The notes under the pieces: model-generated
The model's input: only the letters and a program-made list of their open reading frames with translations
The model's database searches: none
Told to the model about the DNA's origin: nothing
Position numbers and translations under genes: made by a program
DNA from: an uncultured Gammaproteobacteria bacterium
Lineage (GTDB): Bacteria > Patescibacteriota > Patescibacteriia > Patescibacteriales > UBA12465
Direction of reading: 5' to 3'
DNA length: 64,000 nucleotides
Assembly (NCBI GenBank): GCA_964431235.1
Contig: CAYSJA010000030.1
Span: 1,774-65,773, forward strand
Shown here: piece by piece, positions 1 to 64,000 of the stretch
Position numbering within the stretch: the stretch's first letter is position 1
Layout: the number at the start of each line of letters is the position of its first letter

Positions 1-18
1 ATTATTAAATATTATTTT

Positions 19-1491
19 ATGGATATTGAAAATAAACTAAATAAGGTACGTTTAAGATTCGCGCCTTCGCCAACTGGATTTTTGCACATCGGTAATTTGC
101 GTACAGCTTTATTCGGCTATTTTTTAGCTAAAAGTCAAAACGGACTTTTTATCTTGCGCCTAGAAGACACAGATCAGGAAAGAGAAGTGGCCGGTGCACT
201 TGAAAGCTTGTTAAAAATATTTTCTTGGCTAGATATAAAATTCGACGAAGGCCCACATAAAAAGGGGGAATATGCCCCTTATATCCAAAGCAAAAGATTA
301 GATAAATACAAACTCCTAGCAAAAGAATTAGTAGAAAAGGGGGCTGCCTACCCTTGTTTTTGTACACCAGAACGCTTAGAAAAGATGCGTCAAAAACAAC
401 AAGCAAAAAAACTTCCTCCTCGTTATGATAGACATTGCCGCTCGCTAAGCAAAAAAGAAAGGGAAAGAAAAATAAAGAATGGGGAAAAATTTGTCATTAG
501 GCAAAAAATGCCCTTAAAAGGAGAGGTTGAAGTTTTTGATGAAATAAGAGGTAAAATAAAATTTTCTGCTTCTGATTTAGACGATCATGTCCTTATCAAA
601 TCAAACGGCATTCCTACTTATCAATTTGCTAATATAGTTGACGATCATTTAATGGCTATATCCCTTGTCAGTCGAGGAGACGAATGGTTACCATCTTTTC
701 CTAAAAATATTCTTCTTTATCAAGCTTTTGGCTGGCAACCGCCTAAATTTATCCATCTTCCCCTTATACTTAATAAAACAGGGGGCAAACTCAGCAAACG
801 GCAAGGCAACGTATCTGTAGAAGAATATAGACAAAAAGGTTATCTACCTGAAGCTTTGATAAATTTTTGCGCTCTTTTAGGCTGGCATCCTAAAAATAAT
901 AAAGAAATATTATCAAAAACGGAAATTGAAACAGAGTTTTCCTTAAAGGGTATAAGTGCCTCTCCGGCTATTTTTGACGAAGAAAAACTTAATTATTTAA
1001 ACGGGTATTATATAAGACAAAAATCCCTTCCGGAATTAGTTAAGCTCTGCCAACCATATTTAAAATTAAAAAAAAATAATATAAAAGATTTAAATCAAGA
1101 AAAAATAAAAAAAATAGTCACTATATCCCAAGAAAGAATGAAAAAATTAAGTGATATAAAAGAGTTAAGTTTATTTCTTTTTTCTTTGCCAAGTTATAAG
1201 AAGGAATTATTGCCCTGGAAAGAACTAACTCTTGAAAAAACTAAATTAAATTTAGAAGAAATTTATAATTTCTGGCAAAAAATAACTGAAAAAAATTGGA
1301 GTTTAAAATATTTGGAGAAAGAAACATTGTCTTGGATAAAGAAAAAATCAGGAAAAAATGGCGATTATCTCTGGCCTTTACGCGTGGCTTTATCCGGGCT
1401 CAAAAATAGCCCTAGCCCCTTTGAAATTGCTTGGACTTTAGAAAAAAAAGAAAGCTTAAAAAGAATTAAAAAAGGGATTACTAAATTATAA
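19..1491 (+). CDS. gltX: glutamyl-tRNA synthetase
   Basis: N-terminal RFAPSPTGFLHIGNLRTALF (class I HIGH motif, GluRS-type) and KLSKR (KMSKS-like); 490 aa. Confidence 0.9.
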   Translation: MDIENKLNKVRLRFAPSPTGFLHIGNLRTALFGYFLAKSQNGLFILRLEDTDQEREVAGALESLLKIFSWLDIKFDEGPHKKGEYAPYIQSKRLDKYKLLAKELVEKGAAYPCFCTPERLEKMRQKQQAKKLPPRYDRHCRSLSKKERERKIKNGEKFVIRQKMPLKGEVEVFDEIRGKIKFSASDLDDHVLIKSNGIPTYQFANIVDDHLMAISLVSRGDEWLPSFPKNILLYQAFGWQPPKFIHLPLILNKTGGKLSKRQGNVSVEEYRQKGYLPEALINFCALLGWHPKNNKEILSKTEIETEFSLKGISASPAIFDEEKLNYLNGYYIRQKSLPELVKLCQPYLKLKKNNIKDLNQEKIKKIVTISQERMKKLSDIKELSLFLFSLPSYKKELLPWKELTLEKTKLNLEEIYNFWQKITEKNWSLKYLEKETLSWIKKKSGKNGDYLWPLRVALSGLKNSPSPFEIAWTLEKKESLKRIKKGITKL

Positions 1492-1543
1492 TTCCCCCTA
1501 ATCAAATTTACTTCTGGATAGAAAAATGGTACAATAAAGGCAT

Positions 1544-2776
1544 ATGAAAGGAAAATATCTAAAAATTGGTTTTCTGCTTGTTATTGTTATTTTTATTTTA
1601 AGTAACCTTAAACCTCTTAAGGCAATTTCTAATTACGAAATAGACAAAGAAATTGAAGCTTTAAATTTAAAAATACAACTACAAGAGAAACAAATAAATA
1701 ATCTTAAAGAAAAACAAAAAGAATATCAAGAACAAATTAACGCTAAAAAAAACGAAAAAATAAGCTTAAATAACCAATTAGGAATTATTGATAACCGCTT
1801 AGCTAAAACCGAATTAGATATTGAAGAAACTATTTTAGAGATTGAAAAGATAAAATTAGAAATTAGAAAAACAGAAATAGACAGTAATAAATTAGATGAA
1901 GAAATAAATAAACAAAAAGAACAAATTTCCGGTTTATTACGCTTAATATACAAACAAGAACAAATTACTACCTTAGAAGCTCTTCTCTTAAATGATACTC
2001 TGTCTGATTTTTTAAATCAGATAAAATATTTAGAGAATACTAATGAGAAATTAGGCGAAAATGTAGAAAAACTAAAAAAACAAAAAAACCAATTAGAAAA
2101 AAATCGACAAATTTTGGAGAATAAAAGTCAGGAAGCATCTGCTTTGAAAATAAAACTAGAAGAAAAAAAAGATAGTTTATTATATGAGCAAACACAAAAA
2201 GAAAATATCTTAGAACAAACTAAAGAATCAGAACAAGCTTTCCAAGAACTTTTAGCTAAAGCTAAAGCTGAACAGAATCAAGCGCAAGTAGAAATCGCTA
2301 ATGCTGAAAGTTTGATTAGGCAGAAAATGTCGCAAAAAGAAAGAGAAAGGTTAGAAGATGGCGACAGCAGTATGACCTGGCCGGTTACTAAAAACTATAT
2401 TACTGCTACCTTTCATGATCCTGATTACCCCTACCGCAAAATAATCGGCGAACACTCTGGTGTAGATATAAGGGCAGCCCAAGGTTCCACTTTATACGCG
2501 GCAGCCGATGGATATGTTGCTAAAGTAAAATTTGATGGTTCTAAAAACTATGGCTATATAATGATAATTCATGGCAATAATTTAGCAACTGTCTATGGTC
2601 ATATTTCTACTACTTATGTAAATATAGATCAATATGTCACTAAGGGGCAAGTAATAGGGAAGACCGGGGGTACACCAGGTACGCCAGGATGTGGCAGTTT
2701 TTCTACCGGTCCTCATCTACATTTTGAAGTTAGAAAAAACGGATTACCGGTTAATCCTTTGAATTATTTACCCTAA
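1544..2776 (+). CDS. M23 family peptidoglycan metalloendopeptidase with long N-terminal coiled coil (EnvC-like)
   Basis: Signal/TM N-terminus, ~270 aa K/E/Q-rich coiled coil, C-terminal LytM/M23 motifs (HSGVDI...YGHIS...GPHLHFEVR). Confidence 0.8.
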   Translation: MKGKYLKIGFLLVIVIFILSNLKPLKAISNYEIDKEIEALNLKIQLQEKQINNLKEKQKEYQEQINAKKNEKISLNNQLGIIDNRLAKTELDIEETILEIEKIKLEIRKTEIDSNKLDEEINKQKEQISGLLRLIYKQEQITTLEALLLNDTLSDFLNQIKYLENTNEKLGENVEKLKKQKNQLEKNRQILENKSQEASALKIKLEEKKDSLLYEQTQKENILEQTKESEQAFQELLAKAKAEQNQAQVEIANAESLIRQKMSQKERERLEDGDSSMTWPVTKNYITATFHDPDYPYRKIIGEHSGVDIRAAQGSTLYAAADGYVAKVKFDGSKNYGYIMIIHGNNLATVYGHISTTYVNIDQYVTKGQVIGKTGGTPGTPGCGSFSTGPHLHFEVRKNGLPVNPLNYLP

Positions 2777-2800
2777 TATTAAATAAAATAGAGCAGGGAA

Positions 2801-3760
2801 CTAAAACCTATCCTTACCGTGTATTTTGCGATGTATATCCCTTAGTTGTTTATTGGTAACATGGGTATAAATTTGGGTAGTGGCAATATTACTATGCCCT
2901 AAAAACTCTTGGAGTGTACGCAGATCAACCCCTTGATTAAGAAGATCAGTAGCAAAAGAATGCCTAAGAGTATGAGGTGTAGCCATTATTGGCAACCCAC
3001 TGATTTTTACATATTTTTTAACAATATCTTCAATGCTTTTAACAGTCAGACGACGCGACTTATCACTCAATTTTTTTTCACTTCCTCTTTTATAATTAAT
3101 AAATAAAGCTTCAGCCAAATCCTGCCTTTTATTTAAATAAACGCGCAGGGAAGAGACCGCTCGTTTAGAAAAATAAACTGTTCTTATCTTCTCGCCTTTA
3201 CCGATAACAGCAATTTCTAAATCATTAGTATCATCCTTTATCTTTACTTGATCTCTGTTTAGAGCAGCTAATTCAGCAACACGCAAACCAGTGGAAAACA
3301 AAGATTCAAGCAAAGCTTTATCTCTTAAACCGATAATAGTATTAATATCGGGAGAATTTAATAATCTTGATAATTGCTCCAACTTTAAAAACTTTATCTC
3401 CTTATCTGCTTTATCCTTTGCTAATTTAACCTTTGAGGGCGGTAGGGAAGTAATTTCTTTTTCTACAAAAAATTCCAATAAAGACCGCAAAGCAATAAGA
3501 TAATAATTTTGAGTAATCTTTTTAAGCGGTCTTTTTTTTATAGGATTAATATGGCGAGAAAGATATACTTTATAGCGCCAAATATGTTTAACATCTAACT
3601 GAGCAGGTGTTATAGAGCTTAGTTTCTCTTGCTTAAGCCAGAAAAAAAATTTATGCAAAAAACGCCCGTAGTTTTCTTGGGTCTTGACAGATAATCCTTT
3701 TTCTATTTCACAGTAATCTAAAAAATCCGGCAAGTATTTAATAATTGGTTTAGAACTCAT
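2801..3760 (-). CDS. tyrosine site-specific recombinase (XerC/XerD family)
   Basis: C-terminal catalytic motifs HTLRHSFAT ... LGHSNIATTQIYTHV; N-terminal core-binding domain; 319 aa. Confidence 0.8.
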   Translation of the reverse strand: MSSKPIIKYLPDFLDYCEIEKGLSVKTQENYGRFLHKFFFWLKQEKLSSITPAQLDVKHIWRYKVYLSRHINPIKKRPLKKITQNYYLIALRSLLEFFVEKEITSLPPSKVKLAKDKADKEIKFLKLEQLSRLLNSPDINTIIGLRDKALLESLFSTGLRVAELAALNRDQVKIKDDTNDLEIAVIGKGEKIRTVYFSKRAVSSLRVYLNKRQDLAEALFINYKRGSEKKLSDKSRRLTVKSIEDIVKKYVKISGLPIMATPHTLRHSFATDLLNQGVDLRTLQEFLGHSNIATTQIYTHVTNKQLRDIHRKIHGKDRF

Positions 3761-3883
3761 AATATGATTATTATATTTATATTATAGCAAAAATATTTAT
3801 TAATAAAAACAGAAATAATAACAGGGAATAAGGTTTAAATCGAGAAAAAGCTATATTTTTGCTTTATTTTATTCTATAAGAAT

Positions 3884-3911
3884 ACTTCGCATAATGTACC
3901 TTAATAAACGT
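3884..3911. other. candidate dif-like Xer recombination site (28 nt)
   Basis: ACTTCGCATAATGTACCTTAATAAACGT: the left arm plus spacer TCGCATAATGTA matches the E. coli dif XerC arm GCGCATAATGTA at 11 of 12 positions, consensus quoted from memory. It begins ACTTC like B. subtilis dif. It lies 124 nt upstream of the xer gene. Confidence 0.35.
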
Positions 3912-3920
3912 ATAATATAA

Positions 3921-3950
3921 TGAAAGAAAAGGGTTGGTAATATATGCCAA
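3921..3950 (-). terminator. stem-loop (perfect 9-bp stem AAGGGTTGG/CCAACCCTT) followed by T-rich run on minus strand
   Basis: Hairpin read directly; on the minus strand it is followed by TTTCTTTCATT. It is downstream of the ftsQ-like gene and the small ORF. Confidence 0.45.
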
Positions 3951-4076
3951 CCCTTTAATTACAGGCCCCTAACTAAACCAGCAAACCAAACCATCGTAAA
4001 ATGCTATGAAAACAACTAAAACAAAGTATTATAATTAACAAGAAACTAAATATTTTATAAAGAACTATTAATTAAT

Positions 4077-4218
4077 CTAACTCATGATTAAGCCCATAAA
4101 TCTTACTTCGGGCTGAAATAATAAAATAATTTTTATGATTAATAGAAAAATTCCAGCAGAAACTAAAGCAAAGACAAAAATGCCTAATCCAAATAAAAAT
4201 TTAAATACATTTTCCATA
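4077..4218 (-). CDS. possible small hydrophobic membrane peptide (46 aa)
   Basis: ATG-initiated ORF MENVFKFLFGLGIFVFALVSAGIFLLIIKIILLFQPEVRFMGLIMS, 6 nt downstream of the ftsQ-like stop; shorter than the ORF-track cutoff; coordinates approximate. Confidence 0.25.
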
Positions 4219-4223
4219 AATTA

Positions 4224-5063
4224 TTAATTTATAAATATCATATCACCGTAACGTAAATCAATATAATTTATTATATTAAAATTATCCCCTATTTTTTCCT
4301 TTTTGACAAGGGCTAAGTCATTGGCTTGAAGTTTGGGGTCTTTCTTTGAATTAAAATACACCTTAGGACCATTAATAAAATCAACAATTAGAGAATTAAA
4401 CTCTTGATCAATAATAAAGCGCTCTGGCTTTAAATCTTGATAATAAGATAAACTATCTTTTAAACTAAAAACAAAATCAAGATATTTAACATCTATATCA
4501 ATTTTATTTCTGGAATTAACCGAAACCGACTTACTTCTATTCTCTAAAATAAAATATTTTTCTTTATCCTCCTCTTTTACCGTTTCTTCTCTAATGATAT
4601 AGCCCTCTTTCGAAGCATAGAATAGTTCGGTTCCCTGCTGAAAAATAAAAGCATAAGGTCGTTCACTGATTTCTAATTCCAAAGTATCGGGTAAAACTTT
4701 TCTTATTTTTAATTGAGAAAAATTATATTTTTCTATAATTTCTTCTTCTAATTTTTTTTGATCAAACAAAAAAAAATTAGTTTCAGAAAAAAATAAATAC
4801 AAACGATTATTTTTTCTATCTTCCACCACTTTTTTGATTTCTTCAACGCTTATTCGGCTAAGCCCCTTAATATTAATATTCTTTATATTGAAAAAAGGAG
4901 TCATCAATAAAAAATAAGTCAGGCCGGTTAAAATTATTAATCCGCCCAAAAAAAACCATCTCTTCCCTGCCCTGGCTGTATTTTTAGGACGATAAAAAAA
5001 GGGGTTTTTCAAATTTTTAACTTGGTAATCAGATTTTATTTGTTTATTTCTCTTTTTTTTCAT
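4224..5063 (-). CDS. ftsQ: cell division protein FtsQ/DivIB-like
   Basis: Basic N-terminus, one TM segment, POTRA-like region (IKGLSRISVEEIKKVV ... LPDTLELEISERPYAFI). Confidence 0.55.
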   Translation of the reverse strand: MKKKRNKQIKSDYQVKNLKNPFFYRPKNTARAGKRWFFLGGLIILTGLTYFLLMTPFFNIKNINIKGLSRISVEEIKKVVEDRKNNRLYLFFSETNFFLFDQKKLEEEIIEKYNFSQLKIRKVLPDTLELEISERPYAFIFQQGTELFYASKEGYIIREETVKEEDKEKYFILENRSKSVSVNSRNKIDIDVKYLDFVFSLKDSLSYYQDLKPERFIIDQEFNSLIVDFINGPKVYFNSKKDPKLQANDLALVKKEKIGDNFNIINYIDLRYGDMIFIN

Positions 5064-6240
5064 TTATTATTTTTTCTTTAACATTAGCTAAATTAACTAT
5101 AATTTTCCTAATATTGGCCTGTAATTTAACTAAAAATTCATAGGAGATGGTATCCATAAGAGCTGCTAGATTATCAACTGAATTAGGATCTGACAAATTA
5201 CTTGATATTACTTGAACCTCATCGCCGACTTGTATATTTTCTTGCCCTACTTCCAAACAAGTTAAATTCATACAAATTTTACCAGCTACAGAGGCAAAAA
5301 AGGATTCATGGCCATAAATTAAAAATTGGGCTAAACTTGATAAACGCCGATCCAATCCTTCATAATAGCCAAAAGGAATTACTGCTATCTGTCCAAAACT
5401 ATCTGTTTTATAATTTTCCCCATAGGAAACATTTTCATTAGGAGATACATTCTGAAGAGAAACAATCTGAGAGAATGCCTCTAAGGCCGGTTGTAGGGCC
5501 TCAACAGCTTCATCTTGCCTTTTTAGAGGATTATAGCCATAAAAGGCTAATCCAGGACGAAAAGCAGTTAAAAGGCGATTGTCGGACCAAAAAATTGCAG
5601 CTGAATTTCCTAAATGGACCCAACGCGGAAAATAGCCGGCTGAACGCAATTTATTCAAAGCTTCCAGAAAAACATCTTCTTGAAAAGAATTAAGTATAGA
5701 ACGATTATCAGCAGCAGCAAAATGCGAACAAAGTCCGCTTACTTCAACTTTATCAAGATAAATTTTATTATTAGTTATAAACTTATCAATATCTTTTATC
5801 CCTTCCCTATTCATGCCAGAATTAATAAATAAATGAATATGAGCTTTTTTACCGAAACGGGATAGATATCTTAAAGTATTTTCATTATAAACTACAAACT
5901 CCGTCTTTTTTAATTTAGCGTAATGATAGGCTCTAAGAGGCATTTCTCCTAAAATTAAAACTTTTCCTTTAAAATTGCGGTAAACAATCTGTGCCTCAGG
6001 ATAAGAATCAACGACTACTATTTTAGCTGATGTATAATTTAAAATAGAACAAATTTCTTTTAACCCGTGTCCATAAGCATTAGCTTTTAAAACTGGAAAA
6101 ATTTCCGCTTCCGATTGTAAATTTTTTAAATAATTAAAATTAGCCACTATTTTTTCAGCGTCAATTTCTATTCGATTTAAAGTATCATACCTAGGTTTTA
6201 TTAATTTTCTTATAATATTCATCATATTATTACAATTCAT
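5044..6240 (-). CDS. alr: alanine racemase
   Basis: PLP-binding motif FPVLKANAYGHGL near the N-terminus; ~400 aa two-domain layout. Confidence 0.85.
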   Translation of the reverse strand: MNCNNMMNIIRKLIKPRYDTLNRIEIDAEKIVANFNYLKNLQSEAEIFPVLKANAYGHGLKEICSILNYTSAKIVVVDSYPEAQIVYRNFKGKVLILGEMPLRAYHYAKLKKTEFVVYNENTLRYLSRFGKKAHIHLFINSGMNREGIKDIDKFITNNKIYLDKVEVSGLCSHFAAADNRSILNSFQEDVFLEALNKLRSAGYFPRWVHLGNSAAIFWSDNRLLTAFRPGLAFYGYNPLKRQDEAVEALQPALEAFSQIVSLQNVSPNENVSYGENYKTDSFGQIAVIPFGYYEGLDRRLSSLAQFLIYGHESFFASVAGKICMNLTCLEVGQENIQVGDEVQVISSNLSDPNSVDNLAALMDTISYEFLVKLQANIRKIIVNLANVKEKIINEKKEK

Positions 6241-7315
6241 CAGTACTTAATACCAAACCTTCATTTGTATTTATAGTATCATAATCCAAACTTGTATCAA
6301 TATTAGATAAAGTGCCTCCTACCGGCAAATTAGTAAAATAATCGACTGCTTGGAACTTTATATTGGTAAGCAATTCAGCATAAGAACCAACTTGATTTTC
6401 TTGAGGAATAAGTTCAATCTCAAATCCGGCTTGATAGTTATTATTATTATCTTTTTCCATCTTTTCCACTTGCCAAATAATTTGATGGGCATCAGAATTA
6501 TAACTAAGCTTACCCTCTAACAAAGATGAATTATCAGTAAATTCAACGTTATCAGCTAATCGAGCGCTCATAACAAAATTTCTAAAATCAGCTGGTACAT
6601 CTAAACGAAAAAAAACCCAAAAATTAGTAGGGAAAAAAACAATAGGAGGAAAAGGGCCAGCGCCTAATTGATCACCTTGCGGACTATTATAATAAGCGGC
6701 GGCTTGAGCTGATAATTCAGAAGCTACTTTTAAATCATCGAGTAAAAAACTTTCTTTTATTCCTTGATTTAAAACAATATATTCACTATCTAAACGCCAA
6801 CTAATGATTCGGCTATTTAGGTTTTTTCTTTGAAAATAAACCAACAGATTTACTTCTCTATCCGTTCCTGGAACTAATTCATCTAAATAAAGATTAAATC
6901 CTTTTATTTCAGTACCAAATAAACTAGTTTTTTGCAAAGAAGAAAACTCTAAACGAGAAAGCGGAAAATCTTCTGATTGAGAAACTAAACTAAGTTTTAT
7001 ATCTTTAATTGTGTATTTACCATTATTTTTTAAACGGACAGTTAAATTAACCCCTTCTTGCCAATAAATATTCTGGCTTACAACCGAGAGATTAAGATCT
7101 AAAGGCGGATTGTTAAGATCTATTTCTTGCTTTTGCGGTGGCTTAGACCAAGGAGTAATACTTATTTCTGGTTGATAAGCGTACAAACGAAGCAATAAGG
7201 CTGCTAAAATAAATACTACAGCAATAAGTACTATATCAATAATAAGGTAAATACGACTACGACGATAAAAACGATTAAAGCGCCTATTAAAGTATTTTTT
7301 GATTCTCCTTAACAT
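6230..7315 (-). CDS. hypothetical membrane-anchored protein
   Basis: Arg-rich N-terminus, single TM helix (LIIDIVLIAVVFILAALLL), extracytoplasmic domain with no recognised motif. Confidence 0.5.
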   Translation of the reverse strand: MLRRIKKYFNRRFNRFYRRSRIYLIIDIVLIAVVFILAALLLRLYAYQPEISITPWSKPPQKQEIDLNNPPLDLNLSVVSQNIYWQEGVNLTVRLKNNGKYTIKDIKLSLVSQSEDFPLSRLEFSSLQKTSLFGTEIKGFNLYLDELVPGTDREVNLLVYFQRKNLNSRIISWRLDSEYIVLNQGIKESFLLDDLKVASELSAQAAAYYNSPQGDQLGAGPFPPIVFFPTNFWVFFRLDVPADFRNFVMSARLADNVEFTDNSSLLEGKLSYNSDAHQIIWQVEKMEKDNNNNYQAGFEIELIPQENQVGSYAELLTNIKFQAVDYFTNLPVGGTLSNIDTSLDYDTINTNEGLVLSTDEL

Positions 7316-7330
7316 ATTATTATTTTAAAA

Positions 7331-9361
7331 TTAGAAAAAATTTTTTATCCCGACTAATATTTCTTGCCGTCCATCTTGATTTAAATCGCTAAGGGTTATT
7401 TTTAAACCATCTCTAAAAATTTTATCATAAGCAAAAAATTGTCCTAATATTTGACCATTTCCAGAAAAAATACGAACTTGCGGTCCGCCACCCGGACCAG
7501 GGGCAACCACTATTTCCATCTGGCCATTACCACTTAAATCACCAACTGCTACCTCAACTCCACCTTTAAAGTTTTCATCGTAAGCTAAAAAGCTATATTT
7601 TAACTCTCCAGACAAAGAAAATACTTTTACTAAGGGTTTGTCGTTGAATCCAGCGCCTGTGATTAAATCTAAAGATCCATCAGCATCAACATCGCCTAAA
7701 GCTACGCTCACTCCACCTCTCATATTTTTATCATAGGCAAAAAAACTAGATAATAAACGACCGTCAGCGGAAAAAACTCTAACTTGAGGTCCGCCACCTA
7801 CAGTTGGTCCAATAGCAACTATCTCAAAAAAACCGTTATTTATTTTGGTGTCTATGTTAAGTTTATTTCTAAATAAATTATTATACGGAAAAAAAGAAAC
7901 AATTTCGCTACCGTTTTTATCTAAACTCAATTTTCCTCTATCAGCTACTATATTAATTTCCTCTGTCTCTTGGTAGCCACCGTCAGCAATCACTACTGAA
8001 GATCCAGTAGGAAAAACAGAGGAAAAGGAGAAAAAGCCATTTCTAACTTGATTACCTTTATCATTAAAAACCCGATAAAAATACCCATTTATAAAAGTAC
8101 TGTTTAAAATACTATCCGAAGTTTTTAGAATTACTAAACCGTCTTGTGATGGCAAATTGACAAAATTTATTTTTTCACCACTATTTACCTCTTTATCCTG
8201 CAAACTAGTTATTTTTTCAAAATTTTCTTTGGAAAAAACATATAATTGATTTTTATCTGTAGAATTTAACAATACTGATCCAAATTTAAAATCCCGACGC
8301 CATAACCCTGGTTGTATATTATTATTTTCAGTTAATAAATTATAAGCTGAATTTTGCGCCGGACCTAAATTAACACCATATTCGTCATACCACCAAGTTT
8401 GACTATGGTTTGAAGTATCATAATCAAAACTATAAAAACCTTCGCCTAATAGGGCGCTAGCTAAACCAAAACGCATGCTTTTATAATCTATCTGATTTTT
8501 TTTATTAACATTTATAATACTTAGTTGAGGATATATATTGGCTACTGGTAACTTAAGGTAAGTCTCCATTGATCCCGACCAGTGGCCGCCGTTTTCCCAG
8601 TAAGAAGGAAAAGATTCTAACATCATGCCATTCAACAAGTCCTGATATCCCCAAAAGACTCGGCCATTGCCGACAATGATGAATTCATCTCCTAAAAGAT
8701 TTCTTGTTTTTTGCAGCATTTCCCTAAAACCCTGTGTCCACAAATTGTCAGCTGATATTGAATCATCGCGATGACCATCATTATCTACATCAATATCACC
8801 ACCATTTATCCAAGAGATATCGCCCCAGGTATTATCATAAAAAACACCATCAAAAAATCCACTGCTAGCTATATTATCAGCTACAAACTCCGGCAAAAAA
8901 TCTTTAAATTTTTGGTTATTTTCATTCTTTCCAGAAAAATTAGTTAAATTAAGCATATAAGTTCCAGGCCAATTGCAAATTTTTCGTCCAGAAGTATCTC
9001 TCAACCACCAATTATCAGAAATTGCTAATCTTAACTTACGCCGTAAAAAGGCACCAGTATTACCAGCTGCTTGGTTAATATTATCAATTATTTCTTGAGA
9101 AGTTATATAAGCTAAAATAATAATATCAGGATTAAGTTCGCGAATCAGACGTAAAGCGCCGGGACTATTCTCTTGAACCTCCATATCTAAAACCAAAAAA
9201 TCCCACTTAGCCAATTCCCTAGCTTCCTGCTCGCTAATTTCCCACTTCAAAAAATAATTAGCTAGACGAGGATAAGTGTTAATGAGGTCGGCAGCTTGAA
9301 GGAATTGGGGATATAGAAAAAAACCAAGCAATATTAAAATAACGACTAATTTCAATTTCAT
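7331..9361 (-). CDS. secreted protein: N-terminal glycoside-hydrolase-like (TIM-barrel-like) region plus C-terminal FG-GAP/VCBS-like repeats
   Basis: Signal peptide MKLKLVVILILLGFFLYPQFLQA; C-terminal repeats GGGPQVRVFSxxGxLL...FFAYDxxxxGGVxVAxGDxxxDG occur 4-5 times. Confidence 0.6.
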   Translation of the reverse strand: MKLKLVVILILLGFFLYPQFLQAADLINTYPRLANYFLKWEISEQEARELAKWDFLVLDMEVQENSPGALRLIRELNPDIIILAYITSQEIIDNINQAAGNTGAFLRRKLRLAISDNWWLRDTSGRKICNWPGTYMLNLTNFSGKNENNQKFKDFLPEFVADNIASSGFFDGVFYDNTWGDISWINGGDIDVDNDGHRDDSISADNLWTQGFREMLQKTRNLLGDEFIIVGNGRVFWGYQDLLNGMMLESFPSYWENGGHWSGSMETYLKLPVANIYPQLSIINVNKKNQIDYKSMRFGLASALLGEGFYSFDYDTSNHSQTWWYDEYGVNLGPAQNSAYNLLTENNNIQPGLWRRDFKFGSVLLNSTDKNQLYVFSKENFEKITSLQDKEVNSGEKINFVNLPSQDGLVILKTSDSILNSTFINGYFYRVFNDKGNQVRNGFFSFSSVFPTGSSVVIADGGYQETEEINIVADRGKLSLDKNGSEIVSFFPYNNLFRNKLNIDTKINNGFFEIVAIGPTVGGGPQVRVFSADGRLLSSFFAYDKNMRGGVSVALGDVDADGSLDLITGAGFNDKPLVKVFSLSGELKYSFLAYDENFKGGVEVAVGDLSGNGQMEIVVAPGPGGGPQVRIFSGNGQILGQFFAYDKIFRDGLKITLSDLNQDGRQEILVGIKNFF

Positions 9362-9368
9362 GTTAATT

Positions 9369-10616
9369 CTATTTTAAAAATTTCATTCTCTTGGGTAAAT
9401 ACTGACGCAAAATTTTAGGAATCAGAACTGAGCCGTCGGCCTGCTGATTTTGCTCTAAAATAGCCGGCAACAAACGACTGGTAGCTAAACCAGATCCGTT
9501 TAAAGTATGAACAAATTCATTTTTTCCGATCTTTTCATTTTTATATCTTATCTGACCGCGCCTGGCTTGATAATCAAGCGCATTGGATACGCTACTTACT
9601 TCTTTATAAACATTCATACTTGGTATAAATACTTCCAAATCATAAGTTTTAGCCATAGCAAAACCGCAATCACCGGCCGCCAATTTAGAAACTTGGAAAT
9701 GCAAATCTAAACCCTCTAATAACTTTTTAGCATTATTGACTAGTTCTGCAAACATTTGCCAACTTTCTTCTGGTCGAGAAAAGATAAACATCTCTATTTT
9801 ATTAAATTGATGCCCCCTTATCATTCCTCTTTCTTCCTGGCGGTAACTACCAGCCTCACGTCTAAAGCAAGGTGAATAGGCAAAATACTTTTTAGGCAAA
9901 TCATTTTCTAACAAAGTTTCGTTACGATGATAATTCCCTAACATCATTTCACTGGTAGCATTGAGACATAAAGAATCTTGATTCCAAAATAAATCATTTT
10001 TAAATTTAGGTAAATGTCCAGAAATATAAGCTGATTTTTCTGTAAGTAAAAAAGGAGGAATTAAAAATTCATATCCGTTATTAACGTGAAAATCAATAAA
10101 ATAAGAAAGCAGCGCCCATTCTAACATAGCGCCGAAACCAGTATAGCACCAAAAACCGGTTCCGGACATTTTTACCCCTCTTTCATAATCTATCAAATTC
10201 AAGGAAGAAGCCAATTCCATATGATCTTTAGGAGTAAAAGAAAAATCTGGTTTTTTGCCATAAGTATAAATAACTTCATTATTTTCCTTGCCGCCAGCCA
10301 CTACGTCAAGTGCTGGCAAATTAGGTAATTCTGACATCTTTTCAGCTAATTCTCTATCGATACGAGATAATTCTTCCTCAAACTTTTTTATTTTTATCCC
10401 TAAAGATTTCATATTAGCGATGATATCCGGCATCGGCTTAATCTTAGAATTTTTATTTTTTTCCGCTTTTAATTCCTCAATTTTGGAAATAAATTCGCGC
10501 CGTTTATCGTCCAAAGCGATAATTCTTTCTAAATTTAAATTAGCCAGATCCATCCTTTTAAGCAGCCCTGCTTTTACTTCCTCCTTTTTATCTCTTATTA
10601 AATTGATATCTAACAT
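9369..10616 (-). CDS. serS: seryl-tRNA synthetase
   Basis: MLDINLIRD N-terminal coiled-coil arm; class II core motifs (FRREAGS, GSGLATSR). Confidence 0.9.
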   Translation of the reverse strand: MLDINLIRDKKEEVKAGLLKRMDLANLNLERIIALDDKRREFISKIEELKAEKNKNSKIKPMPDIIANMKSLGIKIKKFEEELSRIDRELAEKMSELPNLPALDVVAGGKENNEVIYTYGKKPDFSFTPKDHMELASSLNLIDYERGVKMSGTGFWCYTGFGAMLEWALLSYFIDFHVNNGYEFLIPPFLLTEKSAYISGHLPKFKNDLFWNQDSLCLNATSEMMLGNYHRNETLLENDLPKKYFAYSPCFRREAGSYRQEERGMIRGHQFNKIEMFIFSRPEESWQMFAELVNNAKKLLEGLDLHFQVSKLAAGDCGFAMAKTYDLEVFIPSMNVYKEVSSVSNALDYQARRGQIRYKNEKIGKNEFVHTLNGSGLATSRLLPAILEQNQQADGSVLIPKILRQYLPKRMKFLK

Positions 10617-10625
10617 ATTTTTATT

Positions 10626-12272
10626 TTAATTTATTACTTCGCCACCAAAAGTCTTGAGCAAATTATTCATTAATGAGTCGTCCTTATTTCTCTGAGCTTT
10701 ACTATTATCTAAATTATTAAATTCATCGTTGGGCTGATTTTTTATTCCTCTCACGGCTAAATTTTCATCAAGCTCTGTTTTTAAATTAATACCAATACCA
10801 AACACTTCAATTAGAGTATTTTCTATCAAATTTTTAATATTTTCATCCTTTACTCTATCTTGATGAAATTTATATTTAAATATTAATCGTAAACAGCCAG
10901 AATTAATTTCCTGAGGTTCACAATTCTGCAATACGAAAGACAGAGAATGATTATATTTTTTAATTTTCATTAAAAATTCAGGCCATTTTTCCATTATTTG
11001 ATTATGATCTAAATTTATATCAATTCTTTTGTTATTTTCAATTTTCAAAGGGGATACAGAATCTTTTTTAGAATCTTTAGAATTAACCGCGGCTGAATTT
11101 AAATTATTGTTAGGTAAAACTGATTCAATTTCATTTTTAGAAATTAATTCTTCCTTCCTTGCTTTTAAAACAGTACCTACTTCTTGAGAACATATTTCTA
11201 TAACTGCTAATTCTAAAGGTAATTGTAAAATTAACTGATTTTTATCATCATAGGATATTAACAAACGTTTTATATAAAATAGCAATTGATTAAGAGATAA
11301 AGAAGCTGATAATTCATTTATTTTTATTTCCAAAGCATCGCCTAAATTAAGTCCTAAACTATCAGATAATTGAGGATTGATCTTAAAAATAATCATCTTC
11401 CTAACCATAAAAATAATTTCACTAATAAAATTCTTGATACTAGCTCCAGAATCAGCTAACGAATTTACTAATGCTAAAGCTTTTACTGTATCTTTGCGGG
11501 GGAAATAAGATAAAAGTTCAATAACTTCGCTATTATTATAATGAGGCATAACTAATTCAGCCTGCTCCAAGCTTATCCTTTTATCCCCCAAAGAAAAAAT
11601 TTGTCCTAACAGGCTTTCCGCATCCCGCAAATGACCGTTACTACGCCTAGCCACCGCCTCTAAAATTTCAGTGTCTATTTCTTTCTTTTCTTGTTTTGCT
11701 ATTAATTTTAATTTAGTAACTATATCAAAAATGCTTATTTTTTTAAAATCAAAACGTTCACAACGGGAAACAATGGTATAAGGGACTTTATGGACTTCGG
11801 TAGTACATAATATAAATATAACATAAGGTGGCGGCTCTTCTATTATTTTTAAAAGAGCATTAAAAGCTGAAGGCGAAAGCATGTGAACTTCGTCAATAAT
11901 AAATATTTTATATTTAGCCCGACTTGGAACTAATCGAGAAAAAGAAATAATATTCTCTCTCACATTATCTACCCCAGTATTGGAAGCAGCGTCTATTTCA
12001 ATAACATCTAAATGGTTGCCAGCCGTAATATCTTGACAATTATTACACTTTCCGCAGGGCTCATAATCATTTTCCTGACGATTAAGACAATTAACTGATT
12101 TAGCTAAAACTCGGGCCATCGTAGTTTTACCCACTGCTCGGGGACCGCAAAAAAGAAAAGCCTGGGCTAGCTTACCGGTGCTTATCTCGTTTTGCAAGGT
12201 AATTTTAATATGTTTTTGCCCTAAAATTTCAGAGAAATTCTGCGGGCGATAATTGCGATATAAAGTAGACAT
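10626..12272 (-). CDS. dnaX: DNA polymerase III subunit gamma/tau
   Basis: AAA+ Walker A GPRAVGKTT, zinc module CGKCNNCQDI, Walker B IIDEVHML. Confidence 0.9.
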   Translation of the reverse strand: MSTLYRNYRPQNFSEILGQKHIKITLQNEISTGKLAQAFLFCGPRAVGKTTMARVLAKSVNCLNRQENDYEPCGKCNNCQDITAGNHLDVIEIDAASNTGVDNVRENIISFSRLVPSRAKYKIFIIDEVHMLSPSAFNALLKIIEEPPPYVIFILCTTEVHKVPYTIVSRCERFDFKKISIFDIVTKLKLIAKQEKKEIDTEILEAVARRSNGHLRDAESLLGQIFSLGDKRISLEQAELVMPHYNNSEVIELLSYFPRKDTVKALALVNSLADSGASIKNFISEIIFMVRKMIIFKINPQLSDSLGLNLGDALEIKINELSASLSLNQLLFYIKRLLISYDDKNQLILQLPLELAVIEICSQEVGTVLKARKEELISKNEIESVLPNNNLNSAAVNSKDSKKDSVSPLKIENNKRIDINLDHNQIMEKWPEFLMKIKKYNHSLSFVLQNCEPQEINSGCLRLIFKYKFHQDRVKDENIKNLIENTLIEVFGIGINLKTELDENLAVRGIKNQPNDEFNNLDNSKAQRNKDDSLMNNLLKTFGGEVIN

Positions 12273-12275
12273 AAA

Positions 12276-14744
12276 TTATTTTGTTATTTGCGTCCGCCTA
12301 GTAATTTCAGCTTCCACTAGTCTGACACTTCGACCATATTTCAAACGAGAAAGAGAACGGATACGATCAGCTATCTCTTCCCTCTTTACTCCCATAAGAG
12401 GCCAAATGGTTCGTAAAGAGAAAGGGCGAGCAGCAGTATTATCTATTAAAAGTTTAATATAAGCAGTCCCTTTGTCAATGTTTATAAGATCATATTCATT
12501 AAAAACCGGACTAAATTCTTTTACTAGAAATTCAGCGTCTTCTGAACCGACTTTGAAATTTATAATTGTGCCAATATTACCAAAAACAGCGTCTTTTATT
12601 TCTGTATTATTATTTTTAACAAGCTGACCAATATACTGATGGGCAACAACCAGATTTAGAGCGTATTTTCTAGCTTCAGACAGTATCTGGCAAATGGAAT
12701 TGGTGGTGAAATTCTGAAATTCATCAATATAAAGATAAAAATCTTTCCTTTTTTTTGCCGGCAAATCAGTACGGGATAAAGCACCCATTAAAATTTTTCC
12801 TACTAAGATCATCCCTAAAAGATAAGCATTCATTTCCCCAACTGTTCCCTTGGGCAAATCAACCAATAAAATTTTCTGCTTATCCATAATTTCACGCAGA
12901 TTAAAAGCACTTTTTTGCTGCCCTATTATCGGCCGCATCATATCATTAGAAATAAAGGAAGTTAATTTAGAGGTAATATAAGGAACAATATTAGCTAAAG
13001 CCGCTTCACCACCAGCTTTTTCCGCTTCTTTAGTCCAAAAATCAACTACTGTTTTATTCTTACACCTTTCTAATTTTAAACGCCGAAAATTGACATCAGC
13101 TAAAACTTTAGGGATTTCCATTAAAGTAGAACCAGAAGCAGGATCCTCCATTACCAATAACATTGCGTTTCTCATATATTGTTCAAACATAGGCCCGCCG
13201 GTTGACTTTAAATCATAAAGTTTATCAAAAATTCCTATCATCTCATTAATAACAAAACTTTTTTGTTCTGGATAGCGCGAATCGTATTCTAATAAATTAA
13301 GCGCTAGCGGTCTTTCTAAATCAGCTGGTGAAAAAATAATTACATCTTCCGATCTTTCCGGCGGAATACGCTCTAAAATATCTTGGATTAAATCACCATG
13401 GGGATCCAAAACGCAAACCCCTTCACCATTTTGAATATCCTGAATTGCCATATTAGCTAAAAGTACAGATTTACCAACACCAGACTTACCAACTACATAG
13501 GTGTGGCGTCTTCTATCATCTCTTTTAATCTTAATTTCTTTTTTAAACCCGCGATAAAAATTATACCCTAAAATAATTCCCTCTTCCGGAGTTTCAGCTG
13601 GAGCCGGAGCTGATTTGGCTGTTAGCCATAAAATATTAGGAGTTTCCACACTTCGCAAAGGTAAATGGAAAATACTGGCTAATTCTTCGCTATTTAAAAG
13701 AAAACTATTCTTTTCCCGAAAATGGCGATAAATAAAATCTTTTATAATCTTATCTTGATTCTTTTTCTTAGCTCTGGAGAAAGAATTACCATAAGAAAAA
13801 TTATTATATTCAGAAAAAGCGCTGGCAATATTTTCTAAATGTCTATCGGCTTTTTCTTTGCTTTGAGAAAAACTAAGCACCCGTAAATTAACATCAAGAC
13901 CAGCTTTTAAATTTTTTTCTTCTATTTTTTTAAGCATCTCTTCTTCAATCGCGCTAAGGCGCCTTTCTGGCTTTGACTCTAAATTTTGACCTTTATTTTT
14001 TGTAGGTGGATTTATAAAAGAAAAGGCTTTATCTAAAATATTTGATTTCAAACCCTCAGAAACAGAATTCTTTTGCTGTATCTGAAACACTTTTTTTCTC
14101 ACTGCTCCATGCCAAGAACTCCTAGCACTGCGTACTAAATATTGTAAGGACAAACTCTCTCCTTTTTCCAATTTAGATAAAACATTGATTAAAGAATTCA
14201 TGGGATCGACTTCCATTTCTTGATAAGTTTTTAAAGGAAAAATAAAACTTTTACTAGTTTTTAAATAAGCGGCTGACACTTGACCCTGAACACCAAAAGA
14301 ATTATAGTCTTCTATTTCCTCAATTGAAGCGGCTGGATACTGAGCATGAATTTGTTGCTCTAAATAACGAAAACTTTCAGAAGCGCAAGCAAAATAAAAA
14401 ACAATTTTTTTAGAATCAGCCACTATTTCAAAAGAAACATGATCTTGACGTCCCAGCAACCAAGCTTTGAAACCGTGTTGAGCTTTTAATCCACCAATAG
14501 CCGCAAATATGGCTTCGCCTTTGGCTATTTCTTCTCTTAGCTCTTGGACAGAATTATTATTATTTTTATCTTCAGGTTTTTCTTTAGGAATACGGACAGA
14601 AAAGACATGGTGATTGAAATAACGGCGTCTAGAAAAAACTATCCTAAACAAACGTAAAATTATAAAAATAGCTATCACTACCGCTAAAACGGCAAACAAA
14701 TAAAGCCAAATAGTATTAAAATCTGTTATCTCAAAAGTCAACAT
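12276..14744 (-). CDS. membrane-anchored type IV coupling protein-like ATPase (VirD4/TraG/TraD family, or DUF87/HerA-like)
   Basis: N-terminal TM helix; Walker A VVGKSGVGKS; VLDPHGDL resembles the coupling-protein DPKGE motif; Walker B LYIDEFQNF; VVAHQ sensor motif. Confidence 0.6.
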   Translation of the reverse strand: MLTFEITDFNTIWLYLFAVLAVVIAIFIILRLFRIVFSRRRYFNHHVFSVRIPKEKPEDKNNNNSVQELREEIAKGEAIFAAIGGLKAQHGFKAWLLGRQDHVSFEIVADSKKIVFYFACASESFRYLEQQIHAQYPAASIEEIEDYNSFGVQGQVSAAYLKTSKSFIFPLKTYQEMEVDPMNSLINVLSKLEKGESLSLQYLVRSARSSWHGAVRKKVFQIQQKNSVSEGLKSNILDKAFSFINPPTKNKGQNLESKPERRLSAIEEEMLKKIEEKNLKAGLDVNLRVLSFSQSKEKADRHLENIASAFSEYNNFSYGNSFSRAKKKNQDKIIKDFIYRHFREKNSFLLNSEELASIFHLPLRSVETPNILWLTAKSAPAPAETPEEGIILGYNFYRGFKKEIKIKRDDRRRHTYVVGKSGVGKSVLLANMAIQDIQNGEGVCVLDPHGDLIQDILERIPPERSEDVIIFSPADLERPLALNLLEYDSRYPEQKSFVINEMIGIFDKLYDLKSTGGPMFEQYMRNAMLLVMEDPASGSTLMEIPKVLADVNFRRLKLERCKNKTVVDFWTKEAEKAGGEAALANIVPYITSKLTSFISNDMMRPIIGQQKSAFNLREIMDKQKILLVDLPKGTVGEMNAYLLGMILVGKILMGALSRTDLPAKKRKDFYLYIDEFQNFTTNSICQILSEARKYALNLVVAHQYIGQLVKNNNTEIKDAVFGNIGTIINFKVGSEDAEFLVKEFSPVFNEYDLINIDKGTAYIKLLIDNTAARPFSLRTIWPLMGVKREEIADRIRSLSRLKYGRSVRLVEAEITRRTQITK

Positions 14745-14749
14745 AAACT

Positions 14750-15265
14750 CTATACTTTATCTTTTAAATTTATTATTTTATCAGCTTTTATTTTAGCTTC
14801 CTGTTCTAAAAAAAATTGGTTGATACCAGGAATTATCTTCAGCCATTTTTTTATCAAATTTATTATTTTACCAATCTTTATCTTAGTTTTATCTAATAAT
14901 GAATTTATTTTTTCTACAGTTTCTTCACCAGCCAATTTGAATTCTTGCTGTTTTTTCGGATTAAGCTTTAAAAAAATTTCATGTAAACCTTCGGCTAAAA
15001 TCTTATCTATTTCTTGAGATCGGCGTTTATGAAAACTAAGAGCTTGTCCAGAAATAGTATTTATTTCTGCTTCTTCTCTAATTTTAACTTCTGTTTTATC
15101 AGCCTTTTTTCTAGTATCTAAACTTTCTTCCCTTTTTTCACTGCGCGCTTCTAAATTTTCCGGCGTAATAATATTTTCCTGATTCTCTTCGGATATTTTA
15201 AAATTCTCCGGATTTATTTTTAAATTCTCCGGATTGTTTTTTTTAGATTCACTGGCTATAGCCAT
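14750..15265 (-). CDS. hypothetical K/E-rich protein
   Basis: ORF immediately upstream of, and co-directional with, the coupling-protein-like gene; low complexity with a predicted coiled coil. Confidence 0.4.
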   Translation of the reverse strand: MAIASESKKNNPENLKINPENFKISEENQENIITPENLEARSEKREESLDTRKKADKTEVKIREEAEINTISGQALSFHKRRSQEIDKILAEGLHEIFLKLNPKKQQEFKLAGEETVEKINSLLDKTKIKIGKIINLIKKWLKIIPGINQFFLEQEAKIKADKIINLKDKV

Positions 15266-15285
15266 ATTATTATATTTATCTATTT

Positions 15286-15470
15286 TTACTCTAAACTAAT
15301 AGCTTGAACTGGACAATTTTGCTCAGCATTTTTAGCACAGTCAGTTATCTTTGGATTAATAACTTCTGATTTATTAACAGCGTTCATTTGAAAAGTCTCT
15401 GGGCATATGCTAGCACAAAGACCACAGCCAATACATTTGTTTTTATCTACTTTTACTATAAAATTGTATA
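15286..15470 (-). CDS. 4Fe-4S single-cluster ferredoxin (Pyrococcus/Thermotoga type) lacking a canonical start codon
   Basis: Manual minus-strand translation: IVKVDKNKCIGCGLCASICPETFQMNAVNKSEVINPKITDCAKNAEQNCPVQAISLE*. CxxCxxCxxxCP followed by C(x7)CP. There is no in-frame ATG/GTG/TTG between the upstream in-frame stop and the first Cys, only ATA/ATT codons. Coordinates approximate (+/-2). Confidence 0.6.
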
Positions 15471-15597
15471 ATTATTTTTTAATTATTTTATACTTTTATT
15501 ATAACACAATTTGAAAAAAATAAAACTGCTCTTAATAGCTTTTTATTGGCTAAAAAAAGAATAATTTTTTTATCTTCATACCTAAAATTATGGGTAT

Positions 15598-15627
15598 TTG
15601 ACAATTTGTTAAGCTTTTGTTATATTT
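15598..15627 (+). promoter_or_regulatory. sigma70-like promoter for rpmA
   Basis: TTGACA, 17 nt spacer, TATATT, about 70 nt upstream of the rpmA start. Confidence 0.4.
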
Positions 15628-15697
15628 ATTAAATAAAAGATAAAATAAATTTTAAAATACAAGCTAAAATAGCTAGTATTTTTTAGATAAAATCTAT

Positions 15698-15994
15698 ATG
15701 GCACATAAGAAAGCCGGTGGTTCTACTGCTCTTGGCCGCGATTCAAAAGGTAGACGTCTCGGCATAAAACTAACAGATGGAGAATGGGCTAAGGCCGGCT
15801 CCATTATTATCAGACAACGCGGAACCAAATATCATCCTGGATTAAATGTTAAAAAAGGGAAAGATGACACTTTGTTTGCAACAATTAGTGGATTTGTTAA
15901 ATTTAGTACCAAGAAACTGAAAAAATTTAATAATACCCTAAAAAGCAATAAAATCGTCAATATCATACCAAAAAAGATAACCATTAAAAAATAA
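15698..15994 (+). CDS. rpmA: 50S ribosomal protein L27
   Basis: [24 protein letters not shown]...[12 protein letters not shown]. Confidence 0.9.
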
Positions 15995-16012
15995 TCAAGT
16001 ATAAAAATTTTA

Positions 16013-16045
16013 ATAAAATAGCCTGATGAAGGCTATTTTATTTTT
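16013..16045. terminator. bidirectional rho-independent terminator between convergent rpmA and pyrG
   Basis: ATAGCCT-GATGA-AGGCTAT hairpin flanked by A/T runs on both sides. Confidence 0.55.
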
Positions 16046-16063
16046 AATGTTATTATTAGGTTA

Positions 16064-17755
16064 TTATTTTAAATTTTTCTTAGCAACTCTTATAAACTCC
16101 ACAAATAAAGGATGGGGGGATAAAGGACGAGAAATATACTCTGGATGAAATTGAACCCCGATAAAAAAAGGATGATTGGAAAGCTCAATCGCCTCAACTA
16201 TTTTTCCATCCGGTGATGTACCAGAAATTACAAGACCCAATTTCTTAAACTCATCTTTATAATTATTATTAAATTCATAACGATGGCGATGTCTTTCTAA
16301 AACTGTTTTATCAGAGTTAAATTTAGCATAAGATGCGGCTAATCTGGTACCGGGGTGTAAATAACAAGGCCAAGCTCCTAAACGAATAGTCCCGCCATAA
16401 CCCTTTTCTTTTATTAATTCATCCTGACCAGGCATAATGTGAATAACTGGGTTAGTGGCTTTGGAATTAATTTCAGCTGAATTAACATCTTTTAAACCAG
16501 CTACATGGCGGGCAAATTCTATTACTGCCATTTGCATACCATAACAAAGACCAAAATAAGGAATTTTATTTTCCCGACAATATTTAATTGCCTTTATCTT
16601 TCCTTCTGAACCCCGTTTTCCCCAGCCCTGAGGAATAATAATCCCATCTAAAGTTTTAAAAACTTTGTTTCCCTTTTTCTCAACGTCTTCTGCTCCCAGC
16701 CAATGTATTTTAGTCTGACAATGATTATAGGCAGAAGCATGCTTTACTGCCTCAATTACAGAAATGTAAGAATCTGCTAATTCAAAATCACCACTGGCGA
16801 AATATTTTCCTACTATGCCAATATTTATTTCCGGACTTTTTACCTTAATCGCTTGGGTCATTTTACGCCAACTATCATTATTTATCTTTTTATCCGGCAA
16901 ATTAAATTTTTCTAAAATACGACTACCTAAATTATTTTTTTCAAAACTTAAAGGAATATCGTAAATAGAATCAACATCAGGAGCGGAAATTACATTATTA
17001 GCGGGTACATTACAATTTATTGATAATTTTTCTATTCTAGTAGAATCAATCGGCTTTTCGCTTCTGGCTACTAAAAAATCTGGTTGAATTCCAGCGCCCT
17101 GTAAATTCCTAACCGCATGCTGAGTCGGTTTAGTTTTCATTTCTCCAATTTTCTTAGGAATAGGAAGATATGAAACCATAACAAATAAAACATTTTTAGG
17201 TTCATAAAGCTTCATGACACGAGCCGCTTCTAAAAACAATAGATTCTCATATTCTCCCACGGTACCGCCAATTTCAATAATCATTATCTCTGCCTTGGTT
17301 TTACTTACTGCTTTCTCTATTCTGTCTCTTACTTCCATTGGAATATGAGGCACTACTTGTACACATTTCCCCTTATATTCTAAATTACGCTCTCGGAGAA
17401 TAACTGACTGATAGATGCGCCCGGTAGTCATATAATTTTCCCGATAAATATTTTTGTTTAAAAAACGCTCATAATTACCAATATCTTGATCAGTTTCATC
17501 ACCATCCTCAGTAACAAAGACTTCACCGTGTTCAATCGGATTCATAGTACCGGCATCAACATTAATATATGGATCTATTTTAATAATACTGATATTATAG
17601 CCTCTAGCCTGTAAAATTTGACCAATAGAAGCGGTAGTCACTCCCTTACCTACTCCTGACATTACACCACCAACTACAAAAATATATTTAGTTTCATTGC
17701 TTATTTTCTTGACTTGTTGAGATTTTTTAGTTTTAACAATCATACTATTTGACAT
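16064..17755 (-). CDS. pyrG: CTP synthase
   Basis: N-terminal YIFVVGGVMSGVGKG, C-terminal glutamine amidotransferase domain (GLCYGMQ); 563 aa. Confidence 0.92.
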   Translation of the reverse strand: MSNSMIVKTKKSQQVKKISNETKYIFVVGGVMSGVGKGVTTASIGQILQARGYNISIIKIDPYINVDAGTMNPIEHGEVFVTEDGDETDQDIGNYERFLNKNIYRENYMTTGRIYQSVILRERNLEYKGKCVQVVPHIPMEVRDRIEKAVSKTKAEIMIIEIGGTVGEYENLLFLEAARVMKLYEPKNVLFVMVSYLPIPKKIGEMKTKPTQHAVRNLQGAGIQPDFLVARSEKPIDSTRIEKLSINCNVPANNVISAPDVDSIYDIPLSFEKNNLGSRILEKFNLPDKKINNDSWRKMTQAIKVKSPEINIGIVGKYFASGDFELADSYISVIEAVKHASAYNHCQTKIHWLGAEDVEKKGNKVFKTLDGIIIPQGWGKRGSEGKIKAIKYCRENKIPYFGLCYGMQMAVIEFARHVAGLKDVNSAEINSKATNPVIHIMPGQDELIKEKGYGGTIRLGAWPCYLHPGTRLAASYAKFNSDKTVLERHRHRYEFNNNYKDEFKKLGLVISGTSPDGKIVEAIELSNHPFFIGVQFHPEYISRPLSPHPLFVEFIRVAKKNLK

Positions 17756-17777
17756 TTTTATTATTTTAACACCTTTT

Positions 17778-19007
17778 TTATCTTTTTCTTTCCAAAATAA
17801 ACTCTACTGCCCCATCAAGTTGAGGATCACGATCATTATTAATGTCATCTTCGGTAAAATCAATCTCAATCTGCGGAGCGATACCTTTATCATGTATATA
17901 ATCTCCTTCCGGCGTCAACCATTTAGCAATAGTAATTTTTAAAGATGAACCATCACTCAAATCTTTAACAGCTTGTACTGATCCTTTACCAAAACTCTGT
18001 TTGCCTAAAATAGTAGCTTTCCCATAGTCTCGTAAAGCGCCGGCTAATATTTCCGAGGCCGAAGCACTACCTTCATTTATTAAAACAGCTGTTGGAAAAC
18101 TACTTAGTCTGGCGCTGCCATTAGATGGATGTTCAGCTCGGCGATTTTCACCGAATTGTTCTGCCACTATGGGACCAGCTTCTATCCATTCACTGGCTAT
18201 ATAAACTGCTGTTTCTAAATAACCACCAGGATTATTACGCAAATCCAAAATTATTCCCTCAGGCTGCTTAAGCAGAATTTCCACCACTGTTTGATTAAAT
18301 AAACTTTGAGTATCATCATTAAAATTACTGATTTTGATATAATAAATATTATCTGCTAGCATTTCTGATTTGACACTAGCGACAAAAATCATATCTCTAA
18401 CAATGGTGATATCAAGCGGCTTGTTCTCACCTCTTATAATCGTCAAAGTAACCTCTGTCCCTTTTTCTCCCCTTATCCTTTTTACCGCTTCATTAACGGT
18501 CAATCCTAAAGCTGATTCACCATCAATAGCATAAATTTTATCTCCCGCTCTCAAGCCAGCTTTTTGAGCCGGCATACCATCTAAAGGGGCAATTACGGTT
18601 ACTATTTCGTTTCTCATTCCAATTTCTGCTCCTATACCTTCAAAAGTACCGGATAAATCTTCATAAAATTCTTTAGTTAATTCTGGATTCATAAATATAG
18701 TATAAGGATCGTTAGTAGCGCCGGTTAAACCTTCTAAAGAGCCATAAAAAAGATCTCGATCTTTAATTTTATTCTTGTCGACATGATTATCTTTTATACT
18801 GTTCCAAACTTCAAAGTACAAATTAAAATCAAAATAATCTTTATTATTATTCAAAGCTGTATTTTTAGCTTCTTCAGAATAAGCTAGACTGAAAACATTA
18901 TTATTAATTCCACCTAAATAGAAACCAAATAAAAAAATTCCTCCTACTAATACAGTGAATAATAAAAAGAGAATAAATTTATTAATCTTTTTCTTACTAA
19001 TATACAT
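17778..19007 (-). CDS. ctpA: S41 family C-terminal processing peptidase (PDZ domain)
   Basis: N-terminal TM helix, PDZ region, S41 catalytic region (GSASASEILAGALRD ... GKGSVQ). Confidence 0.8.
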   Translation of the reverse strand: MYISKKKINKFILFLLFTVLVGGIFLFGFYLGGINNNVFSLAYSEEAKNTALNNNKDYFDFNLYFEVWNSIKDNHVDKNKIKDRDLFYGSLEGLTGATNDPYTIFMNPELTKEFYEDLSGTFEGIGAEIGMRNEIVTVIAPLDGMPAQKAGLRAGDKIYAIDGESALGLTVNEAVKRIRGEKGTEVTLTIIRGENKPLDITIVRDMIFVASVKSEMLADNIYYIKISNFNDDTQSLFNQTVVEILLKQPEGIILDLRNNPGGYLETAVYIASEWIEAGPIVAEQFGENRRAEHPSNGSARLSSFPTAVLINEGSASASEILAGALRDYGKATILGKQSFGKGSVQAVKDLSDGSSLKITIAKWLTPEGDYIHDKGIAPQIEIDFTEDDINNDRDPQLDGAVEFILERKR

Positions 19008-19018
19008 ATCTAAATTTG

Positions 19019-19612
19019 TTATCTAATTATTTTTACTTCTTTTTGACTCAAATCTAAAATACGTGAAGGCCTACGTCGATGACAAGAACCGTTATCAACT
19101 ACCAGGCTGGGCTTATCTTTTAAAAAAATTTGATTTAAATTCTTTAAGCTAATAAGAGGAACTCGTCCGCTAATATTCAAGCTGGTAGAAATAAGCGGCG
19201 CGTTTAATCTCTTTATTATTTTAATTAAAAAATTAGATTTAGGCAAACGCAAAGAAATAGTTCCTTGCGGACTAACAATATTGGGCAATAAACCAATTTT
19301 GGCCGGCATAATTACTGTAGTAGGCCGCCTTCCTTGCCAAATCGCTTTTATCTTCTCTTTTTTATCCTTATTAATAATGGCATAGCGGCAAGCCATGGAT
19401 AAGCTGCCTACTAAGATAATAAAGGGTTTATTTTTCCGCCTTTTTTTTAAAGAAAAAATCTTTTTCACTGCCTTTTTATTGCTTGCTAAACAACTTAATC
19501 CATAAATAGTATCTGTTGGCAAGATTGCTACCTTACCCTGTTTTAAACAGTCTAATATCTTTTTATAATCAGAAGCTGTTAAATCATTAATATTTTTTCG
19601 TAAATAAATCAT
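19019..19612 (-). CDS. tsaC: L-threonylcarbamoyladenylate synthase (YrdC/TsaC family)
   Basis: VAILPTDTIYGLSC motif; ~200 aa YrdC fold. Confidence 0.75.
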   Translation of the reverse strand: MIYLRKNINDLTASDYKKILDCLKQGKVAILPTDTIYGLSCLASNKKAVKKIFSLKKRRKNKPFIILVGSLSMACRYAIINKDKKEKIKAIWQGRRPTTVIMPAKIGLLPNIVSPQGTISLRLPKSNFLIKIIKRLNAPLISTSLNISGRVPLISLKNLNQIFLKDKPSLVVDNGSCHRRRPSRILDLSQKEVKIIR

Positions 19613-19615
19613 TTG

Positions 19616-20131
19616 TTAAATAATTGATTGCAGTGCCTTGAAAGCCTGAGGTAAAATCGGCAAAATCAGATTAACTATTAAATTGAGCCAAGGGATTATA
19701 ACAGAATTATTAATCATATCGCCAAAACTACCACTTATTCCAGTATAACGAGAAATAACGAAAAATATCATTCCTAAAAACAAAGATCCTTCCAAAAAAC
19801 CCAAAACTCCCCCTAAAATATTATTTATATATTTGCTACCAGGGATAAAAGCTAATAAATTAAAAGTTTTTTCAATTAAATAAAACAAAAAATGAGTTAA
19901 TTGAGTAGCAACAATAAAAAGTATAACAAAAGCTAAAATTTTCCCGATTGATTCATTAATCTCTAATAAATCGCCTCCCCATTGAAAAAAATTTAGATAA
20001 AAACGGCTGGCGATATAAGCGCCTATTATCAAACCAAAAATTCGACCTAAAGAGCGAATAAGACCTTTGCTTAATCCGCTAAAGAAAAAGAGAATTAAAA
20101 CAAGGGCTAAAATTAAATCTAAAGTTAACAT
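19616..20131 (-). CDS. CvpA family membrane protein
   Basis: Four predicted TM helices; 171 aa; N-terminus of CvpA type. Confidence 0.55.
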   Translation of the reverse strand: MLTLDLILALVLILFFFSGLSKGLIRSLGRIFGLIIGAYIASRFYLNFFQWGGDLLEINESIGKILAFVILFIVATQLTHFLFYLIEKTFNLLAFIPGSKYINNILGGVLGFLEGSLFLGMIFFVISRYTGISGSFGDMINNSVIIPWLNLIVNLILPILPQAFKALQSII

Positions 20132-20132
20132 A

Positions 20133-21620
20133 TTAGTTTATTTTTGGGAAGAGAATCTCCCCTTTTTTTATTTGTTTTTGAAAAAATTGTGTCTGGATCT
20201 TCACAGAAATAACCGGCAAAAACGGTTCTAATAAATAAGCTATATTTAAAACATCCTGCGCTAAGGGTTTTAAAACACTAGCGATATCTTCAGTTGCTGA
20301 CATTTTCCAAGGCGATTGCCAGCTTAAAGCTTCGTTAGTCGCCTGGATTTTTTCCCAAATAATCTGTAAAGCTTCATTTAAACGATAGCGAGACATTGCT
20401 TTTTGTAACAATCTGTAAGTTTCTAAAATCCCTTTTTCTTTTAAATTAACTTTAAGATCTGTCTTTATATTATTCTTTTCTAATAAATTAGCAATTCGAG
20501 CTACTAAATTTCCTAGACCATTAGCTAAATCCGCATTGTAACGAATTTTAAATTTATCTTCTGAATAATCACCATCTTCAAAGGTGGATATTTCCGCCAA
20601 TAGATAATAACGAAGAGCATCGCCACCGTATTTATCCGCTAATTTATAAGGGCTTATAGCATCCCCTAGACTCTTGCTTATCTTCCGACCGTTAATTGTT
20701 AAAAAGCCAAAAACTAAAATTTGGCGGGAAGGTGCTAATCCGGCCGACATTAACATTGCTTGCCACATAGCTGCCTGTGGTCTAAGATTATCTTTACCGC
20801 AAACCTGAACTGCCGGCCAAAATTTAGCAAAATTATCTTTATTTTTTGGCCAGCCTAAAGTAGAAATATAATTAACTAGAGCATCAAACCAAACATACAT
20901 TACTTGCTCCTTATCTCCAGGAACCGGTACGCCGTGTGGCATCTTATCCTTTTGGCGAGAAATACTAAAATCCTGTAAACCCGAAGAAACAAAAGCTTTT
21001 ATTTCTTTAAGACGGGAGCTGGGTAAAATAAAATCTTCCTGATCATATAATTTTAATAATTTATCTTGATATTTGGAAAAACGAAAAAAATAATTTTCCT
21101 CATCAATCAATTCCAGTTCTTGGTTAGGATGAAAAGGGCAACGACCGTTTTCTAATTCAGAATCAGTTTTTTGCATTTCACAGCCAACGCAATACTTAAC
21201 TTTATAATTCTTTTTGTAAATATCACCGTTTTTAAGACAAATCCGCCAAAATTCTTGCGCTGCTTCCTGGTGTTTTTTGTCAGTGGTTCTAATGAATTTA
21301 TTATAAGAGAGATTAAGCTTATCTTTCAAAGGTAAAAATTTAGTAGAATAAAGATCGCAATATTCTTTTATAGATACGTTTTTTTCTTGGGCTTTTTGAT
21401 AAATTTTCAAACCGTGCTCATCAGTACCGGTATTAAAAAAAACTTCTTTCCCCGCTTGGCGATGAAAACGGGCAATAACATCGGCCTTAATAATTTCCGC
21501 GGCAAAACCAATATGGGGCTCGGCATTTATGTAAGGCAGAGTCGTAGAAATATAAAAATTATTATTTTTTTCACGGTTATTCTTTTGTTCCATAGCTAGT
21601 GAACGGCTAATTATTTTCAA
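20133..21620 (-). CDS. metG: methionyl-tRNA synthetase (short form)
   Basis: HIGH-type EPHIGF, MetRS-specific TGTDEHGLKI, Zn knuckle CVGCEMQ...CPFH, KMSKS-type KISKSLG. Confidence 0.85.
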   Translation of the reverse strand: MKIISRSLAMEQKNNREKNNNFYISTTLPYINAEPHIGFAAEIIKADVIARFHRQAGKEVFFNTGTDEHGLKIYQKAQEKNVSIKEYCDLYSTKFLPLKDKLNLSYNKFIRTTDKKHQEAAQEFWRICLKNGDIYKKNYKVKYCVGCEMQKTDSELENGRCPFHPNQELELIDEENYFFRFSKYQDKLLKLYDQEDFILPSSRLKEIKAFVSSGLQDFSISRQKDKMPHGVPVPGDKEQVMYVWFDALVNYISTLGWPKNKDNFAKFWPAVQVCGKDNLRPQAAMWQAMLMSAGLAPSRQILVFGFLTINGRKISKSLGDAISPYKLADKYGGDALRYYLLAEISTFEDGDYSEDKFKIRYNADLANGLGNLVARIANLLEKNNIKTDLKVNLKEKGILETYRLLQKAMSRYRLNEALQIIWEKIQATNEALSWQSPWKMSATEDIASVLKPLAQDVLNIAYLLEPFLPVISVKIQTQFFQKQIKKGEILFPKIN

Positions 21621-21628
21621 GTTAAAAA

Positions 21629-22330
21629 TTAAAATTTACCTTTATCTCTAACCAAAACAACGAATTCTCCTTTTAAATTATTAGAATCAGAATTTAAAAT
21701 AGCTAAAATCTCTTCTGCGGAACCTTGGTAGCAACTTTCATGTAACTTGGTTATTTCTCTAAAAACAATCAACTTTTTAGACTTATTTGTTTCTTTGGAT
21801 TTATCTACTATTTCTTTGAGCAGTTTAGTAATTCGGTGCTTTGATTCATAAAAGATAAAAGGTGAATTACTGATAACAATTTTCTTGATAAGCGATTGAC
21901 GACCTTTCTTGTGTGGTAAAAATCCTAAAAAACAAAAACGATCAAAACCAACCCCAGCTAAAGATATTGCCGCTAATAAAGCAGAGGGACCGGGAATACT
22001 AACGATCTTTACATCCTCCTCCAGTTCTTTTCTAATAACTGATATTAGCTGGCTACCAGGATCAGACACGCCCGGTGTACCGGCATCGCTAATTAAGGCT
22101 AATTCTTTTCCTTCTTTTAATTTATTTATTATTTTTTCAATTTTCAAAAAACCTGAATGTTGGTGATAAGATAAAAGCGGAGTGCTTATTCTATAATGGG
22201 ATAGTAATTTCTTAGCGACTCTAGTATCTTCGCACAAAATCAAGTCAACCTGTTTTAAAATTCGCAAAGCGCGCAAACTAATATCTTCAAGATTGCCAAT
22301 CGGGGTTGCTACTATATTTAATATTCCCAT
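21629..22330 (-). CDS. rsmI: 16S rRNA (cytidine1402-2'-O)-methyltransferase RsmI
   Basis: LNIVATPIGNLEDISLRALRILKQVDLILCEDTR. Start chosen at the internal Met, which removes the overlap with the upstream gene; the ORF track extends to 22393. Confidence 0.8.
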   Translation of the reverse strand: MGILNIVATPIGNLEDISLRALRILKQVDLILCEDTRVAKKLLSHYRISTPLLSYHQHSGFLKIEKIINKLKEGKELALISDAGTPGVSDPGSQLISVIRKELEEDVKIVSIPGPSALLAAISLAGVGFDRFCFLGFLPHKKGRQSLIKKIVISNSPFIFYESKHRITKLLKEIVDKSKETNKSKKLIVFREITKLHESCYQGSAEEILAILNSDSNNLKGEFVVLVRDKGKF

Positions 22331-22334
22331 AAAA

Positions 22335-24059
22335 TTATTCCATATTATCACGCCTTTCTCGAACATATTTAGTCCAATCTTCTGCCACATCAACTAAAAT
22401 TTTAAAAGGCGCTTCAATTATAAAATCAAAAACGAAAATAAAAACATTTACCCGGGACATATTATTAGATAGCCACCGTCCTACCAAAATTATTGGCATA
22501 TAGAATAAATCAACTAGAAAAGTCAACAAGTTCTCCCGACGCTCAATTATCATAAGCTCCTTGACACCGCGCGAAACAATAATGCTGAAAAAACTGACAA
22601 AAGCTAAGAAAAATAAAAAAACAATCACACTAACCCAGGTAAAATTAATAAAAGCCAGGGCTTTAATGATAATATATACTGATACCATAAAGGCGGCCGT
22701 ATAAATAAGATTAAAAATAAAATTAGTAATCACTCCTCGCTTTCTTTTCTTACGAATATAAAGCGGCTGCTTATTACTCTTACCTGAAGTAGCCACCTGC
22801 TTTATACCAGCTATTATTTTTTCTGTATTATTTTCACCTGGTTTAGGGGTAAAAAAGACAATGAAAAATAACAAAACTGCCGGGAAGGCTATATTAATCG
22901 CCAAAGAAACCGGATTTAAAGGTTCACCGAACCACTTTATCGCCGGAACTTCTATTAAAAAAACAAAAATTGATTTGGTTAAAAAAATGTAAATAATGCT
23001 CCTTAAAGCTGCCCGCCACAAACGAGATTTAGCTTTTTTGTATTTTTGATGACAGGTTCTAACCAGAAGCTTATAAAAAGTTTTTTTTCCTTGCTGAGCC
23101 GCTTTATATGTCTTCAATGGATCTTTAGAAATAGTATCGGCTAAAATTGTAAAATAAAGGGCATAGCGCCTGACTATTTTATCTAAATCCCTAATTAAAG
23201 GGTGTTTTAGCTGTTCTTCTATCTTATTTATAATCAAATCAATCTTAGCAACAATTTTATTAATCTCTTTCTCTCTATCAAGGTCTTCTTTTCCTTCATT
23301 TAAATCAAGCCAAGAATCATTATAATACTTAAACAAAACAAAGCTCAACATGTCTTTATCCAGTTTTAAAAATTTTCGGCTGATGCTTAAATAAATCTGA
23401 ATTTCTAAATCTTTTTTATAAGGAGAATCATCGAGTAGAGCAATATCGCGACGCAAAACGTCAAATAGACTATTTACTATCATCTGCTTAACTTTATCTG
23501 ATGACAAACTATCTTCAATTTCACAAGCGGCCAAGCTTAAAAGCCAACGAATGACATTGTTCTTTTTTTGTAGAAGCTGCTTAGTACCAGAAACGTTGGC
23601 TTTTAAATTAAGGGCTGAATTTATCTTTAAAATAATCTGGTTTTTAAGCTGTATATATTTTTCTAATAAATCAGCCACTTCCTGAATTTTTCTTTCCGGA
23701 ATCTGGTTATTCGGCAAGTACCCTCCCCTTATAAGCTCGGTTAAAAGATGTTGGGATAAACTTGAACTATCAACTTCTTTTATTACGCCTTCAATAATCA
23801 CTTGGCGTCGTAAAATTCTGGCAATGGCATTTTTGCGCAAGAGATGATCCTCATCATAATCAACCGCATTCCTTATCTTTTCATAAAAAAAAGACAAGCG
23901 AGAAATCAATTCGGAAACTTTTATTTTGGGCTCACTGTCACTCATTTCCTCTTCTTGGCTTTTCTCGCTGTAAATAATCTGAAACAACTTCTTTGTATTG
24001 TCATTAAGCTCAAACGGTTCTTCAAAACTCTGTTTTTTTATTAAATTAGGACTCACCAT
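22335..24059 (-). CDS. hypothetical polytopic membrane protein with ~330-aa cytoplasmic N-terminal domain
   Basis: Soluble N-terminal half followed by at least 6 hydrophobic helices; no family recognised. Confidence 0.45.
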   Translation of the reverse strand: MVSPNLIKKQSFEEPFELNDNTKKLFQIIYSEKSQEEEMSDSEPKIKVSELISRLSFFYEKIRNAVDYDEDHLLRKNAIARILRRQVIIEGVIKEVDSSSLSQHLLTELIRGGYLPNNQIPERKIQEVADLLEKYIQLKNQIILKINSALNLKANVSGTKQLLQKKNNVIRWLLSLAACEIEDSLSSDKVKQMIVNSLFDVLRRDIALLDDSPYKKDLEIQIYLSISRKFLKLDKDMLSFVLFKYYNDSWLDLNEGKEDLDREKEINKIVAKIDLIINKIEEQLKHPLIRDLDKIVRRYALYFTILADTISKDPLKTYKAAQQGKKTFYKLLVRTCHQKYKKAKSRLWRAALRSIIYIFLTKSIFVFLIEVPAIKWFGEPLNPVSLAINIAFPAVLLFFIVFFTPKPGENNTEKIIAGIKQVATSGKSNKQPLYIRKKRKRGVITNFIFNLIYTAAFMVSVYIIIKALAFINFTWVSVIVFLFFLAFVSFFSIIVSRGVKELMIIERRENLLTFLVDLFYMPIILVGRWLSNNMSRVNVFIFVFDFIIEAPFKILVDVAEDWTKYVRERRDNME

Positions 24060-24287
24060 ATCAAAATAATACCATTATAAAAAATAAAAACTAAATTATT
24101 TAATTTATTTTATTTTATCCTGTTTAAGCGGAAAAAGCAATAAAAAAGGCTCTGCAGAAAATAATGTAATAAAAAAAACAAAAATAATAGTAAAATTAGC
24201 TTAGAAAATGAGTTTCCCAACTCAAAGCTAAAAATAAACGTTATTTTGAAAAAATTTATATATTTACCTATAAAAACTTCTCGCTAT

Positions 24288-24316
24288 TGACATAGCCACT
24301 CTTATTCTGTATTATT
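24288..24316 (+). promoter_or_regulatory. sigma70-like promoter upstream of secE-nusG-rplK-rplA
   Basis: TTGACA, 17 nt spacer, TATTAT; followed by the palindrome GTGGCCAC. Confidence 0.45.
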
Positions 24317-24373
24317 TAATTAGATATATAAAGTGGCCACGAGGCTATTTTTAATTACTTATTTTAGCTTTAT

Positions 24374-24553
24374 ATGAATAAACTGATAAAATATATTAAG
24401 GAGTCTAGTATTGAAATGAAAAAAGTGACTTGGCCTAGTAAAAAAGAAACTTACCGCTATACGGTTTTAGTAATTATTATTAGTTTGTCTGTAGCTGCTT
24501 TTCTAGGAGCTTTGGATTATATCTTCAATTTCGGTTTCAAATTAGTAATCTAA
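24374..24553 (+). CDS. secE: preprotein translocase subunit SecE
   Basis: Manual translation MNKLIKYIKESSIEMKKVTWPSKKETYRYTVLVIIISLSVAAFLGALDYIFNFGFKLVI*, SecE-like (VxWPxxxET + TM), directly upstream of nusG. A possible alternative start lies at the internal Met preceded by AAGGAG. Confidence 0.65.
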   Translation: MNKLIKYIKESSIEMKKVTWPSKKETYRYTVLVIIISLSVAAFLGALDYIFNFGFKLVI

Positions 24554-24585
24554 AAAATTTAAATATATAGCTCTATATAAATTTT

Positions 24586-25131
24586 ATGGCCAAACAACTT
24601 TTAAACCAAGGCCGCCGCTGGTATGTTATACATACTTATTCCGGATACGAAGAAAATGTCGCTCAAAATTTAAAACAGAGAGTGGAGTCTTTGGATATGG
24701 AAAATAAAATATTCAATGTTTTAATTCCTACTGAGAAGAAAATAAAAATTAAAAACGGCAAACGAAAAGTTATTGAAGAAAAAATCTTTCCTGGTTATAT
24801 TTTAGTGGAAATGATGGTTACTGACGAATCTTGGTATATAGTTAGAAATACACCTAATGTTACCGGCTTTATTGGTAGTGGCACTATTCCTACGCCGATA
24901 AGCGAAACTGAAATTAAAGCTCTACAGAAAAGAATGGGCGTAGAAGATCCTAAATTTCAAATAGATGTTGAAATTGGTTCACCGGTAAAAATAAATGAAG
25001 GTCCTTTCAAAAATATGGAGGGTAAAGTTACTGCTATTGATGAAGCTAAAGGTAAAGTCAAAGTATCTGTATCCTTATTCGGGCGAGAAACTCCGGTAGA
25101 ACTTGATTTCTTGCAAATAAAGAAAACCTAA
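24586..25131 (+). CDS. nusG: transcription termination/antitermination factor NusG
   Basis: WYVIHTYSGYEENV NGN domain and C-terminal KOW domain. Confidence 0.9.
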   Translation: MAKQLLNQGRRWYVIHTYSGYEENVAQNLKQRVESLDMENKIFNVLIPTEKKIKIKNGKRKVIEEKIFPGYILVEMMVTDESWYIVRNTPNVTGFIGSGTIPTPISETEIKALQKRMGVEDPKFQIDVEIGSPVKINEGPFKNMEGKVTAIDEAKGKVKVSVSLFGRETPVELDFLQIKKT

Positions 25132-25186
25132 AAATTACTTGTAATAATTAAAGGTGAGCGGTGCTTCTACGCTCAAAATGAAAAAT

Positions 25187-25609
25187 ATGGCAAAAAAAAT
25201 AAAGACTAAAATAAAACTGCAAATATCTGGCGGACAAGCTAGCCCAGCTCCCCCTATTGGTCCAGCTTTAGGTCAACACGGCTTGAATATTGCTGAATTC
25301 TGTAAAGAATTTAATGATAAAACTAAAGATAAGACAGGAGATATTATTCCTGTAGAAATAACTGTCTTTGAAGACAGAAGTTATAATTTTATCCTCAAAA
25401 CCCCGCCAGCGGCCGAGCTCATTAAAAAGATGGCCGGAATTAAAAAAGGTTCTGGTAAACCCTTAGCTGAAAAGATAGGATCTATAACTGAAAAACAACT
25501 AGCAGAAATCGCGGAAATAAAAATGCCTGATTTAAATGCTAAAAATTTAGAAGCAGCTAAAAAAATAATAGCCGGAACTGCGCGACAAATGGGGGTAGAG
25601 ATTAAATAA
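25187..25609 (+). CDS. rplK: 50S ribosomal protein L11
   Basis: [29 protein letters not shown]. Start taken at MAKKIK; the ORF-track GTG at 25154 overlaps the ribosome-binding site. Confidence 0.85.
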
Positions 25610-25625
25610 TACTAATTAATAATAA

Positions 25626-26375
25626 TTGTGGAAGTTTAAAGAAATTAAACGCCTTTACCACGAAAATATGATTAAGAAAAAAGATAAAAAACAAAAACAA
25701 GTCAAAATAAAAAAAGATTTTTCTTCTTTTTATAATAAAAATAAAAATTATCCTATAAAAGAAGCAGTGGAAATTATAAAAAAAATAAGCACGACGAAAT
25801 TTGACGCTTCAGTAGAAATCCATCTTTGCTTAGGAATTAACACTAAAAAAAGCGACCAACAAATAAGAGGCGCTGTCAATTTGCCTCATGGAACTGGTAA
25901 AACCGTTAGAGTGGCTGCTTTTGTTTCTCCTGAAAACGAAAAAGTGGTTAAAGAAGCTGGGGCTGATCTTGTTGGTGGCGAAGAATTAATTGCAAAAATC
26001 AAAAAAAGCGAAAAAACCGATTTCCAAGTAGCGGTAGCTGAACCGATAATGATGAAAAAATTAGCTATTATTGCAAAAATTTTAGGAACTAGAGGCCTAA
26101 TGCCCTCCCCTAAAAACGACACTGTTACCCCTAATCCAGTCAAGGCCATAAAAGAATTAAAAAAAGGTAAAGTTAGCTTTAAAAATGACGACACTGGTAA
26201 TTTACATATTGTTATTGGTAAAGTCAGTTTTAGTAATAGTAAACTAATAGAAAATTATCAAGCTTTTCTGGATTCAGTCAAAAAACTAAAACCTAATTCA
26301 GCTAAGGGAATATTTATTCAAAGTGCTACTTTAGCCTCATCTATGAGCCCAGGTATAAAAATATCAATTTCTTAA
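25626..26375 (+). CDS. rplA: 50S ribosomal protein L1
   Basis: IKEAVEIIKK...GLMPSPKNDTVT; the true start may be the internal Met about 42 nt downstream. Confidence 0.85.
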   Translation: MWKFKEIKRLYHENMIKKKDKKQKQVKIKKDFSSFYNKNKNYPIKEAVEIIKKISTTKFDASVEIHLCLGINTKKSDQQIRGAVNLPHGTGKTVRVAAFVSPENEKVVKEAGADLVGGEELIAKIKKSEKTDFQVAVAEPIMMKKLAIIAKILGTRGLMPSPKNDTVTPNPVKAIKELKKGKVSFKNDDTGNLHIVIGKVSFSNSKLIENYQAFLDSVKKLKPNSAKGIFIQSATLASSMSPGIKISIS

Positions 26376-26409
26376 ACCTGATTAAACCGATTAAACCCTT
26401 GCTATTGAC

Positions 26410-26438
26410 TTAATATTATAAATAAGATATACTTATTT
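26410..26438 (+). promoter_or_regulatory. sigma70-like promoter for the RRM protein gene
   Basis: TTGACT, 17 nt spacer, TATACT. Confidence 0.4.
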
Positions 26439-26540
26439 TGTAGGTAAGCAATTTTTTAGAAAGGGCGGATCCTTATCCGCTCTTTCTTTGCTAATAAAAG
26501 GTCGTCTTACATTTGTTAAAAATAAAAATAAGTAAACCAA

Positions 26541-26798
26541 ATGAAAAAATTATTCGTCGGCGGTTTGTCTTTCAAGACAACTGAGCAAAGTTTAGCTGAT
26601 GCTTTCGCAAAAGCTGGAAAAGTTTTATCCGCCGTCATTATCACTGATCGCATGACACAAAGATCCAAAGGTTTTGGTTTTGTAGAAATGGAAAATGAAG
26701 CGGATGCTGATAAAGCGATAGAGATGTACAACAATCAAGAACTAGACGGACGCCGCATTGTAGTCAATGAGGCTCGTCCCATGGAAAAAAGATTCTAA
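26541..26798 (+). CDS. RNA-binding protein with a single RRM domain
   Basis: RNP-2 KLFVGGL and RNP-1 KGFGFVEM; 85 aa. Confidence 0.85.
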   Translation: MKKLFVGGLSFKTTEQSLADAFAKAGKVLSAVIITDRMTQRSKGFGFVEMENEADADKAIEMYNNQELDGRRIVVNEARPMEKRF

Positions 26799-26820
26799 GA
26801 TATCCTAAGATATAGAAAAT

Positions 26821-26853
26821 GTGATTAAAAACGCCCTCTTTTATAAGATGGGC
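26821..26853 (+). terminator. rho-independent terminator
   Basis: AAAACGCCC-TCTTTTATAAGAT-GGGCGTTTTTT. Confidence 0.75.
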
Positions 26854-26900
26854 GTTTTTTAATTAAAATATTATATCACTTCAATAAGCATATGTTTATT

Positions 26901-27302
26901 TTAGTCTTGATCTGATTTCTTTGTTTTTTTAACTCTGGTCTCATAATCCAAAATTGCTTTTTTTAAACCTTGAATCGCCATTACCGAACAGTGGATCTTT
27001 TGCTGGGGTAATCCTCCTAAATCATCGGTAATTTTCTGCCAAGGGTACTTTTTCGCTTGATCAAGAGTCATACCTTTTACTTTTTCTGTCATTACTGAGG
27101 CAGTAGCAATATTTGAAGCGCAACCAAAGGATAAGAATTTGACATCTTTTATTCTACCTTTTTCTACTTTTAAAAAAAAATCTAATTGATCACCACAAAC
27201 CATATTACCTATCCGGGCATAACCATCTGGTTTTTTAATCTTACCAATATTTCTTGGCTTTAGAAAATGATCTAAAGTTTTTTTAGTATAATTTAAAGAC
27301 AT
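26901..27302 (-). CDS. Fe-S cluster assembly scaffold (NifU/IscU family)
   Basis: GDQLDFFLKV...FLSFGCASNIATAS...HCSVMA, all three scaffold cysteines present. Confidence 0.8.
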   Translation of the reverse strand: MSLNYTKKTLDHFLKPRNIGKIKKPDGYARIGNMVCGDQLDFFLKVEKGRIKDVKFLSFGCASNIATASVMTEKVKGMTLDQAKKYPWQKITDDLGGLPQQKIHCSVMAIQGLKKAILDYETRVKKTKKSDQD

Positions 27303-27448
27303 ATATTAAAATTTATTTTTCGTTTTATTTAATAATTCTACTACAAAGAATAAATAAAATCTAGCAAATCTAGTACCTACATACATATTGACATAATTGT
27401 AAAAATATATTAAAATAAACAAAAATAGAACTTTAAAAATTATGTACC

Positions 27449-27844
27449 ATGAAAAAAAGATATAAAGATCTTTTAAAACAGCTTATAGCAATCTCTTTTC
27501 TCTCTTTTCTTTTAAGTTATGTTATTAGTTTAATAGGTGTTATTTTAACAGCTTTCAGTCTAGGATACGACTATGATGAGTTAATTAAACCTTTAAAAAG
27601 AAAAAGGAATTGGCTCACTGTTAAAATATTCTTAGCAATGGAAACTGGTTTTTTAGGAAGCTCACTACTTCATGCCGGACTTTTTCCTGGCATAAGTACT
27701 CTTATTACTGTTATAATCGGTATAACAGTTGGTTTTGTTTTTTTTGTTTTTGGATGCTTATTAGAAAAATATAAAAAAAAGAAAAGAAAAGCTACCAATA
27801 CAAAAAAATTTAACTGGTACTACTTAAAAATGCTAATGACTTAA
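27449..27844 (+). CDS. hypothetical small membrane protein
   Basis: 3-4 predicted TM helices, Lys-rich C-terminus; on the opposite strand between nifU-like and nifS-like genes. Confidence 0.4.
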   Translation: MKKRYKDLLKQLIAISFLSFLLSYVISLIGVILTAFSLGYDYDELIKPLKRKRNWLTVKIFLAMETGFLGSSLLHAGLFPGISTLITVIIGITVGFVFFVFGCLLEKYKKKKRKATNTKKFNWYYLKMLMT

Positions 27845-27901
27845 AAATCAATTTAAAAAAATTGGTTTTTTTTCGTTTAATAAGAATTTTTGCTGATAAA
27901 C

Positions 27902-29056
27902 TTATTCTATAGGAGAAAAATGGCGCAATCTTTTCACTGTTTGTTTTAAAGCCTTAACAGTATAATCTATTTCTTTTTTAGTATTGAAGCGCCCTAAAGA
28001 AAAACGAATATTGCTATTTAAATAATTTTTTTCTAATCCCATGGCTTTCAAAACATGAGAAGCACGCAAATTAGAGGCTGAACAAGCAGATCCGGTAGAA
28101 ACACATATTCCTTTTTGCGATAAATCAATTAGAATCGCTTCACCTTCTACATTGCTAAACATAATATTTAAATTGGCCGGAATGCGGTTTTTGAAACTGC
28201 CGTTTAATTTAATTTTTGGAATTTCTTTCTTTAACTGCTGCCATAAATAATCTTTTAATTCTTTTATCTTTTTCAAATATTCGTTTCTTTCTTGATAAGC
28301 TAAAAATAGAGCTTCGCTAAATCCAATTATTCCCGGCATATTGCAAGTGCCAGAACGCAAATAATTTTCTTGGCCTCCACCAACAATAATAGGGTTAATC
28401 TTTATATTTGGATTTATATAAGCTAAACCTACACCTTTAGGGCCATAAAGTTTATGAGCGGACAAACTAATAAAGTCAAGGTTCATTTTTTTGATATCAA
28501 GTTTAAGATAAGGAACGGCTTGGACAGCGTCGCTATAAAAATAAGCACCGTTTTTATGAGCTATCTCGGCTAAAGATTCTATATCTTGAATTATACCGAT
28601 TTCATTATTAACAGCCATAACTGAAACTAAAATCGTATCCTTCCCTATTATTTCTCTTAAACTATTCGGAGTAACCAAACCATTTTTATCAACCGGTAAA
28701 TAATCAATTTTAAATCCCTCTTGAGATAATTTTTTAACAGTTTCCCTAACACAGGAATGCTCTATTTCTGATATTATTATCCTATTTTTTTTCTCAGTCT
28801 TATTAGCTAAAGCCACACCTCTAATTATCATATTACTGGCCTCGGTGGCACTTGAAGTAAAAACAACCCCTTTTTTATCTGCTCCTAAAATTTTAGCTAT
28901 CCTTTCTCTAGCTAGTTCTAAATCAGAAAAAGCCTCCTGCCCTAAAGTATGAATGGAAGCTGGGTTACCGTATTTTTCACTAAAATAAGGTTGCATTTTT
29001 TTTAATACACGAGGATCGAGTTTTGTTGTAGCGGCATTATCTAAATATACTATCAT
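27902..29056 (-). CDS. cysteine desulfurase (NifS/IscS family)
   Basis: MIVYLDNAATTKLDP, PLP-lysine region SLSAHKLYGPKG, catalytic GSACSA. Confidence 0.85.
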   Translation of the reverse strand: MIVYLDNAATTKLDPRVLKKMQPYFSEKYGNPASIHTLGQEAFSDLELARERIAKILGADKKGVVFTSSATEASNMIIRGVALANKTEKKNRIIISEIEHSCVRETVKKLSQEGFKIDYLPVDKNGLVTPNSLREIIGKDTILVSVMAVNNEIGIIQDIESLAEIAHKNGAYFYSDAVQAVPYLKLDIKKMNLDFISLSAHKLYGPKGVGLAYINPNIKINPIIVGGGQENYLRSGTCNMPGIIGFSEALFLAYQERNEYLKKIKELKDYLWQQLKKEIPKIKLNGSFKNRIPANLNIMFSNVEGEAILIDLSQKGICVSTGSACSASNLRASHVLKAMGLEKNYLNSNIRFSLGRFNTKKEIDYTVKALKQTVKRLRHFSPIE

Positions 29057-29062
29057 ACATTT

Positions 29063-29659
29063 TTATTTTACTAATTCAATTGAATTAATAACTACCGGCT
29101 CTAAAGGAATATCCCTAACTCCTGTTTCAATGCTCTCTATCTGTCTAACAATTTCCATACCTTTTACTACCTGACCAAAATTAGTATGAAGACCATCTAA
29201 CCAGGGAGTTTCTGACTTAGTGACAATAAAAAATTGTGAACCATTAGTGTTAGGGCCGGAGTTAGCCATTGCCAAACTTCCGGCTACTAATTTATGGTTA
29301 TTTATCTCGTCGGCGAATTTATAACCTGGATCGCCAATACCATAACTGTTTATATTATCACCTTTACTATTAGGATCACCGCCTTGAATCATAAAATCAT
29401 CTATAACCCGATGAAATTTAGTTCCATCATAAAACCCTTCTTGAGCCAAATTTAAAAAATTATTAACGGTAATAGGTGAATCTTCACTATAAAATTCAAC
29501 CGTAATAGCTCCTAAACTAGTATTTATAATAGCTTTAGAGTACTGTTTTGCTAAATCTTTTTGACCGTCTAAAATTCTCATATTATTTACATTAGAACAA
29601 GCGCTAATTATTAAAATAAAAATAAAAAAGAAAAGAAATAAAAATATTTTTTTTAGCAT
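29063..29659 (-). CDS. cyclophilin-type peptidyl-prolyl cis-trans isomerase, probable lipoprotein
   Basis: Lipobox LIISAC; FHRVIDDFMIQGGDP. Confidence 0.8.
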   Translation of the reverse strand: MLKKIFLFLFFFIFILIISACSNVNNMRILDGQKDLAKQYSKAIINTSLGAITVEFYSEDSPITVNNFLNLAQEGFYDGTKFHRVIDDFMIQGGDPNSKGDNINSYGIGDPGYKFADEINNHKLVAGSLAMANSGPNTNGSQFFIVTKSETPWLDGLHTNFGQVVKGMEIVRQIESIETGVRDIPLEPVVINSIELVK

Positions 29660-29717
29660 AGTTTTAATTTACTTTATTCTAATTTATTATTAAATATTTA
29701 ACAAGTTTAGATTTAAT

Positions 29718-31172
29718 TTAAACTCTAAATTGCTTTTTTATATTCTTATCCTCTTCCTGCCTCTTTTCCTCTATTACTTCCTTGGCTTTTTTACGCAACG
29801 TCTTTAAATTAAGATTATTAAGATTTTCTGCTCTTGCCAATAAAATTTTTCTATCGTTTTTTTTGGGTTCCTCTATTACCTCGCTAAGTAAAACATCCAA
29901 AATAGCGCCGATTTTAGGACCAGGTTTTATTTCGAGCTTTGACATTAAATCATCTCCGTTTACCTTCAACATTTTAACCGACACCGGATCATGTTGAACT
30001 TTCTCCATCATATATTGTAGATGCCTTAATTTATAAGGCATAGCCTTAGTAATACCCGAACCTAAACGGTCTGCTACCCTTAAATCAATCAAATCAGATA
30101 AATTCTCCCGTCCAACTTTAGCGATTAAGCGCCTAACCGAGGCAGCGGTAACTTCTCCGACATTATAATAAAACATATGATTTTTTACCAAATTAACCAC
30201 CTTCTCTCTATCTTCATTGGTAAATTTTAATCTCAACATTATTCTGTCAACCATTTTAGCTCCTAAATACTCATGATTATAAAAAGTTGAAATATTATTG
30301 ATTATCTTTTTGGTTTTAGGCTTGGCAACATCATGAAGAAGAGCGGCTAGGCGCACCTGCCAATCAGAATTAGGACAATATTTCAAAGCTAGAACATTAT
30401 GTTTAAAAACTGGATAAATATGATGCCTATCTTGCTTAACTGCAACTCCTTGTTCTAACTCAGGAATAATATATTGTAATAGTTTGTTATTATGAAGTAA
30501 CAAAATCCCGGCTGCCGGGTGCTTTGAAGCTAATATTTTAATCAGTTCGTCTCGTATCCTTTCTTTGGAAATAAATTTAATGCTGCCGGCTAATCTTACA
30601 ATAGCGCGCTGGGTTTTTGGTTCTAAAGAAAAATTTAATTGAGAACTGAAGCGAATCGCTCTTAACATACGCAGAGCATCTTCTTTAAATCTGTCTGCCG
30701 GTTCACCAATAGCTCTAATAATTTTTCTCTTTATATCTTTCTTACCGCCATAAATATCAATTATTTCTTGGGGTTTATCCGGATCAATTGCTAAAGAATT
30801 AACTGTAAAATCACGACGAGATAAATCTTTTTCCAAAGAATCTTCAAAATTAATTTTATCAGGATGGCGGCGATCAGAATAATTACTTTCGCTGCGATAA
30901 GTAGTTATTTCCAAAACTGCCCTTACTTTTCCCTTCTTTTCTATGCCTATTTCTTTTCTAATCGGCAAAATTACAGTTCCAAAAGAGTTATTATATTTAG
31001 CATTAGGAAAAATTTTAATTAGTTCATCAGGTTTGGCATTGGTAGTTATATCCCAATCTTGGGGATCTTTTTCCATTAAAAAATCACGTACGCAACCACC
31101 TACGATATAGGTTTCAAATCCCTGTTTTTTAATAGCCTTGGTTGTATTAAGGACAAATTTTGGTATTTTCAT
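29718..31172 (-). CDS. cca: CCA tRNA nucleotidyltransferase with HD domain
   Basis: GGCVRDFLM...DWDITT pol-beta nucleotidyltransferase motif; HD motif LLHDVAK. Confidence 0.8.
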   Translation of the reverse strand: MKIPKFVLNTTKAIKKQGFETYIVGGCVRDFLMEKDPQDWDITTNAKPDELIKIFPNAKYNNSFGTVILPIRKEIGIEKKGKVRAVLEITTYRSESNYSDRRHPDKINFEDSLEKDLSRRDFTVNSLAIDPDKPQEIIDIYGGKKDIKRKIIRAIGEPADRFKEDALRMLRAIRFSSQLNFSLEPKTQRAIVRLAGSIKFISKERIRDELIKILASKHPAAGILLLHNNKLLQYIIPELEQGVAVKQDRHHIYPVFKHNVLALKYCPNSDWQVRLAALLHDVAKPKTKKIINNISTFYNHEYLGAKMVDRIMLRLKFTNEDREKVVNLVKNHMFYYNVGEVTAASVRRLIAKVGRENLSDLIDLRVADRLGSGITKAMPYKLRHLQYMMEKVQHDPVSVKMLKVNGDDLMSKLEIKPGPKIGAILDVLLSEVIEEPKKNDRKILLARAENLNNLNLKTLRKKAKEVIEEKRQEEDKNIKKQFRV

Positions 31173-31187
31173 GAAATAATTATAATC

Positions 31188-32891
31188 TTATTTTTTTCTT
31201 TTAGCAAAAAATTTAGTATGAATAAGCTTAGTTGTCATTTTTTTGTCTTTTACCCATTTATAGTAATTTAACATTACCTGATTTTCATGGGCTCGACGCA
31301 TCTTCTTATCAAGATCTATCTTATACAAACCTTGGCTACGTCTCTTCTTAATCTCAAAAGTAGTAGGAAAAGGTTGTCCACCACCGCCTAGGCAACCGCC
31401 AGGACAAGCCATAACTTCAATATAATGATAATTTTTTAATTTAGTAATAATCTTGGGAAAATTACCAATACCGCTTACAACTGCTACTTTTAGTTTTTTT
31501 CTACCTAAATTAACTGTTGCCTCTTTTATTCCTTTTAACCCTCTTACTTCTTTAAATTCTAATTTAGGCAAAATAGTTCTCTCTTTTTTATTTTTATTAT
31601 ATAAAACAACTGCTGAGCGTAGAGCTGATTCCATTACTCCGCCGGAAGTGCCATAAATGGCAGCCGCCCCAGAACCATCGTTAAATAAAGAATTTGTTTC
31701 GCTATCTTTAAGTGTCGCTAGATCAATCCCCTGCTTTTTCAGCATAAAAGCAAATTCTCTTACCGTCAAGACATAATCTACTAAGCGCCTATTTTTATAA
31801 AATAGTTCTTTTCGTCCAGCCTCGTGTTTTTTGGCAGTACAAGGAACAATTGAAAGTATTTTTATCTTTTTGTCGCTTAATTTATTTTTCTTAGCAAAAT
31901 AGCTTTTTATAGCTCCGGCACTATGAATATGAGGTGAACGAGAGGTAGTAAGACAAGGAATGAGTTCAGGGTGATAAAATTCAACATAAGCAACCCAAGA
32001 TGGACAACAAGAAGTCATCATTGGTAAAATCGCTTTCTTGCTATCCAACCTTTCTAAAAGTTCTTCAGCCTCTACCATAGTGGTAATGTCAGCACCAAAA
32101 TTTATATCAAAAACATAAGAAAAACCGATTTTTTTTAAAGCTGTGTTTATTTTTTTAGCACAGTTTGTGCCATAGGGTAAACCAAATTCTTCGCCTAAAG
32201 AAACTCTAACAGCCGGTGCAAACTGAGCTACCATAATATTATCCTTATTTTCAAGGGCTTTTTCTACTTCTAGCCATTGAGTTTGCTCTTGAGCAGCTGC
32301 TACCGGACAAACATTAGTACATTGGCCACAATAAATACAAGCTTTATTCTTATCAGCTACTGGTTTAACCTCCTGTTTGTAGCCATTACCGTCAAAATGC
32401 AAAAATTCAATTCCTTGCAAAGCACAAGCTTCTATGCAATTACCACAATCAATACATTGGCTACCATCTATTTCTACGGCATTGGAAAATTTATAAGTTT
32501 TACGATTATATTTTCTATCAGTAAATTCAGTTATTTTAATATTATAATCACGCGCCAAGTTCAATAAACCACAATTAAAACGCAAAGTGCAATCTGCACA
32601 TTTTTCAATATGAGAAGCAAATAGGAGCTCAATATTCAAACGCCTCATTTTTCTAACTTTCTCTGATTCTGTTAATATTTCCATCCCCTCCCTTACTAAT
32701 GTAGAATCAGCCGCTTGCAATTTCCTTTCCCCTTTTATTTCTATTAAAGATATTCTATCTCCGCCTTTATTTTTTAAATCCGGATGGTAGGAAAGAAAAG
32801 GAATTTTGATATTATTTTTAAGCGCTACTTCTAATATAGTTTCACCTGGCTTAACTATTAATTTATTATTATTAATTTTAATGTGAATCAT
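31188..32891 (-). CDS. hydA: [FeFe]-hydrogenase catalytic subunit HydA
   Basis: H-cluster motifs L1 MMTSCCPSW, L2 VPCTAKKHE, L3 EVMACPGGCLGGGGQP; two 4Fe-4S motifs CIDCGNCIEAC and CIYCGQCTNVCP; His-ligated cluster region HIEKCADC...NCG; no Cys in the first ~95 residues. Confidence 0.85.
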   Translation of the reverse strand: MIHIKINNNKLIVKPGETILEVALKNNIKIPFLSYHPDLKNKGGDRISLIEIKGERKLQAADSTLVREGMEILTESEKVRKMRRLNIELLFASHIEKCADCTLRFNCGLLNLARDYNIKITEFTDRKYNRKTYKFSNAVEIDGSQCIDCGNCIEACALQGIEFLHFDGNGYKQEVKPVADKNKACIYCGQCTNVCPVAAAQEQTQWLEVEKALENKDNIMVAQFAPAVRVSLGEEFGLPYGTNCAKKINTALKKIGFSYVFDINFGADITTMVEAEELLERLDSKKAILPMMTSCCPSWVAYVEFYHPELIPCLTTSRSPHIHSAGAIKSYFAKKNKLSDKKIKILSIVPCTAKKHEAGRKELFYKNRRLVDYVLTVREFAFMLKKQGIDLATLKDSETNSLFNDGSGAAAIYGTSGGVMESALRSAVVLYNKNKKERTILPKLEFKEVRGLKGIKEATVNLGRKKLKVAVVSGIGNFPKIITKLKNYHYIEVMACPGGCLGGGGQPFPTTFEIKKRRSQGLYKIDLDKKMRRAHENQVMLNYYKWVKDKKMTTKLIHTKFFAKRKK

Positions 32892-32910
32892 TAAATATAA
32901 TTTCTATTTT

Positions 32911-33975
32911 TTATTTTTGTTTATAAATATTTTCTAAATAACTTTTTACAGTCTGGGACAGAGATGATCCTAAAGAACAAAAACTAGCCTGCTCTAAATT
33001 ATCAAGTAAATCAATGAATTTTTTCTTATTAATTTCTCCCTTTTTCAGCATCTCCCTAAGACGATAGCTTCCTTCCCGACAAGGTGTACATAAACCACAG
33101 CTTTCTGTTTCATAATATTTAAGCCAATAATTAAGCAACTTATCCTTATCAGTCTTCTCTTTATTAAAAACCATAATAAAACCAGAGCCTTCAATTGGCG
33201 CTAAAAGCTGATTTTTGTCCAATACTTCGCCGCAAACCTCTCCGCCAAGTATAGCAAAAAAATCAAAATCGGGATAATTATCAGTCGCTCGTAAAATATC
33301 TTCAGCACTAGCATCAGCTGGTAAAGAATAGACGCCCTTATATTTAACCGCGCCCGAAATTGTATATAAACGCTTGCCTTGATATTTATTCTTTGAAATC
33401 AGGCTAACACTATACAAAGTTTCTACATTATTAACTAAAGTTGGTAAATTATTAATTCCCTTTTCGGCCGGAAAAGGCGGTCTTTTTTTAGGCTCCGCCC
33501 TATTTCCTTCTATTATATTCAAAACCGCGCTCTCTTCGCCACCAATATAGCTTGGACTTAACGGTTTGATAAAAAATTTAATTTTTTTAGCTAAAAATAA
33601 ATATTTTTTTTCTGATTTTAAAACGGCAAACAGAGATTTACTGTATAAATTATAGTATTTTCTATTGATATAAAAATAAACTGTCTTTATTTTATTCTTC
33701 CCCAAAAAATTATAAGCCAAATTTATACCATCTATCACTGTTGGTGCTTCATTTTTAAGCAAAAAAGCGTCCTTCTTTACCCCGGGCTCTCCTTCGGCAG
33801 CATTAACCACTATATAACCTCCGGAAACCCTTCTTAAAGCACTTTTAACTATTAGCCATTTTTTAGCAGTTGGAAAATTAGCTCCACCTCGCCCGACTAA
33901 ACCAGCATTTTCAATCTTTTCAATTATACTTTGACTTTTCATGCCTTTAACGCGCCGTCCAGCCGCCATCAACAT
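32911..33975 (-). CDS. NuoF-like NAD(P)H-binding flavoprotein (hydrogenase HydB-like, truncated)
   Basis: GRGGANFPTAKKW, FMN-site NAAEGEPGVKKD, 4Fe-4S N3 motif ESCGLCTPCREG. It is 354 aa, with no N-terminal thioredoxin-like or C-terminal ferredoxin extensions. Confidence 0.75.
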   Translation of the reverse strand: MLMAAGRRVKGMKSQSIIEKIENAGLVGRGGANFPTAKKWLIVKSALRRVSGGYIVVNAAEGEPGVKKDAFLLKNEAPTVIDGINLAYNFLGKNKIKTVYFYINRKYYNLYSKSLFAVLKSEKKYLFLAKKIKFFIKPLSPSYIGGEESAVLNIIEGNRAEPKKRPPFPAEKGINNLPTLVNNVETLYSVSLISKNKYQGKRLYTISGAVKYKGVYSLPADASAEDILRATDNYPDFDFFAILGGEVCGEVLDKNQLLAPIEGSGFIMVFNKEKTDKDKLLNYWLKYYETESCGLCTPCREGSYRLREMLKKGEINKKKFIDLLDNLEQASFCSLGSSLSQTVKSYLENIYKQK

Positions 33976-34684
33976 GCAAAACAGTGCCGGTTATATATTT
34001 AGACTCATCGCTAGCTAAATAAAGAACAGCCTGAGCAATATCATTAGGTTCGCCAATGTGACCTAAAGGAGTATTATTTGTCACCATCTCGTTAAACTTA
34101 TCATCGCTAAGAACACCTTCAGTCATCTTAGTTTTAATGAAACCTGGAGCAACCGCATTTATTCTAATGTTATAAGGGGCTAAATCTAAAGCAGCGGCAT
34201 GAGTAAGTTGAACAACTCCACCCTTGGAAGAAGAATAAGCAATTGTTTGCGCCATGCCCACAGTCCCTAAAATAGAGCTAATATTAATAATTGAACCTTC
34301 TATGCCTTTTTCCTTCATTGATTTAGCTGCTAGCTGACTACCATAGAAAACACCATAAAGATTTATCTTTATTGTCTTATCCCAATCTTCATGAGTTGCT
34401 TCCAAAATTCCACCTAAACCGCCAATACCGGCATTATTTACCATTACATCCAAACGACCAAATTTATCCAAAGTTTTTTTTATTAAAGCTTCTATATTTT
34501 CTTTCTTGGAAACATCGCAACGAAAATAAAAAGCTGAGCCTTCTTTTAATTCTAACCCTTCAGAGCTTTCATAAATATCAGAATAAACAACTTTAGCTCC
34601 TTGAGAAACAAACAAATTGGCTGTAGCTTTGCCAATACCAGAAGCGGCTCCGGTTACTATTGCTACTTTATCTTTTAATCTCAT
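33947..34684 (-). CDS. SDR family oxidoreductase (FabG-like)
   Basis: VAIVTGAASGIGKA Rossmann motif; catalytic Yxx(x)K YSSSK; NNAG motif. Confidence 0.8.
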   Translation of the reverse strand: MRLKDKVAIVTGAASGIGKATANLFVSQGAKVVYSDIYESSEGLELKEGSAFYFRCDVSKKENIEALIKKTLDKFGRLDVMVNNAGIGGLGGILEATHEDWDKTIKINLYGVFYGSQLAAKSMKEKGIEGSIINISSILGTVGMAQTIAYSSSKGGVVQLTHAAALDLAPYNIRINAVAPGFIKTKMTEGVLSDDKFNEMVTNNTPLGHIGEPNDIAQAVLYLASDESKYITGTVLHVDGGWTAR

Positions 34685-34733
34685 ATGTTTTATTGTTTAA
34701 TTATTAATTATATTATTGAATTTATAAATTTGA

Positions 34734-35747
34734 TTATTTTATAAATTTAGATATATAAACAGCCAGCTCAACTAAACGATTGGAATATCCCCATTCATTA
34801 TCGTACCAGGATACTACTTTTAATAAATCGCCACCTATAAGTTTGGTGGAAGGTAAATCAATAATGGTACTATGAGAATTACCAACTATATCAGAAGAAA
34901 CTATCTCTTCATTACAGGCCTCTAAAATTCCTTTTAATTTTCCGCTAGCCGCTTGAGAAAAAACTTTATTAACTGCTTCCTTAGTGGTTTTTTTCTTAAG
35001 CAGATAAACAGCATCGCATAAAGAACCAACCAGGGTAGGAACGCGCATCGCTAAACCGTCAAAGTTATTTTTTAAACTAGGAATAACTTCTGAGGTGGCT
35101 ATAGCCGCACCGGTAGTGGTAGGTACGATATTCAAAGCCGCTGCCCGACCACGACGCTTATCTTTATTAGGACCATCAACTAAATTCTGGCCAGCGGTAT
35201 AAGAATGAATAGTGGTCATTAATGCTTTTTTAATACCAAAACGCTTTTTAATAAGTTCTGTTGCTGGCGCCAAACAATTAGTAGTACAAGAAGCGCAAGA
35301 AACTAAATGATCTGATTTTCTAATCTTTTTTTCGTTAACTCCTAAAACTATTGTTTTTATTTCTTTCCCTTTAGCCGGTGCTGATAGCACCACTTTTTTA
35401 GCCCCGGCTAATAAATGGGCACTAAGAGCTTCTTTATCACGAAATATACCAGTACACTCTAGAACTAAATCAACCTTTAATTTTTTCCAGGGTAAATCTT
35501 TTGGATTTTTATTAGAAAATACCGGGATTCTCTTCTTACCCACAATAATAGAATTTTTGGTGTGGCTTACTTTTTTATCATAAATACCATAGGCGGAATC
35601 AAATTTTAAGAGATGTGCTAAAATTTCAGTATCAGCCAAATCATTAATCGCTACTATGTTGATATTAAAAAAACTATCGTTTATGATTTTAAAAGCGCTT
35701 CGGCCAATGCGGCCAAAACCATTGATAGCTAAATTTATTTTTTTCAT
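34734..35747 (-). CDS. gap: type I glyceraldehyde-3-phosphate dehydrogenase
   Basis: INGFGRIGR and active-site ASCTTNCLAP. Confidence 0.9.
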   Translation of the reverse strand: MKKINLAINGFGRIGRSAFKIINDSFFNINIVAINDLADTEILAHLLKFDSAYGIYDKKVSHTKNSIIVGKKRIPVFSNKNPKDLPWKKLKVDLVLECTGIFRDKEALSAHLLAGAKKVVLSAPAKGKEIKTIVLGVNEKKIRKSDHLVSCASCTTNCLAPATELIKKRFGIKKALMTTIHSYTAGQNLVDGPNKDKRRGRAAALNIVPTTTGAAIATSEVIPSLKNNFDGLAMRVPTLVGSLCDAVYLLKKKTTKEAVNKVFSQAASGKLKGILEACNEEIVSSDIVGNSHSTIIDLPSTKLIGGDLLKVVSWYDNEWGYSNRLVELAVYISKFIK

Positions 35748-35890
35748 AAATTGAAATTTTTAAACTATTAAAAATAATTAATCTATAAATTAATTTATAT
35801 TAATATTATAACATAATTTAAGTTATGTGAGAAAATTTAAAAAATCACCCTTGATTATTGGATGATTTTTTATATCCTTATCTATATTCT

Positions 35891-36697
35891 TTATTTTTCA
35901 TATTTTCGGCGAAAAGGATCGACTTCAATAATAGTTTCCTTATCATCCGAGCTATTAGGCGGTATTTTGACATTGATAGTTTGCTTTAAAATATTATGAC
36001 TACAAACGATTCCTTTCTCTCCATTTATTTTCACTTTTGTGCCTATTGGCGGTAATTTATCAAGAAGTTCTTTATAACCGTCGTATTCAAAAGACAAGCA
36101 ACACTTTAAGCGTCCGCACATGCCAGAAATTCTTTCTGAACCGCGATGGACTACCTGTTGAATTTCTGCCATTTCCGAAGTAATGGAAGAAAACTCGCTT
36201 AAAAACTTTCGGCAACAAAGAGGCCGACCGCAAGGACCATAATCACCCATTACTTTAGCTTCGTCCCTGGTTCCTATTTGAGTTAATCTAATATTAGCTC
36301 CTAAGTAAGCGGATAATTCTTTTACCAAATCCCGGAAATCAACGCGACCGTCGGCAATAAAGGCAAAATTTATTTTATTTTTTTCCCAGGAAAAATAAAC
36401 ATCTACTAACTTCATAGGCAAATTAAGTCTATCTATTGCTTGCTTACAGAAAATCATCGCTTCTTCTTTTCTTTTTGGATCAACCGAACGGTTGATATCT
36501 TCAAAATTAGCCTTTCTGACAACTGGTTTTAATTCTTGGTTATCTTTTTCATTTTCTCCGCAAACTATTACCTTTCCCAATTCTTGCCCCATTTCTGTTT
36601 TTACTATTACGTAATCACCGCACTTTAAATCTATTCCCGGATTAAAAAAAGTATAAATTTTATCCCAAGGAGCAAACTGTACTTGGATAATACTCAT
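35891..36697 (-). CDS. PSP1 domain protein (RicT/YaaT-like)
   Basis: PSP1 C-terminal-domain-like conservation with a Cys cluster GPCGRPLCC...MCGRLKCC. Confidence 0.6.
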   Translation of the reverse strand: MSIIQVQFAPWDKIYTFFNPGIDLKCGDYVIVKTEMGQELGKVIVCGENEKDNQELKPVVRKANFEDINRSVDPKRKEEAMIFCKQAIDRLNLPMKLVDVYFSWEKNKINFAFIADGRVDFRDLVKELSAYLGANIRLTQIGTRDEAKVMGDYGPCGRPLCCRKFLSEFSSITSEMAEIQQVVHRGSERISGMCGRLKCCLSFEYDGYKELLDKLPPIGTKVKINGEKGIVCSHNILKQTINVKIPPNSSDDKETIIEVDPFRRKYEK

Positions 36698-36717
36698 AAA
36701 AAATTATTATTCTATAA

Positions 36718-37512
36718 TTATAAAGAATAACGAACAAATCCTAAAATATTAATTCCATCTAAGATATCTTTAACTTTCTTTTTGTCTTCTTTAATGTATT
36801 CCTGTTCCAATAAACAAATCTCGGAATAATATTTTTCCATTTTACCTTTAATAATTTTATCCAGTATAATTTCCGGTTTACCTTCTTTTATAAGTTGCTC
36901 TTTATAAATAGATCTTTCTTTTTCTGCCTCTTCAAAGGGGATTTCTTCCGGCCTAAGATATTTAGGGTTAGCGGCTGCCACTTGCATTGCTATTTCAGTA
37001 GCTAAATCAGCTTTGTTTGGCTTGTCAAGAGCCACTAAAACTCCAATTTTACCGCCTGAATGGGAATAAGCGGCTACAGTACTGCCAGTTAAAGCGGCAA
37101 AACGATTTATCTCCATTTTTTCACCAATGGTACCGCTAAGATTTTTCAAAACATCTAAAATAGACGACTCGGCGAATGGCAAAGATAAAAGCTCTTCTAA
37201 ATTTACCGGCTTTTTATCTCTTACAAGCTCTAAAACTTCATCAGCAAATTTTTGAAATTTTTCATTACGAGCAACAAAATCTGTTTCACTGTTAAGCTCT
37301 ATGATATAACCTTCATTACCGGCTTTATTAACAACAACTTTAATCACACCTTCATTTGTTTCACGATCAGTCCTTTTAGTAGCTTTAGCAATACCATTTT
37401 TACGTAATATTTCTATTGCCTTATCTAAATCATTATTAGCTTCTTTTAAAGCTTTCTGGCAATCAACCATACCGGCACCGGTCAAAGATCTGATTTTTTT
37501 AATAAGTTCCAT
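36718..37512 (-). CDS. tsf: translation elongation factor Ts
   Basis: N-terminal UBA-like LTGAGMVDCQKAL; downstream of rpsB. Confidence 0.85.
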   Translation of the reverse strand: MELIKKIRSLTGAGMVDCQKALKEANNDLDKAIEILRKNGIAKATKRTDRETNEGVIKVVVNKAGNEGYIIELNSETDFVARNEKFQKFADEVLELVRDKKPVNLEELLSLPFAESSILDVLKNLSGTIGEKMEINRFAALTGSTVAAYSHSGGKIGVLVALDKPNKADLATEIAMQVAAANPKYLRPEEIPFEEAEKERSIYKEQLIKEGKPEIILDKIIKGKMEKYYSEICLLEQEYIKEDKKKVKDILDGINILGFVRYSL

Positions 37513-37563
37513 ATATTTTTACAGATTTAAAAAACGGGTTTTACATTTTTAGAAACCTGCTAA

Positions 37564-38259
37564 TTATTTATTTAAATTTTCTTTGGCTTCAAATAATTTT
37601 TCTTTAATTAGCCCTAAAATCAAAGCAATAGTTTTAGTGGAGTCATCATTAGCCGGAATTGGATAATTGACCAACTCCGGATTAACATTGGTATCACAAA
37701 TAGCCACAATCGGAATATTTTTCTGTTTAGCTTCTCTAACAGCAGTTTCTTCTTTTTTTATATCCCAAATAAATAGAGCGTCCGGTAATTTATTAAGGCT
37801 GGTTAGACCACCGACTCTTTCCTTTAATTTAGCAATTTCTCGATCAAATTCTAATCTTTCCTTCTTGGTATATTTTTCTAAACGACCAGAATCTTTCTTC
37901 TCCACCAAATCAAGGAATTTCTTTACCGACTTCTTCACCACTGAAAAATTAGTTAAATATCCGCCTAGCCATTTACCGACTATATAAGGTTGATTAATTT
38001 CTTCTGCCATTTTTTTTAAAGGAGAGGATACTTGATTCTTAGTGCCAACAAACAGGATATTTTTATTCTCGGACACTAGTTTGATCATAAATTCCAAAGC
38101 TTCCTCTAATTTCTTTTGGCTTTTTTCCAAATCAATAATATAGATGCCATTTTTAACAGTAAAAATGAATTCTTTCATTTTTGGATGCCAACGGTTGGTC
38201 CGATGGCCAAAGTGCATGCCAGCTTTCAGCATGTCTTCAAGAGTAGGAATGTTCTCCAT
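37564..38259 (-). CDS. rpsB: 30S ribosomal protein S2
   Basis: LKAGMHFGHRTNRWHPKM. Confidence 0.9.
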   Translation of the reverse strand: MENIPTLEDMLKAGMHFGHRTNRWHPKMKEFIFTVKNGIYIIDLEKSQKKLEEALEFMIKLVSENKNILFVGTKNQVSSPLKKMAEEINQPYIVGKWLGGYLTNFSVVKKSVKKFLDLVEKKDSGRLEKYTKKERLEFDREIAKLKERVGGLTSLNKLPDALFIWDIKKEETAVREAKQKNIPIVAICDTNVNPELVNYPIPANDDSTKTIALILGLIKEKLFEAKENLNK

Positions 38260-38619
38260 AATTTTTCTTTTTTACGTCTGCTCCTCTACCTTGAGTTAAG
38301 GAAGAAAATAAAGGCCAACGCCCTAGAAGCATGATGTTTAATTAAAAATATCTGCTAACAGCAGAATTTACTTATATTATTTCTATCTTTAGAATATTAT
38401 ACATTATTGTTAATTTTTGTCAATTTAAAAAATATTATTGTTTTTTCCTTTTTAGATAAACTATTGTACTTTTTAGCGATTTGCCTTTGTTCTGGAATCG
38501 TTATTCCCTAAAAAATACCTCTTTGTCCATATTGGTCAGCTTTTGTCTTAAAAAAACGGTTTGAAATTTTTGCTCTTTCTTTATTTTTTAATCTACAAAC
38601 TAAAATTATGTTAAATATT

Positions 38620-39933
38620 CTATTTCTGATAAAAATCAGCTAAAAGACGATTAAAACTATCTACTTTCTGATTGTAATTAATTATTTGGTAATAAGAAGC
38701 ATTAGCTTGTGGGCGATTATTGGTAATGTCATAGTAAAGGATTCTCAATTCTTCTGCCTTTTCTCTTACTTCCTTGGCTCCCTGATAAACTTGGCCTGAT
38801 ATTTTATTATAAATCTCAATTTTTCCTAAAGTATCTTCCGAAAACAAAGCCTCAAAATCATAATTTGAAATTTCGGCCTGACCATCGCTAATATTTTTTG
38901 GAATAACACCAACTGGAAAATAATTAGTCGTCTCTACATAACAATAATCTGATCCGGCTAAAGAATATTCTTGCTCGCAAGCCAAGCCCAAAACACTATG
39001 GTTAATATCAGGAAAATCAATAATTGCCACCCCATAACCAAGACGCTTTAAAATAACATAAGCTAAAAAAGTCTTGTCAGAACAAACTCCTTTGTTAAGG
39101 TAGATAGTTTCATAAGGATAATAAGGATAAATTTTTTCTAATTCTGACTTTTCTTGATCATAAGGAATATACTGGACAAGAGCTAAAACTAATTCAGCTA
39201 TTTTATCTCCCGACCAATTGTTAATAATCGCTATTTTTTCTAAATGAGAAATAATCTCATCAATACTGGTATCTCCTGACTTTGTTTCTAAAAATAAATT
39301 ATAAAATGATTCTTTTAAATTAGGGGGAGGTGAAGCGACCGGATAACTTAAAACCTTGGAAGAATTCTTATAGTTTTCATATAAAGACGGAGATAAATTC
39401 AAATTTAAATTCTGCTGATTATTTTCATATCTAAAAGTTAAGCTCTGCGAGATTAAATTATCAAAAATATTATCAACAGCCGATTTTTCCGTCTCTGAAC
39501 TAGAGGCAATAACGATTTTGGCTAAATTAGTATTGCTTATCCCTAATCCTAAACTACAAATTACATTAAAAGCGTCATTAGGACGACCAAGATAATAAAG
39601 CTGAAGATCAAGAGGATTTACATAATAAGCCTGCCCTTTATCTTCAATTTGTAATAAAATGCGGCCGGCAAGACGGACAGGCGCTGATGAAGATAAAAAA
39701 ACACTAATATCTTTATTACTAGCCCCTAAACCAAAATCTTTCATAATCCTATAAGCATCATCGGGACGGCCAAGATAATAGCGCTGATTATTATTAGGAT
39801 TTACATACCAGGCCTGTCCTTTATCCTCCACTTGTAATAAAATGCGGCCGGTAAGAGAAACTGCCTGAGCTTCAAATAAAAATAACCAAGAAATAATAAA
39901 AAATAAGAAAACTATTATTTTATTTACTTTCAT
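38620..39933 (-). CDS. secreted hypothetical protein with a tandemly duplicated ~55-aa N-terminal module and a Cys/His-containing C-terminal domain
   Basis: Signal peptide. Residues ~28-80 and ~88-140 are paralogous (GRILLQVEDKGQAWYVNP...YYLGRPDDA versus GRILLQIEDKGQAYYVNP...YYLGRPNDA). The DNA shows ~180-nt tandem copies within about 39514-39852. Confidence 0.55.
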   Translation of the reverse strand: MKVNKIIVFLFFIISWLFLFEAQAVSLTGRILLQVEDKGQAWYVNPNNNQRYYLGRPDDAYRIMKDFGLGASNKDISVFLSSSAPVRLAGRILLQIEDKGQAYYVNPLDLQLYYLGRPNDAFNVICSLGLGISNTNLAKIVIASSSETEKSAVDNIFDNLISQSLTFRYENNQQNLNLNLSPSLYENYKNSSKVLSYPVASPPPNLKESFYNLFLETKSGDTSIDEIISHLEKIAIINNWSGDKIAELVLALVQYIPYDQEKSELEKIYPYYPYETIYLNKGVCSDKTFLAYVILKRLGYGVAIIDFPDINHSVLGLACEQEYSLAGSDYCYVETTNYFPVGVIPKNISDGQAEISNYDFEALFSEDTLGKIEIYNKISGQVYQGAKEVREKAEELRILYYDITNNRPQANASYYQIINYNQKVDSFNRLLADFYQK

Positions 39934-40615
39934 AATCTGATAGTGTAATAAATATATCTTTCTGAGGTGAAATTGGTAGATGACTAGTACTGTTTATATA
40001 AACTATTTTCATATAGCCTTCTTTATCAATAACTATTTTACTAACTGAAGATTGAAATATCTCTAAAGATAGAAAACCAATAATATCAGCGTTCAAAATT
40101 CCAGTTAAAAGAGATTTAATGAAATTACCGTGGCCAAAAATAGCAATTTTCTTACCTTTGTTTCCTTTAAAAATAACCGCTAAACTGCGTCGGGCTTTTG
40201 TTTGCATTTTATCTAAATCTCTATCTAAAATCTTATATTTTTTTAAACGCTTTTCCCTTTCTTTTTCCGTCATACTAAAATATTTCATCTTATACCAATG
40301 TGCCCAATGAAATTCGTTTAAACGAGAATTAATAATAATTTCCTTCTTATTTCTCTTAGCAAAAACTTGGGCGGTTTGTTTAGCTCTCTTCAATTCGCTG
40401 GAATATATAACATCTATTTTCGTTTTAAGCAGGCGCTTTGTTAAATATCGTCTCTGTTTTACACCATTTTTAGAAAGAGGCATATCATCCTCACCTAATT
40501 TTTTCTTTACACTATAATCAGGATGACAGTGACGAATAAGCAAAACCTCTGTATAAGGCTTCTTGATTTTAGGCTGAATTTCTGAATATGGAGTTTGGTA
40601 TTTCTTTTTAGTCAT
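39920..40615 (-). CDS. histidine phosphatase family protein (phosphoglycerate mutase-like)
   Basis: LLIRHCH catalytic RHG-type motif; GHGNF. Confidence 0.65.
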   Translation of the reverse strand: MTKKKYQTPYSEIQPKIKKPYTEVLLIRHCHPDYSVKKKLGEDDMPLSKNGVKQRRYLTKRLLKTKIDVIYSSELKRAKQTAQVFAKRNKKEIIINSRLNEFHWAHWYKMKYFSMTEKEREKRLKKYKILDRDLDKMQTKARRSLAVIFKGNKGKKIAIFGHGNFIKSLLTGILNADIIGFLSLEIFQSSVSKIVIDKEGYMKIVYINSTSHLPISPQKDIFITLSDYESK

Positions 40616-40651
40616 AATTTAATTATAACAAATAAAAACAGCTGTAGCTAT

Positions 40652-41239
40652 TTAGGTTAAATTTCTTGAATTGAACTTAAAATTGTTTCTTAATTCTTTA
40701 CGCCAGTATTTATAATTAGGCGAAACTTTGCTCACTAATCGCCAAAACGCAGTAGAGTGGTTAAATTCTTGCAAATGACAAAGCTCATGGGCAACTATAT
40801 AATCAAAGGCTTCTTTTTCTAAAAAAATTAAACGGTAATTAAAACTCAAATTTCTTTTATAAGAGCAGCTTCCCCAGCGGGTCCTCTGATTCCTCACACT
40901 AATACGATTATATTTGAAAGCGTAAATTTTATTTATGGCTTCAACTCTGTTTTTAATTTCTTTTTTTGCTTGCTTATGATAACGCCGATAGTGTTCTTCT
41001 TCCTTTTTATCTTTTTCTAACCGTAAAGGCAACTCTACTCCAAAATCAAACAAACGTGATTTGATCCAATCAGATTTAATTTCTAAAAATTTATCGGCTG
41101 TTCGTACAGAAATTATGAATGGTTTGGTCATAACTATCCTACCAGAGCTATAAACCAATATTTTCATATTTTTAGCAAGACGGTTCGATTTCAAAATTAC
41201 TGGAACATTAAAATTGTTTATTTTTATCATTCTTATCAT
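40652..41239 (-). CDS. M48-like zinc metallohydrolase (YgjP/DUF45 family)
   Basis: HELCHLQEFNHSTAFW, which is HExxH plus the downstream NHS of DUF45. Confidence 0.65.
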   Translation of the reverse strand: MIRMIKINNFNVPVILKSNRLAKNMKILVYSSGRIVMTKPFIISVRTADKFLEIKSDWIKSRLFDFGVELPLRLEKDKKEEEHYRRYHKQAKKEIKNRVEAINKIYAFKYNRISVRNQRTRWGSCSYKRNLSFNYRLIFLEKEAFDYIVAHELCHLQEFNHSTAFWRLVSKVSPNYKYWRKELRNNFKFNSRNLT

Positions 41240-41255
41240 TCTTTTACTAATCTAC

Positions 41256-42356
41256 TTATAAAGGTAAAAGCTTTATTTTGACTATCTCCCCTTGCCCGAT
41301 TGTCCGCATCGGCGGACCCCAGGTTCCCAAGCCGCTATTTATTATCAAAGAAAAATCACTTTCATTAAATAGCCCATAATTATGACCTCTATAAACCAAA
41401 CGGGTAATTAAATTAAAGGGAAAAATCTGGCCACGGTGAGTATGCCCGGATAATTGTAAATCAATGCCAGCCCGAACTGCTAATGATATATTTTTCGGCT
41501 CATGGTATAGCAATATACTAGGTTTCCTTTTATCATAACCGACTTGATTTAAAATAGCTTTATAAAGATCAAAATCTTTATTAAAGGAATAATTAATACC
41601 AATGAGTTGCAATCCTTCCACCACCATCATTTTATTATCTAAAATAATTACCGGAGAATCCGCTAAAAGCTGTTTGACACGATTAAATCCTAAATAAAGA
41701 TCATGATTGCCAAAAGAATAATATATTCCTTTTTTAATTTTAAAATTAGTAAAAGGATGATTAAGCCAAGAAAAATCACTTTCCATACCATCAAATAAAT
41801 CACCAGTAATAAATACTGCTTCTGGTTCTAATTTGTTAACTTCTTTAATAATTTTAGAAAAAAATTTCTTTCGATAAATTGGCCCAATATGAATATCGGA
41901 TATATGAACAATCTCCTTATTATGCCAATACGAAGACAAATCTTTTATCTTTACTTCATATTCTTTTATTTTTAACGCAAAAGCATTATGAAAACCATAA
42001 GTACTCAAAATACTGGTTAAAACTATTACTGAAATTGGTAACAATAGATTTCCTAAAAACCAGGCCGGAAACAACAATTTAAATATAAAAACTAAAACAA
42101 AGGATAATAAAAAATTAATCAATATTCCAGTCCAAGCTCCTGCTAACAAGTAATATAGACGAGTAACCAAGCTATCATGCTTATGAATAAAATAAGAAGC
42201 TAAAAGAATGGAAACGAAGAAGATTGTCAAAACTAAAGCACTTATCAGCGAAGATAAAAAATTAGCGAAAAACCAATTAGATAAAATAAACCAAGCTAGA
42301 ACGTGCCCAAAAAATAATATAATTACGGAAATGGCAAAAGATATTAGCTGTATCAT
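41256..42356 (-). CDS. membrane-anchored calcineurin-like metallophosphoesterase
   Basis: About 5 N-terminal TM helices; motifs HISDIH, GDLFDG, GNHD, GHTHRGQ. Confidence 0.75.
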   Translation of the reverse strand: MIQLISFAISVIILFFGHVLAWFILSNWFFANFLSSLISALVLTIFFVSILLASYFIHKHDSLVTRLYYLLAGAWTGILINFLLSFVLVFIFKLLFPAWFLGNLLLPISVIVLTSILSTYGFHNAFALKIKEYEVKIKDLSSYWHNKEIVHISDIHIGPIYRKKFFSKIIKEVNKLEPEAVFITGDLFDGMESDFSWLNHPFTNFKIKKGIYYSFGNHDLYLGFNRVKQLLADSPVIILDNKMMVVEGLQLIGINYSFNKDFDLYKAILNQVGYDKRKPSILLYHEPKNISLAVRAGIDLQLSGHTHRGQIFPFNLITRLVYRGHNYGLFNESDFSLIINSGLGTWGPPMRTIGQGEIVKIKLLPL

Positions 42357-42360
42357 AAAT

Positions 42361-43389
42361 TTAAAAATTTATATAAACTTTCTGAACATAATGCTCCGTA
42401 CGGCTTATCACTCTCCTTAATATTTTTACCGCTTCTAAACTGTAATTTCCTACCGATGTCTCATCAGATAACATAATGGCATCAGCGCCATCTAAAACCG
42501 CGTTGGCAATATCACTTACTTCTGCCCTAGTCGGAACTGGATTCTTAATCATTGAAGTCATAACTTGGGTAGCAATTATTGCTGGAATATTATACCAATG
42601 AGCATGCCGAATAAGGTTTTTTTGAACCAAAGGCAAATCCTCTATCGGCGTCTCTACGCCTAAATCCCCCCGGGCTATCATAATAAAATCTGAAACGCGG
42701 ATGATATGATCAATATTCTTCAAAGCTACTCCCCGTTCTATCTTGGCTATTATCTTGACATTGGATTTTTTTCCTATTTGCTTTCTTAATTTTAAAATAT
42801 CAGATGCCGTCTGTACAAAAGATAAACCTACATATTCAACACCTGCTTTTAAACCAAAATTTAGATCTTTAACATCTTTAGTTGTTAATCCTCCCTTCCT
42901 CATATTAGTATCAGGTACGTTCACGGCTTTATTGGAAGTCAAAAGCCCGCCATGAACAACCTGACCAGTAATTATCTTACCAGATATTTTTGTAACTTTT
43001 AATTCTATTTCTCCATTACAAAGAAAAAGCGGCTGTCCTTTTTTCATATCTTGAGATAAATCTTCATTATCTATCGGGATAATACCTTCGGGCTGATAAG
43101 ATTTTTTGGAATAAAGAAAATTATAAATTTCATTATCCTTTAAAATAATACCGTTTGGTGGCATTTTGCCAATTCTAATTCGCGGCCCTTGCAAATCTAA
43201 AAGCATAGCTATCTTTTTGTTTGAATTTTTATTGAAATCAGATACAATTTTTCTCACTCTCTTATACTGCTCCTGGCTGGCATGGGAAAAATTAACCCTG
43301 ACAATATCAACACCGGCTGTAAGTAAAGGTAAAAGAATTTTTTTATCTTCGCTTTTAGAACCGATAGTAATAATTATTTTTGTACGCAT
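42361..43389 (-). CDS. pyk: pyruvate kinase (short form, lacking the C-terminal regulatory domain)
   Basis: MRTKIIITIGSKS...VDIVRVNFSHA; MIARGDLGVE; 342 aa. Confidence 0.8.
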   Translation of the reverse strand: MRTKIIITIGSKSEDKKILLPLLTAGVDIVRVNFSHASQEQYKRVRKIVSDFNKNSNKKIAMLLDLQGPRIRIGKMPPNGIILKDNEIYNFLYSKKSYQPEGIIPIDNEDLSQDMKKGQPLFLCNGEIELKVTKISGKIITGQVVHGGLLTSNKAVNVPDTNMRKGGLTTKDVKDLNFGLKAGVEYVGLSFVQTASDILKLRKQIGKKSNVKIIAKIERGVALKNIDHIIRVSDFIMIARGDLGVETPIEDLPLVQKNLIRHAHWYNIPAIIATQVMTSMIKNPVPTRAEVSDIANAVLDGADAIMLSDETSVGNYSLEAVKILRRVISRTEHYVQKVYINF

Positions 43390-43404
43390 AATTTTAATTA
43401 ATAT

Positions 43405-44511
43405 TTAAAAATTTCTAACAATATTCTCTAACCAAATTTGATAAAATTCAAGATTATTCAAACTGGCTAATCTTTGACCTAAAGGATCTTTTAGCTTGAA
43501 TAAATGATGTAAATAGGCCAAAGAGTTATTTTGCAAATCAATAAATGAACTGTCGTTATTTATTGCTTTAAAATCATGAAAAAATTTAGAATTATTTATA
43601 TTTATTGTTTCATATTCATCTGTTTTATCTGCCTTTAAAAGAAATAGCTTTCCATGGCGACCTTCACGTGTCGGAATAACACAATCAAATATATCCCAAC
43701 CCAAACGAACACAATGAAAAATATCCTCTGGCGTACCTATCCCTAAAGCGAAACGCAAAGCGTCAGGAGGAATAAATTCAGCGCTCTGGCGTAAAACATC
43801 CTTTAAAAAATTACCACTTTTATCTACCGGGCGAGCACCAAAGCCATAACCATCAAAACCAATCTGTCTTAATTTATAGGCGCAAAGGCGCCGTAAATCA
43901 ATTTCTGCTCCGCCTTGTATAACAGCAAATAAAAGTGGCCTGTCAGCATCTGTTAAATGACGCTTTTTTATCTGTTTATTATACTCTATTTTACATTTTT
44001 TAGCCCAAAAAATTGTTCTTGAAACCGCTGCTTCTAATTTTTGACGGGAAAAATCGTTAGGCGGACAATCATCAAGGCAAACCATTATATCAGCTCCTAA
44101 ATCAAATTGGATCTGGATTGATTTTTCTGGACTAAGATCGTGCCAAGAACCATCAAGCGGAGACTTGAAAACAACTTTATCAGCGCTTACCTTCCCCATC
44201 TTTTTATCTTTATATATTAAAGAAAAAACTTGAAATCCGCCAGAATCTGACAACAAAGGCCTATTCCAACCAATAAAATTATGGATTCCTCCGGCCGCTT
44301 TGATAATTTTAAGACCCGGTTGTAAATAAAGATGAAAAGTATTTATTACTAAAGCTTTAGTTTTACTATTCTCTAATTCTGAAGCGCTAATTAATTTTAC
44401 AAAACCTCTGGTGGCATCAGGTATAAAAAGCGGGGTTTTGAGTTCTCCGTGCTTAGTTCTTATTATTCCCTGTCGCCGGCCACTCTTCCTAATTTTTATA
44501 GATTGAAACAT
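43405..44511 (-). CDS. tgt: queuine tRNA-ribosyltransferase
   Basis: TPLFIPDAT; LSDSGGFQVFSL; C-terminal zinc region. Confidence 0.85.
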   Translation of the reverse strand: MFQSIKIRKSGRRQGIIRTKHGELKTPLFIPDATRGFVKLISASELENSKTKALVINTFHLYLQPGLKIIKAAGGIHNFIGWNRPLLSDSGGFQVFSLIYKDKKMGKVSADKVVFKSPLDGSWHDLSPEKSIQIQFDLGADIMVCLDDCPPNDFSRQKLEAAVSRTIFWAKKCKIEYNKQIKKRHLTDADRPLLFAVIQGGAEIDLRRLCAYKLRQIGFDGYGFGARPVDKSGNFLKDVLRQSAEFIPPDALRFALGIGTPEDIFHCVRLGWDIFDCVIPTREGRHGKLFLLKADKTDEYETININNSKFFHDFKAINNDSSFIDLQNNSLAYLHHLFKLKDPLGQRLASLNNLEFYQIWLENIVRNF

Positions 44512-44519
44512 AGATTAAT

Positions 44520-46496
44520 TTATTCCACTCGTCCGGAATTATTTAAAGCGGCAATATCATCATCTTCCAATTTAGTAGTCTTGGGCCCTGATTTAGCGCT
44601 TATTTCCTGTTTAGTTTCGGTATCAATAGCACTGGAAGAAGCTCCAGGTGATAAGACTAAAATTTTATCCCGATCAGATTCTTGTGGCGTCAAAGAAATA
44701 GAAAAAGAAGCTTCTGTCTGATATACTGAAGCTGGTAAACGCCCTATGCTCCAAATAACTTCCCTTTTATCTTGATCAAAATATAAATCACCAACACTAA
44801 CCGAATCATAATTTAACCAAGAGATATTTTTAGGTAAAGCCAGCTTTACTTCAGTTTGCTTAAGCTCATGTAAATTATTTTTTAAACGCCAATATACTCT
44901 AAAAGAGGTAGCTTCGTTAACGCGAGGAGGCAAGGGACCCGAGCCAACGGGTAAATTATTCTCATCAAAATATTTAATTTCTTCTATAATAGATAAATTA
45001 CTATTTAAAGGGCTAGTTATTACATTACTTTTATTTTCGCTATCCGCTCCTTCACTATCACCACCATATTGAGAATAAACGGAAATTTCCATATCTTTCA
45101 AGGAATAATCATTATTATAATCTTTTAGCTTTACGGAAAAATTTATCTCTCCTTCTTCTCCTGGTTTTATCTCGGCCAAAGCAGGAATATCTTGTTTATT
45201 CCAAATTATTTGCCCGGATCTAATTTCACCGGGAACACTAGTTTCAATGCTAGCTAAATCAAACATAAAACCATCTAAAACTGCAGTAATAACAGCATCT
45301 TTAAACGAACTTTCACCTTTATTGCTATAATTCAAGGTATAATTTAAAATTTCGCCAAAATTAACGGCCTGATTATTCTTAGAACCGTTTAAAAATAAGG
45401 CTATATTTAAATCACTCTTCACCGCTTCTATTGATAAAATTTTTTCTAAAAAAGTATAGGATTGGCCATCAGGTAAACGCTGTTTAAGACTAAGAGATAA
45501 ATCAGAAGATAAGGGCTCTTTTTTAGCTAAATAATTAAAAACTAAACTTCGATCAGTTAAATCAGATAAGCTGACCAACCAGCTATTCGGCCCCTCCTTA
45601 ATTGGGGACTCATCATTATCTTTTGCATTATCATCAACAGCTAAATTTATCTCCACTTCTTGGGGGGGGTCAAATTCAATAATAAAATCTGATAAATAAT
45701 TGTCTGAAAAAAAAGAAGAAAAAGAAAGATTTATTTCACTATTTTGACCAACGAAAACAAGATTTGAATAGTCAACATCCATTTCAAGGCCTAATCCATT
45801 TATCACCGTAGCAGCTGAGCTTTCCTTTTTAAACTGGCTGGAAAAATTTAAAGGAGTATAATGCAAGTTACCGGAAATAATATTAACTGACTCCAAAGGG
45901 GCAATAATTTCTCCAGTAACCAAAACATGGGCTTCAGAACCCGCCGGTATATTAGGCAAATTAAAACCGTTGTTTAAAAAATCAGCTTGAGGCTCGGAAA
46001 AAGAAAAGATAAAATTCTCTGGATAGTTGAGTTCTAATCTAACTTTGCTAATAGTGAATTTAGTAGGATTTTTAATAATTATTTTATAAGAGAATTCTTC
46101 ACCAACTAGAACCTCTTCTAAAGCTTCAATCTTAAATTCAACCGCTCCCATGTCACTATCGCCAGTAAAATAATAAATATAAGCAAAAGAAGCGGCTAAA
46201 AATAGAATAACAAAAATAAGCATCCTCTTAAAAATTCTTACTATTAATTTATTTCTTTTTTTTATATTCATTTTTTTTACATCAACAAGACCTCCCTTTT
46301 TATCACGATAAATTTCATTTAAATTAGAATCTATTTCCTGGTGCTTGATTTCTTTATCCAGCACTTCTTCAAAATCAGTTACTTCATTGTCGGACGGGAC
46401 TGGCCGCTTCACAAAAGCTGACAAGCCTGACAATTTATGATTTTTAATTTCCAAATTTTTTTTTGTTTTCTTATTTTGTTTTTTATCTTGTTTCAT
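44520..46496 (-). CDS. hypothetical surface protein, type II membrane topology, extracellular beta-rich repeats (DUF11-like)
   Basis: Lys-rich cytoplasmic N-terminus, one TM helix, ~550 aa Asn/Ser-rich ectodomain; contains a C8 homopolymer in the coding strand. Confidence 0.5.
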   Translation of the reverse strand: MKQDKKQNKKTKKNLEIKNHKLSGLSAFVKRPVPSDNEVTDFEEVLDKEIKHQEIDSNLNEIYRDKKGGLVDVKKMNIKKRNKLIVRIFKRMLIFVILFLAASFAYIYYFTGDSDMGAVEFKIEALEEVLVGEEFSYKIIIKNPTKFTISKVRLELNYPENFIFSFSEPQADFLNNGFNLPNIPAGSEAHVLVTGEIIAPLESVNIISGNLHYTPLNFSSQFKKESSAATVINGLGLEMDVDYSNLVFVGQNSEINLSFSSFFSDNYLSDFIIEFDPPQEVEINLAVDDNAKDNDESPIKEGPNSWLVSLSDLTDRSLVFNYLAKKEPLSSDLSLSLKQRLPDGQSYTFLEKILSIEAVKSDLNIALFLNGSKNNQAVNFGEILNYTLNYSNKGESSFKDAVITAVLDGFMFDLASIETSVPGEIRSGQIIWNKQDIPALAEIKPGEEGEINFSVKLKDYNNDYSLKDMEISVYSQYGGDSEGADSENKSNVITSPLNSNLSIIEEIKYFDENNLPVGSGPLPPRVNEATSFRVYWRLKNNLHELKQTEVKLALPKNISWLNYDSVSVGDLYFDQDKREVIWSIGRLPASVYQTEASFSISLTPQESDRDKILVLSPGASSSAIDTETKQEISAKSGPKTTKLEDDDIAALNNSGRVE

Positions 46497-49005
46497 ATTT
46501 GTTTTTTAAAAGAATAGAAAAATATTTATCCATATCCACGCTGCTTTCAATCAGCCACCCGTTCTGCCAAAAAAGATTATCAGGATGTTTCCAAATAATT
46601 TCCAAATTATCAGGTAAAATTAAACGGCTGATAAAAGAACTCGGTGCTGCCCCTGGCTGCTTTTGCAATAATAAAGAATAAGGAATAAAATTTTCAAAAT
46701 CAGGATTAATAAGTTTATTTAAGCGTTGCCAAAAATTGTTATTTCCCTTCTCTTGATCACTAAAAAAATTAAAAGGTAATTCATAGCTGATACTAATATC
46801 TGCTATCTCTCCCGGGTCAATCATCACCCAACCGGCAAAAACCGTCTTACCGTGCTCTTGGTATATTTTAATCCCACTGATTGGATCTTCTTTTGCTAAC
46901 CTTTCTTCTTGTAAAAATTTACTTTCCAGCCAATCATCCTCTGGCTCCTCAAAATAAGAAGAATCGGGAGCGCTGAAACCGGAAGCAGAAATAAGACGGC
47001 TCCCTAAAGGTACATATACTCTAAGCCAGTTAACATTACGTACTCCGGTTAAAGCTTCATTTTTTATACCCAAATGAGTACGCTCTATTTTTATATTATT
47101 TATTATTTTTCCTGTATTATCAATTTGGGATAAATGTTCTATGTTTTCTGTTATTTTACGATCTGTCTTTTGACCGGCAATATTAGTATTCACCACTAAT
47201 AGGTAATCATGTGTTGAAGGTTTTACCTCTCCAGCCAGATTTTTTTTAACCATCTCTTGTTGTAGCTTAGAATCAGAAAAATAAAACATAATTTGCTTTT
47301 GTGCTAAACTACTTTCAAATAATTTGATAATTTTTACTAAGTTATCTTTATCCAATCTCTGTGGTAAAATTTCTAAAATTCTAACCATTAAATCGCCTAC
47401 TATTTTTTTAGGTTTATTTTCCGGATTATTTTCTAAATCTTGATATAAAGGAACATCAGATTCTATAATTCCTTTCATCTCTTTAAAATCAATTGTTTCC
47501 TCGGGATGAGTCATAATTAAATTATCATGCTCTACAATTTTTTGAACTGTTTCCCAAAAATTATTACTATCTATCACTAGGCCGTATTCCTGGTCCATAT
47601 CTATCGGCCCAGTTATCTCCAATAAATTTTCTACTACTGTCGGTGTAAAAGTAATAACACCATCAACCGTAGATCCACCACTTTTTTCATAAAACCACAT
47701 TAAATTTTCGGCGGTTTTAGGCCAATCAGGCCACCAATTAGCATCCCAAAAGTGCCATAGAGGATTAACTAGCCATAAGGGTTCGGGCGCCTTTACTTTA
47801 ACTGTCATGCTGCCTTCGGTGTCATAAGAGCCCCCAGCCGGAACTTCTACATTCCTGATTCTGCCTTCTCTGATATCTATTAAAGCATAACTGCCTAAAA
47901 AGCCTCCAGAAGCTCTTAGCTCAGCATTATTTTGAAAAACTAATAAATAGCGCTTATCTTGGCTTTGTCCTAATATTTCATAAATTTTATCAGACAAAGA
48001 GATAAAACTGTCTAAATTAATATTTAAAAATTTTGTTTTATCCTTTAAATCTGAAAATTTATCTTGATACTCCAACGGCAAATTATTTTTATCTATTTTA
48101 GAAATAGCTTCCTGTAAATCTAAAGCATCTTGCCGGGCTAAATAGCCATAATAAAAAAAATTCTGTAGAGACGACAAAAAATCGCTTTCGGCTTGATAGT
48201 TAAACAAACTATTTGTTGCTAAAACTAAATTTTTTCCTAGAGACGAACTTAGTGTTCCAGCGGCTAGAATATTTTTACTTTCCGAAGCTAATTTTAATTT
48301 AGGATTATTTGATAGAGAAGCTAAAAAAAACAAAGAATCATTAATTGCCGCTAAATCTTCTTCTGCCCGCAAAAATTCTTGGCTCGCCAAAGAAAAATTT
48401 CTATCAGCACTCTGAAAATCAAATTGAGAAACAGAATCAACCGCTAACGCTAGTTGAGAAATAGCGGCCTGGGAACGAAACATAATCTTAGATTCTAAAT
48501 TATCTAAATTTAAAAACTGAAAATATGATAATATTTTCAAAGGTACTACTAAAAATAGGAGTACAAGGGCAAAGAAAAAAACAGATCGATACCAAGTTAA
48601 TTTGTGCTCTACCCTTTTTAAACGGCGCTTGGTTGAAAAAAAACGACTATTTAAAATTCTTCTTTTATCCTTAATCACTTGTTGCCATAAATTATTGCCT
48701 TTTTTCTTCGTTCTATAAAATTTTAAATCTTTAAGCCAAAAATTTATTTTTGTTTTGAAAAAATCAAACGGCAAACTATGAGATAATAAATTAAAATTAA
48801 AGGATTTTTTCTTTCTTTTATTAATTTTATTAAAAAAAGGTGAACGTAATTTACTAATTTTTTTTAAACCAAAAAAACTGTCTGATTTTTTTCTCTTTTC
48901 TACTTCTTCTTTAAGTGGTTTTTGTTGCCGCAAATCAACCACAAAACTAGAGCTTCTAGCTCGTGCTAACTCTTGAGGGCTTATTTTTTTCTGTCTATTA
49001 ATCAT
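46483..49005 (-). CDS. hypothetical large membrane-anchored protein (possibly DUF4012-like)
   Basis: Basic N-terminus, single TM helix around residue 150, ~680 aa Trp-rich ectodomain; no catalytic motif recognised. Confidence 0.45.
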   Translation of the reverse strand: MINRQKKISPQELARARSSSFVVDLRQQKPLKEEVEKRKKSDSFFGLKKISKLRSPFFNKINKRKKKSFNFNLLSHSLPFDFFKTKINFWLKDLKFYRTKKKGNNLWQQVIKDKRRILNSRFFSTKRRLKRVEHKLTWYRSVFFFALVLLFLVVPLKILSYFQFLNLDNLESKIMFRSQAAISQLALAVDSVSQFDFQSADRNFSLASQEFLRAEEDLAAINDSLFFLASLSNNPKLKLASESKNILAAGTLSSSLGKNLVLATNSLFNYQAESDFLSSLQNFFYYGYLARQDALDLQEAISKIDKNNLPLEYQDKFSDLKDKTKFLNINLDSFISLSDKIYEILGQSQDKRYLLVFQNNAELRASGGFLGSYALIDIREGRIRNVEVPAGGSYDTEGSMTVKVKAPEPLWLVNPLWHFWDANWWPDWPKTAENLMWFYEKSGGSTVDGVITFTPTVVENLLEITGPIDMDQEYGLVIDSNNFWETVQKIVEHDNLIMTHPEETIDFKEMKGIIESDVPLYQDLENNPENKPKKIVGDLMVRILEILPQRLDKDNLVKIIKLFESSLAQKQIMFYFSDSKLQQEMVKKNLAGEVKPSTHDYLLVVNTNIAGQKTDRKITENIEHLSQIDNTGKIINNIKIERTHLGIKNEALTGVRNVNWLRVYVPLGSRLISASGFSAPDSSYFEEPEDDWLESKFLQEERLAKEDPISGIKIYQEHGKTVFAGWVMIDPGEIADISISYELPFNFFSDQEKGNNNFWQRLNKLINPDFENFIPYSLLLQKQPGAAPSSFISRLILPDNLEIIWKHPDNLFWQNGWLIESSVDMDKYFSILLKNKYETR

Positions 49006-50192
49006 TATTTTGCTTTAAACAATATTTCTTTATAAACATTAAAAGTATTGTTGGCACATTCCCACCAATTATATAAACGGCTCCTTTTATAACCTCTTTC
49101 CTTCATTTTTTGACGTAAATCACTATCATTAAGAACTAATTTTATCTTAGATAAAAAGTCATTCTTATCTTCAGGATTAAAATAAACAGCTGCCATGCCT
49201 AAAATTTCCGGCAAACTAGCTCTATCCGAGCTTATCACCGGACAACCTTTAGCCATAGCCTCTAAAGGGGGCAAACCAAAACCTTCATATAAAGAGGGAA
49301 AAACATAGGCTTTGGCTTCCTGATAAAGAATTTCTAATTGAGCATCGGGCACATAGCCAGGAAAAACCGCTGAACTATTTATATTCTCTTTCTGCCATAA
49401 ATTTAAAGACTGGGCATATTGCTGGATGCGTTGATAAAAATAATCGGGCTTACCTACTAAAACCAGTTTTAATTCCGGCTTATCTTCACGTAAATCAGCA
49501 AAAACATCAAGTAGAGTTTCTAAATTCTTATGAGGATAGGCGTTTCCCACATAAAGCAAAAAATTGTTACCTAAGTGATATCTCTGACGCGTTTCTTTAG
49601 GATCAATTTTAGAAATGAATAAAGAGTCGCGGCCGCGGGATAAATTTGAAACACCCTCATAAGTTACCACTATTTTTTCCGGATTTAGCTTGAATTTGCT
49701 GATAATATCCTTTTTAGTAAATTCAGAAACAGCAATTATTTTTTTAGCCCGCCAAACAGCAATTTTTAACACTAAACGATAAGCAAAATTTTTAAACTTA
49801 TAGACGGTTGTATTTTTTGTAGTTGCCCTAATGGTAGAAAAATGGGTTAAAATTAAATCATGCAAGGTTACGACGAACTTAACCGGTGTCATTATAGGAA
49901 CATTAAAATGGGGGAAATGTATTAAATCCAAATTTTCTCTAGCAATACAAAAAGGTAGAAAAATTTGTTCTTGCCAAGAATACCAGGGAATACTTATCTT
50001 GACTTTCCTAACCCGCGGACTATTACTATAAAATTCATCATAATTATTAGGACTTAAAAAAATAACAAAATCGCAGGCTTCTTCTTCCTGAAAATTATTT
50101 ATTTTTATTATATTATCCACCACTTCCTGGGTATAACGACCCAAACCTTTGCCAATTGGGCCGTAAAAGCGGGCATCTATGCCTATTTTCAT
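49005..50192 (-). CDS. glycosyltransferase family 4 (GT-B)
   Basis: C-terminal EGFGLPPLEAMAKGCPVISS motif typical of GT4. Confidence 0.8.
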   Translation of the reverse strand: MKIGIDARFYGPIGKGLGRYTQEVVDNIIKINNFQEEEACDFVIFLSPNNYDEFYSNSPRVRKVKISIPWYSWQEQIFLPFCIARENLDLIHFPHFNVPIMTPVKFVVTLHDLILTHFSTIRATTKNTTVYKFKNFAYRLVLKIAVWRAKKIIAVSEFTKKDIISKFKLNPEKIVVTYEGVSNLSRGRDSLFISKIDPKETRQRYHLGNNFLLYVGNAYPHKNLETLLDVFADLREDKPELKLVLVGKPDYFYQRIQQYAQSLNLWQKENINSSAVFPGYVPDAQLEILYQEAKAYVFPSLYEGFGLPPLEAMAKGCPVISSDRASLPEILGMAAVYFNPEDKNDFLSKIKLVLNDSDLRQKMKERGYKRSRLYNWWECANNTFNVYKEILFKAK

Positions 50193-50221
50193 GCTACTTA
50201 TCTAAATATCTTTGATAAAAA

Positions 50222-51667
50222 TTAAGTAAAAGGGAGGTTTTCTGGAGGCGAAGCCTTTTTTTGAGGGACATCGTCTGTTATCTTAGAATCGTTTTTTTCC
50301 ACAAAAAAATTCTCGTTATTTTTATTATCATTTTTAAAAAAACTATCGGGAATTGGCGTCAATTCTGAATCTAGAGGTAAAGAAAAAGGGGCATCCGCCT
50401 TTTTACCCTGAGTTTTTTGTATTAAAGACGCCTTAACACTGCCCTCTAAAGGAAAATGCCATAAAGTTGCCAATTCTTCTATATTAAATATGCGAGGCGA
50501 TAAACCTTGACTGTTAGATCTTTTGACATAAGCTTGAAAAATTCTGTTTTTCTTTCTCTGTAAACGTGGTTCCCGCCAAAAATAAGCTGTCCTGGTCATA
50601 GTTTTTTTAACATCGGGTTTTAGATTATTTAAATCTAAAGCGGCAAACTGCTTCATAAAGCCAACAATACCATTAGCGACCTTGGCCTTATTCATAATTT
50701 CTTTTTGGGACACATACACCATTCTTATTTTAGCGGTAAAAGCTAATTTACTGGCTTTAAGACTAATACCTTCTAATTTCTTTTGTTCTGAAGGAGTTAA
50801 ATCTAGCATAGTTTTTATCTTCTCTTCTTTTTCCTTATTTTCAATATCGCCCCAAATGCTATAAATAACTTCACTTAATTCGCCCAACCACTCCATTAGT
50901 TGCATAAAAAACCCTTTTTTAGCTTTTGATTTTCTCTCCAGAATCTTATCAACTTCTTTTTCTACATCTTTAACCCAATCAAAACCAATCGGGGTAACAA
51001 TAAATTGTAGCCATAGCTGCTCGCCTTGACGTAAAGAACCACATAAATCCATTAAACTAGCCATCGGATCCTTAAATTGTGTTTCTTCAGGTCCAATTTG
51101 ATGTTCAAAATCACGATAACACTTAATTGGATACATCCAAGGAGATGCTTGGGTAAACTCTACGCCCCAAATATCATATTCTTCATCCGGATATTTTTGC
51201 GCTACCGTTTCTGTATAGTCGTCAACTTCGGAAATTTCTGCATCAGGGTACTGGGAATAGACAGAAGATTCAATTAAATTCCTATATTCAGCCGGGGTTC
51301 TAATTAAAAATTGGGTATAACCCTCCAAGCTGACAACCTCATAGCTAAAAGATTTCTGAAATTTGCCCTCAAACCATGTTTCAAAAAAATTTTCTGTACC
51401 ATGGGCGCCGGCTAGATAAGTAAACATGTTTTCCACTGCCTTAGGTGTCTGTTCATTACCCTTGGGGATATCAATCGCTAAAAGTATATTTTTATGGGTA
51501 GCCGCCCATTTATTCCTTAACCAATAAAGATAGACTTGGAGCACTCCCCAAATAAAAAAGATCCCGATTATCAACCAACCAAAATTACCAATAAAGGACC
51601 AAAACATCTCATCAGGTGGCAAACTAAAAAATTTTTCTATACCGGCAGTATTTATAACTATATCCAT
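50222..51667 (-). CDS. hypothetical membrane protein
   Basis: Two N-terminal TM helices then a ~400 aa domain with no recognised motifs. Confidence 0.4.
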   Translation of the reverse strand: MDIVINTAGIEKFFSLPPDEMFWSFIGNFGWLIIGIFFIWGVLQVYLYWLRNKWAATHKNILLAIDIPKGNEQTPKAVENMFTYLAGAHGTENFFETWFEGKFQKSFSYEVVSLEGYTQFLIRTPAEYRNLIESSVYSQYPDAEISEVDDYTETVAQKYPDEEYDIWGVEFTQASPWMYPIKCYRDFEHQIGPEETQFKDPMASLMDLCGSLRQGEQLWLQFIVTPIGFDWVKDVEKEVDKILERKSKAKKGFFMQLMEWLGELSEVIYSIWGDIENKEKEEKIKTMLDLTPSEQKKLEGISLKASKLAFTAKIRMVYVSQKEIMNKAKVANGIVGFMKQFAALDLNNLKPDVKKTMTRTAYFWREPRLQRKKNRIFQAYVKRSNSQGLSPRIFNIEELATLWHFPLEGSVKASLIQKTQGKKADAPFSLPLDSELTPIPDSFFKNDNKNNENFFVEKNDSKITDDVPQKKASPPENLPFT

Positions 51668-51773
51668 AATTTAAAGGCTATCTTTAATAAAATTTTATCA
51701 TATATTAATAAAAAAAGAAATCCGCCCAACTAAATGGGTGGATCACTTAAATAGTCTTATTTTTAAAATATTA

Positions 51774-52811
51774 TTATTGATTTTGCCACTCCTTTAAACC
51801 ATAAGTTCCGCGGCTAACTAATACATAACGACTATCAAGAATAAGTTCATTGTGAACAGTGGCAGCATTAGCCCTCTTTTTATCAAAATTGACTTCATTT
51901 ATTTTATCAGCAATAGTGGTAAAATGCAGAGGTCTACCTTCGTGCTTTAACACTAAGAATATCTTATCATTAACTGTTTTAGGTTTTATTTCCTGCCAAT
52001 TTGCTATTCCCCATTCGCCGTATTTATTACGCTCTAAATTTTTTACCGCTTGCATTAAAGAATATAAAATTTTATTTTGATTTATAGTTTCCGCTTTATC
52101 TGGGAAAACTTGGCTTTTAAAAATAGCTTCAATATCAAAACTATCTGATTGAAATTTCTCTTGATAACGAGAATAAGATTCCAATTCTTTTAACACCTCT
52201 ATTAACTCTTCAGTCTTCAAGGTTTTCTTTAAACCATCTACTCGGCTAACAAGACTATCAGCTAATTCTTCAAGATTAGATATTTCTTTATCTTTTAATT
52301 TAAAAGAAGGGGTAAATTTATCACTTTTTTTTATAAACTCCAAATCATCAGCCATTAGTTTAGAAAGTAAGAAATTAAAATGATTTTTATAAGTTTGACG
52401 CAATTTTTCATCGATTAAATCTATATTTTTATCAGACTTCATTTCTAAAGCAATAACGGTTAGAATATCCAATAAATAATCACGTCTAATCAAACCTCCG
52501 TGTTCTTCCATTAATTTATAAACTGCCTGTTTAAAATTGCTTATATAATTTTCTAAATTCTCTAATTTTTTAATCTTCCTGATACTAGCTGCCTCAATTT
52601 GTCTAACTCGTTCTCTGGTTAATTTATGCAAACTACCTATTTTTTCCAAAGTTTCACTTTTATCTCCCTTTAAGCCGAAACGTCTGGTTAAAATATCGCG
52701 CTCCCTATCCATTAATTGGGAAAAAAGATTACTAACAATACTAATAGCATCTAAACGACCCACTTCCTCATTCTTCTGTTCTTTAATAATTTTTTCTAAA
52801 ATATTTTCCAT
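51774..52811 (-). CDS. DNA-binding protein with N-terminal sigma-70 region 4 HTH and C-terminal HARE-HTH-like domain
   Basis: Residues ~35-85, ERDILTRRFGL...TLEKIGSLHKLTRERVRQIEAASIRKI, look like sigma region 4. The C-terminus, FTTIADKINE...ATVHNELILDSRYVLVSRGTYGLKEW, resembles the HARE-HTH of RpoE-delta/ASXL-type domains ending in WGL..W. Confidence 0.5.
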   Translation of the reverse strand: MENILEKIIKEQKNEEVGRLDAISIVSNLFSQLMDRERDILTRRFGLKGDKSETLEKIGSLHKLTRERVRQIEAASIRKIKKLENLENYISNFKQAVYKLMEEHGGLIRRDYLLDILTVIALEMKSDKNIDLIDEKLRQTYKNHFNFLLSKLMADDLEFIKKSDKFTPSFKLKDKEISNLEELADSLVSRVDGLKKTLKTEELIEVLKELESYSRYQEKFQSDSFDIEAIFKSQVFPDKAETINQNKILYSLMQAVKNLERNKYGEWGIANWQEIKPKTVNDKIFLVLKHEGRPLHFTTIADKINEVNFDKKRANAATVHNELILDSRYVLVSRGTYGLKEWQNQ

Positions 52812-52914
52812 ATATAAAAATAAAGTAATAGCAACTTTAATTCTTAATTAATTATTGTTTATTGTCTATCAAAACTTTATTTATTTTATCACATTATTTT
52901 ATATTAGTCAATAG

Positions 52915-53862
52915 TTATTTGTTAAACATTTTTTTATATTGCTTTAAATTATATTGCTCTAATATTAAAGAAAAAATAAAAAGAATAAAAATTCTAATAA
53001 TTATTATCATTCGACTATAAAAAGTTTCTTTAGAAAAATGCTTTATAAATAAAAGATGTTGACTATAAAAAGACCAACTCTTTATCTCTTTGCTTTTCTT
53101 TTTTCTATTCAGCCAAAAGGCTAAAAAACCACGGCTATAAGAAGCTGCACTTCTGTCATGATATATAATAGCTTGATGAACTAGGGCTGATTTCAAACCG
53201 GCTAATTTCAAGCGATAGGCTAAATCACAATCCTCTTTATACATAAAAAAATCCGGATCAAAATAAAATCCTTTTTCCCTAATTTTATCTAAAGCAGATA
53301 ATCGGAACAATCCGGCCGCCCCTGAAGGTGCAATTATTGTTTTATCGTCATACTGGCCTTCATCTTTCTCTCCTTGCCCTAAATCAATAAATTTCAAACC
53401 TGGCCTTAACAATAATCCACAGGAATCTATTTGTCTGGTTTTTTTAAAATTCGCAAAATCCCAACGCAAAATTTTAGGAGCAACAGCCGCCAATTCGGAT
53501 TTTTCTTCCAAAACCTTTAATAAAAAAAAGAGCGAATTTTTTTCTGGTAAAGTATCAGGATTAATTAATAAAAAATATTCAGCTTCTAATTCTTTAGCCC
53601 GGGCAATTAAGAAATTATAAGCAGAACCGAAACCGATATTCTTACTTTTACTATGATATTCAATTTTGAATTGATGTTTATAATCAAAAAACTCTAAAGC
53701 CAGGCGATTAGTATTCTCATCCTCATTACTATTATCAAATACCATTACTTTATAACTATTTTCTGGCAAAAAATGTAAAGCTTCCTTTAAAGCTGGCAAA
53801 AAATAAGCTAAATATTTAGCGCTTACCTGATTATAAGTTATAAAACCGAGCGCCAGCTTCAT
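52915..53862 (-). CDS. glycosyltransferase family 2
   Basis: N-terminal GT-A fold (ITYNQ...VFDNSNED...GFGSAYN) and a C-terminal TM helix. Confidence 0.7.
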   Translation of the reverse strand: MKLALGFITYNQVSAKYLAYFLPALKEALHFLPENSYKVMVFDNSNEDENTNRLALEFFDYKHQFKIEYHSKSKNIGFGSAYNFLIARAKELEAEYFLLINPDTLPEKNSLFFLLKVLEEKSELAAVAPKILRWDFANFKKTRQIDSCGLLLRPGLKFIDLGQGEKDEGQYDDKTIIAPSGAAGLFRLSALDKIREKGFYFDPDFFMYKEDCDLAYRLKLAGLKSALVHQAIIYHDRSAASYSRGFLAFWLNRKKKSKEIKSWSFYSQHLLFIKHFSKETFYSRMIIIIRIFILFIFSLILEQYNLKQYKKMFNK

Positions 53863-53923
53863 ATTAGCAAAAATCTATATTTAAAAATATTAAAAAATTA
53901 CAAGACTAAGCTCTATAGCTTTA

Positions 53924-54649
53924 TTATATTAGCATTTTTCTAGCCAACTTCTCTTTAGCAAAGGTTTGTGCTTTAAGCAAGCTATCAAAAGTTCCAGCAT
54001 CCAGCCATTCTCCTTTAACTATGGCTACGTTGAGCTCGTTTCGTTTCAAATACCAATTATTAAGATCAGTTATCTCCAGTTCACCGCGTTCGCTCGGCTT
54101 TATTTGTTTAGCTGCTTTTATTACTTTATTATCATAAATATATAAACCAGTAACAGCATAATCGCTTAAAAATTCCGATGGTTTTTCCACTATAACTTCA
54201 GCTTTCATGTCTTGATTAAATTTCACTACTCCGAATCTTTCTGGATCTGGTACGCGTTTAGCAAAAATTTTAGCACCGCCAGAAAAATTCTTCATATCAG
54301 CAAAAAAATCATCTTCAAAAATATTATCTCCTAAAATCATCGCTACATCTTCTTCGTCAATAAAATTCTCACCAATAATAAAGGCCTGGGCTAAGCCTTC
54401 TGGCTTATCTTGGATTTCATAAGTGAATTTAACGCCAAATTCTTTGCCGGAACCTAATAAATTTAAATAATCACCTGCTCTCTCTGGCGCCACTATAATA
54501 AGGATTTCTTTGATACCGGCCTTTATTAAAGTATTTAAAGGATAATAAATCATTGGGCGATGATAAACCGGTAAAAGCTGCTTGCTAGTTATTTTAGTAA
54601 GCGGTCTCAATCTAGTACCGCTACCGCCGGAAAGTATTATACCTCTCAT
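53924..54649 (-). CDS. sugar-phosphate nucleotidyltransferase (RfbA-like glucose-1-phosphate thymidylyltransferase, short)
   Basis: MRGIILSGGSGTRLRPLT; 241 aa. Confidence 0.75.
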   Translation of the reverse strand: MRGIILSGGSGTRLRPLTKITSKQLLPVYHRPMIYYPLNTLIKAGIKEILIIVAPERAGDYLNLLGSGKEFGVKFTYEIQDKPEGLAQAFIIGENFIDEEDVAMILGDNIFEDDFFADMKNFSGGAKIFAKRVPDPERFGVVKFNQDMKAEVIVEKPSEFLSDYAVTGLYIYDNKVIKAAKQIKPSERGELEITDLNNWYLKRNELNVAIVKGEWLDAGTFDSLLKAQTFAKEKLARKMLI

Positions 54650-55509
54650 AAAATTTTTTTTAAATAATCTTTTAAAGCGTCTTGATAAGGACGCATTTTC
54701 TTTCTTTTATTGTTTTTTAAAACTGAAAATTTAGGACGCCGTGCCGGACGAGCTAAATCCTCGCTTCTTATTGGTCTAATAAAAATTTCTTTTTTAGCCA
54801 AACGAAAAAACTCACGTGCTCCTTCATACCAAGTAGCTGGATTTTCGTTAACTAAATGATAAATGCCATAAGCAGGGCGAGCTACAAATAAACGAGCACT
54901 GGAAGCTGCTAAATCAGGGGTATAAGTAAAACAGCTCAACTCTTCATTCACGGCTAAAATCTCAGATTTATTTTCAGCTAGTTTAAATATAATATCAAAA
55001 AAACCGGGCTTAGCCAAGGAGCTCTCGCTTTTAGGCCCGAATAATTTCGATGTTCTTATTAAATAATATTTTAAACCTTTGCCCTCTAGGCGCTTTATTT
55101 CTAATTCTCCTAAAAATTTACTTTCCCCGTATTTATTTATCGGATTAGGTGTATCCTCTTCAGAAAAATCAGGTTTACCGCTAAAACCATTGAAAACATA
55201 ATCTGTAGAATAATGTACTAAAATAAAATCTATTTTCAAGGCCAAACTAGCTAAATGGGCGGGTAAATCACGATTAAGAGCTAAGGCTTGGAAATATTTT
55301 TTTTCATCTTCACAATTATCAACTTGGTTATAAGCTACCGTATTTATTACTAAATCAGGCTTGATATCCAGCAACACCTTTAATAGAACCTCCTTATCAA
55401 GAACATCAAAATCTTGCTTATCAAAAGAATGGAGTTCATGATCAGAATTTAAAGCAATCTTTAATTGCGATCCTAGATTACCTTGTCCGCCCAATAATAC
55501 TATTTTCAT
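54646..55509 (-). CDS. rfbD: dTDP-4-dehydrorhamnose reductase
   Basis: MKIVLLGGQGNLGSQL; HYSTDYVFNG. Confidence 0.8.
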   Translation of the reverse strand: MKIVLLGGQGNLGSQLKIALNSDHELHSFDKQDFDVLDKEVLLKVLLDIKPDLVINTVAYNQVDNCEDEKKYFQALALNRDLPAHLASLALKIDFILVHYSTDYVFNGFSGKPDFSEEDTPNPINKYGESKFLGELEIKRLEGKGLKYYLIRTSKLFGPKSESSLAKPGFFDIIFKLAENKSEILAVNEELSCFTYTPDLAASSARLFVARPAYGIYHLVNENPATWYEGAREFFRLAKKEIFIRPIRSEDLARPARRPKFSVLKNNKRKKMRPYQDALKDYLKKIL

Positions 55510-55534
55510 AATATTTGGATTAAAAATTAATTAG

Positions 55535-56827
55535 TTAATTCTTTAACCAAATTTCTTCTTGGCGCACTAATAATTCTTTAGCCTTCTCCGGCTCAGCCAT
55601 CAACTCTTTAACAATTTTTTCCATCCTAGCTCCCTGTGATCCCTTTATTAACAAAACATCACCTTCTTTCAAACGATGCTGCAAAAAACGACCGGCAGCT
55701 TCCGGATAATCAAAATAAAAAATATTTTTATCTTCCATGCCTTTTTCTTTAGCGCCTCTAATAAAATCCCTGGCTCTTTCTCCTACCGCTATCAGAAAAT
55801 CTATTCCAGCTTCATGGATTTTTCTTCCTACTGAACGATGGCCTTCAACTGTATAAGCGCCAATTTCCAACATATCACCCATGACAACATATTTGCAAGC
55901 ATCTTTGTCTATATTAATTTTTCCTAAAATATCAACGGCTGAAATCGCGGCCTCTGGTGAAGAATTATAGGTATCATCAATAATAAAAGAATGCTTTATC
56001 CCCGGTAATATATTCATTCTGCCCGGAGGCAAAGAAAAATCGCTTAAAGAAGCGGCTATTTCCACTAAATTTATATTCAATTCAATAGCAACAGCAGCCG
56101 CTGTCAAAGCAGCATAAATAGCTGGCTCTGACATCGTATTTTTCATAAATACTGGTACTACTGCTCCTTGATAGTTAAGCTTAAAATTAATTCCAGTTAA
56201 CTCATATCTTTCTCGGGTAAAATTATAAATAATATTCTGGGCTTTCAAGACAGCTGTTGTTTCCTTTATTCCATAGCTTATTATTTTAGCTCTACTAAAA
56301 GATGACATATCCTTAATAGGAGTATTATCATAATTTAATACTGCTAAGCCGGACCCGGGCAAGCTTTCCACTAAGCGTTGTTTTTCCTTTTTAATATTAC
56401 CTAGACTGCCGAAGTATTCTAGATGGGAATAGCTAATTGCAGTTACGACGCCTATGTCAGGACGAACAATTGAAATTAGATAATTCATATCTTTAGGCCT
56501 ATCAACACCCATTTCTAAAATTAATATTTGTGGGTAATTTTTATCTTTAAAAACAAGAAGTTTCAAAGCAATAAAAAATACTTTCAACCAGCCTAAATAA
56601 AATCGTCCAGGTGACTGACAACCAATAATGGTAAGAGGTAAACCAATTTCATTATTATAATTCTTGAAGCTGGTCCTTGTGCTAAATTTTCTCCTTAAAA
56701 TATGGGAGATCGCCTCCTTAGAACTAGTTTTTCCAATTGAGCCAGTAATGCCTATTACCTTGGGTTTATATTTTTTCAAAATCAATCTGGCTAAAATTTT
56801 CAATTTTAATCGCAATAATTTGCGCAT
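55535..56827 (-). CDS. murF: Mur ligase (MurF-like UDP-MurNAc-tripeptide--D-Ala-D-Ala ligase; MurE not excluded)
   Basis: ATP-binding VIGITGSIGKTSSKE; immediately downstream of ftsI in dcw order. Confidence 0.6.
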   Translation of the reverse strand: MRKLLRLKLKILARLILKKYKPKVIGITGSIGKTSSKEAISHILRRKFSTRTSFKNYNNEIGLPLTIIGCQSPGRFYLGWLKVFFIALKLLVFKDKNYPQILILEMGVDRPKDMNYLISIVRPDIGVVTAISYSHLEYFGSLGNIKKEKQRLVESLPGSGLAVLNYDNTPIKDMSSFSRAKIISYGIKETTAVLKAQNIIYNFTRERYELTGINFKLNYQGAVVPVFMKNTMSEPAIYAALTAAAVAIELNINLVEIAASLSDFSLPPGRMNILPGIKHSFIIDDTYNSSPEAAISAVDILGKINIDKDACKYVVMGDMLEIGAYTVEGHRSVGRKIHEAGIDFLIAVGERARDFIRGAKEKGMEDKNIFYFDYPEAAGRFLQHRLKEGDVLLIKGSQGARMEKIVKELMAEPEKAKELLVRQEEIWLKN

Positions 56828-56847
56828 ATTTTTTAAACTGTTAAAAC

Positions 56848-58806
56848 CTACCTATCCTTTGGAACGGCATAATAATTTAAAATAAATTCCGCTATATCCC
56901 GCCATAAAGGAACTACTGAACCTTCAGCATACTGTACGCCTTTTGGCTTGTCAATTTTAACCAGCATTACAAAAACTGGATTTTCAATCGGAGCAATTCC
57001 AATAAAAGTATGAGAGTATTCGCTTTGGCTATAACCACCGGCAGTTGCTATTTGAGCAGTTCCGGTTTTACCTCCAATATAATATCCAGATATAGCCGCT
57101 TTTTGTGAATGTCCCTTTTCTACAACATTAACCAGCATAGCAGAAACTGTAGCCGCTGTTTTTTCAGATATTATCTGATTTATGGCCTTAGGAGAAATAT
57201 CTTCTCGCCTACCGTCAGAATAAACAATACTTTTTACCACATAAGGTTTCATTAAAAGACCTTTATTAGCAATTGCCTGGTACGGCATCAACATCTGTAA
57301 GGGTGTAACTGCTATTCCCTGGCCGAAAGAAGCAGTGGCAGCATCTATTTCCTTAACTTTATTACTTAACAAATTATTTATATTCCCTGGACTCTCAGCG
57401 CCAAGTTCAATGCCGGTTCTTTCCCCAAAACCAAAATTTTTAACATATTCAGCAAAAATTTTAGGTCCGACTTGATTCATGGCAAAAATAGCACCAGTGT
57501 TTAAAGAATTATCAAGAACTGCGCTCATATCAACCACACCATGGGGTCCATGACTAAAAAAGTCAGAATTCCTTATTGGTTTAGGCCAACCGCTTATCAT
57601 AATCTGCCCCTTATCTTCATAAGTCGTAGCCGGGGAAATTTTTTCCTGATCAATCGCTATTGCCATGGTAACAGTTTTAAAGACTGAGCCCGGCTCATAT
57701 TGATAAAAAATCGCCGGATTGTTATAAAAAGACATATTTTCTACATCTTTATAATTATTAGGATTAAAATCAGGAAAAGAACACATGGCAATAATCGCTC
57801 CGGTTTTCGGATTCATAACTATAATTGACCCGCCTTCAGCTTTATAGTAATCCGCTACTTGTTTAAGCTTATCGCAAACAATAAATTCAATATTTCTATC
57901 TACTGTTAAAATCAAGTCATTTCCTGGCTGGGGCTGAACATATTCCCTGTCGTTTATAATCATTAAATTTGATTTATTAGCTTTATCTGACTTCAAAAAT
58001 CCATATTGTCCGAAAAGTTCAGTATTGAAAAATCCTTCTAAACCATATTGGCCCTGGATTTCACCGTCAATTTGGCTGCTAAAACCAACTAAATGGGCGG
58101 CTATTTCCTGCTCGGGATAAAAACGATAATTCTGCAAATTAAATCCTAAACCATCTACTATAAACTCTGTATCTGGGTCATCTCTATAAATTATCTTACC
58201 GAATTTTATATTAAGTTCTTCGGGATTAGCTAAAGGAGCGGAGGATGTTGAATTATAATCAGAACTGGATAAAAAAGAGTAAAATCTGATTAAATCATCA
58301 AGTGGCATCTTTTGAATTAAGGGTTCATAAGGATCCCCTGGTTTGTCCAACTTTTTTAAATAACTGGAAATTATTTCCTCTTTAGTAGAAGTGGCGATGA
58401 CAAAATCTGTATCTGTCGCTGTTTCTTCTTTAAACTCTTTTTCTAATTTCGGCTTATCAAAAAAAATAAACATTTTTTCTGCCATTACTTCCGGATTAAT
58501 AATATCTTTGGGCACAACAAAAACTTCAGCAAATTCCTTATTAGTAGCTAAAGGATATAATTTTTCTTCCCCATCAACTTCTTCGCTGAAATAAATCTTG
58601 CCCCTTTCTGGGATCAACTGGTTATAAAATTGATGCTGGGAAGAAGCTATAGCTGTATAGAAATCGCATTGACTTATCTGGATATTATATAATTTATAAA
58701 CTAAAGATCCGATTAATAAAAAAATAATCGCCACAACAAGACGCCAGCGATTATTGTTCACCTTTCCTTCTTTAGATCTTTTTTTAATCTGAGGTTCTCG
58801 CCACAT
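56848..58806 (-). CDS. ftsI: penicillin-binding protein 2 / FtsI transpeptidase
   Basis: N-terminal TM helix; SxxK as SVFK; KTG as GGKTGTAQ. Confidence 0.85.
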   Translation of the reverse strand: MWREPQIKKRSKEGKVNNNRWRLVVAIIFLLIGSLVYKLYNIQISQCDFYTAIASSQHQFYNQLIPERGKIYFSEEVDGEEKLYPLATNKEFAEVFVVPKDIINPEVMAEKMFIFFDKPKLEKEFKEETATDTDFVIATSTKEEIISSYLKKLDKPGDPYEPLIQKMPLDDLIRFYSFLSSSDYNSTSSAPLANPEELNIKFGKIIYRDDPDTEFIVDGLGFNLQNYRFYPEQEIAAHLVGFSSQIDGEIQGQYGLEGFFNTELFGQYGFLKSDKANKSNLMIINDREYVQPQPGNDLILTVDRNIEFIVCDKLKQVADYYKAEGGSIIVMNPKTGAIIAMCSFPDFNPNNYKDVENMSFYNNPAIFYQYEPGSVFKTVTMAIAIDQEKISPATTYEDKGQIMISGWPKPIRNSDFFSHGPHGVVDMSAVLDNSLNTGAIFAMNQVGPKIFAEYVKNFGFGERTGIELGAESPGNINNLLSNKVKEIDAATASFGQGIAVTPLQMLMPYQAIANKGLLMKPYVVKSIVYSDGRREDISPKAINQIISEKTAATVSAMLVNVVEKGHSQKAAISGYYIGGKTGTAQIATAGGYSQSEYSHTFIGIAPIENPVFVMLVKIDKPKGVQYAEGSVVPLWRDIAEFILNYYAVPKDR

Positions 58807-58827
58807 AAAATAAATAAGAAAAGGTTT

Positions 58828-59169
58828 TTATTTTTTAGCAACGAATTGACTGCTAGCTTTGATATACTCAATATCTTCAATTGCAACCATATTCAGAGTT
58901 TTAGCTCTTTCGCTTAAGATATAAAAAGACTGCAAAGAATTTACTTGTTGTTCATAAAATTCCTGTCTCTCTCCTAGGCTGTCAGCCTCTGCTCTTAATT
59001 CTTGTAAAATAAAACTCTTGGCCGTCAAATCACTGATGCTAATAAGATAAAAGAAGGTAAAAACAGTAATCGTTAAAAATAATCCAAGGTTTAAAATTTT
59101 TATATTGAGGGCGTACCGAGAATTTTCTTTAGCAGCGCGTCCACAATAATAACTGGACATTTTAATCAT
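58828..59169 (-). CDS. FtsL-like cell division protein
   Basis: One TM helix and a coiled coil; sits between rsmH and ftsI. Confidence 0.5.
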   Translation of the reverse strand: MIKMSSYYCGRAAKENSRYALNIKILNLGLFLTITVFTFFYLISISDLTAKSFILQELRAEADSLGERQEFYEQQVNSLQSFYILSERAKTLNMVAIEDIEYIKASSQFVAKK

Positions 59170-59220
59170 AAGCGAAATGTTTTTATATTAATTTAAAAAT
59201 TATCTAACATTTAGGGGCCT

Positions 59221-60114
59221 TCAAATCTTTATCTTTATCGCCGCTCGTAGTTTGGCACTCCTTGATCTAGGATTTAATTCTTGTTCTTTCTGCCCGGGAA
59301 TAAGTGGCTTTTTAATAATGGGTATTAAATCTTCTTCTCCTTTAAAAAATCTTTTTACTATCCGATCCTCGCCACTATGGAAAGATACTACTACTAAACG
59401 TCCTTTATAGCGAAGTAGATCTTTGGCATCAGGTAAAGCTATCTTTAAATTTTCAAATTCCTGATTAGTTTCTATCCTTAAAGCTTGAAATACTTTGGTA
59501 GCCGGATGAATCTTATAATAAAAACGGGGGGGATATTGGCTCTTAATGATATCTGCTAATTCTTTAGCATTATCTATTTTTTTTTGCTTCCGAAAAGAAA
59601 CAATCGCCTTGGCGATTCTGTAGGCATGCTTTTCTTCTCCGAATTCCCTGAATATCACAGCTAATTCCTCAATTTTATAATTGTTAACAATAGAAATGGT
59701 TGATCTTTCCGCTTGTTGACCAAAAGCCATATCAAGAGGGCCTCCATGTTGGAAAGAAAACCCTCGTCCAGTATCTTTCAATTGAAAAGATGACAACCCT
59801 AAATCAAATACTATACCGTCAAATAATTCTTGATCCCCGATATATTCTCTGGCAACCTTTTTTATATTTTTAAAATTTTCTTGAACTAATGTTATATTAC
59901 TCAGTCCGGCTTTAACGATTTTCTTAGTCGCGTTCTTTATTGCCGTTTCATCCATATCCATAGCCAGCACTCTTCCCTTATTTCCCGCTTTTTTTGCTAT
60001 TTCTAAAGTATAGCCAGCACCTCCTAATGTACAATCAATATATTTTCCTCCCGGCTTTACAGTTAAGTATTTTATTACCTCCGGTAGCATTACCGGAATA
60101 TGATCACCTGCCAT
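59221..60114 (-). CDS. rsmH: 16S rRNA (cytosine1402-N4)-methyltransferase RsmH/MraW
   Basis: HIPVMLPEV; SAM-binding DCTLGGAGY. Confidence 0.9.
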   Translation of the reverse strand: MAGDHIPVMLPEVIKYLTVKPGGKYIDCTLGGAGYTLEIAKKAGNKGRVLAMDMDETAIKNATKKIVKAGLSNITLVQENFKNIKKVAREYIGDQELFDGIVFDLGLSSFQLKDTGRGFSFQHGGPLDMAFGQQAERSTISIVNNYKIEELAVIFREFGEEKHAYRIAKAIVSFRKQKKIDNAKELADIIKSQYPPRFYYKIHPATKVFQALRIETNQEFENLKIALPDAKDLLRYKGRLVVVSFHSGEDRIVKRFFKGEEDLIPIIKKPLIPGQKEQELNPRSRSAKLRAAIKIKI

Positions 60115-60117
60115 ATA

Positions 60118-60594
60118 CTAAATACCCAAGTCTCCCAAAGCTTCGGCGATTGAATTGCTGTTCTTTTCAGAATCAGCCTTATATTTCCTCCAAGATATTT
60201 GATCCCAAATCTCCAAATGATTATATAAGCCGGCTACTACTACTTTTTTTTTCAATCCGGAAAAAGAACGCAAATATTCCGGTAAAGTTATCCGTCCCTG
60301 ATTATCAAATTCGACATCCATAGCTCCAGCCAACATATGACGCGCAAAAGCCCTGGCCTTAGCCTGACTAAGTGGCAAAGCAGCAAATTTTTTTGCCATC
60401 TCTTTAAATTGTTCTTTAGAATATAAAAAAAGACAGTTATCCAAACCTTTGGTTACAACCGCCCCTTTCTTTAAAATGACACGGAACTTAGCTGGTATAG
60501 CCAAGCGCCCTTTATTATCTAAACTATGATTGTATTCGCCGATAAACATAGATTTAGCAAATAAATTTTTATTCCATCGTCCACTATTCCCCAC
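60118..60594 (-). CDS. mraZ: transcriptional regulator MraZ
   Basis: MFIGEYNHSLDNKGRLAIPAKFR; duplicated SpoVT/AbrB-like halves. Confidence 0.9.
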   Translation of the reverse strand: MGNSGRWNKNLFAKSMFIGEYNHSLDNKGRLAIPAKFRVILKKGAVVTKGLDNCLFLYSKEQFKEMAKKFAALPLSQAKARAFARHMLAGAMDVEFDNQGRITLPEYLRSFSGLKKKVVVAGLYNHLEIWDQISWRKYKADSEKNSNSIAEALGDLGI

Positions 60595-60680
60595 AATTCA
60601 CCTTTCAAGTTTAATTATACACCACTTGCCCCCAAGGGTCAACACTTTTATTTTATCTAATATAAAGGAAAAATTATTAA

Positions 60681-60710
60681 AAAGACCACTTATCAACAAG
60701 TGGCCTGTTT
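60681..60710 (-). terminator. rho-independent terminator after the tsaB-like gene, upstream of mraZ
   Basis: Minus strand reads CAGGCCACTTGTTGATAAGTGGTCTTTTT. Confidence 0.5.
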
Positions 60711-60814
60711 AAATTTAATTATTTTTTAAAAAAATAACCTTTAGTTTTCAACAGTTAATACACAAGACTAAAATAAATATTTTTTCAATAACTACCTATT
60801 AAATAAATAAAAAT

Positions 60815-61195
60815 TCAGTCTAAAATCTTCTTTTTACTCTGCCCGATATTGGGTAACTGGCTATATATTGGCTTAACAATCTGAAAATTTTTAAATAAAA
60901 ACGCGTTCCGGCCACTTTCACTTATTACTGGAACCTTCAAAGCATAAGCTAAGGCGTTAGCACTTAATATTCCGACTCTTAAAGAAGTAAAACTTCCTCC
61001 TTTATCAGCAACTATTATCTTTTTTATATGTCGTAAAGAAATTTTGTTCTCCAATAATAGATTGTTTATCAAAACTAAAAGTTTTTCTGCCTGGTTGCAC
61101 TTTACTTGGCTGATTTTCACTATTTCTTTTTTATTTTTTAAAATCAAGACAATCTTAATTTTATTGTCAATAATTGTATTTATATATAATGTCAT
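60815..61195 (-). CDS. TsaB-like protein (N-terminal half only, 126 aa)
   Basis: KGGSFTSLRVGILSANALAYALKVPV resembles the TsaB/YeaZ GPGSFTGLRIG motif. Confidence 0.55.
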   Translation of the reverse strand: MTLYINTIIDNKIKIVLILKNKKEIVKISQVKCNQAEKLLVLINNLLLENKISLRHIKKIIVADKGGSFTSLRVGILSANALAYALKVPVISESGRNAFLFKNFQIVKPIYSQLPNIGQSKKKILD

Positions 61196-62199
61196 AATCC
61201 TTTTTGGTATTCATTTATAATTTTTTCTATATCGTTTACAGACTCTATCTTCACCAATTTTTCCCGCCAGTACTTAGCTCTAGAAAATCCTTGTACATAC
61301 CAAACTAAATGCTTCCTTAACTCAATTAGGGCGGCTTCACTTTTTTTTTCTACAAAAAGCTTAGCATGCTTTAACATCAAGGCTAATATTTCTGAACCGG
61401 ATAATTCTTTATTTTTATCATCTTTAATCTCTGAAAAAAGCCAAGGCCGACCTAAAACTCCACGCGCCAAGCCCAAACCGTCAGCCAAACTTTCTTGCCA
61501 GGCCAACCTGGCGCTATCAAGATTATTTATACCACCATTGGTTAAAATAACACCTTTAAAATAATCTCTCGCTTTCTTCGCTAGCCCATGATCAACCTTG
61601 CCGGTAAAGCCCTGATTTAAACTCCGTCCGTGAATCATTAAAGCTGAGAGGGGCAAATCAGAAATATTGCTTAAAAATTCCAAAGCCCCTATTTCACCTG
61701 AAGACGATCTTATTTTTATAGATACCGGCAAATCAGTATTATCCAGAACCGCCTGAATAACTTTCCTTGATCGTTTCAAATCTTTCATTAAGTTTGCTCC
61801 TGCTCCCTGCTTGATAATTTTATTTACCGGACAACCGAAATTTATATCTAAACCATGTGGCCTTATTTTTTCATTTATCATTTTAGCAGCAACAGCAAAA
61901 TGTTCGGGTAAGGAACCAAAAATTTGGACAACGTAATACTTCTCTTTCTTTGGATCAAATTGTAATAAATCTCTCGTTGTTTCAACACTATTTTCACCCT
62001 GCCGACTCTTGTCCTTATCAATATAATATAAAGCGGTGGCGGAAACCATTTCACTGTATAGAACATCAGCTCCCTGTTGCCGGCACAATTGGCGAAAAGC
62101 TGGATCAGTAAAACCCGCCATTGGAGCTAAAGCTAAAATCGGTCGGCAATTTTTTTTCAATTCATTCCAAAAATTATTTTTTATCATGATGCTCGGCAA
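61192..62199 (-). CDS. dus: tRNA-dihydrouridine synthase
   Basis: LAPMAGFTDPAFRQLCR; TIM-barrel FMN enzyme. Confidence 0.85.
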   Translation of the reverse strand: MPSIMIKNNFWNELKKNCRPILALAPMAGFTDPAFRQLCRQQGADVLYSEMVSATALYYIDKDKSRQGENSVETTRDLLQFDPKKEKYYVVQIFGSLPEHFAVAAKMINEKIRPHGLDINFGCPVNKIIKQGAGANLMKDLKRSRKVIQAVLDNTDLPVSIKIRSSSGEIGALEFLSNISDLPLSALMIHGRSLNQGFTGKVDHGLAKKARDYFKGVILTNGGINNLDSARLAWQESLADGLGLARGVLGRPWLFSEIKDDKNKELSGSEILALMLKHAKLFVEKKSEAALIELRKHLVWYVQGFSRAKYWREKLVKIESVNDIEKIINEYQKGL

Positions 62200-63619
62200 T
62201 TAATCTCTGCCCTTGGGGAATATCTTCAAGAATAAAACCCAACTTTTTTATTTCAACGCGTAAACGATCAGACTCTTGCCAATTTTCTGCCAAACGAGCT
62301 ACCTCTCTTTTTAAAAGCAGCTTTAAAATCTTATCGGGCACATTAAAAGAAATTTCTTTAATATTTTTACCCCAAGGTTTTATTGCCTCTAAAATAAAAG
62401 TTTTTTTATTTAAATCAAGTCCTAAAACTTTATCAAAATCTAAAGCTGTTGCCAGCTTGTCCTTATTTACAAGGTTTGATTTCATCATCTTGGCTAAAAC
62501 TGCTAAAGCTTGGGGAATATTTAAATCATTGTTTATCGCTTTTATAAACTGCTCTTGAAAATTGGGATTAGAATCACCCTTCTCTTCTCCTAAAGATACT
62601 ATTTGTGACCTAAAACTTAACAATGATTTTTCTGCTTGACGCAAACCCTCCTCACTGTATTCCATTGGCTTACGATAATGGACTTGACAAACAGCTAAAC
62701 GGTAAGCTAAAGGATCTATATCTTTCTTTAGCAAAGCATTTTCCAAAGTCAAAAAATTATCGCCACTTTTAGCCATTTTTTTGCCACCGGAAATATTTAA
62801 AAAAGCACTATGAAGCCAATAATTAAAAAAATTCTTATCGGTAGCAGCTTCTGATTGGGCAATTTCGTTAGTATGATGAATATTTATATGATCAACGCCA
62901 CCACAATGTATATCTAAGTTACCTTGCAAATATTTCAAACTCATAGCCGAGCACTCTATATGCCAGCCAGGGAATCCCTTGCCCCAAGGAGAATTCCACT
63001 CCATTTGGCGTTTACGATCTGTCGGAGAAAACTTCCACAAAGCAAAATCAGTTGGACTCTTTTTATCAGGATTCTTTTCCACCCTAGCTCCTTCTCTTAG
63101 ACTTTCTAAAGGCAAATGGCTTAATTTATTATAATTTTTAACTTTTGCGGTATCAAAATACAAACCATCTTTAGTTTTATAGGTATAGCCCTTTTTCTCT
63201 AGAATCTTTATTAGTTCAATCTGCTCGGCAATATTATCAGTGGCTTTACACCAAATATCAGGATAAATTATGTTCAATCTGCCTAAATCTTTCTTAAAAG
63301 CTTGAGTATAAAAATCAGCTATTTGCCAAGCACTTTTCCCTTCGCGCTGAGCACTTCTTTCCATTTTATCTTCACCCATATTCATGTCACCCAACAAATG
63401 ACCAACATCGGTTATATTCATAACATGCTTTACTTTATAACCGTTATAGATGAAAATTCTCTTCAAAAAATCCTCAAACAAATAAGCGCGAAAGTTACCA
63501 ATATGAGCATAATTATAAACAGTTGGACCACAGGTATAAATACCAACTAAATCTTTTTTTAGCGGAGAAAAAACTTCTTTCTTCCTAGTTAAAGTGTTAT
63601 ATAGATAAATTTTTTCCAT
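62174..63619 (-). CDS. cysS: cysteinyl-tRNA synthetase
   Basis: CGPTVYNYAHIGNFR (HIGH), KMAKSGDN (KMSKS), Zn-ligand Cys/His pattern. Confidence 0.9.
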   Translation of the reverse strand: MEKIYLYNTLTRKKEVFSPLKKDLVGIYTCGPTVYNYAHIGNFRAYLFEDFLKRIFIYNGYKVKHVMNITDVGHLLGDMNMGEDKMERSAQREGKSAWQIADFYTQAFKKDLGRLNIIYPDIWCKATDNIAEQIELIKILEKKGYTYKTKDGLYFDTAKVKNYNKLSHLPLESLREGARVEKNPDKKSPTDFALWKFSPTDRKRQMEWNSPWGKGFPGWHIECSAMSLKYLQGNLDIHCGGVDHINIHHTNEIAQSEAATDKNFFNYWLHSAFLNISGGKKMAKSGDNFLTLENALLKKDIDPLAYRLAVCQVHYRKPMEYSEEGLRQAEKSLLSFRSQIVSLGEEKGDSNPNFQEQFIKAINNDLNIPQALAVLAKMMKSNLVNKDKLATALDFDKVLGLDLNKKTFILEAIKPWGKNIKEISFNVPDKILKLLLKREVARLAENWQESDRLRVEIKKLGFILEDIPQGQRLIAEHHDKK

Positions 63620-63629
63620 AAGTCTCTTA

Positions 63630-64000
63630 TTACTTAAATTTTATCGGAATACTTATTTGCGCACTGTTTTCCAATAAACCAGAAGGGTTGCTTTTCATAA
63701 TGACTAAATAACCATTTTCCGCTTCAGTATTAAAATCCAAAATCGTACTAAAAGCTACAAAATCTTCAGTCATCCAATCAGTTTCAGCTTGAGCATAATA
63801 ATCAACAACTATATCGCCCGCTGCTGTCAAAAGTTTTAGAGGTAAAACTGCCTCAAAAAACCAATAACCTCTGGCTGTACCTTTTATTTCTAAAGGAGAT
63901 GACACTTTTTCTCCTGGTAAAGGCGAAGTAACCACTACTTCTATTGGCGGTTTAAACCTATTTTCATATTTATCGCTTATTTCTACGGGGCAATCCTCTT
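63630..64000 (-). CDS. hypothetical protein, possibly a Gmad2/Ig-like domain; 5' end may lie beyond the window
   Basis: ORF reaches the window edge; predicted beta-rich; weak resemblance to GerM/Gmad2 domains. Confidence 0.3.
   Translation of the reverse strand, partial: EDCPVEISDKYENRFKPPIEVVVTSPLPGEKVSSPLEIKGTARGYWFFEAVLPLKLLTAAGDIVVDYYAQAETDWMTEDFVAFSTILDFNTEAENGYLVIMKSNPSGLLENSAQISIPIKFK

Follow-up and report, generated by a model that had tools for sequence, protein, structure and literature searches.

A Patescibacteria-wide protein family joining a sigma-70 region 4 domain to winged helices: a possible promoter-associated factor

The window (the whole 64,000-nucleotide stretch of DNA that was analysed) carries on its minus strand an ATG-to-stop open reading frame of 345 aa, at exactly the coordinates of the original prediction. 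The protein is found in identical form on two JGI metagenome contigs. The gene and its domains are as follows.

51774..52811, minus strand: sigma4/winged-helix coding sequence, 345 aa, with a region-4 HTH, two winged-helix-like middle domains and a HARE-HTH
52566..52724, minus strand: sigma-70 region 4 domain of primary-sigma type, residues 30-82 (PF04545, PDB, Foldseek)
52593..52619, minus strand: recognition helix T65-R-E-R-V-R-Q-I-E73, equivalent to E. coli sigma70 T583-E591
52002..52556, minus strand: folded middle, residues 86-270, two helix-plus-strand winged-helix-like domains (AF2, pLDDT)
51786..51977, minus strand: HARE-HTH winged helix, residues 279-342, basic (PF05066, TIGR04567, hhalign to the delta NTD)

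Pfam placed Sigma70_r4 (PF04545) on residues 30-82 (41.9 bits, gathering score 24.1, E 7e-11) and HARE-HTH (PF05066) on residues 279-342 (30.6 bits, gathering score 25.9, E 4e-7). PDB sequence matches of the N-terminal HTH were to region 4 of sigmaA, RpoD and RpoS (E 5e-12 to 1e-8), and the AF2 model superposed on sigmaA region 4 at an rmsd of 1.0-2.0 A (Foldseek). The window protein gave no match to Sigma70_r2, Sigma70_r3 or GerE even at E<=10 (Pfam), and the NCBIfam RpoD, RpoS and MzaA models matched it through their region-4 ends alone, at residues ~11-90 and far below their cutoffs. The N-terminal HTH is of the primary-sigma (group-1) type as opposed to LuxR/GerE, and the architecture originally predicted, a sigma-70 region 4 at the N-terminus, no regions 2 and 3, and a C-terminal HARE-HTH, stands. 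The recognition helix corresponds to T583-E591 of E. coli sigma70, the part that reads the -35 hexamer; no other site in the window codes for TRER[VI]RQI.

The roughly 200 residues between the two domains had been described as a helical linker with coiled-coil character. This does not hold: the AF2 model, built from an 84-sequence alignment (mean pLDDT 92.6, pTM 0.88), showed a compact, winged-helix-like arrangement of helices and strands, and both structure models were compact at pTM 0.88. Residues 280-339 followed the topology of three helices and a beta-hairpin, which is a winged-helix fold. The protein ends 3 residues past the HARE-HTH, with no acidic tail. The NCBIfam model for the RNA polymerase (RNAP) delta subunit, TIGR04567, matched residues 282-343 at 30.8 bits, below its cutoff of 42. 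Across the family the three HTH modules are basic (median +4 each) and the two middle domains acidic (net charge -4 and -3). Scanning the window against Rfam and for tRNA genes gave no match, and neither rpoB nor rpoC lies within it.

Full-length homologues number in the thousands, and all named ones belong to Patescibacteria (CPR), with no named non-CPR member among the matches listed. Full-length matches across 50%-identity clusters ranged from E 1e-131 to 1e-35. Members matching over their full length came from Falkow-, Parcu-, Doudna-, Sacchari-, Kaiser- and Peregrinibacteria, Paceibacterota and Uhrbacteria. The domain combination is not an orphan fusion but a CPR-wide family. The claim that it is not a described family is not supported: the thousands of homologues, an automatic NCBI name ("sigma factor-like HTH DNA-binding protein") and an entry in Table S1 of Wang et al. 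show that it had been recorded, though never characterised there. In the literature searched, Méheust et al. 2019 included, no paper discussed the family and none paired "sigma factor-like" with Patescibacteria. Individual members carry the wrong labels RpoS, delta, Lrp or hypothetical. When a locus labelled "Saccharibacteria" served as the query, the relatives retrieved were named Nomurabacteria and Paceibacterota, with no Southlakia entry among them; MAG labels are evidently unreliable.

Conservation was assessed in 84 diverse members, 345-410 aa long, whose mutual identity is only about 30-60%. Sigma70_r4 was found in 84/84 and HARE-HTH in 82/84 (Pfam), and all 84 matched TIGR04567 at E<=0.001 (best E 1.5e-14). 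The equivalents of the sigma70 residues that contact the -35 element were almost invariant: R584, E585 and R588 were each kept in 83/84, and R586 and Q589 in 84/84. T583 and R562 were kept in 82 of the 84 and L573 in all, while the K593 equivalent was not conserved. The roles of these residues in sigma70 were reportedly worked out by Campbell and colleagues in 2002 (Campbell et al. 2002). RNA_pol_A_CTD (PF03118) was matched by 0/84 members scanned, and alpha-CTD content was ruled out on that basis.

Most members (81/84) continue into a second, C-terminal HARE-like winged helix of ~60 aa, which the window protein and its relatives of ~345 aa lack. The winged helices form a rigid array, of three in the window lineage and four in most others; the long forms run on into this second basic domain with no acidic tail. 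A frameshift was rejected as the cause, and the spacer after the gene holds no remnant of a lost C-terminal part. The window form is a lineage-specific shortened variant that has lost the fourth winged helix, which is therefore dispensable at least in this lineage. Profiles of the family HARE domain and of the extra domain found nothing significant among PDB sequences, the former no delta chain. In a few members the last domain matches TFIIE_beta or TBPIP winged-helix models.

One natural fusion, P0228, joins an RpoD-like sigma factor (r2, r3 and r4) to the whole sigma4/winged-helix module. It was found in three independent samples of a single lineage and is the only family member with r2 and r3. 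In its module sigma4, and in that fusion alone, two of the -35 contact residues are lost (TRQRIQQI). The conserved -35 contacts, the delta-related HARE domain and this fusion to a full RpoD-like sigma together make a connection of the family with the transcription machinery plausible.

The neighbouring genes and putative expression signals in the window are listed below.

50222..51667, minus strand: DUF8128 gene, 481 aa, with an N-terminal membrane segment (PF26449 from precomputed annotation; synteny)
12276..14744, minus strand: 822-aa paralogue with a DUF8128-like N-terminus and a TrwB/VirD4/TraD-like ATPase (tblastn, BLASTP, Pfam)
52883..52911, minus strand: promoter-like site of the sigma4/winged-helix gene itself, TTGACT, 17-nt spacer, TG-extended TAAAAT (consensus scan)
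51710..51741, minus strand: terminator-like hairpin and U-run just past the stop codon (RNA fold)
51692..51702, minus strand: extended -10-like element (TATGATAAAAT) preceding the DUF8128 gene and lacking a -35 hexamer (sequence inspection across loci)

In the window lineage the gene does lie among glycan genes, as first noted, with RmlD, RmlA and GT2 upstream and GT4 and DUF4012 downstream, and these flanks are also present in relatives at 67-79% identity. Distant loci were collected with a contig scan for TRER[VI]RQI, a pattern that also matches every RpoD; at least 13 full-length loci were recovered. None of the five glycan genes was adjacent in any of 13 distant CPR loci among the matches listed. 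Among the same matches, DUF8128 was the sole neighbour conserved across seven CPR lineages, the other flanks being variable, and in 12 of 13 distant loci it was the next gene downstream, in the same orientation. In the window the gap between the two genes is 106 bp.

The DUF8128 protein is homologous to the N-terminal ~390 aa of the 822-aa T4CP-like paralogue (BLASTP, 23% identity, E 3e-19), which matches TrwB_AAD_bind, T4SS-DNA_transf, DUF87 and TraG-D_C in Pfam and sits in a housekeeping context flanked by dnaX, serS and pyrG. DUF8128 and ATPase form one protein in locus L012, as they do in the 822-aa paralogue of the window and in SEML1_0293 of Ca. Southlakia, and are split but adjacent in six loci. 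DUF8128 is the membrane module of an orphan VirD4-like (T4CP-like) ATPase. Of the 5,713 VirD4 homologues in CPR, the majority lie away from virB4 and may have been exapted (PMC12102498). The literature searched held no paper naming DUF8128 or PF26449.

Nearly all of the 14 loci have a TTGACA/TTGACT-17-(TG)TATAAT-like site, a consensus-level match, ahead of the family gene, although promoter-like sites and terminators in the window as a whole showed no excess over shuffles. The terminator-like hairpin (MFE -20.4 kcal/mol, z -2.71) was missed by a simple terminator scan; a clearer hairpin and T-run occupies the equivalent place in loci L003, L004, L011 and L013-L016. An operator-like motif was sought in the stretch separating the gene from DUF8128, which yielded this hairpin and the extended -10 element only, with no TTGACA-like site. 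The sigma4/winged-helix gene thus seems to have its own predicted promoter and terminator, which we count in favour of a general factor.

Transposon sequencing (Tn-seq) provides a measure of the family's importance in a single CPR bacterium, Ca. Southlakia epibionticum ML1, from which the sole Tn-seq data for CPR come (Wang et al., Cell 2023, PMC10633639). Its gene SEML1_0294, annotated 'RpoS' by PROKKA (Tables S1/S2), is listed as a core, Patescibacteria-enriched, essential gene (Table S1). It was called essential (ES) at each of the three passages: the input DNA held 24 insertions, and 1/1/2 were recovered. SEML1_0063, the true RpoD, is essential in its own right, and the VirD4-like neighbour SEML1_0293 is dispensable; the families of SEML1_0293 and SEML1_0294 are both flagged as core and Patescibacteria-enriched (PMC10633639). 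SEML1_0294 is listed in that study and never discussed or characterised.

SEML1_0294 is probably the family's Southlakia orthologue, an assignment made by architecture, coordinates and neighbour type rather than by alignment. Its Pfam architecture lies at near-identical coordinates to that of Saccharibacteria-labelled members, and its ECOD parse (tri-helical and winged x3; PMC10633639) likewise gives sigma4 followed by three winged helices. Residues 216-285 were parsed onto 7f75 chain L (PMC10633639), which is delta. As elsewhere in the family, the downstream neighbour combines a DUF8128-like N-terminus with a TrwB ATPase. Unlike the window protein, SEML1_0294 is a long form of 349 aa with a fourth domain and a shorter middle, and its essentiality was measured in a Saccharibacterium, a lineage other than the window's.

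The best explanation, which we hold tentatively (probability roughly 0.45), is that the family is a general, essential, promoter-associated DNA-binding factor working with the basal transcription machinery. The sigma4 module would read -35-type (TTGACA-like) hexamers as sigmaA region 4 does; CPR promoters use TTGACA-17-TATAAT, so the predicted target exists in CPR genomes. The basic HARE winged helix, with the second HARE-like one where present, would make a second contact, to adjacent DNA or to RNAP, and the two acidic middle domains would act as a fixed spacer. Contacts of this kind would point to action across the genome, with or on the basal machinery in the manner of RbpA/CarD or of delta in Bacilli, rather than to local glycan regulation. 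The domain identities, fold confidence, contact-residue conservation, CPR spread, synteny and essentiality of the probable orthologue are the established part of this explanation. From these we infer the DNA target, the RNAP contact and the genome-wide role. The delta analogy is weak for docking, because the delta NTD is strongly acidic (-10) and the family HARE basic. The phylum-wide adjacency of DUF8128 is unexplained by a purely general role and counts against this explanation, and essentiality could instead stem from repressing something toxic.

A more specific form, which we think unlikely, makes the family an essential general initiation factor or an extra Patescibacteria RNAP subunit, a sigma4/delta hybrid with a TFIIE/RPC62-like winged-helix array that co-reads the -35 element beside sigmaA. 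If true, CPR promoter recognition would use two region-4 modules, an arrangement that to our knowledge is not known in other bacteria.

The synteny raises a different possibility, somewhat unlikely in our view: the family may be a dedicated partner of the DUF8128/VirD4-like ATPase, either a DNA-recognition adaptor that loads or orients a HerA/FtsK-superfamily motor or its repressor, essential as derepression would be harmful. The near-constant downstream position of DUF8128 amid variable flanks, its identity as the N-terminal module of a fused or adjacent T4CP-like ATPase, the shared core and Patescibacteria-enriched status of both families and the many CPR VirD4 homologues away from virB4 are all consistent with such a partnership. 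Four observations argue against it. SEML1_0294 is essential, unlike SEML1_0293; most loci have a terminator-like hairpin between the two genes, together with a separate extended -10 promoter whose region holds no TTGACA-like site; the neighbouring DUF8128 gene in the window lacks the ATPase, which is carried by the paralogue at a distance of 37 kb; and in the sigma-fused lineage no gene for DUF8128 or TrwB lies within 8 kb.

That fusion also bears on whether the protein is a sigma antagonist or decoy, a more concrete form of the original anti-sigma-like idea in which a free sigma4 would compete with sigmaA by sitting on -35 elements or on the beta-flap tip. The recognition helix is as in sigmaA, and the absence of region 2 means that the protein cannot melt promoters or bind core as sigma does. 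However, a pure competitor is unlikely as a phylum-wide essential gene, and fusion in cis to a complete sigma points to cooperation and not antagonism; we regard antagonism as improbable. An RNA-binding protein using its winged-helix array like the SelB C-terminal domain, or a true alternative sigma as in the automated RpoS label of Wang et al. (Table S1), is very unlikely. The long form matches the SelB C-terminal 4x winged-helix fragment weakly (Foldseek E 2e-3, rmsd 14-17 A), but at the level of topology only, and the conserved residues are the DNA-contacting ones; with regions 2 and 3 absent, the protein fails the definition of a sigma factor. Local control of the glycan and cell-envelope genes on either side (RmlD, RmlA, GT2, GT4, DUF4012), the role proposed in the original prediction and suggested by their position beside the gene in the window lineage and its closer relatives, is hardly credible given that no glycan gene stays adjacent in the 13 distant CPR loci listed, and the family is phylum-wide with an essential probable orthologue.

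A large part of bacterial diversity belongs to Patescibacteria, whose genomes are tiny and hold few recognisable regulators, and their regulation is essentially unknown according to recent reviews (PMC11665869). The family described here is phylum-wide, as strongly conserved as housekeeping genes and, through its probable orthologue, essential in the only CPR Tn-seq dataset; its two module types belong to the RNAP machinery in other bacteria. If it is a general promoter-associated factor, SEML1_0294 in Southlakia would offer a genetically tractable entry into CPR transcription initiation. If it serves the DUF8128/VirD4-like motor, it would be the first handle on thousands of "orphan" CPR coupling-protein homologues. 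For annotation, the names sigma factor, delta subunit and glycan-locus regulator should all be avoided for this gene.

Among known systems, region 4 of the primary (group 1/2) sigma-70 factors RpoD, SigA and RpoS shares with the family its fold (rmsd 1-2 A) and the recognition helix TRER[VI]RQIE, including the -35 contacts other than K593. Region 4 ends the sigma protein, whereas in the family it is N-terminal and followed by winged helices; regions 1.2, 2 and 3 are absent, and with them the -10 recognition and core-binding modules. A bona fide sigma factor is ruled out by the absence of regions 2 and 3. Known anti-sigma factors of the Rsd or AsiA type showed no similarity in Pfam, NCBIfam, PDB or Foldseek.

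Among curated domains, the HARE winged helix of RNAP delta (RpoE; Bacilli, Mollicutes) is the nearest to the C-terminal domain: the family HARE aligned with the B. subtilis delta NTD at an hhalign E of 4.4e-5, and both carry the signature D.R[FY]...G.[YW]GL..W. In delta, however, the HARE domain lies at the N-terminus, is acidic (net -10) and leads into a long polyanionic tail, whereas in the family it is C-terminal, basic (+3 in the window protein, +4 as the family median) and without such a tail. A delta subunit is ruled out by the score below the equivalog cutoff, the charge, the domain position and the missing acidic tail. Membership of the wider HARE-HTH superfamily (PF05066) is indicated by the score above gathering and the predicted winged-helix fold. 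Bacterial HARE-HTH proteins combining features of the RNAP alpha subunit and sigma factors are said to have been described by Aravind and Iyer (Aravind & Iyer, Cell Cycle 2012). They reportedly noted already a HARE-HTH with a sigma-like HTH. Those proteins may or may not belong to the CPR family, which has no RNA_pol_A_CTD in the 84 members scanned. Its CPR distribution, DUF8128 synteny and essentiality are all later than that work.

Tandem winged-helix arrays (the SelB C-terminal domain, RPC62 of Pol III, UFL1/DDRGK1) likewise chain three or four winged helices. Their Foldseek matches were weak (E 2e-3 to 2e-2), and with rmsd values of 13-23 A the resemblance is one of topology only, not of common descent or function. 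RbpA and CarD of Actinobacteria are lineage-specific, essential, RNAP-associated general factors that are not sigma factors. The parallel with them is an analogy only, with no kinship in sequence or fold and with RNAP binding only proposed for the family; what they have in common is restriction to one large lineage, essentiality, a DNA-binding module and a non-sigma nature.

The sigma4/HARE gene encodes a 345-aa protein that carries the two domains first read from its sequence.

Coding sequence of the sigma4/HARE gene
51774..52811, minus strand, ATG start, 345 aa

Two Pfam profiles exceeded their gathering scores: Sigma70_r4, covering residues 30-82 with 41.9 bits against 24.1, and HARE-HTH, covering residues 279-342 with 30.6 bits against 25.9. 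There was no Pfam match to Sigma70_r2, Sigma70_r3 or GerE even at E<=10. NCBIfam models for RpoD, RpoS and MzaA matched through their region-4 ends only, and the RNAP delta model TIGR04567 scored 30.8 bits over residues 282-343 against a cutoff of 42. The family profile also matched region 4 of solved SigA, RpoD and RpoS chains in the PDB (E 5e-12 and weaker). Because Pfam returned both profiles and no GerE-type HTH, these results confirm the headline architecture of the original prediction: an N-terminal sigma-70 region 4, no regions 2 or 3, and a C-terminal HARE-HTH-like domain.

An AlphaFold2 model built on an alignment of 84 diverse relatives had a mean pLDDT of 92.6 and a pTM of 0.88. SigmaA region 4 superposed on residues 20-85 at 1.0-2.0 A, and the HARE winged helix comprised helices 280-291, 297-307 and 316-325 followed by a beta-hairpin. 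The ~200 residues between had been taken for a coiled-coil linker; the model instead shows folded domains of mixed helix and strand, with helices 86-103, 110-125 and 135-152 and strands 107-109, 157-160 and 169-172 in a first stretch, and helix 178-255 and strands 259-261 and 267-269 in a second. These are predicted to be two winged-helix-like domains. A 410-aa long form, P0122, modelled equally well (pLDDT 94.3, pTM 0.88), with an additional, fourth winged helix of canonical type. Its non-sigma fold matches were weak, topology-level matches to tandem winged-helix arrays only (SelB C-terminus, UFL1/DDRGK1, Pol III RPC62; E 2e-3 to 2e-2, rmsd 13-23 A). The Southlakia protein was independently parsed as tri-helical plus three winged domains (Wang et al., PMC10633639).

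Two JGI metagenome contigs encode a protein identical to the window protein. Close clusters numbered more than 1,300, the best 120 all ~345 aa at 67-79% identity. Among 1.84 billion 50%-identity representatives, 235 clusters matched at E<=1e-30, nearly all full-length (340-410 aa), and a search seeded by a distant member gave at least 8,000 candidates at E<=1e-10. Every organism-bearing source name among the homologues was patescibacterial (Falkowbacteria, Parcubacteria, Uhrbacteria, Nomurabacteria, Paceibacterota, "Patescibacteria group"). With one genome per GTDB species, full-length proteins among the matches listed came from Falkow-, Parcu-, Doudna-, Sacchari-, Kaiser- and Peregrinibacteria and Paceibacterota; the remaining matches listed were region 4 of ordinary sigma factors. 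The proposed distribution check of the sigma4 plus HARE architecture thus found homologues in many CPR (Patescibacteria) lineages. The sigma4/HARE protein of one record labelled 'uncultured Candidatus Saccharibacteria' (L015) had its closest named relatives in Nomurabacteria/Paceibacterota, so the label of that binned MAG looks unreliable. P0201 (589 aa) showed an odd architecture, with Sigma70_r4 repeated seven times in tandem (Pfam, 190 bits over 7 stretches).

The suggestion that this was not a described family did not hold, as the architecture is already catalogued in databases, with stray labels of delta subunit, Lrp regulator and hypothetical. Our literature search found no paper discussing the family. 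A 2012 abstract by Aravind and Iyer is said to describe bacterial HARE-HTH proteins combining RNAP alpha-subunit and sigma-factor features; no alpha-CTD domain was detectable in the family.

Among the 84 diverse members, 81 carried 58-93 extra residues C-terminal to the HARE domain. This basic, conserved module is a second, divergent winged helix of the HARE-like kind, aligning to the HARE region with an hhalign probability of 81% (E 1.3e-5). In the window protein and its ~345-aa relatives the chain stops three residues past the first HARE domain, and the spacer downstream of the window gene held no remnant of the second module, indicating that this lineage has a truncated variant.

Family conservation peaked in sigma4 and HARE and was lowest in the middle. 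Although overall identity was only ~30-60%, the -35 contact positions, mapped across the 84 members onto E. coli sigma70 numbering, were almost invariant: R584 83/84, E585 83/84, R586 84/84, R588 83/84, Q589 84/84, T583 82/84, R562 82/84 and L573 84/84. The K593 equivalent was not conserved. We take the roles of these residues as -35 hexamer contacts from the structure of Taq sigmaA region 4 on -35 DNA, reportedly that of Campbell et al. in 2002. The RNAP delta model was matched by the HARE domain in all 84 members (best E 1.5e-14), and the family HARE aligned at E 4.4e-5 to the N-terminal domain of B. subtilis delta, whose sequence was validated against PDB delta chains. The delta domain is acidic (net -10), whereas the family HARE is basic (+3 in the window protein, family median +4). 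Sigma4 and the extra winged helix each had a net charge of +4, and the middle domains were acidic.

The probable Ca. Southlakia epibionticum orthologue, SEML1_0294, was matched to the family by domain coordinates, in agreement with Saccharibacteria-labelled members. It has 349 aa, Sigma70_r4 at 27-72 and HARE-HTH at 225-283, is annotated "RpoS", and was flagged as a core, Patescibacteria-enriched family (Wang et al., PMC10633639). It was called essential at all three passages, with 24 insertions in input DNA and 1, 1 and 2 recovered; the true RpoD, SEML1_0063, was essential in its own right (PMC10633639).

An 800-aa protein, P0228, joins an RpoD-like sigma factor (r2, r3, r4) to a complete sigma4/HARE module. 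It was identical on metagenomic contigs (GC ~0.53) from three independent samples (L085 8001-10403, L086 4214-6616, L087 1551-3953), where parB, pnp and rpsO adjoin the fusion gene; no DUF8128 or TrwB gene was found within 8 kb. Alone in the family, its module sigma4 departs from the conserved residues at two -35 contact positions, reading TRQRIQQI instead of TRERVRQI.

We tentatively favor, at a probability of roughly 45%, an essential, phylum-wide, multi-HTH DNA-binding factor that works with the basal transcription apparatus. In this inferred mechanism the sigma4 module would recognize -35-type hexamers, and the HARE winged helix or helices would add another contact, either with DNA or with RNA polymerase.

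Features around the sigma4/HARE gene, all on the minus strand
12276..14744, TrwB/VirD4/TraD-like ATPase, 822 aa, first ~390 residues aligning to DUF8128
44520-46496, DUF11/CLIPPER-like protein, 658 aa, downstream of the GT4 gene
46483-49005, DUF4012 protein, 840 aa, downstream of the GT4 gene
50222-51667, DUF8128 gene, 481 aa, membrane N-terminus
51741-51722, hairpin in the sigma4/HARE-DUF8128 gap, fold z -2.7
52911-52906 (TTGACT) and 52893-52883 (TGTGATAAAAT), promoter-like site of the sigma4/HARE gene
55535-60594, dcw block (MraZ, RsmH, FtsL-like, PBP/FtsI-like, Mur ligase), directly upstream of RmlD/RmlA/GT2

The main rival, possible but less probable, is that the protein is dedicated to a DUF8128/VirD4-like motor, either as a DNA adaptor or as an essential repressor. 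Deep synteny favors it: in 13 distant CPR loci (28-36% identity) the only constant neighbor was a same-strand DUF8128 homologue directly downstream (12/13; one contig ends too early and one locus has DUF8128 6 kb away). Other genes that recurred nearby were housekeeping ones, with SecD/SecF, LeuRS or BipA on the upstream side and YceG and MnmA on the downstream side. In six loci the gene after DUF8128 encodes a TrwB/VirD4/TraD-like ATPase of ~600 aa, and fusions of the two occur in L012 (821 aa), SEML1_0293 (921 aa) and the window (822 aa). The membrane-anchored module at the N-terminus of this ATPase is DUF8128; it is homologous to the N-terminus of the 822-aa protein (23% identity, E 3e-19), so the genome has stand-alone and fused copies. 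The 822-aa gene lies among dnaX, serS and pyrG without T4SS genes, which fits the report that most of the 5,713 CPR VirD4 homologues lie away from virB4 and have possibly been exapted (PMC12102498). No literature on DUF8128 was found. In two lineages a ~72-aa hydrophobic ORF between the sigma4/HARE gene and DUF8128 (L007 3988-4206, L016 11126-11347) is perhaps a transmembrane piece that has split from DUF8128.

Against this rival, SEML1_0293, which adjoins the essential SEML1_0294, was non-essential (PMC10633639), and P0228 has its module on a sigma factor. The predicted promoters are also separate. A canonical TTGACA/T-17-(TG)TATAAT-like site precedes the sigma4/HARE gene in nearly every lineage, and most loci have a hairpin and T-run before DUF8128, then an extended -10 without a -35. 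Judged from sequence, the two adjacent genes are therefore probably separate transcription units. Within 150 bp upstream of the homologue, sites in the window and L003-L017 looked fully canonical, TATAAT often being TG-extended; the DUF8128 elements lay right behind the terminator hairpin.

A sigma decoy is improbable, and RNA binding or a true sigma factor more so. Least likely of all is control of the glycan cluster, as originally proposed, because none of its genes was adjacent in the 13 distant loci. The glycan locus itself is real locally: close relatives keep the order MraZ, RsmH, FtsL-like, PBP, Mur ligase ... RmlD, RmlA, GT2, sigma4/HARE gene, DUF8128, GT4, DUF4012, large surface protein, TGT. 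The dcw block and adjoining glycan genes are common to relatives at 67-72% identity, and the locus continues this cell-envelope cluster. The large DUF4012 and DUF11/CLIPPER-like proteins are probably envelope or surface proteins. The window has ~32% G+C, with nearly all genes on the minus strand (almost all from 2.8 kb onward) and negative GC skew throughout (1-64000), consistent with a single replichore; no tRNA genes or Rfam families at gathering threshold were found in its 64 kb.

The finding holds and reaches further than first thought: rather than being peculiar to one glycan locus, sigma4/HARE is a conserved, functionally uncharacterized and apparently essential CPR component. The surprise is limited, since the family was already in databases and a supplementary table. 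Its modules are known from RNA polymerase-related proteins, but their arrangement has no characterized precedent. Compared with known systems, the window protein falls outside the sigma factors, having no regions 2 or 3, and outside RNAP delta by position, charge, absent acidic tail and sub-threshold score; it belongs to the HARE-HTH superfamily and, as a truncated variant, to the catalogued CPR family.
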